From Podospora anserina (lineage: Eukaryota), in NCBI GenBank assembly GCA_017654855.1, contig CM030338.1:372001-436000 (forward strand): a DNA stretch of 64,000 nt. Reading direction: 5' to 3'. The notes below the pieces were generated by a model. That model worked only from the letters and a program-made list of their open reading frames with translations. It was not told where the DNA came from and made no database searches. Numbering within the stretch: the first letter of the stretch is position 1; each line of letters starts with the position of its first letter. This document shows positions 1-64,000 of this stretch, in pieces. The position numbers and the translations under genes were made by a program.

Positions 1-233
1 GTGCAGCCAAGGCGGCCTCCAATATGACGGAGCACCAAAGAACAGTCGGTTGAACTGCATGTGCATCAATGCCGCTGGTCAGCAAGACTGGAGTGAGCTT
101 GAGCTGAGTAAAGGGTTCCTCGATTGATGACATTCCAATGGAGACTTGCAAACTGACCATGTGATCAGACAATTTCGTTTCCAATGAGGATGGACATCTA
201 TGGTGCTTTGGCCATTGGGCCCCCGAATACTGA
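1..233 (+). CDS. 3' end of a CVNH (cyanovirin-N homology)-like protein; 5' part lies outside the window
   Basis: Manual translation: ...RLNCMCINAAGQQDWSELEL | intron 108-168 (GTAAAG..CAG) | NNFVSNEDGHLWCFGHWAPEY*. Matches the CVNH pattern L-x-C-x-C...S-x-L/I-x-L...N-x-D-G-x-L-x-C. Not in the ORF track. Confidence 0.6.
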
Positions 234-556
234 GGTGCAAGGGGAAAAGTGATGGAAAGGGCCGGGGTAATGTGTTATTGTGCTAATGTGCAAATGTGGT
301 AAAGTGGTAAAAGGGTAAGGGAGCCAACAGCTCCACATGTTGTCGTTGCAGGAAAGAACGGTGTGCATGGGGAAAGAGCATTTGTGGAAGACACCATATA
401 GGGAAAGAGCCAAAGGAGAAAGAGCCAAAATGGGAAGGGACGACGGTGGGTAAGGTCAGACAATGGAAAGAGCAACCCTGGGAACGAGAAAGGATGAGAA
501 GGAGCAAGAGATAGTTAGGAAGGAGCAAGAGAAGGTATATTCCATGACACCGCCTC

Positions 557-2107
557 TCATCGCTCTCTCCTCGCAACGTAACAGGGCCAGTCCTTTGGAA
601 CAACGGTAAAGTAGGCTTTCCACCTCCACTCCTTGGCTTTGTCAACCTGCACAAAATCATAATCCCTGACCAAAGTCGCACATGTCTTGCTGAGCTCAAT
701 CTTTGCAAGATTCTGACCAGGACACGAGGCGTACCCAAAACCCCAAGGCACAAAGTATTTTTCCAACCTCACCGCGTCAGGAGTGAGCCATCTGTCAGGG
801 TTAAACATCCTGGCATCCTCCCCCCAGATCTCCTTACTGTGGTGAATCACCCACACGTTCACGGACACGGTGGTGCCGCCAGGAATGCGTCTGTCTCCAA
901 TCACCAAGGGGGTTCCTTTCGGCACCACTCTCGGCAACCCCATCGACGCAGGACCAAACACTCTCAACGCCTCTTTGATGCACGCTTGCAAGAACGGCAA
1001 ATGCTGGGCGTCCGCAAATGACACTGATCTACCACCGACAGTCCCAACCTTGGCAGCATCAATCTCCCTCCTGCATCTTGCCCACGCAGTGGGGTGTCGA
1101 ATCATGTAGTACACAAACGCCTGCAGCCCCGTCGCCACCGTCTCATTCCCCGCAGCCGCAGCGTTGAACGCCGCCGAGTGTATCTCATGCATCTCCATCT
1201 TGCCCTTGCTCTTCTCCAGCATGTGGAGCCAGTGCGCCAAGGCATCAAACTTCTCCACGTTGGGATTCTCCTGCCGCTCTTCGATCGCCGTCATGGCCGT
1301 GTCGATAAGGTGCCCCCACGGTGTCACTCCCAGCCAGGTGATGAATCTGTTGCTGAGAAACAGCACATGAAACCAGCGGAAGAACCCGGCGATGGAGACA
1401 TAGGCCGCTTGAGGGTGTGTGTTGGCGATGGTGTTGTTGATGTCTTTGCCCTCTCTCAGAAAGCCGAACTGCTTGGAAAAGATGACCTCGCCGATGACGT
1501 CCGAGGTGGCAAAGGTGAAGAACTTGTCGAGATCGATGGGCTTCTTGGAAGAGCTGAACTTGTCGAGCCAGTCAAAGAGGAGCTCGAGGGTGTTGCCGAT
1601 GGCTTCTTCGGAGCGGAGAAGGTTGGGAAGGGTGTATGCTGGGGCGAGATGGCGAGACAGTTCGTTTTTGACGGCAGGATCAGTAGCTGACATGGGGTTT
1701 TGGAAACGCCCATCGGGGAAGGCAATCACTTTGTACCAAGGGGCTTTGTGTAGAAAAGGAGAAGCGAGGACTTTCTTGATCGCGTCAGGATGGCTGATGC
1801 TGACTTCATTCGGAGCGATACGGACAAAGTGACCTTCAGATATCTATCAGCTGTTTGCTTTTTGTACAGCCAGTAGTGCGGAACACCCACCATGCTTGTC
1901 ATGCAGCCTGATGAGCTCTAAGTTTTGGTCGCCCTTGAGAATGTGAAGGACGTGCCATATTCTGGTGAAGCTGGCCGTGAATGGGCCGGGAATATCGCTG
2001 ATTGGAGAGCAGTATCGCCGCCAGAAGAGCAATGTGAGGAGCAGAGTACCAACCAGACTGGCCAACTGAGAGAGGCTCAGGCCCAAAAGGGCGAATAACC
2101 CTGTCAT
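557..2107 (-). CDS. Cytochrome P450 (pisatin-demethylase-like group), 2 exons
   Basis: N-terminal membrane anchor plus IPGP hinge in exon 1 (ATG 2107), intron ~1836-1890, I-helix AGNET, EALR (ExxR), PDRW, heme motif WGFGYASCPG. Confidence 0.93.
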
Positions 2108-2514
2108 GTTCGACGTCACTTCAGAATACGCCCCGATGCTCTGGAACTGTGGCTGGCACAGGAATGCAGTAGGATGTCGGTAACACTCGGACTTGGGGAA
2201 GCCAAAGTGAGAGAAATCCTCTTGCAAGAATTTCCCCTCTTTTTGACCAACAGTGAGATCGCTTGTGGGCTTGCAGAGAACTTGTGATGGCAGGGGTGAG
2301 ATTCCCCCTCTGTCGGCGGGGCTAAACCGAACAAAAACCGACAGGACGGCCAAGAAATATTCATGGATTCTGAATGGAAGCTTCATCTGCTCGATTTCTT
2401 TGGAGGCATAGCCATAGATATGTGGACTCGAGTCAATACATCAACACAGAAAAGATTGGCAGTGCGTGTTTTTTCTGCTTTTTCAACCCTCTATAATAGA
2501 GGTACTTATCACTC

Positions 2515-4737
2515 TTATCGGTTCTTATCGCCCCTCTTACCCCCTGAAGCCCCCTTTCCGCCCTTTCCTTTCCATGTCTCTTTGATCAAGTCGGCAGCCT
2601 ATAAATGTTTCAACACATGAAATCAGTTTCCGGGCAAGAGGCAATATGTGAATATGAGAGTACCACAAAACCTACCTTCTCCCCAATCACATAAACCGTC
2701 AATTGCGTCGTGCCCCCCGGCAAAATCGGGATAACACTCGCGTCCGCCACCCTCAATCCCCTGGTCCCATACACCCTCAGCTCATCATCCACAACCCCAC
2801 CCAACTCCCTCCTCATCTTGGCCGCCGTCCCAACAGGGTGCCACGCTTGCGGTATGTAGTTCGCCCTGATATACCCCGCCAAATCCTCCCTGCTTGTCAC
2901 CTTGGCGCCCGGCGCCGTCTCGACAGCGCGATATCCCGCTAATGGGCCCTCGGGACCGAAGAAGCGGCGGTAGAACTCGAGGTAGGCGATCATGAGGTCA
3001 GTATCGACGGGGTTGGTCAAGGCGCGGTAGTCGACCACTGGGTCTGGGGCGTCAATGTTGTCGGGGTCGACCGAGACGGTACCGCGGGAGGTGGGGTGGA
3101 AGTTGATGGGGTTGGCGCCGGGGGCGGTACCATACCCGATTACCCAGTGGAGGAAGGAGAGGGAGCCGGGGGCCGAGGAGAGCATTTGCTCCGCGAGGAG
3201 GTTGTTTTGGGCTTTGTAGCCGCGGAGAACGGAGCTGTCTGTGCCTGGTGCTGCGAAAGAAGCTGGATCCTGGCGAGCGAGGGAAGAGGCGATGGCGGGA
3301 AAGGCAGATGGTGCCGCGACGGGGAGTGGAAGATCTGCCACCAGACCTTGACCTTGTCCTTCGCTGGGCGGGAGATGGGTCGAGTTCGAGGTAGGTGGTG
3401 GGGGTGGTTTTGTAAAGTTGAACCGAATAGGGGGTCCGATTGGGTGATCTTGAAAGTTCGCACCCACCCCAGGTAGGCTGACCTTAACAGGGATTTTGGC
3501 CTTCTTTAAGAGCATGCGTGGACCTACTCCGCTCAGTTGCAGAAGCAGAGGCGTATGGATCGCTCCTGTCGATATCACAACTTCTTTGTTGGCCTTCACA
3601 GTAACTCTCTTTTCTGTGTCTGTCAAGATGCACTCGACTCCAGTTGCCGCGTTCTCCTTACCACTCAGGACTATCTTGGTAGCCCGTGCGCTTGTCAAAA
3701 TGTCATAATTTGGCCTGTTCAGACCATCCCAATGGCCAGTTCTCGAATAGGAACGCTGTCGGGTCTTTGGATCCACTGATAATGGATAGTAAAACACTCC
3801 ATGGTTGCCGGCGTGTCCGTCCGCTGGGAATGGAATTCCTGGCGTTTGGATGAGACCGTCGTAAATTGTTTCTATGCACCAATCTCATGTTAGTGTCTGT
3901 CCTACTATGAAGGTGAAGGCCCTTCAATGTTTTAAAAACATACTGATCGCAGGATTAAGACCGCCTGGGAACGATGCGTAGAGGCGGGTGTCATTATACT
4001 GTCCCCAAGCCTGAATGTCATACGTAATGTTGAAGTCCGCGGCAAGTACCGGGTTCGGGGGAACAAAATGGATTGCCTGTTGTCGTCAGTACATGGCACT
4101 CATCTCGTGACGGAAGGTGAAGAGGCTAGGTGCCTTCTTGAAGTAAGGGAGCAATTCTTTCCAGCTCCAATTCGAGCCATTGTTTCCCAACTGATCCCAG
4201 ATGCCATAGTCCTTTACAGTGCCACGCATCACAGCCATACCGTTGACAGCTGAGCTGCCGCCCACGCCAAAGCCCATGCCCAGCGGTATGGTTCTGTTGT
4301 TTAGACCTATTTGTGGAACAGACGTGAGATTGTACAAATGCGCAGTTTGACGGTCGCCATTGGGGTCGGATGGATTCCCTTCCAATGCAAGTCAGTACTC
4401 CCGAACAAGTAAATGAAAATGAAGTTGGCAACCTACAGAACCTTCCATGTTCGATCACCAGGACAGAGTCTGTTTACAATGAATTAGCATTTTGACACAT
4501 AAAGCAAGGTATCCGACGCGTACATTCTGGCAGCTCAGTCAGACGATCTGCAATTGTAAGGCCAGCGGTTCCAGCCCCAACTACGATGTAGTCGTATGAA
4601 TCTCTTAGTTCTTCGGGAGTTTGAACATGCCTCGCCCTGAGCACCGAGTCTGGGACCGCCACTGCAACAGGCAGGATCCTCGTTATCAGGGAAAGGGCAG
4701 CCACGACAAGAGAGATGTTGAATTTACGTGCCATCAT
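2515..4737 (-). CDS. Secreted GMC (glucose-methanol-choline) oxidoreductase, multi-exon
   Basis: Signal peptide, YDYIVVGAGTAG FAD-binding motif, GGSSAVNGM, GAIHTPLLLQLSGVG, GANFQDH, WHPVGTA, LRVADAS. A final exon AADLIKETW...* follows an intron at ~2599-2675. Confidence 0.92.
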
Positions 4738-5210
4738 CACTGACCGTACGAAAGCAACATAGTTGAAGACACGATTTAGACAGAACAACGCAAAGGACTT
4801 GGGCGGGGTCATGATTTGAACTTGACTTACCTGACCTTGTTTCATTGCCAAGAGACAGCTGCGTCGGTGCAAGAGACGTAATGATTGTAGGTGACACAAG
4901 ATGCGAGTAAGACGCCCAAATTACCATTCCTCCAATTAGTTGCTAGTATTGCTGTGTCTAATGCATCCATTGTCACGTTGGCTGCATGTGGACCGTGAAG
5001 GATTCAAGCTCTACCGGCATACATCACCACAATACCCCTGAACAACTACCACTATTGGTAGAGTAATTAATGCAACGAAGTGAAACGACAGGCAAGAGCG
5101 AACTCAGTTCCATGATATTAACACTAGGTATCACCACCGACTCCCACAAAACTCCTTACTATCGTACAACTTGGTTGGCAAACTCTTGCAGAAAAGGAAA
5201 ACGGAGAAAT

Positions 5211-7536
5211 CTAGTAGGCCACCTGGCTGTGGAGGCCATCCAGCTCTCTGGCCCAGCACCTGTGCTGGGCAATGTTGTGGAAGAACTTCTCCATAAAACC
5301 AGCACCGGCCTTGACGATGTCCACCGCCTCACTCAAGCTTCCTGGCTTGGTCTCACGCATAGTCACGACACCATAGCTGTCCTGGACCTCGGCACTCTCC
5401 GAGACACTAACAGCTGGCAGGCCGATGGCCTTGTTGACCAAGTCGACAGCTTCGCCTGTGGCTCCAATAGCCTTGAGATGACCAAAGGCCTCCCTGATCC
5501 AATGCAGAGCTCTGCCGTTCTTGGACAGAGCGCGAATGGAATCAACACCGCCGGGAATGAAGATGGCGTCCACCATGGTGGAGCGGAAGCCTTCCAAGTG
5601 ATGATGAGGTGTGGTGCTACCAGCTCCACCGGCGGCAACAATCTTGCTTCTCTTGGTTCCGATAACCAATGGGATGGCCAAGCCAGCCGAGATAGCAGCG
5701 TACGCAGCTGAGTAGGCGACCTGATCGTACCCATCGGCAACCAAGATGGCGATTCTCCGGGACGCAATGGTAGGCTTTGATCCGGGGAACTCTGTTTGGC
5801 TCAAGCCTGGTGCCTTGCGGCCGTGGTTGGGACGGCTGGCCTCCTTGGGGGGCTCACCACCAACCATCTCGGCGACTGTCTGGGCGAGACCCAAGTCGAT
5901 ATCGGCCAATCGCGTCACCATGCGCTCGTACACGACAGGATCCTCACAGTGGTCAAGCTCGAATCCGAGGGCGTTGATGATGTGGTTCTTCTCAACCGCC
6001 GACATACTGTTCCAGAACAGTTGCGCCTGAGCAAAATGCTCCTTGAACTTGGCACTGCGGGCGCGGGCCTTGATGCCGGCAACCTTCTCAGCGTATTCAA
6101 CATACCCGCCTTCCTCGTGAGTAGCAGGCTTGACCTTCTCAAACCGGTTGGGCCAGTAGTTGACGGTGCCTTTGGTGATGGTGTGGCGCATAGCACCATC
6201 GCGGTTGAAGTTCATGACGGGGCATACTGGGCGGTTGATGGGAAGCTCCTGCCAGTTGATACCCAGACGGCTCAATTGTGTATCGAAATAGCTGAAGTTG
6301 CGGCCTTGGAGAAGAGGGTCATCGGAGAAGCCAATACCGGGGACGATGTGGCTTGTGCAGAATGCAACCTGCTCAGTCTGTGGGAAGAACTCGTCTGGGT
6401 TGCGGTTGAGCTCGAACTCGCCAATGTAACGCACAGGTACCAGATCCTCGGGCCAGATCTTGGTAGCATCCAAAATGTCGAAGTCGAACTTGTGCTCATC
6501 AGCTTCAGGGATCACCTGAATACCGAACTTCCACTTGGGGAAGACACCGTTCTCGATGGCCTCCCACAGGTCCTTGCGGTGGAAGTCTGGATCCTGGCCG
6601 GCAAGCTTGAGGGCCTCGTCCCAAATAAGAGAGTGCACGCCGAGTTCCGGGGTGAAGATGAACTTGACAAAGTGACGCTCTCCCTTGGCGTTGATGAGCG
6701 TGAAGGTGTTGACGCCAAATCCTTGCATCATGCGGTACGAACGAGGAATACCTCTGTCGCTCATCTAACGGGCCCGGCATGTTAGCTCTCCAGTCACGTC
6801 AACAGAGCCATCAGGTCACAACTTACCGCCCACATGAACATGTGCGTCGCCTCGGTGTGGTTGTACTGGAAATCCCAGAAGTTGTTATGGGCTGTCTGGG
6901 CTTGGGGAACCTCGTTGTGTGGCTCGGGTTTGCCAGCATGGATGACATCGGGAAACTTGATGGCGTCCTGAATGAAGAACACGGGAATATTGTTGGCGAC
7001 AATATCCCAGTTTCCTTCCTGTGTGTAGAACTTGATCGCAAAACCTCGCACATCGCGAACGGTATCAGCGCTGCCACGGCTACCGAGCACTGTCGAAAAC
7101 CGGATAAAAATGGGCGTCTCGCGCGATGTGTCGGTAAGGATTGGAGCAAAAGTGACATCCTCGGCACTCTCGAAGAGCTTGAACTTGCCGAAGGCACCGC
7201 TGCCACGGGCATGGACGACGCGCTCTGGGATTCTTTCGTGGTCGAACCTGTGGATCTGTCCAGGTGTCAGTTGTGAGTTGGCAAGAAGTGAGCCATAAAA
7301 AAACATACTCTCTCGCGAGCAAAGGGGTCTTCCAACAGCATGGGACCAGTCTTGTCGTTGTTGACGATCTTGAGCCAGTCATCGGCAGAGGTCTGCTTGA
7401 CACCATAGTCTGTTGTGAGGCGGGCCTTGTCTGACATCTCCTTGGTCTCCTTCTGAAGGTCGGCGACCTTGTCACCCCCTCGGGGCCCAAGAACGGCGTG
7501 CTGTACTTTCTCCATGGAGGGCAAATAACTGGCCAT
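5211..7536 (-). CDS. catA: Large-subunit monofunctional catalase with C-terminal DJ-1/flavodoxin-like domain (CatA type, no signal peptide)
   Basis: [15 protein letters not shown] active-site motif, [30 protein letters not shown] heme-ligand motif, C-terminal IFIPGG...HLKAIGA domain. Two GT-AG introns join the three ORF segments. Confidence 0.95.
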
Positions 7537-8187
7537 ACAACGTGTTGGTCGAGCTGGAGTTGTGTGCAATTGGTGGGCGAGGGTACTGAGAGTTGGTGCT
7601 CGGTAGCGCTGATAGGATTCGGGATGGAAAATAGAATCAGTATACTACAAGAATTCCATTGATAGAAACAATGGCATCTGGGGAAGCTGCTATAAAGGTG
7701 CGGTTTGGGGCAGCCGGCACTTCAATGTCCATGACGTCAAAGAAGACGGAGGACCAGTCGCGTCAGCGGGGTATTCACCCCGGTGGGAGATTGCAATGGC
7801 CATGATTGGATGCATGCTCTGGCATTCCCATCTGAAAACATCTCGATGAGCCTCCCAGTCACGATCGTCCCGACTTTATTGCTCATCCAGAGCTTGTTGC
7901 ACTTGCTGCAAATGGTCAAATGTGGATGCAAAGCCGCGACTTCAGAGTCTCTGATGTCATGCAGCCCAAATAGCTCCGTCTGGCCTTGATTGGCCAACCA
8001 AGCACAACCCTGATGCCCTGGAACCCCCGCCCCCACCTTCTAAGAAGCCAAGATCACACCCGAAAGGGAATTTCATTTTGAAGTCCAGGCAACATCCATT
8101 AGAGATTAACCGTTTGTTCATTATTACATGCATGGACATAAACTTCTAAAATAACGCCCTTGAAGTATACAGCCCCCCTCAACTCAC

Positions 8188-8427
8188 TTAGCAACGTCTT
8201 CCATACCCTCCATAACCACCATGATGTCGCCCGCCCATCCTCGGCCCTGAACCCATCATGACAGGCCCATGTCTTCTTCGACCGCCCCCCATCATTCCAC
8301 CAAACCCTCCTCCGCCGCCATAACCATGTCCTCCCCCGCAGCCGTTTTGGACTACCACTGGTCTGGGTCCTGCGCCATAGGCACCCCCGTAGCGACGGGA
8401 TGATTTAGATCCGAAACCGAAGCACAT
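8188..8427 (-). CDS. Small Gly/Arg-rich hypothetical protein (79 aa)
   Basis: ATG in a good context (AACACC ATG), coherent low-complexity G/Y/R/M composition, N-terminal MCFG. Confidence 0.55.
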   Translation of the reverse strand: MCFGFGSKSSRRYGGAYGAGPRPVVVQNGCGGGHGYGGGGGFGGMMGGGRRRHGPVMMGSGPRMGGRHHGGYGGYGRRC

Positions 8428-8945
8428 GGTGTTTTGACTTGTGAATGTTGCAGCTTAAGGTAAGTATGCTGACAGTTGGTGGTCTGATGTTGACTTGTGG
8501 CAGTAGACGTTGATGTGTGTTTTGAATTCTGGTCTTTGATCTTTTGGATGGAAATCGTGTGCGTGACAACTTGGTTGAGGTTGAATGTTCTGTGATGAGC
8601 CCGTTGATGTGTTTGATGAGAACCTTCAACTGTTCATGTCTTGACAGACTTTATATCCCCAAGTCTTCAGCGTTTGTCTGGCTGGCGTCGTCATCGCTTC
8701 AACCATATCTCAAGAGTCAGATGGTGAGGACGCAAGCCAAGCTAAACTGTTATCACTCTCAACTTGGCATGATGTCAGTCCAGCCTTTGAGCCTCTGTGA
8801 GATAGCGAATGCCAGCTTCGAAATGTGGGGTTCAGGGTGAAACAAGCTTCACGCTCGTCCCGGTAGGGACTTGGGACGCGACGACAAAGCCGACAAACCA
8901 AGGAGAACCAATCGCCACCCTTGCCGAATTCCGGTCTATTCGTGT

Positions 8946-10042
8946 CTATTTCGTTTTATCACCGGATGCAAGTGCCGTTGCCAACAGCTGGTCGGTAACC
9001 AACTTAGCCTTGTGCGCGAAGCCCATCAAGTCATCACCATACTTTTCTTTAAACTTGCCATCAAACACCTCTACACTGACCCAGCCCCTAAAACCTGTTC
9101 TGAGCACTGCTTCTGCGAACTCCACGATTGGGAGGTATCCCCCGTCATATCTTTGGTTCTCAATCAGCTCCAGTACACGCCAAGTGTTGAGTCGTGGAAC
9201 GGAACTTACGGCAGGGGTCTCCAGTCGTGGCTCCATCTCCCTCTAGGTCTCAGGCCTTGTTCTACCACATCTGCCAGCGGCTCATCCATCTTGTATGCGT
9301 CACTTATCTGCAGGAAATAGATCTTATCTGACGGGACCGTGCGCGACAGCTCTTCAAGACTGTCCTTATACCGCACGGTGAGGTCTGCAGCCGAGACCCC
9401 TTCAATGAGACGTGACGCTGTAGTTGGATCTCCCCATTCCCCACCAGCTGTCTGGAATGTATCTAGACACAGTCCAATGTTGGGCCGATCAACCATCTTG
9501 ACAATTTCCCAAACCTCCTTCCATGTGGGAGCCCGTGTTGCCCAGCACCAATTCTCATAAGCAAGTTTGAAGCCGTGTGGTGCAAGCATATCGGCCAGCT
9601 CCCGGAGGTCCGCTGCCAGATCCGAAAAGGAGGATGAGATGCCCGCCGAGTCGGACGAACCAACTTGGAGCATGTCAATGCCTGTGGCATCCATGATTCT
9701 GATCCAGCCTTTCGCGCGAGCAAACGCGTCCTGACGCTCACGGCTTCCAGCGGGCCAGCCTTCAAAGTTTGCAAAGGGTTGGAGGACCATGATGACAAGT
9801 TCGTGGCGGCTGCAGAGATCCTTTACTGCCTTTGCTGCCTCACAGAGGGTACCGTAATCGTCCTCGGCGACATCGCGGCCAAAGTGCAGCGTAGCGTATG
9901 AGAGCAAGTCTGGGAAGGAGAGTTCTATGCCTTGAAAGCCGGCTGCGCGGATGGCTTCGATCTTTTGGTGCAGTGTGTGTTTTGGCAAGCCGATGGAGCA
10001 TGATGCGAAGGCGAGGGGAACCTGTGTTGTCGACATCGTCAT
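8946..10042 (-). CDS. Xylose-isomerase-like TIM-barrel protein (3-dehydroshikimate dehydratase/qa-4-like), 2 exons
   Basis: AGFQGIEL, LQPFANFEGW, LAYENWCW, GLCLDTFQ, LQISDA, GWVSVEVF motifs. Intron ~9151-9209 (GTAAGT..AAAG) joins the two ORFs in frame (RPLP|YDGGYLP). Confidence 0.85.
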
Positions 10043-10384
10043 TCGTTCGGATACTTGGGCGGGATTTCGATATTGGGCGAACAGAGGTGGTAAAGTGAGG
10101 CCACAAAATCACCTTTTAGGAGACTTTCGAGAAAGTCGTGACTTCGATGATGTCAGCGTTACTCGACACCACCCCACACCATCACCCTTCAACCAATCCC
10201 GACAATTGATCAACAAATGCAAAGAAGAGGTCGAGCCATCATCGAAAAAGATATATCATGAGCATCATCACACAAAATGCCGACTCTAAAGAAACTTGGT
10301 TCATCTCTCGCCATCCCATGACAATGCCGAGCAACTCTCCACCTCACCGACACGGGCAAAGACAGATATTTTGTAAGCATCACC

Positions 10385-11944
10385 ATGGATGTCAACAAAA
10401 TTGGAATGATAGGCACAGGCTCCATGGGGGGCATGATGTCTCTCCTCCCAGCCGACCACAACATCCACGCGCACTTCTACGACCCCGACCGCCCTAACGT
10501 CAAGAAGCTTCTCTCTCAAGCAGCCGGCACAAACCACTCAGACAAAATAACCCATCATGAAGTCCACAAGTCTCTCTGTTCGGCTCTCCCTTCCGACTCC
10601 CCCAAGGTCTTCATATTTTCCATCCCCCACGGTGGAGCCAGATGCCAGCATTTCTGACTTATCCCCGTTCCTCAAGAAGGGCGATATCATCATGGATGCC
10701 TAAAATGAGGACTACCGCGCCACCGAGCGCAGACAGGAGGAGCTCAAGAGGATCGGGGTGCATTACATTGGTATGGGTGTGTCTGGAGCGTACCAGTCCG
10801 CAAGGCAGGGCCCAAATATATCTCCGGGATGAGCTGATCAGGCGCTGGACGTTGTGATGCCATTCCTGGAGAAAATAGCGACAAAGGATGGGAAGAGAAG
10901 ACCATGTGTGAAGAAGCTGGGGCCGGGCGGGACTGGGCACTACGTCAAAATGGTTCACAATGGAATCGAGCACGGGATGATGACGGCGTTTTCTGAGGCT
11001 TGGGAAGTCATGATCACGGGGCTCGGCATGAGTTACGATGAGGTGGGCGACGTCTTCGAAAATGAAACGATAATGGTCCCTTGAGAGGGAACTTTCTGGT
11101 TGACATTGGCGCTCAAGTGTGTAAGATGAAAGGAAAGTGTGGCGAGCATGTACTGGGGGATTTCAATGACAAGGTCATACAGGACCTCGACAATTCCGAG
11201 GGGACTGGGACGTGGGCTGCTGAGGAAGGAATTCGATTGCATGTGGTGCACCCGACGATAGCTCTGTCTCGCATCTTTCGTGCGGCATTGACTGATGCGG
11301 CCAAGAGAGAAAGCATCAAAAAGGCACTGGGCGGAGGTGTTCAGCCAGGCAAAATCAACGGCATTGTGGGTAGGAAGAAGTTCGTGCAGGAGGACGTCCA
11401 GCAGGCGGTGCATGCCTCGTTATTGATGTCTTTCATTCAGGGGCTACACATGCTGTCAAGGGCGAGTCAGGAAAATGGATGGAACATCAACTTCCTAGAT
11501 GTTCTGCAGGTCTGGAGGGCTGGGTGCATCATTCAGAGCGATGGTATTGTTGATTTCCTTGAAGGCGTCTACAAGACCGGCAAGTTGGACCATGATAACC
11601 TACTTGCTTCCACGAGTGTGGCCGAAGAGCTTCAACGAGATTATCCGGGACTTGAAGCAGCGGTATGGCGAGCAATTGAGGCAGACCTTCACGTGCCAGC
11701 GTTGAGCGCCAGCCTAGAATACTTCAAGTACTCAAGCTCCACTAGTCTTCCAAACCAGTTCGGTAGGTTTAATTTTTGATACGTATCTTAACCCATGCTA
11801 ACTAACAGGCGCCTTACGGAGGAAGCCGAATTGGATTACTTTGGGGCTCACATGTTCAACCTCAGGTTCGAGGGTCCAGGAAAGCCCGAGACTGGCAGTC
11901 ATCATTTTGAGTGGAAGGGGGCTAAAGGCAGTCAGGAGACGTAG
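10385..11944 (+). pseudogene. Degenerate 6-phosphogluconate dehydrogenase (decarboxylating)
   Basis: [48 protein letters not shown] motifs. Broken by a frameshift near 10640, in-frame TAA 10701-10703, TGA 10830-10832 and a frameshift near 11062. Confidence 0.88.
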
Positions 11945-12362
11945 TTCCATGTTCAGATCGACCTTGTTCAGTTCATTAAGTGCCGTCAACCAACCTAGTG
12001 ACTTCGCCGCGCCTTGGCCGCTCCTTGGCTGAGCTGAAATATTATCAGACCGAAGTTGGGTCTGAACAGACAATGTTTACAATGGCTGAAGTACGACGAG
12101 AACCGTCGTTATGTAATGTATTGGAATCTATGTACCTACGGTGCCACCTGATGTGACTGATAGGTATTCCATCATTGTTAGAATAACCCGCCGGACAAAG
12201 CTAGTGGACTCGATGAAAGAGCCACTTTGCAGCGGTGAAGAGACTTGACCCTGCAGCTCCATCTTGTGAACTACTTGAGGGCCCTGGGGTGGGTTTGGGC
12301 GGACCCTCTTTGATGAAACCTCGAGTCCTAAACTACATGACACTCAAGCAGGCACTGACGAA

Positions 12363-14221
12363 TTACACCGCACTATGTCCACGGAATGCATTGCGCTTAC
12401 TCCTTCGTGTGTCTGTCCCGGCAAAAGCAATCCTTTTCAAGTTGAAAACAGGGGCTGGGGGTGATGGAGTCTTGCTACTACTCTCAGCAGCCAGCTGAGA
12501 GTGAGACAAATCCGGACTCGGTGGTGGAATGTCGGCCTTTTCGTCTCTCCTTGCCGAGAGAGTGAAAAAGTCACGGATAAAGCTGTGGTCCAGTTTCCGA
12601 GGCCGCCTGTCCTCAGTCCAGTACCGCTCTTCACTGAGCTCCTTGGACAGATGCTGTCTGAAGAACCGATCCTGCGATACCCACCACGTCCGCCAGAGAA
12701 TAAAGATAATAAAGGTGAGTGGGAGCGCAAGGGCCCAGTAAAGCCAAAATCGTTCTGGCGTTTCGGGCAGCCTATCGCCATCGTATTCCTCGTCATTCCA
12801 TTTTTCAAACATGGCCATGCCAAGGAGGCTGGCGATAAAATCACCCGGAAGGAACAGGGCTGTGATAACAGCTAGTGCTTTGAGGGAAGAGGAATCTCGA
12901 GTCGAGGTAACTGCCATGCGAGCTGTCAAGATATTGTCTTCCTGCTGCATCTTGGCATAGATCTGAAACGCTCCATTAGCACGTTTGGTCAACCATTAGA
13001 GCAGAGCAGACTCACAATATCGATCTGAGATTTGCATCGAACTTCCAACATGTGTCGTTCAGTTTCCAGGCTCTTGCACAGCTGCTGCAGACTCTCGAGG
13101 TACTGCCTGATCTCATGCCAATGGGCTGACATTGGATCCTCAATGATGCGGGCACGAGCAAGACCTGTTACCGTCCGTCCAGATGCCGAGATCAAAGCGC
13201 CCTGAAGGTCGGGGCTGTCAATGTCATTCTCACTCTCGTACCTCACTTCTTCTAGCTCGTCACCTGCCCGCAAAATAACACCAACTGCCCTATCCATCCA
13301 GGTGATTGTGTCCAGCAGCTTGATAGACTTCTTGAAGGCGTCGTGTGCGTTCTTCATAAGTTCAGTGGGCCGCTTTGGATGACTGTACCCGCCGGTTGCA
13401 CCTGAACTGGTCGAATTCGACCGGCTCTTTGGGCGGGAGTCGATCGTTTCGAACCCAGCCATGCGTTCAACATCTTGCTCCACCTTGGAGATGTCCTTCT
13501 CATTCTCAGCCACGGCGCGCTCAGAGAGCAAAAACTGCATCTGGAGCAAAACAACGGGCGTGACCAATGGGTGGGCCCAATGGGGTTTGCAGGCCTGCAT
13601 TCGTTCGCCATACTGCTCCAAGTCATCCACATCATGAATGTGCGGGTCATAGGACTGGCGCAAGAGCATTGTCGCCGTTCGGTCGGGGATGCTGTATGTG
13701 AAAGACATAAAGTCGTAGGCTGGCCGCGGCTCTGTGGAGAAGCAGAGGATGATGCTAAGCTTCTCGTGACGCTGATCCCAAAAAGTGGACTCGGTCGTGG
13801 TCCGGCGGAGATATTGGATTGTCGACGGGTGTAGTTTGAGGGCTTCGTAGTCAGCACGTGTGAGGTTCAGACCGTCGAGCGCGCCCTTTTCATCGGAGCT
13901 ATAGTTCAGTCTGCGCCGCGCTATCACCTGCCTCACACGGCCTCGAAGTGCTGGATGTACGTGGTCGCCCTGGAGCACAAACTCGCCATCTCGGTCCACA
14001 GCATGGTTTTGTCGCAGAGCAAGCTCAAACATTCCACGCCCCTCCCAGTCCTCGGACAAGGCACACCGGCTCACCTCGCCGGCAGAAGACCCCGCCGAGG
14101 TTGGCTGGAACTGCTGGATGCGTGGTCTGGTGAAGGCAGCATACTCGTGGTAGGTAAGCTTTGGCGCGCCTTCGTGCACCAGGATGTCACTTTCAAGGGC
14201 GTCGGTATCGTAATAAAACAT
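12363..14221 (-). CDS. CorA-like transporter-domain membrane protein (fungal type), 2 exons
   Basis: Long helical N-terminal region, then the RDSSSLKALAVITALFLPGDFIASLLGM...FWLYWALALPLTFII two-TM motif typical of fungal CorA-like proteins. Intron ~12964-13015. Confidence 0.75.
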
Positions 14222-15194
14222 GGCTGTGTGCCGTCGCTTCCGTGTGCCGAGAGAGTTGCCCAGAACTTGGGAGCGTCAACCAACGCGTCGCCGGCGGTGT
14301 TTTCAAGCATGTTCAAATCTTTGTGGCGGTGAGATGCCCAGACTTCCACGTGGACATCCATGACAACCCACCCTTGGAAAAGGAGGGGTCGGACGGTGAT
14401 GATCAAATCCACACTTCCAAGGCCGTGGCAGAAAACAAATGGCTGGATCAAAAGACTTTTTTCCATAGCCAATCGTTGGCAAGGCGTCGTTGACGAATAC
14501 CCCACAGAATCCCCACAAGGAGCCGCATCAACCCGTGGCGCTACATCATTTTGGGATGATAGTCCATAATTGCTGTTTTCAGCCTGAACAACTGTCTTCA
14601 CAACATTCACAAACTCATGAGAATTCATAATTAAGGTGCTGAGGCAAGCTTGACAAGCTTTTAGCAACAAGGATCGCTTTCTTGGCGGAGGACGATACAT
14701 GGAAGCTTCAATGTTGTTCATCTGTCCCCAGAAAGGAAACCTGGAAGCTTGGAAGCTGAGATCTTCACCCATCAACGAGAATGATGTTTTCCCTTAGGGC
14801 TCAAGCCACAACAGTGTCCAATTTCCAATTTCCTTTTTTGGAGTCTTCGATGGGCTGGATGGCCTCACACTGTGGCTTTGGGTGTTGCTCAAAAGTCAAG
14901 GCATACCAAACGGAGACGGGTGTAATCTAGTAGGCTTTTAATCCGTCCCCGATGCTTTTCACCACGCTTTCCCATAGAGCAGAGCGGGTACGAACAGTCC
15001 AATAGCTATTTGACCTGTCTTGTAGATAAGTGAACTGCCTCGAAGTATTTGTTTGCACTTTACCACTTGATATACATATAGATAGGTAATCTAATCGACC
15101 ACGCCTTGACTCCTCGCAGTGAAACCTTGACCCTATCATCTCACTCTGTCCTTATTCCTTTAGGTACTTTATACCAAAGCGTGCAAACTCAATC

Positions 15195-15560
15195 ATGACA
15201 ACCGAATCTAACCATATCGGCGCCGAAGCCATGATCGCTCTTGTTGGGGTCTGTTTGGCGGTGCCAGCAGGAGCTGTGGCCCTTTGGAAATGTGTCAAAC
15301 GATTCAGGAAAGGACCCCGTCAGGGAAACTGCGAAGGTAGGAAACACTATCTCCTACTTCAATTGTGGCCACGGCGTGTTGAATCTTCTGTCATTGCAGT
15401 AGGGTATAGTTCCGTTCGCTCTCCTTCCTGCCCTTCTCCAGTTGATCAACAGTGCCACCGTTCAGCATGCCAAGTGCGGCCAAACTTCACCCGAACGACG
15501 ATACATTTACATTATCATTGTGCCCTACCACCCACACCTGCGCAGAAGAAGCTGGCATAA
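15195..15560 (+). CDS. Small hypothetical protein with N-terminal hydrophobic segment
   Basis: EAMIALVGVCLAVPAGAVALW TM-like start followed by a basic patch. Possible in-frame intron ~15337-15398. Confidence 0.4.
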   Translation: MTTESNHIGAEAMIALVGVCLAVPAGAVALWKCVKRFRKGPRQGNCEGRKHYLLLQLWPRRVESSVIAVGYSSVRSPSCPSPVDQQCHRSACQVRPNFTRTTIHLHYHCALPPTPAQKKLA

Positions 15561-15944
15561 GCAATCATCCCTCTCAGTGATTAACGTCTCAGCGATTCAA
15601 ATCAGATAGGTATTCCATTTTCTAATCATGTAGGTATGTTGTACGGCAGCGAAGATCTTGATAATTGTTGTTGTTCTTAAGTACAAGTTAATCAGCTCCA
15701 GAGAGCAACACCTTTTCCATATCCTTTGCATGTGGACCTCAGGGCCAAAGCCCTAAACACCTGACTGCCAACCCACAGGAATATTGCTCCCACAAGGTAC
15801 TTGTTCATGTATGATGCCCTTTCAGCAAACAGCCACGGTCATCTTTTCCCCAGACCATTTCTGCCCACATGTCTCCACCTCACCCTTGACAACGTCTTGG
15901 ACCCCTGAACCCCTGAACCAACCAAAATACGATATAAAGTTTGC

Positions 15945-17942
15945 TCACGCAATCCTCCTCCAAGCAGGCTCCCTCTTTTCCACCTCTTCCCCCTCCCTCC
16001 TCCTCAACCCGCTATCCAGCTTCGGCAGATACGGACTCGTCTTGGCATATCGCCTCCACGCATCGCAATTCGGCACCAGCTGATCCAACGGCATCATCCT
16101 CTTGATCTCATCCTTCCTCTCCAAGAACTGCACCCCCAGACCCATAGCCACATGCCACCCGATATGGCAATGCATCAGCCACACACCAGGGTTATCAGTC
16201 TTGTACCCAATCACCAGCCAGCTATTCCCCGGCATCTGCACCACGTCTCGTCGAATGGGGTTGTTGAACGTGAGCTGGCTTTTCATCGTGTTGATGTTGA
16301 AGGTACCCGACCCGATGCCAAGGGTGAGAAAGTCGTGGCCGTGGAGGTGGATGGGATGGGGCAAGGCGAAGTCGTTTTGGATGACCCAAAAGACCCACTG
16401 GTCGGCTTGGGGGACGTCGATGAGGTTTGCCGCTCCCGGCCAGGAGCTGTTGTTCTCGAGGACGTACTCGAGGATGGGGTGGTCCCACTCGATGTTGATG
16501 GGGGTGTTCTTGACGCGCCACTCAAACACCTGGCCCCGGCCGTGGTTGGGGAACTCGAGGGTGACGGGGAGGGTTCCGACCGCGGAGCCGGCAAAGGCGG
16601 TGGAGGGCACGGTGCGGGTGAGGATGGGAGAGAAGCCGGTCTCGCCGTTGCAGGTGGCGACACGGGAAGTGCCGCGGTTCGTCGGGAGGGCGGTGGTGCT
16701 CGCGCCTTGGTAGCTGATAATGGCGGCCGGGAAAAGATTACGGGATCGACCGCAGTTGTTGTTGGCTTCGAGAGTGGCATTAAGCCAGTAGTTGCCCACA
16801 GCTTGGTTGGCCTCGATGATGACATCGTAGCGCTGGCCCACGGCCATGAAAAGGGAAGAGCGCACGACTGGATTGACTGGAACAAGGTCGTTCGTAATCA
16901 CGGTGAAGTTGTGGCCTACGAGAGAGATAACAAAGGAGTTGTCGACACTGGCATTGATGAGGCGGAGAAGATGTTTCTTGCCGGGGGTGAGAGTGAGACG
17001 GTCGTAAGAGCCCCCACGGCTTGCGCCAAGTGGATGAATGTTCTTGCCTCTGAAGAGGATATTGTCGCTGTCAGGAGGAGGGCCATTGCTGACCAACTCG
17101 GCTCGCAGGTGAAGTCGATCAGCAGTTTCGTGATAGTAGTCATTGATCATGTAAGGGCCGAGGTCGATGTCATAGTTGGCCGCTGCAGGGCCACGCACGA
17201 TCAAGGGTCCTACAACACCATTACCATATTGGTTGGAATAATGGCTGTGATACCACGAGGTGCCATATTGGGTGACGTGGAAATCATATGTCTTCATGGA
17301 TCCAGGTGGGATAGGACACTCGGTCACTCCGTTGGCACCATCCTGGTTACTTTCGCCGTACTGGCGAATTCCATGCCAATGAATAGACGTTCTGTTCACG
17401 AGTCAGAAATTAATACAACTGCCATTGACGGTAAGTATATCGTACCCGTTGTCTTGCATGTCATTGTACACATTGACAATGATATAGTCACCCCAATCAG
17501 CTTCAATCGTGGGTCCAGGGAATTGGTCTGCCAGCATGTTAGAAAGCGACATCAGACAAGAGTGAATGGATGATAACGTGCTATTGATGAGCATCGCTGG
17601 TTTCCTGACACCATCCGGACCAAGCCAATTTGTGACATTGGTGATGTGAAAGTCGTACTATACAAAGTATGAGTTCAAGTCAAAAGTTCGGGATAAGATG
17701 AGGGGACCACCTACCACTCGGTTGTTAAATGCTGGTGGGTTGATGTTGTCATAATCTGTGCTGATGTTCCAGTTATTCTTCCAACACCGTCGATTTGTGG
17801 CATTATTTTGCCCGCATGGCTTGCCTCCGGGTATGATGGTCTGCCGGGGGAGGAGGTGTATGACTGGAGAGGGTGCTGGTGAAGCCACAACTAGTGCAGC
17901 AGTGGCCAGCAATACTGCCGAAACTTTGGTGAGCCCCAACAT
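15945..17942 (-). CDS. Laccase (multicopper oxidase, AA1), multi-exon, secreted
   Basis: Signal peptide, all four copper motifs (HWHG, WYHSH, HPIHLHGH, HCHIGWH), C-terminal LDSGL followed by a basic extension. Confidence 0.96.
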
Positions 17943-19926
17943 GATGATGGACTTGAAGAAGGCAAAGGTTTTGATAAAGTAGGTAGGTAGACAAGAGGGT
18001 CATGAGAACCATGGTGGTGAAGGAGCCCAGATTTATACCTGTTCCCTTTACGATGCGGCACGGACAGGCGGTGCTACTGGCCTACCTTCACAGCATGATC
18101 GGATGCACAGAACACCATAGTATCTTGTCTCGTTTCCGTCTTGCATCCCAAGATAGTACCCCCAATGTTCTCGGTACTGCATGTTTACGGCCTCTGGCTT
18201 GAAACCAAGTCCGAAGTTCGCAGCCCACTTGTCAGAGACGGGATTTTAGGACAGGGGGATGCAGATCCCAGTCTGCTTGTGAGCCTTGGCTGCTTTTCCG
18301 TTAGTCCACCACATGACGCATGTCAGAGCATGAACTATCTCTCACAACTTGTTGGTGATGGTGAAGTGGGCAGCCGGCCCGGTAAGACGGTCCGAGTCCA
18401 TGGTTAGCTGAGGGACCCTGACTTTGATGGAAAATACGGGCCTATGAAAGCGTGTCACAAGCGAGAATAAGGTAAAAGGTAACAAGCCACAATGCAAGAC
18501 GAGCAGCAATAGTCTGCCTCGAGTTTGTGAGGCTGAGGGAACCCGTCTCTTCTCTGCATGGAACTACCAGGGGGTCAGCATCAGCTTGGTTCGAGGAGGA
18601 CTGATAGGATGCGCCAACGCATTCCAGTCCATGTACAACCGGCACCGTAGAGTGTGTTTGGGTCCCGGAAAGCCAAGATTGGACTACATATAGAGACCGG
18701 ATGGTGCCGTGTGGGGGTCAGCCATTCCAGTCAAAGAAGACCTTCAGCGTGCTATCAACACTTGAGACGAATGCGCGGTTGCTCTGATAGTGGAGGCTCA
18801 AGGCAACCACTTCTGCCAGTCAAGCAGTGTTGACCATCTGATTACGACCTCATGAGAAGCGACGGTCCCGAGTGCAAGACAAAGTTGCCGTTACTATTTT
18901 TGGTCTTGATCAGGGCTACCGTAGGTAGGTGCGGGATGTCTGTCAATGACAGACAGATATGTGTTCCGAGGAAGTTGGCCAATCATGTGTAGTTGACAAC
19001 TCGAAGCAAGTATTCGTAGCACCGGCTCTGCCGACAGTACTACCGTGGCTCGTGTTTCATTCATGTTCGCTTACGAACTACCTTCTCTCTGATGGGCAGG
19101 CAACACGGCATTTAGATTAATCGACGGGCAGACTGCAACAGCACGTTGTACGCCTAGTGCCAGAATTGGGAAGGTGTCAAATATGCATGGTGTGCGAATG
19201 CGACCGCTCTCCAGGCGTATTTCTCACCCGCAGTCGCCAGGTCTAGTTCACAGATATTCGGCACCGAGTTTCGGTCAGAGACTCAGTGGATGCCGATCCC
19301 AAGCTATTGGTAAATAGTGCCGTAGGTCTGCGTCGTGATCCTCCAAGAATACGGCCCATTCATGACGCGATGGGGAGCTGCTGCCTTTATCCGCCCCTGA
19401 ATCGGAGGGGTCCATTTACCCGGATTCACGAACCAGTTAGAGACAAGGCCACCATTGTTCCAGACTTCGGTGTTTACTTCTATGGGTGCACGAAAATGGC
19501 CAAAGGTCATGACAGTACCAAGTTTGCCAAATACCTGGTTGCTACTGACCAAAAAACGTGGGATCCTACAAAGTTGAAAGCCCTCAATTTCAGGAGTTGC
19601 TTCCCGGTTTCCCGCAATGCTGGGAACTGATCGACGATGAATCTCCAAAATAGGACTGTTGAAGTGTGAGTGGCGTGAATGAATGTGATTGGGCTGATAG
19701 GGGTTGCCCGGTTTATATTGCGTGCAGGAACTCATCAAAATGGTGATGGAACCTTAGCCAGCTTACCGGGTCAAACGAGCTCCCCTTAATCAACTGAGAG
19801 TACTCGCCTCTAGCCGTTTAATCTGGCACTTGAGATGTGACATCACTAATGTTTGCTGTGAGTTTGAAACTGCGGTGCTGCGTGATGTGACGACAAGCCC
19901 AATCCCAAAAAGTTGGAATAGAGAAA

Positions 19927-20499
19927 GAGAGAGGCTCGCCGTACTATGCGACCTGTCAATCCGTACTATGTGGAGCAGGCCCAATGTACTTTTTGACTGT
20001 CAACCCGTAGTTTTTTATATGGGAAATACCCCCTTTTTAGTCCGTCGTACTCCTACCGTTCCTCCTCTCCGTTACCGTTACCATCATCCATACCCACAAC
20101 GCACCTCCCCGCCGTTAATTTTGAAGCTATGAATAAGTGCGAGACTATACTGAGCCTTCGTTGTGCGCGTAGTATGCTTCGAGACACTCCTACTGGCGCG
20201 CCTTTGAGCCGTTAAACTAGGGGTGCTACCCTACCTATCTATAATTATTAAAGGTAGTGGGGAAGGGAATAAGTAGTGATTTGGTTAGTAAATTAGGTAA
20301 GTTGGTTAAAGCTAAATAGAAAGGCCGTTAATTATAACAAAGGTAGAGCGGAATGGAAGTTATGGGTGTATTGCAGTGTGATGGAAACAAGGAGTATTGA
20401 ACGATGTTGTGACACCTGTAGGATTAGGGATATGTATGGGAAAAAAGACGCCCTACATAGTACGAATTGACATGTCGCATAGTACGGCGAGCCTATCTC
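19927..20499. mobile_element. Non-autonomous DNA transposon / MITE (~573 bp) with ~45-bp terminal inverted repeats
   Basis: 19932-19971 and the reverse complement of 20455-20494 match at 38/40 positions and extend outward to GAGA. Flanks TAGAGAAA (19919-19926) and TAAAGAAA (20500-20507) form an 8-bp duplication with 1 mismatch. Interior is AT/TpA-rich and non-coding. Confidence 0.85.
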
Positions 20500-20828
20500 T
20501 AAAGAAAATGCTGTAACCTAACTTTAGCGTCGCAAAAGAGTACATGGTGATAGGTCAGCTTCCAGATGGGTTGAAGTGAACAATGAACAAAGAGAAACAA
20601 TAATGCCTTTGTTAGTATGCGTCTCAACCGCCACAATGCAATTGTCCAGATGAGCTGTGGAGATGGAAATGTGGGATTGAGCGTGATCCCTTAAAAGGTA
20701 TACCATGTTCGATCTGATTTGAACAGTTTTCCTAAAGTTGATGATATTTTCGAATTCCTAAGACACTCCAAACATTTTTACACACAACAAACTTTACCAC
20801 TAGGTACCTAACAGAACCCAAAGCCTCT

Positions 20829-21878
20829 ATGATGGCTAAAGTTACAGCCAACTCGCCAGACGATGAATGCAGACATTACGCCAGCACTGCAGTACCGATA
20901 GTTATGGCTTCAATAGCCTGGGCTGTGCATAATGGCCTCCAAGATTTGCTATCGGCCTGGGAGATTTATCTGATCGTCCTGTTCGCCTGGGTTCTTGTCT
21001 TGTCCATAGCAACTCGCGTTACACTCTACACAAAGTCCAGCACCAAACCCGCAGACCTTGCCTACGAAGTATCAAACGTCAGTTACGAAGATGTTTGTGG
21101 ATATCTAGAAGATGGCTGCCCGCGGACCAGATGCCTACACAACATATGGTCCGACTATGAGCCAGTGCCGACGACGGATCAACCCCAATGTAATGATGAA
21201 GAACCCAAAACACCAAGCATATGGGACGGAAAGGCCGAATTTTCATGCACCTTATCGGATGGCGAGATCATCCCTAATGATTCTGTCACGCAGCATGGAA
21301 TTATAGGCTGGGAAATCAGGGTGCTCATGATCCAACACGACAAGCTCCAAAAGCGACGACTCGAAAAGGCTGCCAAGAATAAATCTGGCTTCCCAGAGTT
21401 CAAGTACTGGCCTCGAGATCCTTCTTTGGCCTACAAACAAAACTGGAGTAACTGGTATGCCGCCCGCAAGGAATACTGGCGTTTGCATCCACCTTCGGAG
21501 GAGGAACTCGCAGAGGAACGGCAAAGAAGAAAGGAACAGGAAGAGAGAATCGAGAAGAGGTGGTATGAGAAGCATGGGATTCCTAGGCCTGCTCCCTTAC
21601 CAAAGATCTGCGTCGTCGATGTGGAAGGGAAGGTGGAAGATCTGGATGGGATGATTGGCTGTGGTAACGCATGCAGGCGCGTTGAGGAGAGTTACCGGAA
21701 GCCCGGAGTGGATGAAGCGTTTCTGTGGCCTTATTGGACACCAAAAAATGCCCAAGAAGAGTGGGAGGGCACCCTAATTGATGAAGGGGAAGAAGTTGAA
21801 GATTTGTGGACAAGTTTCGGCTATAAGCACGACGAATTGAAGGCTCGGTTGGTGTGGGACGATCTTCAGACGTGTTAA
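20829..21878 (+). CDS. Hypothetical protein with N-terminal TM segments and charged coiled-coil (349 aa)
   Basis: Long uninterrupted ORF with protein-like composition. No family recognised. Confidence 0.6.
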   Translation: MMAKVTANSPDDECRHYASTAVPIVMASIAWAVHNGLQDLLSAWEIYLIVLFAWVLVLSIATRVTLYTKSSTKPADLAYEVSNVSYEDVCGYLEDGCPRTRCLHNIWSDYEPVPTTDQPQCNDEEPKTPSIWDGKAEFSCTLSDGEIIPNDSVTQHGIIGWEIRVLMIQHDKLQKRRLEKAAKNKSGFPEFKYWPRDPSLAYKQNWSNWYAARKEYWRLHPPSEEELAEERQRRKEQEERIEKRWYEKHGIPRPAPLPKICVVDVEGKVEDLDGMIGCGNACRRVEESYRKPGVDEAFLWPYWTPKNAQEEWEGTLIDEGEEVEDLWTSFGYKHDELKARLVWDDLQTC

Positions 21879-22259
21879 GATGGGACAGCCCTGAGAGTGG
21901 CAAGTTGCTGGCCGATTTTACCGTGGAGATAATGAATTGAAAATGTTAAGAACAATACCAAAGAGAGTTTCAGAACCCTGGTGTGAAAGACGTGAAGCTT
22001 GGCCATATGAACCCTCAATTGTGTGGCGAGGTTTTCGGCGGATGACTCAGTGGCCGCGGCCAGGGCACACCGAACCCAGCTTTTGCGGGGGGTTGCTCCT
22101 TCTTGCTCTCAACACGGATATGCCCAAACGTGAGCTATAAGCACATGGCGCCTTGTTTCAGTCCAAATCATTTTAATTGTCTAATACCATCAGCCTTTTT
22201 TTACCCCAGGTACACGACACAATCTTTTGGGTGATTCTCAACCTACACCAACCACGACG

Positions 22260-23018
22260 ATGGAGCCACAGCCACCATCTCCGCCATCTCCTGCCAGCAG
22301 CGCTCTAAAAACTATTGCCAAATACAAACAACGTTCTTTCGACACCTCACTCAACTCCCACATTCCCCTCCTCGAGTCCGCAAAAAACCCCTCCTCTCCT
22401 GACGTTGTTCTCATAGGAGACTCCATGATCGAACGGATGCTCACCACCGCCAACTGCGGCCCCAACCTCGTCTCGCCTTGGCCATCACAAACCATGCTTC
22501 CAAAGGATAACAGCAAGCAGTTTCAAGCAGGCCGAGTTCTCAACTTGGGAGTGGGAGGTGACAAGATACAGAATGTGGCCTACCGCCTGGTTGGTGACCC
22601 AACACATCGTCTCAAAAGTGTTGCAGACATGTTGGCCGCGCGGAGAAGTGTAAAGCTGTGGGTTTTACAGGTTGGGACTAATAACCTGAGCCCCAAGAAA
22701 GGGCTGGGAGATGGAGATGTCGATGCTCTAAGGGCCTTGGTTGAGGCCCTGCTGGACATAGGAGCAAAGGGTTGTAAGGTGTTAGTGACGGGATTGTTCT
22801 TGCGAAAGGATATACCCTGGGAGAAGATTCAACAGGCGAATGAAAAGATTCATCAAGTGGTAGAGAATTTTGCGAGTGGCCACCCAGCAAGTGTGTTGTG
22901 GCTTCCTGCGACAGAGGAGGTCAAGGAGGAACACTTGGTAGACCACGTGCATTTGAGCGAGGCTGGATACAAAATATGGATTGGGAGGTCACTGGCTGAC
23001 GAGACTATGAGGGTATGA
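22260..23018 (+). CDS. SGNH/GDSL hydrolase (PAF-acetylhydrolase IB-like)
   Basis: Blocks GDSM, NLGVGGD, GTNN and DHVHL. Confidence 0.88.
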   Translation: MEPQPPSPPSPASSALKTIAKYKQRSFDTSLNSHIPLLESAKNPSSPDVVLIGDSMIERMLTTANCGPNLVSPWPSQTMLPKDNSKQFQAGRVLNLGVGGDKIQNVAYRLVGDPTHRLKSVADMLAARRSVKLWVLQVGTNNLSPKKGLGDGDVDALRALVEALLDIGAKGCKVLVTGLFLRKDIPWEKIQQANEKIHQVVENFASGHPASVLWLPATEEVKEEHLVDHVHLSEAGYKIWIGRSLADETMRV

Positions 23019-23150
23019 GTATGGCAGAATGCACAGCCAAGGATTAAGAACTGGACTATTGAACAGTCATGAAGGTTGTATTTTCTGTCAATGGAGCTAT
23101 AGTGTTGTTGGCCTCTGCGCCAGCCATTGCTCTTCAGTAAAATACCTTAC

Positions 23151-23691
23151 CTATTTCTTTTCCAGATGATTCTCATTTTGAACTTTCTTCACCACCAGGA
23201 CGGGCTGCCCCTTGGCAGCCGCCTCCTTCTCAGCAAGCAGCTTCTTTTCCTTTCCTCCCCAGTAATGCCAATCCATGAAGCGGTAGCCTTGCACGCTTTG
23301 AGCAGTGGCATTAATGGTGTGGCAGCCGAACAAAAGACGGTTGGGTGGTATGACAGCAAGCGAGAAACGCATGAACGTGAAGGCGTAAACGATGAGGGCG
23401 CAGGTCATCTTGCCGGATATTCTGAGCGCTTTTGTTAGTGTCTGTTCACTGTTATGGTGAACACTCACAAGTCAGGGCTCTTCTGCGTATCCGCTATGGC
23501 CGCGAGAGGAATGGTGAAGTTGGAAGCCGGGCCCCAAAAGTCTGCACGCATTGACGCCGGTCAGTTTTTTGGTCCTGAGTGCGGCCAGGTCACGTAGGTA
23601 GGGAGGTGGACTTACGCGTCGAGCAAAAGTAATCGGTCCAGGGATTGGACCTGATCTTGGCATTTGCCGCCTTGATGAACACAGAGGCCAT
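23151..23691 (-). CDS. MPC1: Mitochondrial pyruvate carrier subunit 1, 3 exons
   Basis: Spliced product reads DYFCST|HFWGPASNF...IADTQKSP|..ISGKMTCAL...FMRFSLAVIPPN.LLFGCH, the MPC1 signature. Confidence 0.92.
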
Positions 23692-24508
23692 TGTTGATAC
23701 TTGATGTCGACGTTCAATGGTATGGTATTGAAGAACAAGTGAAAGACGAAGGGTGCGTGAATCCTCCCGCAGACTCCGGTTCGGAGAAAGAGGGGCAGTA
23801 TTGGTGAGGTAATTCATGTTACACAGCCAAGGGGAATTTTGCGCTCCGATATCAGATCCGGCATTTACCCTTCTCTTTCTCTCTCGCCGTCACGTGGATG
23901 GCTGAGTCGCATCTTTTCTTCAGCAGGACAATCCTTTTCATATGTCAACCTTTGCGCTCTTGCAGGCTGGGAGGTGCGTACGCAGGTGCTATGGTCAAGG
24001 AAGCGCTTTAGGCTTGTCAATAGGGCTGTGCTAGCTCTGCCATTCTGTTCGTGGGATTTGGAACTGATCGCAGATTAAAAATGGAAGCAGAAGGCGGTAG
24101 TCATGTTTTATAAAATGACTTTGGCGTAGGTTTGCAGTGCTCCCAGTGGTTGCTGTTCCCGGGATGCGGGAGGGCCTGAGGATCGCCGGCCGGCCACATG
24201 CGGCCAGCCTGGCTGGGTTCAGAGGCGCAACCAAGACCTCGGCGGCTACTACGTCCTTGAACCGCCAGCCTGGTTAGGGTGTACACGTCAGATGTTTGGG
24301 CGTTGTTCTTTAAGGTTGAACATGTCCTTGGCTTCGGGCATGTCGATATCGACATGTCAGGTGTCTCAGTTCTGATGTATTGTTGATGTTGAGACTATCT
24401 TTGTACTCTCAGCTTCGTGACAGCCTTTAATGCGTTTTCGGTTTCTCACCTTTGGCATACATCCACCGACAAATAACTGTTAATACGACAAAATTCCACT
24501 CAGCCGGC

Positions 24509-24732
24509 ATGCGAGCCGCTATCGTCTTCCTCGCTACGTTCATTGCCCTGGCGGCAGCAGCACCGGAGATGACCATGGAGAAGCTTCAGGAGCGGGCGCT
24601 CTGTGTAAGTACCTTCAACCTTTCCACAGGAAGGCGCGCATTCCAGCTAGCCGTAACTAATAGGTAAATGTACAGGAGTGCAATGAAAACCGCTGCCGTG
24701 GCCCGAGTTGCTGTGCGAACGGAACGTGCTGA
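24509..24732 (+). CDS. Small secreted cysteine-rich peptide precursor (50 aa), 2 exons
   Basis: Exon 1 24509-24604 MRAAIVFLATFIALAAAAPEMTMEKLQERALC, intron 24605-24675 (GTAAGT..CTAA..CAG), exon 2 ECNENRCRGPSCCANGTC*. Confidence 0.8.
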
Positions 24733-24985
24733 TAATTCCTGCTATCGACAGGGTCAGCAAGTACACAAGACTCGAAAATACTTACGAGAATACGATGTAC
24801 GTTGTAACGACTTGGAAATGGGCTTTCGGCGCTTGTGTATTGGCTTTGGGAATAGGACTTGGTGACAAGAATAAGGTGGAGTTTTGGTGAAATGGGGACC
24901 TAGTGTTCCAGCTTCAAAAATTTATTGAAAGTCTATTTTTCCATGCTTAAAACATCTCAGCTCAGAAAAGGTTCCCTCTCAGTAG

Positions 24986-25420
24986 CTAGACAATCGTGAA
25001 CTCTAGATTTCGGCCAGCCACTTCGTCCGTCATGCCCTCTCCATCTATAAACCCATCCATGTACCCGTCTCCCACAATCCTATGTTTGCCCCTTTCAACA
25101 CCATCCTCTCTTAAAACAAAAGGGCAGTCACCCCTAAACAAAACCACCACTATGTGTCCCTGCTGAATCGACTTGACACCCCGTCCATATTGTCCTGTTG
25201 CGGGTTCGTGTGGTAGGTTGAGCGGGCGGTAGGGATACTTTGACACCATAGCAAAGCGGTGACAACAATCTCCAACTGCTGTTGAAGTCTGAACATGTCT
25301 TGCTTGAGTGGTGAGTGAGGTCGCCATAGGAGCGTCCGCGGTGCAAAATCTCCTCCTGATAGCGTTGACCCGATAACCCTGAAAGCTGCCGAGTTCATTA
25401 GACGATCCCCAAGAATACAT
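24986..25420 (-). pseudogene. Relic of the C-terminal region of a HET-6-like heterokaryon-incompatibility-family gene
   Basis: GQYGRGVKSIQQGHIVVVLFRGDCPFVLR...HRIVGDGYMDGFIDGE...EFTIV matches the conserved C-terminal motif of fungal HET-domain proteins. No upstream HET domain ORF is present. Confidence 0.65.
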
Positions 25421-26118
25421 GATTGAGCATATCTACTTGATATACCAAAAAATACACCCCGAAAATTATGCCCGTCTCCAGGCCGATGTTGGCATGTTGA
25501 GCAAACAAGAGTCGAAGCCACCCAGATGACCCCGCCGTTCTCCGCAATTGGCTCCCCCGCACCCCGCATCCCCAGGTTTGTGGGCCGCGACGGGTTGACA
25601 CGTTCAGGGGTTGAAGCAATTTCTCACAACACAGCTTGGCTGTGACCATTGCTTAGAGGAAGATCAATTGCTTTTTGAAGATCACTAATACTATGAGTCT
25701 CATGCTAGGTTGTTATGCCATCTGAAGTCAAGTGTGGAAAGAAATGAGTGAGAGGATGAAGTTCAGGCGGGGTTTTGGCTGCTTTTCTCCTGCCCGCTTG
25801 GTGTCTTCCGTACACATGCATGTTTGAGCAGCCACCACCGACTTTCCCGAGTTTATCACTGCATCCTCCAACGACAGTAACGATCTTATCTTCGAGTACA
25901 GATCCATGTGCAATGCTCTCGTCCGGTCGCAAGCCGAGTCGCCGACCGCCACGACGACAAAGGGGTCAGTTAACCCACAAACTACATGCCCCGCCTACAC
26001 ATAGTAGCTGGGAGCGACCGAAAGGGTGTTCGCGTCCTCGCAGGTTAAGAAACGGTATGCTTCATTACAATGAGGTTAAGCTGACGCTACAATAGCCCCT
26101 AAATTTCCCTGCATCACT

Positions 26119-27054
26119 TTACAAATCCGCATCATTGCTGATGGTGCTTGATCCTCCGCCCTGAGCCTCTGCGATAACCTGTGTCCGGGTCACCTTGCCT
26201 GTCGTATCGACAAAGATCCAACTAGTCACCTCAACGCCGGGAAAGGGCTTATAATCATACTGCAGCTCAAACTCGACAACATTGCCCTCCTCTTCAATCG
26301 TCCGGTTATGTCCGTTGAACTCCATATCCTTGTCGTATGATCCCACCACGACCCGCGACTGCTCGTTGCCGTCATTGTCGAGATACTCGTCGTAGATGCT
26401 GCCGTCCTGTGCGAGGACACGGTTCTTGTGTGCTTGGCCGGTGTAGTCGTTGACGCTGAAAAGTACATTGCTCTCGAGCTTGTGGCTTCCCTCGAACGAC
26501 CGTTTGGCGTTGCCTCCTGCAGCATCCTCTTCCCCGGCCCCAGCTCCGCCTCCAAGTCCCTCACCAACACCATCGAGGAGGTCAGTGGTGGAGTTGATGA
26601 TCTGTGTGACTTCCTGTCCCAGGGTCGCAATGATGGGATTGAGATCGATGCTGTTGAGCACATCGTCGACCATCTTGACAACATTCCCGAGACGCGCCTC
26701 CAGCTCGACCTTTGCAGAGACATTCTCAATCTTGAGCTGGACGCGGTTGATGCTCGCGTCAACGCCCGCGCTGAAGTGCAACAGCTTCAGGACGTTTGCG
26801 TCGAGGTTGACCTTGGCCGTGAGGTTTTGCACGTCAACCCCGATGTACCCGACGCTCACCGAAGCGTTGAGATAGACATCAGGCTCTTCGGCAAGCTGGA
26901 CACCGCCGGTGTTGGCGGTTTCGTAATTTACCGTCTCGGGGTCGCCGCGCTTGTCGAGTCGGTACCCGATGTACCCATCGTCTCCATCATCTGCGCCATA
27001 GATGGGGTTGAAGAGGAGGAAAAGGGCAGCTGCCCTAGTGAAAAGGTCTCTCAT
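26119..27054 (-). CDS. Secreted hypothetical protein, paralogue A of a divergent pair
   Basis: Signal peptide (MRDLFTRAAALFLLFNPIYG), KR sites, PDVYL...RLGNVV...SIDLNP domain. Single exon. Confidence 0.85.
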   Translation of the reverse strand: MRDLFTRAAALFLLFNPIYGADDGDDGYIGYRLDKRGDPETVNYETANTGGVQLAEEPDVYLNASVSVGYIGVDVQNLTAKVNLDANVLKLLHFSAGVDASINRVQLKIENVSAKVELEARLGNVVKMVDDVLNSIDLNPIIATLGQEVTQIINSTTDLLDGVGEGLGGGAGAGEEDAAGGNAKRSFEGSHKLESNVLFSVNDYTGQAHKNRVLAQDGSIYDEYLDNDGNEQSRVVVGSYDKDMEFNGHNRTIEEEGNVVEFELQYDYKPFPGVEVTSWIFVDTTGKVTRTQVIAEAQGGGSSTISNDADL

Positions 27055-27870
27055 GATGGGCAACTCTTGAGGGGCTTGGCAGAGATGGAAAGAAACAAGC
27101 AAAGACAGAAGACAACCAGCAGATTACCGTGGGAGTTGGGTAGGTGGGCAAAGAGCAGCTGTATCAAGTAGGTGTGCGTTTCCACACCTCCCACATCGTC
27201 ATCCAGCGGGCAGAGAAATGGATAGCTGAGGTATTGGACGTGCCCAGACACGGTCGGGCATTATCAAGCTGGATCGCAACCTGCATGCATATATTCCGGA
27301 TTCTTGGTTTTGCCTTATTTGGCTGTCTTATTGACGAGGTTCATGCCAAGGTACAGGCCTTCAAAGTCAAGCTCAGGCTGCCAAGGCCAATTACCGTTGT
27401 GATGCAAGCACCAAATCATGGCAGAGCCCCTGACCGCCCGCAGTTCAACACCCCTGACAGGGTTTCATCCAGCTCAGTGGAAAACATGCCGAGTGGACGC
27501 TTCTCAGCAACGCTTGGAGTTTGGATCTGGTTGTTCCTGAATGCAACACCACAAACCGGATTCATGGTGGTTTCATTTTAACTTTTTGCTGGCAGCCATC
27601 GCAAAAACAAGGAGTGATCGAGGTCATAATGGACACCCAAATAAGACGTGACGGAAAGTCCTTTCTGGGCATTGTGTTGAACAACCAGGACGATCACTGG
27701 CGAATCAAGTCATTGAATCGATGTGCCTGGCAGCCTTTTTATTCCTCCAAGTTGACTAGACATACACACCTCACCCATCGCCAGGTGAGACGGTCTTTTG
27801 CTTTCTCTTGCGCGTGCTGGCCTTTGGCATCTTCACTCGTTTCCGAAGACTCCGCTTTCCACCGCTCACG

Positions 27871-28842
27871 ATGAGGACCTCCTCGCGCTGGTCCCTCCTC
27901 AGGGCTATCCTCCTGCTCGTAGCTCTGTTCATCACTCTCTCAGCTGCGCAGACCGAGTCTGCCGAGCCAGCACCATCATCAGAGCCCGCTGCCGAGCCCA
28001 GCACGGAAGCACCCTCGCCATCAGCAACACCCAGCTCTCAGACTGCCTCCCCATCCACTGCTTCGAGCGGAGGCGGCGGCAGCGGGACACCCACCACCAC
28101 CACCACCCCTCGACCCTCGGGAAGCAATCCCCCTGACGTCTATCTCCGCGTTCCTGAGCTCTCAGTCGGCCGCATCGAGCTCGACGTGGATGACCTCAAA
28201 GCGGATGTCAACCTCAACGCCGAAATCGCCAACCTCGTCTCCATCAACGTCGGTGTGGCGGTTGGCATCCAAAAGGTCAACATCACCATTTCTGACGTAG
28301 AAGCCGAGCTTGAGCTTGTTATTCGTTTGGGACATTTGGTCGACATCGTCAACCGAACCCTCTCATCTCTTGACCTCAACCCACTGCTGATCAACCTGCT
28401 GAACAACGTTTCTGACGTTGTTGACTCTGTTGTTGGCGCCGTGGATGGCTTGCTGGGTACTATCACGCAGGGCGGCAGCACGTTGAGGTTTTTGATTGAC
28501 AACCTGGGGAATATTGTGCAGGAGGTTGCTGGGGAGGGAACAGATATCGTCAGCAGCATTGTTGGAAACTATCAGAAGAACATGACGTTTACTGGTGTGG
28601 CTAAGGAGCTAGGGAACGGGTTGACACAAAGGACGTACCGGTATGATGCGCTGGGGAGCTTGGTGAATATCATCTTTAATACCATGGGACAAGTCGTGCA
28701 GGCTGTCGTGGTCGGGAAGGATAATAGCGGTGGCGGCGGCGGAGGAGGCGGCTCAACGACGACAGCTCCTGCCAGCTCCGCACCTGCCACAAGCGTGGCT
28801 CCGGCTCCAACGACAAGTGCGCCGGCGGAAGAGGGCGAGTAG
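27871..28842 (+). CDS. Secreted hypothetical protein, paralogue B of a divergent pair
   Basis: Signal peptide, S/T/P-rich linkers, PDVYL...RLGHLV...SLDLNP domain. Single exon. Confidence 0.85.
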   Translation: MRTSSRWSLLRAILLLVALFITLSAAQTESAEPAPSSEPAAEPSTEAPSPSATPSSQTASPSTASSGGGGSGTPTTTTTPRPSGSNPPDVYLRVPELSVGRIELDVDDLKADVNLNAEIANLVSINVGVAVGIQKVNITISDVEAELELVIRLGHLVDIVNRTLSSLDLNPLLINLLNNVSDVVDSVVGAVDGLLGTITQGGSTLRFLIDNLGNIVQEVAGEGTDIVSSIVGNYQKNMTFTGVAKELGNGLTQRTYRYDALGSLVNIIFNTMGQVVQAVVVGKDNSGGGGGGGGSTTTAPASSAPATSVAPAPTTSAPAEEGE

Positions 28843-29292
28843 CAAGGCTGTTACGGAGAGATCACCTATACCTAATGATACATTATTGGTAGCTCAATGA
28901 CATTTGAACAGAAACCATACTCACGCCATCTCGTTCCCTTTAGCGTTGAACTGCTTCATCTGAAATACTATACATTTATTCCCTTAGACCCCCTGCCACC
29001 TGAACAGAAACGCCGACCTGGAACAATATCCCCGATATTTTAGGTAGCTAGGTATCCCATCTAGTACGAGGACCCCTTACGCTGGCTAACTACCTATCAT
29101 CTATCGCTGCTGAAGGTGATGTGTGGGACCCCGAGGGCCAGTGGATGCCGGTACTTTGGGGAGGTGCGAGTGTCAACAATGGAAAGGGGGATACAGCGTG
29201 ATATCACTACAGCAACAATGTTTACTCTCGATGTTCAATTTCATGTGCGGTCAAGTTACTAGATACATTATACACTGTCACCATCCCACCAC

Positions 29293-30375
29293 TCAAGCGG
29301 GCATCTGAACGGGAAGAGGGGCGTAGGCGGTGACGGGCTCCGGGTCATCAGCACCAGCCTCCACCATACCACCAAGAATCATCGTCTTGGGCGCCTGAGC
29401 CTGGTAGAACCAAGGGTCGGTAAACGCCTTGAACTTCTGGTCGTGCCAGTCCTTGGCGGTGACATAGCGTCCCTCCGAGTCCATGAACATGGTGTCGTCC
29501 TCGGCGCGGAGGAAGTAGGCGATCGAGTACCGGTGCTCGGTGGGGTCGAAGGGTACGACGCGGTGGATGCACGACTGGAACTTCATGCCGCTGGCAAAGC
29601 GGAGGGAATCGCCGACGTGGACGAAGGCGCAGTTCTTCTGGGGCTCGACGAAGCCCATCTCGAGGGCGCCGCACTCTCCGGGGGGGCGGACCTGGAGACC
29701 CCATTGGTCGCTGAAGAGGAGGGTGAGGGAGCTGATGTCGGTGTGCTTCTGGTGGCCGACCTTGTGCTGGCCGGTGATCTCAGCGGGGAGGTAGTGCATC
29801 ATGGAGAGAGTGGTGGCTGAGGGGCGGTCGTTGCGGTGGGAGTTCTCGAAGCGGTGCTTGCCAGCCAGGTTCAAGCCGGTGGAGAGGGCTGCCAAGATGA
29901 CCTTGGTGATGGTGTTGCAGCTGCCGATGACCTGCTCCAACTGGTGGAGATCGCCGCTGTTCTTGATCGGGGAGGGGACGCGAGGGCTGCCCTGCTGGAT
30001 CTCGTCTCGCGAGACCTTGAGCATCTCATAGCCGTCCTTGGAGCCAGCACCAAAGGCGCCAGTGCGGTTACCGACAGGCTCGTAGCCAAGATGGGAGTCG
30101 ATCAAGCCATATTCGTTCTTGGCCTCGAGGGGGGCATCAAAGAAGCGGTTCATGAGCTTGAGAAGTTGCTCACGGTCCTCGAGCATGCGACGGCCGTCGA
30201 TGCTGTCGAGATCGAGCTGGAAGTAACCATCCTGAAGGCAAGCCTGGAGCACCTTCTCGACCTCCTCAGGATCCTGCGAGAGGAGCAGATCGTACTTGAT
30301 GGTCCTCATGGGCCAGACAGGAACCTGCCTGCCTTGCCATTCGACGGTCTTTACGGGTTCGGTGGTAGGAGCCAT
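29293..30375 (-). CDS. 2-oxoglutarate/Fe(II)-dependent dioxygenase (IPNS/DIOX family)
   Basis: HTD...H iron triad (KHTDISSLTLLF; SCIHRV) and RxS motif (RYSIAYFLR). Confidence 0.92.
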   Translation of the reverse strand: MAPTTEPVKTVEWQGRQVPVWPMRTIKYDLLLSQDPEEVEKVLQACLQDGYFQLDLDSIDGRRMLEDREQLLKLMNRFFDAPLEAKNEYGLIDSHLGYEPVGNRTGAFGAGSKDGYEMLKVSRDEIQQGSPRVPSPIKNSGDLHQLEQVIGSCNTITKVILAALSTGLNLAGKHRFENSHRNDRPSATTLSMMHYLPAEITGQHKVGHQKHTDISSLTLLFSDQWGLQVRPPGECGALEMGFVEPQKNCAFVHVGDSLRFASGMKFQSCIHRVVPFDPTEHRYSIAYFLRAEDDTMFMDSEGRYVTAKDWHDQKFKAFTDPWFYQAQAPKTMILGGMVEAGADDPEPVTAYAPLPVQMPA

Positions 30376-30863
30376 GATGATATGTGGGCGGTTGAGAAGT
30401 TTACCAGCTCTGTTCTATAGATTTCCCAAACTCACGGGGGACAGACTGGGCTACAAATAGTTGGACCATTGCCTCGACCTTAGCTCAACTAGTACCTAGC
30501 CCTGCGCGAATCGGAGGCCATCTATTGCAGTCAAATGAAGCATATAGTCAATGAGCTAGTTTTCCCAGCCTACCCCACACTTCCAGTGTCCCTGAGGGTA
30601 CGTTGCCGGATTCTCCCATAGTAATTGATGGGGGTCTTTCTCCACCGATCGGCATTTCCGTTGCAACACCTGACGCCCCCCGCATCTTGGGTGTGTTTAC
30701 ATCGTCGGGCGGGTTGCAGTCCGTAGTTTGTAAGAGGAACAATCAAGATTACAAGAAGGGAAAGTGATATTGGGCTTATCTACCTGCAACTGGGGTCCTT
30801 TATGAAGCAGACTATCCGGAGGCCCGGAAACCAACCCTGAAGGCTCGCTCCCTCCTTGACACA

Positions 30864-31751
30864 CTATCTACTTCCCCTTTTCGGGTCTTGGTGTACACGT
30901 ACACATGGCGAATCTGAGTACAAAACTAGACACCGAACTTCGATGCTCTGCCGAGACTCCTCGTCACGGCAGTCCGGGTCCTCAAAGGCCGAGTGCAATG
31001 CTCTGCGTGCCACTGACGTATCGGAGTCAAAGCACTTGATGAGGAGTACGTCTTCGGGTGTCATCCGATATTTGAAATACCACCGATGATGCGGGTTGTG
31101 GCGTACTACCCACGACTCCCCCTGAAAGCCGTCCTCGACCATTTCTGCCCCCACCAGGTCCGAGTCGGGAACCGACTTTGCATCCGCCACAGCAATAGGA
31201 TCTTTGAGAATGGTCTGAATCGGGCGCCATATGTTGATGATTTGATATCTTCTCGTGATCAGTTCGTCTGCTTGTTGCTTATCAGGAAACTCCCATCTCA
31301 ACCTCCTTTCGGCACCAACATAAGACTGATCGACGTGTGTTCTGGTGACTGGGCCACGGTTGGCGAGATTCTTGCCGTTGAACCCCAAGTGGTGCCATTG
31401 TGTTGGACCTCGGCGGACTTTGTGGTTGAAGATGTGGATGTGACTGGCACCCGTGATGTCCTTCAGAAGTTCCTTGCATTCCTCATAGTAGACTGACTTG
31501 ATCGACTCCTCACTGGTGAAGCCCTCCTCCTCTTGACTCTTGTGCCGACAGTACTGAAACCCATGGGTATCCAGGCGGTAGTCGTCTTCGTCCCCTGTTA
31601 TGTCCGTGACGGTGAACTCGTGAGGGAGGTGTGGCCTCTTGTTCGTCACCTTTCCTTCGCCGATGAAGATGGGGGTCGGGGGCAAGCCATCTCCCGGGTC
31701 GTCCCAATAGTTGAGTGTGGTCCGTACATTGTGCTTCTCCGTCAAGGCCAT
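30864..31751 (-). CDS. AsaB/CmcJ-like oxidoreductase/methyltransferase-annotated family protein
   Basis: LDTHGF, YYEEC, HVDQS, RYQIINIWRPI, PIAVADA, HRWYF, KCFDS, HSAF, RQSIEVR motifs characteristic of this family. Confidence 0.82.
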   Translation of the reverse strand: MALTEKHNVRTTLNYWDDPGDGLPPTPIFIGEGKVTNKRPHLPHEFTVTDITGDEDDYRLDTHGFQYCRHKSQEEEGFTSEESIKSVYYEECKELLKDITGASHIHIFNHKVRRGPTQWHHLGFNGKNLANRGPVTRTHVDQSYVGAERRLRWEFPDKQQADELITRRYQIINIWRPIQTILKDPIAVADAKSVPDSDLVGAEMVEDGFQGESWVVRHNPHHRWYFKYRMTPEDVLLIKCFDSDTSVARRALHSAFEDPDCRDEESRQSIEVRCLVLYSDSPCVRVHQDPKRGSR

Positions 31752-32077
31752 GGTCGCTTGCTGTCTCTCCAATAACTCTAACAGCCCTCTCGGAACAAGC
31801 CTGCCACGGCGTCACGTTTTAAGGTGGTAGCAGCACGCAGACGAGGTCGCCAACTGCCGGTATTTTCCGGTCGAATTATCCACGAAGGACAGCTTCCGGA
31901 GGAACGCATTCCGGTTGGCAGTCGGCTTGGCAGGGTACCACCCAAGATTAACCGCCGGTCGGGTCGTAATCGTGACACCAGCCAGAGTCCCGTGACGGCT
32001 TTCCACTCAACTTCCAACTAATGAGCCAGGACTGTCCGGTCTAGTCAACGCTTGGTACCTAGTCGGCCAGAGAAAGA

Positions 32078-33470
32078 ATGGCCCAGGACGGTTTTGTCCT
32101 TGTTTCTCGAGAAAGCCAGATCACCAAGAAGAGCCACGCGGCGGCCAACACCGCCCCAACTCGCCAGCATGAGGGCCCTCACGACCATCTGGCTGAAATT
32201 GCCTCATTTGTCGACAGTCAGTCGGAGAAGCTGTGGCACTTGAACAAGTTCATCCACAGTAATCCTGAGCCGGCTTTTCAGGAGTTCAAGGCTCATGAAG
32301 CTCTCACCAAGTTTATGCGCTCGCGGCCTGAGCGCTGGCAAGTGACGTCGTCTGCTTGCGGAATCGAGACAGCATGGATAGCAGTCTACGATAGCGGCAG
32401 AAAGGGACCAGCTGTCTCTTTCAATGTCGAGATGGGTACGTCGACCTCTTTTGGACTCGCCTCTGTGCTCATAATGTTGACATTGGTCAGATGCCCTCCC
32501 CAATCTTGGTCATGCTTGTGGTCACAACCTTATCGCCTCTGCTTCCCTCGCTGGAGCACTCGCGACGGCCCATATCATAGAGAAGCACTCTTTGGCCGGA
32601 AAGGTTTATGTCTTTGGCACCCCAGGAGAAGAAGGGTACCACGGGGGTAAAATCCAGCTTCTCAACCGAGGTGCCTACGACAAGGTTGACATCTCCCTCA
32701 TATCTCACCCTTCCATCTTGAACAACTCGCCATTTGTTCGAACCACAGCCTTCTGCCGACTTGAGGTGGAATTCTTTGGCCGGGCAGCCCATGCGGCCAA
32801 TGCTCCGTGGCAGGGAATCAACGCTTTGGATGCGCTGGTGGCGTCCTACAACTCCATCTCGATGTTGCGTCAACAGACGCAGCCGAGCGACATCATCGGT
32901 TTTGCCATTACCAACGGCGGGGGAGATGCTACCAATGTTATCCACGCGTACTCGTCGGCTGTGTGCACGATTCGATCCTCGAGCGCGTCCCGTGTCGATA
33001 CGCTGGCTGACAAAGTCGGCGCGTGCTTTGATGCCGGTGCTCAGGCTACTGGTTGCACTGTGGGGATCAAGGTGATCAAGGGATACAAAGATCATGTCCC
33101 CAACATGCATTTGGCCGCTTCGTTTGCTGAACATTGGAGCTCACTGCCAGACCCGTATCCCGTTGGGCCGGAATTGCGGGCTCATGAGAGAGGGTACACG
33201 TATGTCAAGGCGAGCACCGATCAGGGGGACATCAGCCATGCTTTGCCGTCGATCAATGTCAGTTTTGCGATCCCTGCCGGGCCGGAAAAAGGTGGCCCTC
33301 ATAGTGCCGACTTTGAGAAGGCAGCGGGAACCAAGTGGGCTTTTGACCGAGCCTTGAGGGTGGGCAAGGGGATGGCGGGTGTGGCTGTTGATGTCCTGAC
33401 GCGAGATGGGTTTCTTGACACAGTGAAGGGAGAATGGCGAGAGAGGTTTGGGGTTGAGAACAAACTTTGA
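32078..33470 (+). CDS. Peptidase M20 family amidohydrolase (ACY1L2-like), 2 exons
   Basis: HSNPEPAFQE, EM|DALPNLGHACGHNLIA across intron 32436-32490, GTPGEEG, STDQGDIS. Confidence 0.9.
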
Positions 33471-33995
33471 CGCGTGAAAGCTCTAAAGTCTTATAGCTCT
33501 ATTTACTTTACGTTAGATAAGTCACGAAAATACCTACGTTCAATGCCGTATCATACCTTGCCTGAACGTTATTGCTGCCAAAGGACTACCGTCCAGCCAG
33601 TGATGCGGGCAAGGTGGGGGTCATGCGCAACTGATTCCAGCTCGACGCGCTACCACGACGCGCCGCTTTGGTTAGTTGTGTGGCGCGTTTGCGAACCGCA
33701 AGTGCCATAGAGTAACCAAAACTTAACAAAAGGCATTGAACCTTCGTATACCCAGGCCATCGGGGCGATGCGACTGCAAAGTCAAAGTTACTGGTGATGA
33801 CAGTGGTTGCTTGGAAGTGAAGCCCCCCAAAATTTGGCGTTGTGGTGCTAAGAAGTGGTGGTGGGGCCAGTGCGGGGCAACTTTAATTGCCTTGCTCTCC
33901 TCATCCCCAAGCTGTGGCAAAGTCAATACTCCGTATTGGTCAAGCATCACACCAAGAGAGACCATACCAAGGTTGAAGGTGTTCTTGAAGCAACG

Positions 33996-34937
33996 ATGGA
34001 ATATTATACATTCTCTGCCAACGATGGCACCACCCTAGCCTTCCAATCCTCCACCCCCCTCACACCAAGCCCCTCACCCGTCAACGACAGCATTATTCTC
34101 TTCTTGCATGGGTTCTCCGGCTCCTCCGCCTACTTCACCCGCAACTTCCCTGCTCTCTCTGAACGCTCTTGGGTGCTCGGCCTAGATACGCGGGGTCATG
34201 GCCGGTCCAGTCACTCCAAAGGAGGATATCACGTCGCCCGTCTAGCTTCTGACTTGAGAGATTTTCTCTTACACATATATTCCCTCAACCCTGGAAAGAA
34301 GTACAAGATCACAGCAGTTGGACAGTCAATCGGCGCCGCTATTCTCTGGACCTACACTGAGCTCTTCGGGGATGCCGAGTTTACCTCATTTCTATTTGTC
34401 GACCAGGCACCACTTCAAGATCGGGATTTGAGATTCGAATGGGACGAGAAAAAGGCCCACAGGGGCTGCTATGACGAGGAGAGCATGCTCGCAGCACAAG
34501 CGGCCTGGGTTGAGAGACCAGAGGAGACATATGTTGGATTGGTGGACGAATGCCTGGGGTATCGCTACCAACCTTCTTCCCAGGATAGCGATAGAAGTCC
34601 AGAGGAGCGACAGCAGGACGAGGAGTATTTCACAAGTATCAGCAGGGTTTGTGATGGGAGGTGGTTGGCGAGATTGCTGGCTGATCATACAAGGTATGAC
34701 CACCGTGAAGCATGCGAGTTGATCACTAAGCCTACACTGGTGATGGCTGGGAGAAGGAGTGGATGCTTTTCGCTGGAAGGAATGAGGGAGGTCGTCGAGA
34801 GGGTCAAGAATGGGAGAGGGGTCAACATGGAAAGCAAGGCCCAGATGTCAGTCTTCGAGAGCGGCCATTGGTTGTTCTGGGAGGAGCCGGAACGATTCAA
34901 CCAGGAGGTCTTGGAATGGGTACGCCGGTGGGAGTAA
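33996..34937 (+). CDS. Alpha/beta hydrolase (non-heme chloroperoxidase/esterase-like)
   Basis: LHGFSGS, DTRGHGRS, GQSIG nucleophile elbow, SGHWLFWEEPERFN. Confidence 0.88.
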   Translation: MEYYTFSANDGTTLAFQSSTPLTPSPSPVNDSIILFLHGFSGSSAYFTRNFPALSERSWVLGLDTRGHGRSSHSKGGYHVARLASDLRDFLLHIYSLNPGKKYKITAVGQSIGAAILWTYTELFGDAEFTSFLFVDQAPLQDRDLRFEWDEKKAHRGCYDEESMLAAQAAWVERPEETYVGLVDECLGYRYQPSSQDSDRSPEERQQDEEYFTSISRVCDGRWLARLLADHTRYDHREACELITKPTLVMAGRRSGCFSLEGMREVVERVKNGRGVNMESKAQMSVFESGHWLFWEEPERFNQEVLEWVRRWE

Positions 34938-35570
34938 TTTTTAGTGCACTCAGGAAGCTCATGGTGCGTGCAATGGGATGTTGATAGCTGTTCTTTGTCC
35001 GGATGCGGATGCTTTGGCCCCCATGTGTCGACAGCCCCGAAAAGGCCCTGCTCTAGGAATCCGAGCTCGGTTCAGCTGTATTCTCGTTTTACCACAACCA
35101 CGTTGTTGCAGTGTAGTATACTCGTGTAGGTGCCCCTCGCGGTTCAATCATGTGCATTGTTTATGTCCCCTGACTTTACCCCTGAGTCCTGGCGCGTGCT
35201 CAGCACAGTCTGCACCTCGGTCTGAATAATGAGGAAGATTTTCCACTTCAATAACTGTACGCGGTGGCATTGATTGGTACACTGCAGGAGTAATTTCATC
35301 ATGGTCATAGCTTGCCTGTTTTCAAGCGTGGATTGCGGTTGCAGTTGCCCTTCACCATTGTGTCTTTGATATCTTCTTAAGATTGTTCCCCCTGTCCAAG
35401 GTATACCTCAATGCAGCACACAGAAACCAGCAAAGAAGACCTGAAAGACTGTTGGTCGCTTATAAGAGCAGCTGTTCCGAGAAGCTCCTGCTATGATGCC
35501 TCAAGATGTTGCTGCAAGTGGAAGCTTCTCTGAGTAAAAGTTTCACCCATATCTCAACAAAAACCAAACA

Positions 35571-36257
35571 ATGGAGTCCCTCACGGCAAAATTTACAACG
35601 GCCTTCCGGTCAGAGCGCCTTATCTATCGTGCAATCGATATGCAGGACATCCCCCTTGTGGCCCGCATGCTCTGGGACCCTGTCAACCAAGGATTTGGCG
35701 ATCCTACCTTGTACGCCCCTCTCAGCGGCACCGTCGGTAGCGTCATGGTCCAAAAGGGACTTGAGGCAAGCCTCCTAGCCGTATTGATCTGCTTGCCCAA
35801 TCCTCAGGCACAGCAAGATGCTGCACCCGGTCTCCCGGGCAACAATCTCCGTGCAGCCCAGGAAAGTGCCATCCCCATCGGCAGTCTGATGCTGGGCAAG
35901 CCGACTGCGCCCCAGACTGACCATTGGCGTTGGACAAGAATGGGACTGGGCATTGCGGAGGAGCACCAGGGTAATGGATACGGAAAGGAGGCTGTGAATT
36001 GGGCGCTTGACTGGGCCTTTGAGTTTGCAGGCATGCACCGTGTCGAGTTAACCACAGCCTCTTACAACGACAGGGCTATTGCCATGTACAAGAGCTTGGG
36101 ATTCAAAGAAGAGGGCAGAAAGAGAGAAACCATCTACATGGATAGGCGGTGGTGGGATATGGTTGAGTTTGGGATTCTGGAAGGTGAATGGGAGGCGCTG
36201 AGAGGCAAGAAGTCTGGCCAAAGCGGTGGACAACGCATTGTTCAAGGGGGCTTTTGA
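35571..36257 (+). CDS. GNAT acetyltransferase (RimJ/RimL-like)
   Basis: SERLIYRA, HQGNGYGKEA acetyl-CoA motif, NDRAIAMYKSLGFKEEGRKRE. Confidence 0.9.
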   Translation: MESLTAKFTTAFRSERLIYRAIDMQDIPLVARMLWDPVNQGFGDPTLYAPLSGTVGSVMVQKGLEASLLAVLICLPNPQAQQDAAPGLPGNNLRAAQESAIPIGSLMLGKPTAPQTDHWRWTRMGLGIAEEHQGNGYGKEAVNWALDWAFEFAGMHRVELTTASYNDRAIAMYKSLGFKEEGRKRETIYMDRRWWDMVEFGILEGEWEALRGKKSGQSGGQRIVQGGF

Positions 36258-36780
36258 AATATGAGACGAGGTTCAGGGCTCGAGATGACATGAGAGCGCC
36301 TGATTTACGTTGAAGAAGCTCCATCCCATAGGTAGAACAATCGCTATGAAGGTCTGGAATACAATGAATTAAAAAAAGAGCTGCATATGGCATTGTACCT
36401 GGCACACGTGATTCTCATTGGGAAGAGGTCAGAGAAACTCGACATTCACAATGTGCTGAGGCGTGCCAATACATCTTTCTTGGTATCTGTATATGCAGTG
36501 AACTTCTAATGTCTCAAGCCAACGGCTCTGGTCCCCTCAGGCCTAAACAGTTACACACTAATTGAGTTAGCAGAAGGAACCTTCCAGACTGATGAATTCT
36601 GTTTAGCAGCCTTCGATACCTACTAACCTTCCTTGCCCTATATATCCCGAGTGTTCCGCGAAGAATACACTGTTGAACGCTGTCATACTCTAGTATTGCT
36701 CAGCTTGTTCTCACCTATTTGATCACCCGAAGAGATTTGTTTTGCGGAGCGAAAGGCCACCACATTACTCACTCATCACC

Positions 36781-37941
36781 ATGACACCCCAAGTGACAAA
36801 AAGAAAGCGAAAAACTTCTACCGCGGATCCCACTTCCACAGGTACTGGTCGGGCACTCCACTTCAAACCAGATATTCTACTGCTTCGCTTCGACTACACC
36901 GATCATCCAACCCTAAATCAGGAAATCGATGACCTCCACAAGGCATTCGAAAGCAAGGGCTGTACAGCGAGTGTGCTTGTCATTCCGATGAAGAACTCAT
37001 GGGACTCCATACGGCCAACAGTGCTATATCACCTATCAGTCTATGAACACGGCCAGGCTCGGAACAAAATCATCATTCTGTCTTCACATGGTGGCTGGTC
37101 AGTCAATACAGGACTGTCGTTCTCAAGGTAACTGGCCGATACTTATGTAAGGTGTGCATGACTGTGCCACAAGGTGCTGATAGTTGTTCAGTCACAATGT
37201 CCCCAGGCAGATGAAGAGACTCCGATCAGACGTTTTGACTCTACTTCGGCTTCATGCAGAGCAGCATGACAATAGTGTGAACCAAGACATGCGAGACCGG
37301 CAAGCCTCACAGGCGGCCATTCTCATCGAGGGAATATGAGTGCTTACATACTCATGATTCCACCTAGGACCTTTTCTTCCAACTAAAGTCCTAATTGTAG
37401 CAAGCAACGCTACCAACCCGAAGCATCTTTCCAGTGGTCTCATCTCAAGGGCTTGATTCGGAGCGCAAAGTGCCATGTGCTTGTTGTCCTCGACTGCTGC
37501 GCGGCTGGTGGAGCACTTTTTTTGCAAAGTGACAACCAGATTGATCGCTTTGAGAGGTCCGAGAAATATGCCAAGTCGGTCATCTATGCTTGCCCATGGA
37601 AGGGAACGACGACTGGGGAACTGAGCACGGCGCTTTTGCAAGTGATCAACAATTGGAGACCGGATACCACCAATCTATCGGCAGGGACGATTGTTGAAGA
37701 TGTCGGACTGATCCTGGCAACAAAGATGCTGAAAGCCCAGAGAGAACTCACTAAGCAGAACCGCGGGGACAAAAGGTCGGACTGCTCAGACGGAGAGAGG
37801 TCGCTCTCGCAGCCAGGACTCTTTGATCTGCACAGCGCAAGGGACGACGGAACAAAAGAGCAGTTTCTTCTGACAGGCAGAGAACTCAAGATTCCTACGC
37901 TCAAAAAAAACAAAAAACAAAAAAAAGAAGCCCGCGACTGA
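36781..37941 (+). pseudogene. Caspase/metacaspase-fold (peptidase C14-like) gene with a defective second splice donor
   Basis: IIILSSHGG (His-Gly) in exon 1 and VLVVLDCCAAG in exon 3. Intron 1 37128-37191 is GT-AG. Intron 2 37336-37400 starts ATGAGT rather than GTGAGT, leaving an in-frame TGA. Confidence 0.6.
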
Positions 37942-38290
37942 TGGCACGGATATACCATGGTAACCGATCATCATCATCGATCCAAGAGAAAGTCAATTGA
38001 AAGTTGCATTAGGATAGTTGGAGCCAGACCTTCGCGCAGATGAACCTTAATAAATCCTGGCTTTATTTTTGAACTTTTCTGACGGTTTAAACCACCTTCT
38101 AGGCGCACATGTGGCTTGCGATGACTATACCTGCGGTGTAAGGTAGGTAAGGTAGGCTTAAATAGCGGGCGCCCACCACAACCTTCAACAGTCACCTGCC
38201 CAGAGACATCCAATTCAACCAGCGGGCACCGAAAGACAGATCGCTCTTTTCGCATTAAAATTACTGCATACAGCACCGAACAAAGCCAAA

Positions 38291-39300
38291 ATGTCGGCCA
38301 ACAATCGTGCTGAATCCAGTTGGATTTCTGACCTCAGCAGCGCGTTGCCCACACCGTCCCATAATCCAACCACCGCTTCCTTGGAGTCCTCCATCATCGC
38401 CTTAATCTACGGCTCCAATCGTATCGAAACTGCCGGCACAACACTTCATATACTGCCGAACTCTGTCGCGAGATCTTTCGCAACCCACCACCCAACCGCG
38501 CCGAAGCAGAGTCCAATAAATTTACAGCCACAACCCCCTCTCATCACCGTGACGCCGTCCTAGCCGATCTCGCCCTGAACGGTCGCAAGTCCGCCGACCT
38601 CGAACGCGCCTACAAGGAAGTCGCTCAGCACGCCGAAGCCTTGGTTCACCTTGTCAACCACATCATTCTGCGAAACGAGCGCTGGTCAGAAGAGCTTATC
38701 CTCCAAACCCATCGCATCCTCTGCAACCAACTCAGCACAGGTAGCCGCTCTGCCAAAGAAAATGACGAGATCGGCGCGGGCAAATACAGGACCCACGAGG
38801 CCGCTGTGAAATACGATCTAAAAGGTGGTGGGAAACCAAAAAAGACACTCTGCATACGAGCCAACGCCGTGCCGTCGTATATGAAAGAATTTGTCGATAT
38901 GCTGAACCAGGACTGCACGGAACAGAGGGCTTACAGCGAGCCGTATGAGCTTGCGGCGAGATATCACCACAAATTTGCCTTCATTCATCCTTTTGGGGAT
39001 GGAAATGGGAGGATGGGCCGCCTGGTGTTGAATACTCTGATGTTGAAGTACGCAGGTCATGTCATTGTCCTGGGAAGTGAGCCGCTGTGGGGAGAGAAGA
39101 GTGAGGAATTGGATGTGGAGGATTTGACGGAGGATCAGAAGGTACATGCGATTGAGAAGAGGGCTCAGAGGGAGTATATTGATATGGTCTCCTGGGGAGG
39201 CAGAGTGTTTCAAAAGGAGGATTTGTAGGTTGAGCCGGAAAGCCAAACGTGGCATGATGAGTGTACGGGGTTGTTGCAAGATTTTTTCAGGAAGCCATGA
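38291..39300 (+). pseudogene. Fic/DOC-domain AMPylase-family gene, frameshifted
   Basis: Catalytic motif HPFGDGNGRMGR intact. The N-terminal IYGSNRIETAG segment is in a different frame (shift ~38449). TAG 39226-39228 is followed by further protein-like codons to 39300. Confidence 0.8.
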
Positions 39301-39536
39301 AACATATTTTGGGTTCATAATCGAGGATGGTGAGGCCCTCAACGTGAGGGTCAGCAGTGATATTGACGGGGGCTCTATACCTACCACGCCCGATACAACA
39401 CTTTTCATGCCGGTCTTCATAGTTCAGCGAGTCTTTTATTCATCTTGCAAAACCACCAAAGGCTCCTAGCCCGATAGTGTCGATAGTAACTTGCAGCGAT
39501 AACAGATATCGTGAAAATTCAGTGCACCTCCCAACA

Positions 39537-41522
39537 TCAACCAGAAGAACGCATGACCTCGTGACAGAAATGCCAGTAGCTGATCCTTGGCTCTTTGCCT
39601 CCCCTCTCCTCTCTTTCCCAAACCTCTAGAGGCTTATTCAGGACTTCATGTGATACTTCGTGAAAGTAATCGATGGTAGGAGATTGTGCATCACTGTCAT
39701 CGCCAGTGTGGGGTTCGGGGGCTTCCAGAGGATCGAGTCGAGTGCTGCAAGCGCTGAAACTCATCTTCTTGTAATACCGGTCATCCCCCAGCACCATTTT
39801 CTCCGCCGCTTCCTTGAGCCTGTTTTCCTGAGATCTGATGAAGGCATAGTACTTTTGCACATCAGTTGCCATCATGGTCATGGTATCCTCCGTGTACGCC
39901 CAAGGATAGGCCAAGTGAGCGTAGAATCGATGCAGAGGGCCACGACGGCTATCCTGAAACCGGGCAAGAGGGCTCAAGATGTTGTGGTAGGCCTGCTCGA
40001 TCTGCCTTCCTTGATCGACAGTCAACCTGTCGTGACCAACTGGTGGGGTGCCCGGGGGATTAATCGTGATGACTCTCAGGGTGAGACCTGGGCCGTTGAT
40101 CTTGTCGTTGACATACTTAACCGTGTCGACCCAATCTGTAATGGCCGGGTGGTCAGGGCTGCTGGGCCAAGAGTGATGCATGTAGGCAGGGAACACAAGC
40201 TCAAGAAAGCGAAGAGACGCGAGGCTGTTGGGGGGCACTTGATCCCTCAGAAATCTACTAGCCGTGAGCCGAGTGTTTGGGTAGGTGTCCACCCAGGGCA
40301 GAGATGGTATGATGTCAGGGTCCAGCATGTCGCCATAGTCGTGAACGATGAACCGGTTGGTGGAAAAGAACACGTGCTGAGCCTCGTAGTACAGAGTTCG
40401 GCATACGAGGAAGAGGTCTGTTGGCGGAGCCCAGCATCGACAGTGCGATGAGACGGCAGTGTGTTGCAAACGACAAAAGCAGCCGGCGTGGTAGTTCCCG
40501 GGTGTGATACACTCAAGCCAGCAGTTGTTGAACCGGCATCCGTGGTGATGGTCACGACGGCAAGAAATATGCAGGTCGTTATTGTAGCCCGCCTGGTGCC
40601 GCATCGAATATGTCGGTCGATTCGCCCTATAGGCCTGCCCATCCCATGATACCTCTTTGATGGGGGTAACTAGATTGGTGAAACCCAAGATCCGGAGCCT
40701 CAACTCACGAGGAAGGTCAAGGAAGTGCGAGGCAACTTGTGAAGAACTTGCGGCTGAACACTGGGTTCTTGGGAGAGGTACGAGTCCAAGACACTTCTGG
40801 ACCACTTCATCTACCAGGTTTTGCAGCTCAAAGTCCGGCCTATTCCCAAGTCTGACATGGCAGCCTTTGAGACGGGGCAGCGTAAGGAGAGGCGCGAGAG
40901 CAAGCTTTCCCGCCTCAACATCTCCATGATCAACGTCGCAGACGAAAAAAAGCGTCAGGCGATCTTGTGGTATCTCCGAAAGATGGCGTGCTGCTGCCTC
41001 CCACTTCAACAGCAGAGACAGGGCAGACGGATCTGTGCTGCGCAAAGGGGGCTGGTGAGCTTTGCTGTGGGTCCTTTCACACCAGGATCTTCTGACAGAG
41101 GGGAGCTCGTCGGTTGCCAGGCAGCAGTCAGCAACGTTGTCCCCTCCTGAAGTCTCTTGATGGCAGGATGTATGGTTTAGTACCACCTTGAGGCAGGTCA
41201 GCGAACCCAGAGCTGTACCTGTCAGGGCCAACAGTGGGTCGGAAGGGCCTGGGGAAGAGTGAATGACGAAGATGTTTTCGGCGTACAGCAGACCAGCGGC
41301 CTCTTTATAGATTGTACGGCATGATAGCAAAAGACCATGAAATCCAAGATGTCGTTTTACCAGCTTATCCGTTGCGGAGATATGGTGGTTGCGGTGTAAG
41401 TTGAAGACAAGACTTGCAGCGACATGCTCTGTAGCTGCGACGCCCATGAACTCGTAAATGCGGCGGCGTGTCTTGGGCGAGAGGCGCAGCAGCGGGTTCG
41501 CACGATCAGACCGTAGCAGCAT
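39537..41522 (-). CDS. Fungal hypothetical protein with two F-box-like/2EXR-like motifs and a Cys/His-rich insert
   Basis: LLRLSPKTRRRIY and FLDLPRELRLRIL motifs, each followed by LLxCRxxYxEA...F/Y.xN.F; GCFCRLQH...CRCW cluster. Long intact ORF; first ATG taken as start. Confidence 0.75.
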   Translation of the reverse strand: MLLRSDRANPLLRLSPKTRRRIYEFMGVAATEHVAASLVFNLHRNHHISATDKLVKRHLGFHGLLLSCRTIYKEAAGLLYAENIFVIHSSPGPSDPLLALTGTALGSLTCLKVVLNHTSCHQETSGGDNVADCCLATDELPSVRRSWCERTHSKAHQPPLRSTDPSALSLLLKWEAAARHLSEIPQDRLTLFFVCDVDHGDVEAGKLALAPLLTLPRLKGCHVRLGNRPDFELQNLVDEVVQKCLGLVPLPRTQCSAASSSQVASHFLDLPRELRLRILGFTNLVTPIKEVSWDGQAYRANRPTYSMRHQAGYNNDLHISCRRDHHHGCRFNNCWLECITPGNYHAGCFCRLQHTAVSSHCRCWAPPTDLFLVCRTLYYEAQHVFFSTNRFIVHDYGDMLDPDIIPSLPWVDTYPNTRLTASRFLRDQVPPNSLASLRFLELVFPAYMHHSWPSSPDHPAITDWVDTVKYVNDKINGPGLTLRVITINPPGTPPVGHDRLTVDQGRQIEQAYHNILSPLARFQDSRRGPLHRFYAHLAYPWAYTEDTMTMMATDVQKYYAFIRSQENRLKEAAEKMVLGDDRYYKKMSFSACSTRLDPLEAPEPHTGDDSDAQSPTIDYFHEVSHEVLNKPLEVWEREERGGKEPRISYWHFCHEVMRSSG

Positions 41523-41847
41523 GGCTGAGAGACGGCTGTTTGTTTCGATGTTGGACAAAAGTGAAAGAAAACCATGACTTCACCTGTTTTGCAGAAGTTT
41601 TCCAGGTGCCTTACCTAGGTAGGTATGCAGGTGTTCAGTGCGGTCGTTGCTTTGGCCAGAGGCAAATGCGTCCCGCATGATATTTGCTTGATCGCCAACA
41701 ACCCCTGACCGCATTTTAACTTGTTTGGTCCTAGCAGCAGGCCATCGCCTGGTCCACACTGTGTCACCAAACAGGAACCAACGGCTGTATTATTTTTTGT
41801 TTTATTTACAAATCCGTTTTCGACGAAGGGTGCGAGGCGATTCTCAG

Positions 41848-43648
41848 TCAGTATTCATCAGCCCAAAGCAGTTCCAGCTTCTGGTTGTACAGCCAGTTAC
41901 TCTCCAGCGGCTCCTCTCGCTCCCGAGATTGTCTCTCGTAATGCTCATCACCTAGCACATATCGCTCCCATCGCTCCTTTAACTCGCACTCATCCTCATC
42001 CATCATGGAACTCCGGTTTAAATAGGCTTTTGACAATTGCCAGGGCACTGGGAAATGGCAATAAAACCTTCCCAGTCCTCCCGGTTCGGCCCCGGTATCC
42101 ATGCCCCAAGACGCAAATGGTGCCATGATGCGTGCATAGCCATCCAAAATCATGTCGCCCTGGATCTTTGTTAAAGTCGCGTGGCTCTCTGGCCAATAAC
42201 CGTTCGGATCCCCCACACATAGAGCCGCAGCGTCAGGGCTGGAAAATTTAACTTGCTATATGCCCATGCCATGGTCTCGGTCCAGTCCTGTGAAGCCAAA
42301 TGGTTTGCTCGGGGCCATGTGAGGTAGCTGAACGGCGGAAGTACGAGTTCCAGAAAGCGAAGATGAGATAGGCACTTTTCGGTAACCACCACTTGCTTTA
42401 AAAAGTCGCAGGCTGCAAAGCTACTATGGGGGTAATCGACTAGATCGGGAATATAGCTAAAGTCGTCCCAAATAACGAAGCGGTTGCGGGAAAAGAAGAT
42501 GTGTTGAGCTTCATCGCAAAGCTTCCGGCAAACGAGAAACAAGTCCGTAGGGGGGCCCCAGCATCTGCAGGATGATGAGACAGAGGTGTGATGAAGGCAG
42601 CAGAAACATCCTATCGGAGCTCTCTGGCCTGAACTCTCCCAACACCAACCGAAACGGTAACCATCCAGAAACTTTGGAGGGCATTGAAGGTCGATGGCTG
42701 CGTATCTGGGTTTCATCTCACTGGCCCAGTATCGTTCGCGACGAGCACCCCAATTGATCTCTTTGAGAGGAGTCACAAGATCGGTGTACTCGAGAATGCG
42801 TAGTCGTATTTCGCGCGGGAGGTTGAGCACATGACAAACAGTCGTTTGTCTACTGCCGAGTATGTTGGAACGAGGTTGCATGTTGCCAGTCAGGTCGGCC
42901 ACCACGGATTCCAACATGCGTTGTACTTTTGGCTCTCGAGCTGCCGACAACCTAACGTGACAATCCTTCAGGCGAGGAAGAGAGCGGATTGATGTCATGA
43001 CAGCCATAGCAATACGTGAGTCCTGGTAAGCAACGTCGCATACAAGAGCAAGCTCCAGACGGCCTGCTGTTACCCCCTGGGATAAGTAGGCAACGGCAAC
43101 CTGCCACTCTTCCAGGATCAACTGGGACCGAATATCATCGCTCTTCAAAGGTGGATTGTGTGATGCCTGCCACTCTCGATCCCCTGGGTATCTCGCAGCA
43201 CGAGGCATGCACACGTCCCTTGCGCAAGCATCCTCAGACCTAACATTCCACCCAGAAGAAAGAGGGGGCTTACGGCAGCAGCCAACGAAAACCTTATCAT
43301 GGCATGCAGCCTGGTTGAGGACAATCTTGAGGCAAGTTAAAGAGGCCAGCGCGGTAGTTGGCAAGGAAAGTAGCGACCTCAAAGAGCCAGGCCCGGAGTA
43401 ACAGATAACAAATATGCTTCTGGAATACAGCAAGCTCGTCATCTCGTCGTGAACGGACTTGCAAGTGTGCAGCAAGCTCCAAATGCTCCTCTCACCCCCT
43501 CATTGTCTTGAGGCTCTCCACAGCTGTTGAGATGGAAAATCAATCCTAGTGTGGTAGAATAGGGAGAGCTGGCGCGAGTACATAGGTAATAGATATGATT
43601 TCGGACGCTAATCGGAAGTCGAAATAAAGGACTGTGTAGGGTAGACAT
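41848..43648 (-). pseudogene. Tandem paralogue of the 39537-41522 gene, two frameshifts
   Basis: Three ORF pieces (43439-43783, 42171-43475, 41848-42216) align consecutively to the neighbour. Frame breaks near 43480 and 42215 lack intron signals. Confidence 0.78.
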
Positions 43649-44463
43649 AATGGCGGTAGTTGGGATATCGAAGAAGCTTGGAGTTATTGCCCGCATGTTG
43701 GGGAGAAAACTTTGAACGCGGCGCAACGACAGGAGCCACAGTGCTAACACTGTGCATATAACTGTGAAGTCGACTGTGCCCAATGCCGGCGAAGGTTGTT
43801 ACATATTCACGGTCGATTCAGGTTATTAATTACACTGAGTATATTTGACTTGTCGACCCCAGGCCAAGGACGAACAGGCATTTGACTATCAGATATAATC
43901 CATGCAAACCAACAACGCACATAGGATACCTAACTTCTGAACCAATGCCTGCGTTGGCATTTCGTTTAAACTACATGTGCACCCACTGTACATAGGTTCG
44001 ACCGCATGGTCACGGCGGTCCCGGGCTCCAAGAGACCGACAATGCGGTGTTTACCCACCTAGGTAGGTAGGCGAAGACCCCGTCGACCTGTTTTGAATCA
44101 GGCATGTCGTTATCGAAACTCGATGTCTTGAACATCAAATCTACACCCGGAAATACTTACTTAAAGTCCACGATCCTCTGTATGTGAGCCTTCTTGCTAA
44201 GTCTTAAAGTACAATATTCATTTTCCTTGACGTTGATCAGCTTACACTATCTATTCATTTTCCTCGCTGGCGAGGTTCATGCTCGAATCATACCCTAGCG
44301 GGCAAAGCTCTTCTCAGAACATATTGGTCCCTGTGGCACTATTCATATATCCCCTTTCTTTACCATCGACCCTTTGATTCCCCTTGCTCTGTCAGACTTG
44401 TTCGACATTGTCCATATACCAGGTACCGGCTTACAACCACCTACATCCAACAGGGGCTTCGAT

Positions 44464-46172
44464 ATGAATTTTCTTGGCAGTATTCCGCCTAGCCTAGAGC
44501 TCAAACGTCCCGAGAATGGAATAGGGTTGAACGAGGCAACTTGGTACCGAAGCTGGATCGTCTACTCAAAGCCCAGCTGGCGTGATCTAGAAGACATCGG
44601 ACGCTGGGCGTACGACGACATCAACTGGGAAATACAGAATGCAACACGCGTGAACCCGGGCGCCTACACCCGCAAAGATACCTTAGTTGCTATTTTATGC
44701 CACCAGGAGAAGCGTGGACAGTATTGCATCAGGCAGTCAATGATCCCTCGAGGGCGGGTCTGAGAAGGCATGAGGGACTTTGGGCCGAGTAAAGCGCCAT
44801 CCTGGTGGAATGCTAATAGCATACCGGGAAGACCGGGCCCAGTTTTCCCTGGTGGATATCATGCAGAAGATGCTGTTTTATTTCGCCATGAAAGGGAATG
44901 GCGAAAAGCACACCCCACCCGTGATCCTTTCGACGATGGGCGTCTCCGGATGTACGTCTATGGGCTCCAGGCAACATTGCAGGGAAACGCCCTAACGTAG
45001 CACGCCAGGTTAACCCATGTTCCAAGAGCCAGTCCAAGCAGCCGCGTTGCCAAGATGTACTGGCGGATTTGCGTGTACAGTTCTTGGTACGAGAGAGGGT
45101 AACGGCGAGGAGCAGGGATGCCCAGGCCGACACAGGAAGTGTTATTAGCGGGACCAGTAGTCTCAGCAATCCAAGGAGCGAGCAGAGTTCCAGGAGCTTT
45201 GGCAGAGGACCCGATGTGTACGACACTGGTATTCCCCTCACGGCTGACGACTGGGCCGAGATTGACCCAAACAAGTACGACGTTGGTATACCGCTGAGCT
45301 CCCAGGATTGGAACTCATTATTAGATACATCACTTCCGGCAACAAGGGGCGAACCCGACTCCGATCAATACCGGGGACGTGGGAGTGATGGACCATCAGC
45401 ACCACCGCGCTCCAGATCACGCCACTCCAACGACCGGATTCGGCGATACGAGGACAACCGTATTAAGAGGGAGCCCTCACGATATTAACAGGAACCCTCA
45501 CGATATGAACAGAAACCCTCACGATATGAACAGGAACCCTCACGATACAGCTCGCGAAAGAAAGGCCGGGCAACTGATGAGGACTATGATAGCTATGGCC
45601 AAGAACATCCCAGCAGCTCAAAGACGAAGCACGACTACCACAGTAAATATCAGTACGATGGCTCTGGATATTCCGGTGGTAGTTACAGCCGTGCGCTCCC
45701 TCCCCGTTCAGGGGGCGATGATGTATACCTTGATCTGGTCAAAGAGCGTGGCTCTGCGAAAAAGACCCCAGTCCTGACCTCTGGACTGGAAAAGACAATG
45801 GGGCGGTTGGACCTTCGAGAGACGCGGTCGCCCAAACTGTCAGCCGAGCAGACGGTGGGCAGACCCAAGTCCAACGCCACCCCATCCGATATTTCACCCA
45901 AAGTGTCGGCCGGTCGATCTTTAACAGCAGGACTCACGCAAGAAAGAAAACCGGAAAGAACCAACCAAAGCCTTATTTCCCCTTCTCGTATCTCGCAAAC
46001 AGGATCAAGCGTAACGGTTCCAACGAAATCAACATCCATCATTCCGCTAACTCGTGACTTGACTAACAATGTCCAATCTGCCAACAAACCGCAGACATCA
46101 GCTACTCGACCCGCCCTATCCATTGGCGACAGGAGCAGCAAAGGCAACTCTGCTGCAACGCGATCTGTTTAA
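44464..46172 (+). pseudogene. Disrupted paralogue of the deaminase-like gene at 49983-51188
   Basis: Reconstruction keeps QSMIPRG, WW, YHAEDAV, RMYVYG, PC-x9-CQD. Broken by TGA 44761-44763, a frameshift ~44965-44997 and TAA 45486-45488. Confidence 0.75.
45465..45548 (+). repeat. 21-bp tandem repeat x4 (consensus GAACAGGAACCCTCACGATAT), encoding EQEPSRY units
   Basis: Four adjacent units read directly. One unit begins TAA where the others have GAA. Confidence 0.9.
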
Positions 46173-46686
46173 ACCACTTCTGCTTCTACCACAAACCAGC
46201 GCAATAAGATAGACAGCCCACCGACGAGCAGGACCGCCCGAAATTCTGGGTCCGCTACGGGGTCTCTTGATCGAACCAATCGGCGTAACCCCGAAGGAGC
46301 TTTGCAGTCTCGGGCAGTAGCGGAAGTGAGGCGAGTAGAACGTCAAGTGAGACTGACACCTCATTGATTCCATTTTACAGGTAGGTACCGCGAGATGGTT
46401 GAACAGTTTTGGATACGCCTTCTGGACAGGATATTGATGTAGTTTTGCTGTTGCGTTCTTTTTGCGTTTTTTGTGGTTTTGCAATTTCTTTGATCTCCTT
46501 GGTTCCTTTTCTTTTTATTTTTTTATCTTTCTTTTTGTTCTGGCTAGAATGTCGTGTTCATTGTCTCTGAGTTTGAATTTCATTTTGTTGTATGGTAGTG
46601 TTAATGCATTTCTATTGGCTTGGTGCTGGAGTGCTATTGTACATGAGTTTTCTTGCTTTGATCACGCCTGTGTACCGAGATAGAAA

Positions 46687-47754
46687 TTAGTTGCTCGTGT
46701 TCCAACCAAGCTCTGCTCCTGTACTACGCCCTTCTGTGTTCGTCCGGGAAACAACTGGTCGTCTGGTAGACTTGACATGCAGATACCCAGCAAAAGGTAT
46801 TGAGGGCGTTGTCCCATCTACTGGTAGCGATCCACTGCTCGAGAGAGGAAACGGCGGGGGTGGCATAAGACCAACATCCCTGTGAGGCTGGTAGTGCACT
46901 GGCCCTTGAAGAGGGATAGGTGATTCGAAGTCCCCAGCCATGTCTGTTGAGCCCATTTCTGACGTGGGCAACGTCGGCATGCCGGTGTTGAGAGGGCCTC
47001 GCGGGAGTAGCAACGGAGCTTCGCGGCCTTTCTGAGATGCCCGACTCTCTTTCCGCCATCGATTTGTATGCGAGCGGGCGTTGGACTGAATGGTGCGGAT
47101 GCCAGCCGACATACACGCCGCCTCAACCACCTCCCATTTCTCCCCCACCCGATCCGCCAGCGGAGTCCAAATCTGCTTACGCAGGGCCATGTAATCGTGA
47201 GAAATGCGCTCTAGCCTTTGACTGTCTTGTTCAAGTGCGCCTCGTCTCTCCATAAGCCGTTCGTATCGTTTGCGGCACGCATTAGCCGTCTTGGTCGGAA
47301 AGTAGGTTCGTTGCAATTCCACCCAGTGCTTGCCACGGGACCGCGCCAGTACAAGCGTTCTATCATCCGCCGCACTCCAAGTTCCGTAGTTGTAGGCTGA
47401 GTGAGAGTACTCTGGAACAACAACATCATCTTCTGGGGGCAGTTCCCCTTCCCCCTCTGTATCTCTGTTTTTGTCCTTGTATCCTGCAGTGGCTCTGGAG
47501 CTTTCGTTCTCGCTAGACGTTCTCGGCGCTGGCAATGGTATCCCATCATATGAAGTGACTGGAGGCGCCATTATCGACTGCAAGGAGTACTGCCAGCTTG
47601 GCTCTTGCGAAATAGTCGGCTGTGGCGCATGTGACGAGGCCCCATGATAGCTGATCTGGTCGTCGGTAATCCAGCCCCTGGAAGATCCGGGTTCCTCTAT
47701 TAACGGAGGTTCTCCACTTCTGGTTGGGGGCTGAAGGCTTCGTGGTCTTGACAT
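46687..47754 (-). CDS. Myb/SANT-like DNA-binding domain protein
   Basis: GTWSAADDRTLVLARSRGKHWVELQRTYFPTKTANACRKRYERL motif, followed by WTPLADRVGEKWEVVEAACM. Confidence 0.82.
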   Translation of the reverse strand: MSRPRSLQPPTRSGEPPLIEEPGSSRGWITDDQISYHGASSHAPQPTISQEPSWQYSLQSIMAPPVTSYDGIPLPAPRTSSENESSRATAGYKDKNRDTEGEGELPPEDDVVVPEYSHSAYNYGTWSAADDRTLVLARSRGKHWVELQRTYFPTKTANACRKRYERLMERRGALEQDSQRLERISHDYMALRKQIWTPLADRVGEKWEVVEAACMSAGIRTIQSNARSHTNRWRKESRASQKGREAPLLLPRGPLNTGMPTLPTSEMGSTDMAGDFESPIPLQGPVHYQPHRDVGLMPPPPFPLSSSGSLPVDGTTPSIPFAGYLHVKSTRRPVVSRTNTEGRSTGAELGWNTSN

Positions 47755-48916
47755 TGCTTTGGCTTGGAATCGCTACTTCGGCATTTCACACGGACGAAAG
47801 ATCCTGTAGCGTTCAGAATCACTTTCCGACCTCTCCCTACTGCTGAGCTGGCATCCTGAAAGAAGCTGCAGGGTTTCTGAGCTGGCCAAGCAACATATAC
47901 CGACAAGAGAAAGCAGCTCGCATGGCTCGAACCGCACTGATGAGGTAATCCTCCCCATCTGCGCAGATCGGATCCATCAGGCAGACTGGGCGAATATCTC
48001 TGACGAAGAAATCGACCTGGACTTTTCGCAAAATGGATCTTCGGGCGAATGAAAGCGGGTCCGGAGGCCGCTGCTGCTGCATGACGTGCCGCATAAGTGA
48101 GGGTGTGGCTCTAGAGTATCCTGCATGGACGAACGAGAGGCCAGACTTTCACCGAAAATGAGACCTGGTGGAGCTGATGTTGCAGGTTCGGAGATATTCT
48201 CCAACGGGTTGAGGCTTGCACCTGAAGCCATCTTGGAGTCGCATGTGATGACATTTGTAGAGTTAATCCCCGGCCATAGTAGGGACCTACCTAACGTACC
48301 TAGGTAGGTAGTCCAATCGACGAGACATACTCCGAATCCAAATCAACAGACATAAAGTGCTACTGATTGTGTTTTAGACCACGTCTCCCTGGTGCCTAGC
48401 CATGAACAGCGGCAGCTATCTTTCTCCAGAAAACCCTCCTTTCTTTGACTGCTGGCCAGCCATGCAAAGCTAACGCATGCAGCCTCTATCGAGCTGCATC
48501 GATGGTGCCATGCATGGACCAGTCGTCCAACCAGTCAGGGGGCTTCGGGACATTGGCAAGCGAACTTTTTGTCTGCAGGGTGTCACTGATCGCTTTGTCG
48601 ACGGCTCGGAATTACTGTCATCCAGACTTATTTGCAGATTCCTTCTGCTTTGACGCCCGCTCAGACATCAAAAGGGTCATTGCACATGCATCTGAATATC
48701 AACTTCGCATAACTCATAACTTCATACCTGCCTTTTGTGCACGGTTATGCCACCCCTTTTCCTACCCCTTTTTTCGGCCCCTTTTACTTACCCCACCTTC
48801 AAACAACCGTCCTTACCCGCAATTCATTGCGCACACAAAAAGACTTCACAGTAAATATCCAAAATTTCTGTCTCATGTTTTCCATGTTGCGATGGATGGC
48901 AATCAAGATGACAGGT

Positions 48917-49600
48917 TTAGCTCTCCCTACATCCTTCTTTCTCGGACACTCCCCCCATCCTCTCCAACACACGTAAACATTCCGTAGCTAATCCCCTGAA
49001 GTCTCCTTGAAGACTACAAGCCCCGACGTCTTTGTCTTGCTCTACGTCACGTCTTCCATGTGTCATTTTTGGGTATTCTTCACACTCGTTCGCTGAGCGG
49101 GGTAAGACGACTTCGCGACAACGTTCCTCAGCTTCGACAGCCATTTCCACTAGAATCGTGTCGACATGTCCTCGGAGCCTGATCATCTCCAGCTGTTCTG
49201 AGAGACTTGATGGAGAAGGTATCAAGTGAATTTCTAAACGCCCTTCCTCGTTACTTTTTCCAGGTATGAGAGGTTGAGAGTTCCAAATGATAGATGAAGT
49301 GGACTGGTAGGATCTGATAACAATCTCCGGGTCTTGGAAGATTTCTGGAGATGAGAAAAAGATGTGATTGAGGCAAATCGCATCTAGAGACCGGAGAAAA
49401 TGAGCGATAGATGGTGTGATTGTTTTCAAGGAGTGGGCAAAGGTGGTTGCTTTGGACATCGGCTGTTTGAAAGTAGTATGACCTTCGCAAGTTGGGTTGA
49501 ACGATGTGCATTCGGTGCTGCTGGCAGAGCTGTAGATTGTAGAGTGGAGTGTGATGAGAATTAGAACCGTGGGGCATGGGTCAAGATCAAAAAGATTCAT
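48917..49600 (-). CDS. Hypothetical protein (227 aa)
   Basis: ATG-initiated ORF with plausible composition. No family recognised. Confidence 0.4.
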   Translation of the reverse strand: MNLFDLDPCPTVLILITLHSTIYSSASSTECTSFNPTCEGHTTFKQPMSKATTFAHSLKTITPSIAHFLRSLDAICLNHIFFSSPEIFQDPEIVIRSYQSTSSIIWNSQPLIPGKSNEEGRLEIHLIPSPSSLSEQLEMIRLRGHVDTILVEMAVEAEERCREVVLPRSANECEEYPKMTHGRRDVEQDKDVGACSLQGDFRGLATECLRVLERMGGVSEKEGCRES

Positions 49601-49982
49601 GGCTTGCTCCTGAAACTTGTGGGGGAGGTGATTGGTGGGAGATAGTAACAGATTTTGCGTTGTTGCGAGAGCGAAGGATTCTATTTGACTGCCACCTATC
49701 TCTTCGTTTCTTATCGACTAGTTTACGGGCTCAAAGGAGGATTTGCTGACAAAGTTGAGCAGAGAATGGAATGCCTTGACGCTTTGACTGTTCCATTCAG
49801 GCTATAAGGTACCTTTACAATTTGAGACAAGCATAATGGAGCACGCGGAGCAAAGAAGGATGCGACATTTGTATGAGACCAGCTACATACTTCTTGCCCC
49901 TGAACCAAAACGCCTGACGCCATGATTGTTACCTTGCCTCCCTAAACACCGTCATATGCCATTTATCTAAAGCCCCTCTAGC

Positions 49983-51188
49983 TCAACCTCTGATCACACG
50001 ACGAACCTCCCCATATCGGTCCCGCTCATCACGATAGACAGCCTCTGTTGTACGCCTGCTGCTTCTTCCGTCATCGCGGTAGGGATCCCTTTCAGAGCGC
50101 CTGGTGCTCGAACGGCCATCATCGCGATACACATCCTCCCTCCGAGAAGAAGAACGGACCTCTTCTTTGCGGCTCGAGTGACGGCCATCCGTGCGTACCG
50201 TGGTATCATCCCGCCTGGAACTCTTGACGCTCATTCCGGACATCTTCATGGTTAATTCCGTCATACCACCAGGATGTCCAGGCCGTGTTGAATCGGATCG
50301 GCGGGAGCTGTCTCCATAAGGGTCCCCTCCTCCAGCACCAGGCCGACCACTGCTGGGACCCGAGCGGCGGCTTCCATCACCGCCGGCTGGAGGTGGTGCA
50401 CGGCTGCTTCCAGCACCGCCGCCACCGCCACCACCAGCGCTGGTAGAGCTCGTTGCTACCCGGAGAATGCGCGGCTTGATCCAAGTGCAGCCAAGGCGGG
50501 CGCAGATATCCTGACAGCAGGCATTCTTTTGATGACCCGGGGCGCAAAGCTCCTGGACTCCGATGTAAGGGTCCCTAGTCTGCTGCTCGCGAGGACGGTA
50601 GTCGTATCCGGGTCTGAATCCATACACGATGATACGGATAGGACCATCGCGCGCGTAGAACTTTCCTCCACGGATGAACCTATCGCGGTAGTTTCGCTCG
50701 ACGAGGTAGTAAAGGACATCCTCCGCGTGGATGTGGTCGGGGTGGGGCCCGTCTCTGTTGCTTCTGACCTCCCGCTGGCGTGTGGTAGGGTTGGTGACTG
50801 TGACGAAGGACGAAGCAGCATGCCACCAGTTCACTGCGTAGGTGGAGCCGTACTGTGAGATTTCCTGTCGGAAGACACCTCGGGGAATGGTGCTCTGGTA
50901 AATAACACCGCCGTCAAGTCCAAATGGGATGTACATGGTCGCAACCAGGAGAGATCCAGTTCTTCTGCTTTGTCCGATAAAGGCTCTGGATCCGTACTTG
51001 TTATCGAGCCAGTCATATGACTGTCGTCCGAATGCTTCCAGCTGCTCATCAGTAGGAGGGTAAGGATTATCCCACATGATCTCCCTCGTCCAAGTTGCAG
51101 CGCTGACGCGGTCAGTACCTTCAAGTCTCTCATCAACATGAGTGACCATCAGGGGAGGGGGAGAAGGGGTGCGGGATTGCCTGGACAT
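49983..51188 (-). CDS. Putative zinc-dependent deaminase-fold protein with disordered G/R/S/D-rich tail (401 aa)
   Basis: Intact single-exon ORF; HAE at 50721-50729, strand IRIIVYG, then C-x9-CQD; low-complexity RDDGRSSxRR repeats at the C-terminus. The fold assignment is inference. Confidence 0.7.
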   Translation of the reverse strand: MSRQSRTPSPPPLMVTHVDERLEGTDRVSAATWTREIMWDNPYPPTDEQLEAFGRQSYDWLDNKYGSRAFIGQSRRTGSLLVATMYIPFGLDGGVIYQSTIPRGVFRQEISQYGSTYAVNWWHAASSFVTVTNPTTRQREVRSNRDGPHPDHIHAEDVLYYLVERNYRDRFIRGGKFYARDGPIRIIVYGFRPGYDYRPREQQTRDPYIGVQELCAPGHQKNACCQDICARLGCTWIKPRILRVATSSTSAGGGGGGGAGSSRAPPPAGGDGSRRSGPSSGRPGAGGGDPYGDSSRRSDSTRPGHPGGMTELTMKMSGMSVKSSRRDDTTVRTDGRHSSRKEEVRSSSRREDVYRDDGRSSTRRSERDPYRDDGRSSRRTTEAVYRDERDRYGEVRRVIRG

Positions 51189-52693
51189 TTTCAGCAGGAA
51201 TTTTGCAAGACAAGAGAAACTGAGATTGAACCCTGTTCAAATAATAACAAATAAGGTAAGGAATGGATAGTGTGAGTTGAAGATCTCGACCGGCGAGATG
51301 GGAAAGAAAGACGAGAATGACAGAAGTGATCGAGCTGATGCTGACGAGGTATTGAAAGGGGAAGAGTGGTGACACAAGTCGGGTTGATATACATTTTCTA
51401 TCACGCCCTATGATCTCATAGTTCTTCCACATTCAACCCAAATATATCGCCAACGTAGCATTAACAGCCGTGGCCATGCCCAGGTTTAGGTGGCCCATCT
51501 TTTTCGCTATACGACGCCACCGTTCTATCATGAAGTTCGAGCTATAGTGGAGAAGAAGCTAATCGCAGAAGGGCTGATGGGCCTCTGGGAGGTCACAGTC
51601 TCCCCACCTTGACCAACATATGTGTTTCTGTAGGATTTTGACTCTGGGACCAGCCTGAATATACGGTTAGAGAACCCATCTTTGACCGACCCGCCGCGCC
51701 GTGCCTTACGGGGGTAGCCGAAGATCGAAGATTCCATTACGTTTGATGGCGGCACAGCCACCTATCCACCACCAACTCGGTACTCGGCACGGACACAAAA
51801 TGAAGTAAGACATGGCGTTCTGCTGAGTTGGATCAGGTCCTGATTTAGCTAAATCCCATCGTGGTAGCTTGACCCACAATTATCGAAGAGCTGCATGACT
51901 GCTTGTCGATATATATCGGTTAAGAAGCATTTACAGCCTTGTGTCTAGTGTGGCAATACCAGCTATATATTCAGTAAGTTGGCTCCTGAAGCTTTCCGTT
52001 TATTAACTAGATCTAAGGCTTCTTTTTTCTTACCTAGACTTCACCACCTACCTGACTCATAATATCTGGTTGGAGCTGACGAGGCACTTTCTTGCTCGTA
52101 ACTGGCTTCCATCGGGTAGCTGAAGCACATGCTGTGCCGCCACCACCACTGACCCATGTCCATACAGCCAAGTTCCATGTCTGTGGATATCTGGATGCAC
52201 ATCTGCGCCGCACTAAGACTGGTCATCTTGAAACTTGTGTCCTGCCTCGACCAAGAACGGTGGACCACCTGGGCCCTTCACTGGCCATTCGTGCCCGTCG
52301 AACATGGTAGCTTATTTCAACATGTTGTTGAAATGATCGTTCGATAACCTTCAATGAGAAAGGTTCAATGAGAGATAAGGTGCCCGATATCGAAAAATGA
52401 TCAGAAGCATTTGCACATGAAGTTTACAAAAGTGATTGGTTCAAAAAGACTGCCGGAAATCGCCCCGGTGCATTAATCGAGCAGCGATTGGTTGAACCAG
52501 CAAGCCCACTGACCCACTTGGGCAGTTTCTTGGGAAATCTGACGACATGGTTCGAGTTGCCAACTTCGTTGAACCAACCACCTGCCGAAACCAAGTCCGC
52601 TCGAGACTTCAACCATCATCACAAGGCTACCAAGTACACATGTAAAGTGCCTCCGCATTCGGTACCACAATGGTGCATCCCAAACACTTTCAT

Positions 52694-53750
52694 ATGGAGC
52701 TCGACGAGCACGCGCTACTGGAGGAATTCGATGAACGAGTGAAAGAAGGTGTCGTCATATACGAAGGTGACCATCAAGTCATCAGAGAAACGTACAATGG
52801 CTTTCCAGTAAGTTCCCAGGTTTGTTCCTGAACGCCATGCTGTTCACTCACGGTTAACACTCTGACTTCAGTTCGAGTTCCGAATCCTCAAAGGCCACGC
52901 TTCCAAACCCGAAGTCTCCAGTTCTGGCAGTACCCCCTCGGCTTCCTCAGCCTCTATCTCGAGCAATGGGTCGACAGCCCACCGGCCAAAAACACCCGAA
53001 TACCTGCCTGGAAGCGACATCAGTCTCACTGGTTTTGAGGTCCGCAACTCCAATGCCGATGTCGGTCTCGGGCACTACATGATCTTCAACAAGTTTTGCG
53101 CTGCCCGGCCTCATTACTTGCTCCTGACGCAAAATGGACACCGACGACAGCACGAGAGCCTGAATTTCGACGACTTTGGTACTTTGTGGGGGGTATTGTC
53201 GGTGTTGAACAAAGACTGGGAAGCGAAGAAGCCTGGCGCCAGGCGGTACATGGGAATGTTCAATTGTGGAATCGATAGCGGGTGCAGCAGGTTGCACAAG
53301 CACATGCAAGTACTTGCAGTTCCAGATGAGGCCGAGTTTGGACTGTGGCCGGACTCGGCTTCAAAGTACGAGGAACCAAAGTGCATTCCGTTCAAGTACT
53401 ACAAACATGATATTGATGGGCGTTTGGATGAGCTCTCCAGAGAAAGAGAGGCCTGGGAAAGGTATTTCGAGTTTACAGCTGTTGCGCAAGAAGCATTGAT
53501 GAAGGCAGGTCATATCCCAAACGCGCCGGATGGGGTTGATGCTACCGAGATAGTTCCACACAACATTATTCTTACGCGGGAGTGGCTCCTGGTGATCCCG
53601 AGAACCCAAGCTGGAATGAACGGAGCTGATGCTAATGCTGCAGGGTATTTGGGCATGGTCTGGGTATCGGATGAAGGCAGGATGAGGAAGTGGACAGACC
53701 AAGGCCCTGTCGAGTTGCTAACGCGTCTGGGCTTACCCAAAGACATCTGA
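52694..53750 (+). CDS. Ap4A phosphorylase / ATP adenylyltransferase (Apa1/2-like, HIT superfamily), 2 exons
   Basis: Exon 1 from ATG 52694, intron ~52808-52871; NKF, HYLLLT, FNCG..SGCSRLHKHMQ (HxHxQ), HNIILTREWLLVIPR, NAAGYLG. Confidence 0.88.
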
Positions 53751-53866
53751 AGTCCGCCGTCTTCCATATCCAAGAGTTTTATAGTAAGCAGATAGACTGA
53801 AGATGTCTGTTTACCAAAGTGACTTCACAAAAGACCTGACTCATTCCTGGATATGTGTCAACAGCC

Positions 53867-54965
53867 TTAGCTCATCATCACGACTGCACTATTGTTATCC
53901 GGCCTCCCCTTTGACACTCGTCGAATTGCCCGCCAGGCAAGATCAAACCTCTTGTCGTTCTTCCCAAACTTGCACATGCTCGAATGATCACCTCCCATCA
54001 TGACCGCCTCCTCATGTGCTAGCCACAAGACGGCCGACATTTTCTCCACCACCAGGCTGCCCAAGAGACGATGCGGTTGCTCTTCGTAAAAGCTGGCAAT
54101 GGCGTACTGATTGACATAAGGCTTGAAGTCCTCGGAGAACTCAAGTAGATGTGGTGAATGGGTTTCGAGCACATTGATGAATCTCGACTTGGGCTGGTTG
54201 GTGGCTGTTTGCACAATGCGTGAGACAAGACCGAGCCACTTTGTTTTGTCAGCACCTCGGTGAGGGGTTCCAAAGAAGACCTATCTTCTGTCAGCACTGA
54301 CTGGGAGGAGTTTATACGATAGGGAGGTACTCAAATGACTTACTATGCCTCTGGTGCAGTCCGCTATGTCAGCGTACCAGGGTTGTGAGAGTCGCCGTCG
54401 GTTCTGATTAGCTGTGGATATGGCCTGTTTGATGACAATGCCACCAAGACTATGCCCAATAAAGACAATCGAGCGGCCTTCTGCTTCCTAGATTCCGATG
54501 TCAGCGAGCCTGCGTGAAGACGTTTGCATATCAAGGTCACCTACGTCTTCCCGCACATTCCACAACTCTTCCAGAAGTTTTGCGGCATTCTCTTCTATCC
54601 CGAATGCTGACCTGTTGCCAAAGATGGATGAATCATACTCAAAGGTCATGATGCGAGCGTTTGGCAACTTTTCGGGCAAAAGGTCACGCAGCCATACTGT
54701 GTCTGTGTCGGTTTTGGTAGCACCCTTCCGTAGTAACCTACTCCAACGGCGAACCGGCTTGGCCGGAGCGTCCGTGTGAGTCCAGGTGTGAAGGTAATGT
54801 CCGTTGAGGCCATGTACAGCGATGATGCTTATGGTCAAGGTGGTCAGCGTATTTGAGACTGATAGGCATTTCAAAGGTAGGTGAGAACTACTCAAGCTCG
54901 ATGAGGCCCTCTTTGGGGGCATGTAGAAGGTGTATAGATCCAGATTGTTGGGAGTCGCCGGCCAT
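53867..54965 (-). CDS. Stand-alone SesB/DUF676-like alpha/beta hydrolase 1, 4 exons
   Basis: Spliced: MAGDSQ..IELD|IIAVHGLNGH..WLRDLLP..ARIMTFEYDS..|..IVFIGHSLGGIVIKQA..|VFFGTPHRG..DHSSMCKF. Confidence 0.88.
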
Positions 54966-55828
54966 GATTGGGAATCACGACGTGGCAGTGAACTAAGGTG
55001 ATGTCTCTTGTTCAACTTTTGATGTTTAGTTTGACTGACTGGGGGGCTCTGGAATGCGCGTATAGTATTATACGTTTCGGCTATCATGCGTCTTAATATT
55101 ATAGGTTCCCTTCCTATTTCCTGCTTCCATATCAAGTTGGGCACCCGTTTGCACTTCGGTACAGCGAACCTTCAGCTTCTCCTAGCACAGACAGAGTGAG
55201 TTGGCAAGGTCAAAATGACTCAGATTAGTCCCTTGCAGAGTCTGTACCTCTGACCTGGACCACTTGGAAGCACCAGATGCATCGCCACCTTTGCGGGCGT
55301 GAGCTTGTAAGTCGGGCAGGTATCAGGCAGTGTTGGTTGCAGCAGGCACAGGCCTCGGGTCTGATTCGACCAATAACCGCTGGATCCAGTATTTGCTTGG
55401 CATAGGACTTTTGATGGCCATTCCACCATTTTTGTTGTCTTGGTTATTGCACAAAAGAGAACAAGTCAACATAAGGTAGTGGGGGCATACGTTAGTCTCC
55501 CTCGAGCCGGACTTGCCGCATCAAGTTACCTGGGTGCGTTGGGTTGGGAATTTGCTCCATTTCTTGCTTGCAGTCTTACAGGTTGTCAAGGTTGATTGAC
55601 TACCCGATCCAAAAGTCAACACCAAATCACCTTGGTTTGTCGGCTGGATAAGGTCAGCAGGAGCTTATAACAACCACCGACTCCAGCCTACACATGGCTT
55701 CGACAGCTTTCGGTCCGATTCACAGGCCACACCTCCACACGTGACCTGACCCTCGCTACCCAGCCGCCATTCTACATTGAACTCGGGCTATATCGACACT
55801 ACGACGCAGATTTCAAGCCTCTGAAGCC

Positions 55829-57161
55829 ATGGCCCAGCCCAAGAGAATGCTCATCAAAGAGCTCCACACACCCGACTCATCCGACCTCGAGTAAGTGCCT
55901 TGCTTCTTCTCGTCTCTGTAAGTATCTCAGATGTGCTAAACTCGCTGTACCAGTCTTGTCCTCATTCACGGCCTCAACGGTGATCCAATCGAGACATGGC
56001 GACATCAGGACACCAAACAGGTCTGGCCCCAGGCGCTGTTGCCTGACGCTCGACCCAAGACCAGAGTGCTGTCTTATGGTTACAATGGTGATATCTACCT
56101 CAACAACTCTGCCGCCAATATTCGAGACATGGCCAGATCAATTCTTTCCAACCTTGATGCCGGCCGGAGATCTGACCCTCATCGTCCCATCATCTTTGTC
56201 GCCCACTGTCTGGGAGGTTTGATCATCAAACAAGCATTGTGCTTTGCCCGCGCTGAGCGCCGGTTTCACAACATTGGCGATGCTACAAAGGCTGTGGTAA
56301 GTTTTACGTCTTGCTTGCATACATCACACCGTCTGCTGACATGTCAAGTTTTTCTTTGGCACCCCTCACTCCGGAGCAAAGAAACAAGACTGGAAGCGCA
56401 TCGCTGAAAGTTATTCCGTCCTTTCCCCCCGCAGGGGCTCCGTGGCACCCATTGTCAATGCCATTACCACCTCTGCTCCCAGACTAGGCAAACTTTGCGA
56501 CGACTTTGTTGAGCTTACAGATCGCTATCTCATTGTGACATGGTATGAGACTGTGTTTTGGCCTGGGACAAAGAAGTGTATCGTCGACCAAACCAGCGCT
56601 AGAATGATGGCAGGTGGCAACGAAGAGGCTATGCCAGTGGAGGCTGATCATGTCAATATGTGCCGCTTTGCAGGGGGAGATGATCCAACGCTGCAGGAGC
56701 TGCTGATGTTTGTTCAGAGAGCCCTTGGGAAGGAGGAGAGAATGGTCCCTTTAGGACAAATACCGAGTGGCGAGGTATCCGACACTCAGGGACGCACCGC
56801 CAGGACTACAATTCGGCAGCCCTACACCATTTTCACGGAAACAGTGAGGGAGAGACACATCATGATTGGCGCTGACCTCACTGGCCAGGTGCACAGCCAG
56901 CAGAGGAGTGTGACTGTGGAGAGTGGTGCTTCTGAGGCAATGACGCTTGGCCGTGTCGAGGAGGTGGAGGATGATGACTCTAATAGAGCCAATCATGCTC
57001 AATCTCCAAGTCAAATCGGGGCTCCTCCCGTCTCAGAGGCAGAGGAAATGCCTTGGGGAGCAAAACTTGATGCTTCTGACTCCGGCCGGGACTCGCGGAG
57101 GCCGAACTTCCTGAAGCGTTTTGCCGGCCGTCTGCGTTCGAAGCAGACCTTGATCAGATAG
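55829..57161 (+). CDS. Stand-alone SesB/DUF676-like alpha/beta hydrolase 2 with Cys at the nucleophile position and a C-terminal extension, 3 exons
   Basis: MAQPK..DLD|LVLIHGLNGD..RVLSYGYN..IIFVAHCLGGLIIKQAL..|FFFGTPHSG..ADHVNMCRF, then a ~140-aa polar tail. Confidence 0.88.
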
Positions 57162-57299
57162 ACCATTTTGCTAGCTTTTAGACATATAAAAACGGTGGCT
57201 TTGTGTCAGCAGCGATGTTCATACTCCTATATTCTCTAACTCATGTCTGTCGCGTTGCGGGTATCAGTAGGTATATAAGTCATCAACAGTAGCCGAATC

Positions 57300-60200
57300 T
57301 CAGTCAGAGTCAAAATCCTTGCCTCGGACTGCCTTACCTGTGATATTCTCGTTAGCTTAGGCCAGACCAAATCATCCGAACTGTGGTGCGACGTACCAAC
57401 ACTACTGACTGCTTTCTTGATATTCCCGAAATAGCTCCTTTGTTTCCTGTTCTTCTTCTTCTCGATGTATTGTATCCTGTCGATCTGCTGCACCTCTGGT
57501 TTGATCACTACTTTGACAACGTCCCTCGGAACTTCTCTCACGACGTCCACTTTGACCTCTCTTACGACGTCTACTTTGACTTCTTTCACGACCTCTTTGA
57601 CAACTTGTTTCTCGACTGGAACCTCCTTTACGACCTCTCTCTCCACCTCAATAATCTCCTTCTCAATGATGATCATCGGTTGCGAGGATTGCAATCGTAT
57701 CTTATCTTCCTTCCTGCTGGCCCTCTTGACGTGTCCGGATCTCTCGTGCGGAGGAAGGGTGCAACCCGATGTATCGGCCTGGCGTCGGGTTGTCTGGTGC
57801 CGTGGAGGCAATGATCCAGAAACCTCACTGTCACCGCCTCCTGGGTTGTCAGGCGGGCTATTGACAATCTTGTCCGCCAGACGAAGGTCCTCCTCGGGGA
57901 AGGCTTGCTCCGACCCCCTTCTCATGAACCACCACACTTCGGTCCAAGACTTGGCACGACCATCCCCTTCTTGCGTCAGCAATTCTTTCTGTCTCTGGGT
58001 GTCTGCGTCAACGTCTTCCCCTGCTTGATGATAGTGTTTGTGCCAGTATAGCGAAGCATAACGCATGAACGGGCGGTCCTTCAATGTCTTCCGGATTCGA
58101 GACTCCCAACTGGTTTCGGAGCTTTCTCCAGCCGGTCGTTCTGCCTCTTGCATGCTGAGGTACATTGTGCAACTGCTTGCGAGTAGGCCTTGAGGGGTGA
58201 GTTCCTCTGGGTTCTTCTCAGCAATAGTTTCGAGCTTGGTTGCAATATGGCTCTTGGCGGTTCGGTGAAGAGACGAAAGGCGTCCATCAGCGAAGTTGAC
58301 AAGCGGTCCGCAGTAGAAATCGACTTTGGCCTTGAGGTTCTCGTCGAGGCAATCGGCTAGCTGTTTCTCTGTGATGATGGCTCCTGGGAACTTGCGCATG
58401 GCTTTGGCCACTGCCAAAGCGGTGTTAAGTTCCGTGATGTTGAGCGCATCTTCCTGAAAGGCGGCCCAGGTGAGGACATTTTTGATGAACCGGGATGTGT
58501 CTGGATCGTAGCTGTTTAGCAGGCGGTCTGAGTGGCGATCACAGAGATGCTGTGTATCATCTGGAATCTCTTTCAGAGCCTTTAGAATGTCGTCTTTGTC
58601 CTTCAGGCGTGTGCGTTTCAGCTCTTCGCTTCTTAGAATTGACCGCAGATACGAGTCATCGACCCTGTTGCCCTTGATGTCACCCAGCACCCTCGTTCTG
58701 AAATCTTCGTCACCAGGTGCTACCTTCTCCAACAGACGTGTCAAAAGGCCGCTGATACTTCTCATAATGTCTGCCTCATTGTCTCCTCGTTGAATGGGGC
58801 AGTCGTTGATTCCCAGGCTTTGAATGTGCTTCTGGATCGTTGAGTTGTGTTGGGAGACCACCAACAATCTCAACTGCTTGGACTGACCGAGGCCTTGGTC
58901 TAGCTTCTTGATACATTGTAAAAAGGCCGTTTGGTCATCAGAAGGGATTTCATCTAGCCCGTCAACGACAAGCGTCATGGTGTGTTGATATCCCATGATC
59001 ACTCTTGCCATTGCTATGGGCCACAGCTCCACTAGCCTTTCTGCCGTCCACACCGATCCTTTTGATCTTTCTCGTGATTGAGCATCCTCAAAGGTTGGCA
59101 GGAGGAACTCCTTGATGATTTGAGGCTGAAGTCGCAAGGCCTGGTGCAAAGTAGATTGTAGAAGAGCATCGATGTTGTTTCTTGATGCATACATGTTGCT
59201 GAGAAAACAATGAATGACCTCCTGCCTTTCGTGTGGAACCGTGCTGTCAGATCGGACAATGTTGTTAGGCTGTAGGATGTGTGTAATGATGTGCTTGGTC
59301 AAGAAGCTTTTACCGCTGCCTGCCGGGCCGTGTATCCACAGCTTGCCATTCCCAGCCTCCCCTTTGCACCAATATTGAAACTCGGGACGCTCTTTTATCC
59401 AGTCGCCCGTTCCAGGAGTGTGCTGTCTCCCGAGAAAGTAGGCGTGGAATTTGTCGGAAGAGAGTGAATACAGGGCTCTCTTGGCTAAGTAACCAGCCAT
59501 GTCTGAAGGCATGTAGAAGTCTTAGTCAACATCCACATGAATAGACTGGACACGGAATCTCTGCATACGTACCCAGTGCATTTGGTTTGTCTTTTTTGAG
59601 AAACTCGACTCCGTCCCAAATGAGCCGAAACGCACCAGTTTCCTCTCTGGTAAATTGGCAGATTGTGAGATGGTTACCTGCGAGCATGTCGTGCCTCTCA
59701 TGACCATGATGCATTTTCCCATAAAGACTATTCACAAGCTAAGTAGTGAGGGAGCCTGTCAGCAGCTGCATTTCAAGCTTTGGGCTTTTATGGTGCATAA
59801 CTGGACAAGATGGAGAATACTCTAGGATACTGCAAGAGAGAGGTAGTGAAGCATGTACATACAACATGTTTCAGACCCGGCATTGGTTCTTCTTCAACAA
59901 ATGTAACAAATGCTAGGCTGTCATACAAGGGCTTGAAATCTTCTGTGATATCTCGGAGATTATCACAGTTTTTCTCAAGTTGTCGGACCATGGTGCGGGT
60001 GGGCATTGCTCCCTTTACTGGAGCGTCGTGTTGAAGCACAAATCGAGCAAAGTCCCTCCAAGTGTTCCTATCCAGCCCATGGTGAGGAGTTGCAAAGAAC
60101 ATCTGAGATTTCATTAGCGTCAGCTTCTCAGTGTTAGCCACCCCGATGACTGTTGCCGGTTGAAACTTACAACGCCGCGGGATGCCTCCCAAATCCCCCT

Positions 60201-64000: not shown

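Follow-up and report, generated by a model that had tools for sequence, protein, structure and literature searches.

Newly characterised deaminase clades (DddA, SsdA, MsddA and variants of TadA) have given both new biology and editing tools. In ADAR and ADAT1 the zinc ligands are not a CxxC pair, the two cysteines lying far apart in sequence; in ADARs the extra spacing is downstream of the helix-3 Cys, within a domain of about 380 aa. The AID/APOBEC enzymes are mutagenic deaminases, and AID is kept cytoplasmic by a C-terminal leucine-rich export signal. Podospora is a genetic model, known for RNA editing in its sexual stage as well as for allorecognition and repeat-induced point mutation (RIP).

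Enzymes of the CDD/CDA clade are compact, at about 130 aa, and have a C-terminal strand; Table 1 of Iyer et al., 2011 (NAR 39:9473) gives C[H]AE and PCxxCR as their motifs, with a glutamate at the end of strand 5. The clade features used here for the YwqJ-like toxin deaminases (PF14431) are taken from the same table: an insert that follows strand 3 and precedes the Cys motif, a domain cut short after helix 3 or strand 4, a first zinc ligand that varies between H and C, and the motifs Gx[CH]xE and CxxC. Among fungal forms, the OTT_1508-like (PF14441) and ascomycete DYW-like deaminases are described by Iyer et al., 2011 as fast-evolving and lineage-expanded, with a proposed role in conflict with non-self or selfish elements. 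The protein compared with these clades below is encoded in a 64,000-nucleotide stretch of Podospora anserina DNA ("the window", contig CM030338.1), to which all coordinates refer.

The gene and its apparent transcription

49983..51188, (-), intact single-exon CDS of 401 aa plus stop, protein P0001, from ORF translation
49629..51605, (-), apparent transcript span, from an X1 contig, with the strand inferred from the ORF

The gene is one unbroken ATG-to-stop frame. In all four of the sequencing runs whose type was guessed to be RNA ("RNA?"), each from a different study, contigs span 49983..51188 without a joint, at a contig depth of 11-33 over the gene, while for neighbouring genes the same runs skip GT..AG or CT..AC intervals. 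The X2 contigs over the gene stop at 51614 and one X4 contig at 51608. The gene appears to be transcribed and unspliced. A convergent transcript at 48547-49640 is without a long ORF.

Relatives

About 26 fungal relatives were collected, every one of them named "hypothetical"; they are mostly from Sordariales, with others from Epichloe and Aspergillus. Five other Podospora species, as well as Cercophora samala and Triangularia verruculosa, have an orthologue of 401-406 aa in which the domain is conserved at 231-244 of 245-246 residues, and across Podosporaceae the gene is conserved; identity to the window protein is otherwise 23-38% among the relatives in the alignment. The alignment used throughout (A2) has 27 rows, one of them truncated, hence the 26 rows counted for the Cys columns. 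Left out of the alignments were the near-identical P0002, along with P0016 and P0021, phmmer matches limited to 5 short stretches in repeat proteins of bacterial appearance, and P0008, for its lack of the catalytic core. Members that have no tail (203-226 aa) still carry every candidate active-site residue, and 4 of the 27 members (P0015, P0029, P0030 and P0031) begin with hydrophobic signal-like peptides, as judged by eye. The family is patchy in distribution, evolves fast and leaves pseudogenes.

The initial annotation placed the protein in no named family, which agrees with the Pfam search, where none of 20 members matched any deaminase family (E <= 1). The sole Pfam match, PF08675 RNA_bind, at E 0.05-0.2 and under its cut-off, was rejected as noise. 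NCBIfam and PADLOC gave no match for 8 members, sequence and profile searches of the PDB matched only the low-complexity tail, and a search with the A2 profile of 401 genomes of one bacterial phylum, which is uninformative on absence, gave no match either. A literature search found no paper on the family or on the guessed gene ids, though supplementary expression tables could still list the gene. Since there is no family match at the sequence level, the evidence for a deaminase is structural.

Domain fold

50469..51101, (-), deaminase-fold domain, residues ~30-240, from the AlphaFold2 model and VIA-align

Built with the 27-row alignment, the AlphaFold2 model, which thus draws on only 27 sequences, has a pLDDT of 88.6 and a pTM of 0.86; from the single sequence the pLDDT is 32.4. 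The modelled elements are a strand at 34-39, helix 1 (47-69), strand 1 (79-88), strand 2 (94-99), an insert at 104-150 made of two helices and a hairpin, helix 2 (155-171), strand 3 (184-191), a second insert at 192-222, helix 3 (225-231) and strand 4 (234-236), with none after that before the tail begins. The order of the core, H1-S1-S2-[insert]-H2-S3-[insert]-H3-S4, is that of the three-layer alpha/beta/alpha core of the zinc-dependent deaminases (CDA fold).

Among 48,161 chains compared by VIA-align, 26 matched the model at Z >= 5, and 23 of these are zinc deaminases; the other three are 7f00_B, 7mgq_A (ATIC) and 5xkq_A. The top chain is the blasticidin-S deaminase 3oj6_A (rmsd 3.2, 105 residues aligned), at a Z of 8.5 that is not above the typical best Z for models lacking a Foldseek match. 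Also at Z >= 5 are CDAs (7.5 and 7.0), guanine deaminase, ADAT2/3, TadA, dCMP deaminases, a T6S cytidine-deaminase toxin and DddB, with DddA, ADARs, APOBECs and DYW further down the list. The case for a deaminase lies in the uniformity of the match list and not in the Z score. Foldseek against the PDB gave no match at E <= 0.001 (the best, a non-deaminase, had E 0.11). Its top rows, Ap4A phosphorylase, HEBP/SOUL and PrimPol (E 0.1-1, TM <= 0.29), were rejected as the fold, because the rival folds within Foldseek's top 1000 reach Z <= 3.9 when re-aligned by VIA. The deaminase-fold domain first proposed from the sequence is thereby borne out by a confident alignment-based model and a structural scan whose top is almost all zinc deaminases.

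Profile comparison by hhalign lent no support: it gave no match to a single E. coli TadA, a match with E 0.5 and the wrong register to 30 TadA-like proteins, and a probability of 0.55% (E 0.1) against 53 YwqJ proteins, all of them gamma-proteobacterial. The weak YwqJ alignment pairs HAE with HAE and P-x-C with P-A-C. A language-model feature search, taken as a lead only, placed YwqJ-deaminase clusters nearest (0.86, 0.85 and 0.85), followed by MsddA-like, OTT_1508 (0.77), Toxin-deaminase and SsdA_C; in all, 8 of the 9 rows shown were deaminase families.

Candidate zinc site

50718..50729, (-), H154-A155-E156-D157 at the helix 2 N-terminus, predicted zinc ligand (H) and catalytic proton-shuttle Glu
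50514..50546, (-), C215...K221-x-P223-x-C225, conserved Cys pair, from alignment A2 and the model

H154 immediately precedes helix 2, which begins at 155 in the model. Position 154 is H in 24 of the 27 rows, D in 2 and C in 1, so that all three exceptions are other zinc ligands; [HCD]xE variability of this kind occurs within toxin clades as these are described by Iyer et al., 2011. A155, E156, D157, A83 and P102 are each present in 27/27 rows, W121 in 26/27 and W33 in 25/27. C225 opens helix 3 and C215 lies in the preceding loop, of which 216-224 is modelled with lower confidence (block pLDDT 79). Both cysteines are found in all 26 rows, P223 in 22 and K221 in 21 of them, and 8-20 residues separate the two cysteines (9 in 13/26). 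Position 228, which would be the second Cys of PCxxC elsewhere, is Val or Ile in 26/26. With a single Cys at the start of helix 3 and no PCxxC, the family is a variant and not a canonical member of the superfamily.

The recurrence of these motif blocks in relatives makes them more than chance. The HxE on one helix and widened Cys pair that the initial annotation had read from two copies hold across the family, with E in 27/27, both cysteines in 26/26 and position 154 always H, C or D. The catalytic Glu is kept throughout the family together with three candidate ligands for zinc, whose arrangement is not known to have been described for the superfamily.

Relationship to described deaminase clades

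The best structural matches are from the CDD/CDA clade (3oj6_A, 3b8f_A and 3dmo_A, with Z 8.5, 7.5 and 7.0, 105-110 residues aligned, rmsd 3.2-3.8 and 11-15% sequence identity), with which the fungal protein has in common the order of core helices and strands and the Glu-bearing helix 2. It differs from them in having HAED, one helix-3 Cys, two inserts of ~30-47 residues and a disordered tail, and in being without CxxC and without strand 5 or anything else after strand 4.

It resembles the YwqJ-like deaminases in several respects: it has the insert ahead of the Cys motif, after strand 3 (here 192-222), the domain ends after strand 4 (here 234-236), and the first zinc ligand varies between H and C. 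There are also differences. No PF14431 match was found in any of 20 members, a G precedes the ligand by two residues in only 3/27, and CxxC is replaced by C-x(8-20)-C; moreover, YwqJ domains are C-terminal cassettes on RHS or secreted bacterial toxins, whereas members of the fungal family are mostly cytosolic, with long disordered tails. The insert at 104-150 is present in the model, and no column of it has His in at least 8 of 27 rows. The modelled architecture, with its two inserts and its end after strand 4, is like that of the YwqJ-type toxin deaminases, though the sequence comparisons speak against membership.

As in the ascomycete DYW-like proteins, strand 3 and helix 3 of the fungal family are separated by a large insert, and the family's K221 (21/26) recalls the Lys found shortly before the Cys motif of OTT_1508. 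Neither PF14441 nor DYW (PF14432) was matched in Pfam, however; OTT_1508 is a member of the helix-4 division, with an extended strand 4-helix 4 loop and an alpha+beta domain at the N-terminus, while the fungal model is without helix 4, and DYW proteins have HxEK and ankyrin fusions where the fungal family has HAED (D in 27/27) and no repeats. ADAR domains score Z 3.3-3.7 in the structural comparison, and the extra Cys of the fungal family is upstream, in contrast to the downstream spacing of ADARs. The AID/APOBEC structures are distant matches (Z 3.0-3.3), though the leucine-rich export pattern of AID is matched by a motif in the fungal tail.

The C-terminal tail

49986..50453, (-), low-complexity R/S/G/D-rich tail, residues 246-401, with YRDDGRSS-RR-like repeats, from composition
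50226..50264, (-), tail motif M-T-E-L-T-M-K-M-S-G-M-S-V, residues 309-321, from a pattern scan

The 156 residues of the tail include 30 R, 27 S, 27 G and 15 D, and the N-terminus, by reading of the sequence, is not hydrophobic; the earlier proposals of a disordered tail rich in R/S/D/G and of a protein with no signal peptide both stand. The tail is less conserved than the domain in comparisons with Cercophora (136/158 against 233/245) and Triangularia (116/167 against 231/246). The motif at 309-321 resembles the consensus of a leucine-rich nuclear export signal. Written as a pattern (hydrophobic-x2-L-x3-M-S-x-hydrophobic-x-hydrophobic), it is found in 11 of the 29 family sequences scanned (P0001-4, 6, 7, 10, 11, 12, 14 and 18), a count that carries no chance estimate since the pattern was written after the motif had been seen; it always lies within tails that are otherwise unalignable.

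Gene neighbourhood and a broken paralogue

44464..45100, (+), broken paralogue, from tblastn and frame reading, with every motif block recognisable

One SesB-like/NACHT NLR lies ~6 kb from the gene and there are DUF7730 ORFs nearby; the other neighbours are ordinary metabolic genes (Ap4A phosphorylase, GNAT, hydrolase, 2OG oxygenase, P450), and no neighbouring immunity gene was found at the locus. The conflict-type neighbourhood seen in the initial annotation is thus weak, resting on the NLR and the DUF7730 ORFs in otherwise ordinary surroundings. The dead paralogue reported with it was recovered by tblastn of the 401-aa protein against the window, which gave a second copy at 44527-44970 (+) with 30% identity over 169 columns (E 6e-6). 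An in-frame TGA (44761-44763) follows immediately on IPRGRV; further on come a TAG (44998-45000) and, before 45003, a shift to frame +2, in which P-C-x9-C-Q-D-V-L-A-D-L is read, with the Cys codons at 45018-45020 and 45048-45050. The gaps of ~30 nt at the shift and 17 nt at the TGA are below fungal intron size and so are probably not introns. Only one low-depth contig covers the paralogue (X2, 44281-44841, depth 3.7). All of the blocks listed earlier are carried by both copies: ATW; LExxGRxxYD; LVA; QSxIPRG; WW; HAED; [IM]xVYG; and C-x9-C-QD...L.

Possible function

The reading that we favour, with moderate confidence in its parts taken jointly, is that residues ~30-240 are a divergent zinc deaminase of the CDA fold, from a nameless clade found only in fungi, that acts by the following mechanism on a polynucleotide. 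On the model, H154, C215 and C225 would hold one Zn2+ that activates a water molecule, with E156 shuttling protons; C215, recruited from the insert between strand 3 and helix 3, would stand in for the lost second Cys of PCxxC. The exocyclic amine of a base would be hydrolysed, most likely taking cytosine to uracil, with adenine as a possible substrate. The substrate may be RNA or single-stranded DNA rather than a free nucleoside, given the two inserts capping the pocket and the lost C-terminal elements; both traits are described for toxin-type clades by Iyer et al., 2011. The R/S/G/D-rich tail and its export-signal-like motif may set localisation, partner binding or RNA binding.

A top three of structural matches made up of blasticidin-S deaminase and bacterial CDAs, and neighbours that include ordinary metabolic enzymes, would suit a deaminase of small molecules or of free nucleosides or nucleotides, acting in pyrimidine salvage or, like blasticidin-S deaminase, in the detoxification of a nucleoside antibiotic. 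This seems improbable for a domain that is without the post-strand-4 elements used by the CDD/CDA clade, has two large inserts and a 156-residue disordered tail, and gave no CDA Pfam match; some relatives have signal-like peptides, and a patchy family with pseudogenes is unlike housekeeping salvage enzymes. It is also unlikely, in our judgement, that the fold has been kept without hydrolytic deamination, as a binding or scaffold module (an RNA-binding adaptor, for example) or for some other chemistry. The canonical CxxC is lost, the invariant D157 (27/27) lies outside the canonical [HCD]xE...PCxxC pair, the conserved tail motif suggests function there too, and the inactive deaminase domains that Table 1 of Iyer et al., 2011 includes in the superfamily provide a precedent. 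On the other side, E156 and the two cysteines are invariant amid 23-38% identity and position 154 accepts only the zinc ligands H, C and D, as would be expected of a metal-dependent active site that has been preserved, and none of these residues is lost from the members without a tail (203-226 aa).

The fold itself could be an artefact, if the shallow alignment of 27 sequences pushed AlphaFold2 to a generic alpha/beta sandwich and HAE and the cysteines belong to an unrelated metal site; the absence of Foldseek and hhalign matches and the "middling" Z of 5-8.5 lean that way. It is very hard to reconcile, though, with the presence in one superfamily of 23 of the 26 chains at Z >= 5 from 48,161, other alpha/beta folds reaching at most 3.9, with the position of the motifs exactly at the N-termini of the superfamily's two zinc-ligand helices, or with the independent sequence-feature search, where 8 of the 9 rows shown are deaminase families.

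A broader form of the nucleic-acid deaminase reading, which as a whole we offer only tentatively, is that these are fungus-specific enzymes used in conflict, with a hitherto undescribed zinc site made of the helix-2 H/C/D, the helix-3 Cys and the insert Cys: the signal-like forms (Epichloe, Aspergillus) would be toxins, and the cytosolic Sordariales forms would edit or mutate RNA or DNA of foreign or selfish origin, under the restraint of an RS-like tail bearing an export signal. That the family supplies the C-to-T deaminase step of a premeiotic or vegetative genome defence we think most improbable, as its distribution is patchy.

The clade is invisible to current annotation, matching nothing in Pfam, NCBIfam or PADLOC. 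Should the reading as fungus-specific nucleic-acid deaminases be true, it would provide a new scaffold for base editing, and the signal-like members from a grass endophyte and an Aspergillus, if they act in this way, would be candidate protein toxins of a type so far bacterial. If active on nucleic acids, the Podospora protein would be a new eukaryotic mutator or editor, and would show how a PCxxC site can be rebuilt.

The P0001 gene, its broken copy and relatives

The ORF encoding P0001, the 401 aa protein studied here, lies at 49983-51188 (-) as a single ATG-to-stop frame with no interruption. When P0001 was compared with the window by tblastn, a second significant match was detected at 44527-44970 (+) (30% identity over 169 columns, E 6e-6) and no further significant one. 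The initial annotation's pairing of an intact ORF with a dead paralogue is confirmed by this single frame and by three lesions in the second copy:

44761-44763 (+), in-frame TGA, right after IPRGRV
44998-45000 (+), TAG
before 45003 (+), shift to frame +2, where P-C-x9-C-Q-D-V-L-A-D-L is read

Because fungal introns would not fit in the short intervals at these lesions, the copy is read as a probable pseudogene. The motif blocks listed in that annotation (TW, LExxGRxxYD, LVA, QSxIPRG, WW, HAED, [IM]xVYG and C-x9-C-QD..L) are indeed found in both copies, and its R/S/D/G-rich tail corresponds to residues 246-401 (30 R, 27 S, 27 G and 15 D among 156 residues).

Proteins named "hypothetical protein ..._704075" in five other Podospora species are 98-99% identical to P0001, and those of Cercophora samala and Triangularia verruculosa 93-95% identical; against the latter two, the domain, matching at 231-233 of 245-246 positions, is more conserved than the tail (116-136 of 158-167). 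With residues 1-245 as query, an exhaustive phmmer search of 1.84 billion representatives yielded 21 matches at E <= 1e-3, three of which were left out: P0016 and P0021, bacterial-looking repeat proteins matched in five short stretches, and P0008, which lacks the catalytic core. Seven extra members came from a profile search. The named members belong to Podosporaceae, Chaetomiaceae (Parachaetomium, Staphylotrichum, Chaetomidium), Epichloe bromicola and Aspergillus pseudoustus, and all names given by the sources are "hypothetical" or "uncharacterized". There are at least four family loci in the Podospora lineage: the P0001 gene, the pseudogene 5 kb off, PODANS_4_4180 and QC764_209325, a tail-less paralogue of 205 aa. 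PODANS_4_4180 (P0008), annotated as a 353 aa paralogue on P. anserina chromosome 4, outside the window, retains the N-terminal helix and C-terminal Cys motif, with strand 2, the insert, HAED and strand 3 all missing; either the copy has decayed or its gene model is wrong.

No named family had been recognized from the sequence, and none emerged from the searches: there was no deaminase or other credible Pfam family in 20 of 20 members, no NCBIfam or PADLOC match for eight, and only low-complexity tail matches in PDB sequence and profile searches. A full-text search found no published description of the family, though supplementary expression tables could still list the gene.

Expression and genomic neighbourhood

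Four sequencing runs from four studies (X1, X2, X4, X8), none recorded as RNA, were compared over 43000-55000. Their cover is patchy, with empty intergenic bins, and their contigs skip seven GT..AG or CT..AC intervals of 57-151 nt in neighbouring genes, a behaviour typical of RNA assemblies. Contigs of all four cover the P0001 ORF without a joint (X4 and X8 partially), the X1 contig spanning 49629-51605 at depth 14 and X2 reaching 51614, which suggests that the gene is transcribed at a modest level as one exon of about 2 kb. Over the pseudogene there is a single low-depth contig, from one run. An A for G at 50370 in all four runs (third position of codon 273, in the tail) and a 15-nt insertion behind 52219 in one run look like strain differences.

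Converging on the 3' end of the P0001 gene is a spliced transcript at 48547-49640 (+) that uses two alternative donors (joints 48850>49002 and 48912>49000, both GT..AG). None of its frames holds a long ORF, and a 227 aa ORF on the other strand, 48917-49600, is without Pfam match. The deepest-covered stretch of 43000-55000 is 46593-47844 (-), at contig depth 122-652; its 355 aa ORF, 46687-47754, has no Pfam match and is Myb/SANT-like by eye.

The following ORFs bear on the neighbourhood:

39537-41522 (-), long ORF with a DUF7730 match (E 3.8e-9), adjoining the pseudogene
42171-43442 (-), long ORF without Pfam match, adjoining the pseudogene
57236-59512 (-), NPHP3_N/NACHT ORF, Pfam match
60120-60545 (-), SesB-like/DUF676 alpha/beta-hydrolase fragment, upstream of the NPHP3_N/NACHT ORF

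The last two (57236-60545) are, judged by their domains, a predicted fungal NLR about 6 kb from the P0001 gene. The other Pfam-matching ORFs are ordinary enzymes (Ap4A phosphorylase, GNAT, alpha/beta hydrolase, 2OG oxygenase, catalase, P450, GMC oxidoreductase), so of the proposed "conflict-type" neighbourhood the one NLR and the DUF7730 ORF stand, and the context is weak.

Tail and domain forms

By eye, four of the 27 members (P0015, P0029, P0030, P0031) have hydrophobic signal-like N-terminal peptides and no tail, while several more, of 203-226 aa, are bare domains. In most Sordariales members the domain is followed by a long low-complexity tail, unalignable save for one short motif, hydrophobic-x2-L-x3-M-S-x-hydrophobic-x-hydrophobic (MTELTMKMSGMSV in P0001, residues 309-321), which occurs in 11 of the 29 sequences scanned; since the pattern was defined once the motif had been seen, no chance estimate attaches to that count. 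Its spacing would fit the consensus of leucine-rich nuclear export signals. A second tail motif, Y-D-x-G-I-P-L-x-x-x-D-W, occurs twice in the paralogue's tail (~45215-45325 (+), frame +2), and the tails of P0006, P0010 and P0017 have acidic-aromatic repeats of similar style. In P0024, three Y-x-C-T-[VM]-x-x-G-F repeats (residues ~385-498), possibly a small beta-rich binding domain, replace the low-complexity tail.

Predicted fold and active site

The P0001 sequence alone gave no fold in AlphaFold2 (pLDDT 32.4); with A2, the 27-row family alignment, a confident model was obtained (pLDDT 88.6, pTM 0.86).

Elements of the AlphaFold2 model (P0001 numbering)
34-39, strand
47-69, helix 1
79-88, strand 1
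94-99, strand 2
104-145, insert, two helices and a hairpin
155-171, helix 2
184-191, strand 3
209-212, insert with short strand
225-231, helix 3
234-236, strand 4

Foldseek gave no PDB match at E <= 0.001. VIA-align against 48,161 representative chains gave 26 at Z >= 5, 23 of them CDA-superfamily zinc deaminases; the exceptions are 7f00_B, 7mgq_A (ATIC) and 5xkq_A. Blasticidin-S deaminase 3oj6_A (Z 8.5, rmsd 3.2, 105 residues) and cytidine deaminases (Z 7.5, 7.0, 6.6) are joined by guanine deaminase, ADAT2/3, TadA, dCMP deaminases, RibD, yeast cytosine deaminase, a T6S cytidine-deaminase toxin and DddB; DddA, ADARs, APOBECs and a DYW domain reach Z 3-4. We take the ADAT2/3, ABE8e chain and RibD entries to be deaminases. 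Because, as the tool warns, models lacking a Foldseek match often reach a best Z of 7-8, the case for a deaminase fold rests on the uniformity of this list and its contrast with the folds proposed by Foldseek, which reached Z 3.9 at most on re-alignment.

Conservation of candidate active-site residues in A2 (one row is truncated)
E156, A155, D157: 27/27 each
Position 154: H 24, D 2, C 1
C215: 26/26
C225: 26/26
P223: 22/26
K221: 21/26
Position 228: V/I 26/26

H154 directly precedes helix 2, E156 lies in its first turn and C225 opens helix 3, positions matching the [HCD]xE and first-Cys ligands described for the superfamily by Iyer et al., 2011. Among the homologs E156 and both Cys are invariant, and all substitutions at 154 are to other zinc ligands. 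Position 228 is the expected site of the second Cys of PCxxC, the canonical helix-3 motif. The widened Cys spacing originally reported is real and family-wide (8-20 residues from C215 to C225; 9 in 13 of 26), the loop between them being modelled at lower confidence (block pLDDT 79). In our reading helix 3 has lost its second Cys, and one in the insert between strand 3 and helix 3 has been recruited as a candidate ligand.

Place in the superfamily and probable function

A protein-language-model feature search, whose scores are leads only by its own statistics, placed YwqJ-deaminase clusters nearest of the named clusters (0.86, 0.85, 0.85), followed by MsddA-like, OTT_1508, Toxin-deaminase and SsdA_C. 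The two inserts, the end of the domain after strand 4 and the H/C/D variability at the first ligand resemble features that Iyer et al., 2011 (Table 1) list for the YwqJ clade and toxin-type relatives. Sequence tests nevertheless do not place the family in that clade: there is no PF14431 match, hhalign against 53 gamma-proteobacterial YwqJ proteins gave a probability of 0.55% (E 0.1), and the Gx[CH]xE glycine occurs in three of 27 members only. The weak hhalign alignment does match HAE to HAE and P-x-C to P-A-C. In the insert before helix 2, no alignment column has His in 8 or more of 27 rows. hhalign gave nothing against 30 TadA-like proteins or E. coli TadA alone.

A modelling artefact, with a list this uniform, seems very improbable. 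That the fold serves a non-catalytic or other re-purposed function, in a family with an altered Cys motif and an invariant glutamate, is doubtful; a small-molecule or nucleoside deaminase is likewise considered unlikely. Within the deaminase superfamily the family is best described as a putative new clade confined to fungi, YwqJ-like in architecture and with a predicted non-canonical metal site. P0001 probably deaminates a polynucleotide through a zinc-dependent domain, its disordered tail probably serving regulation.
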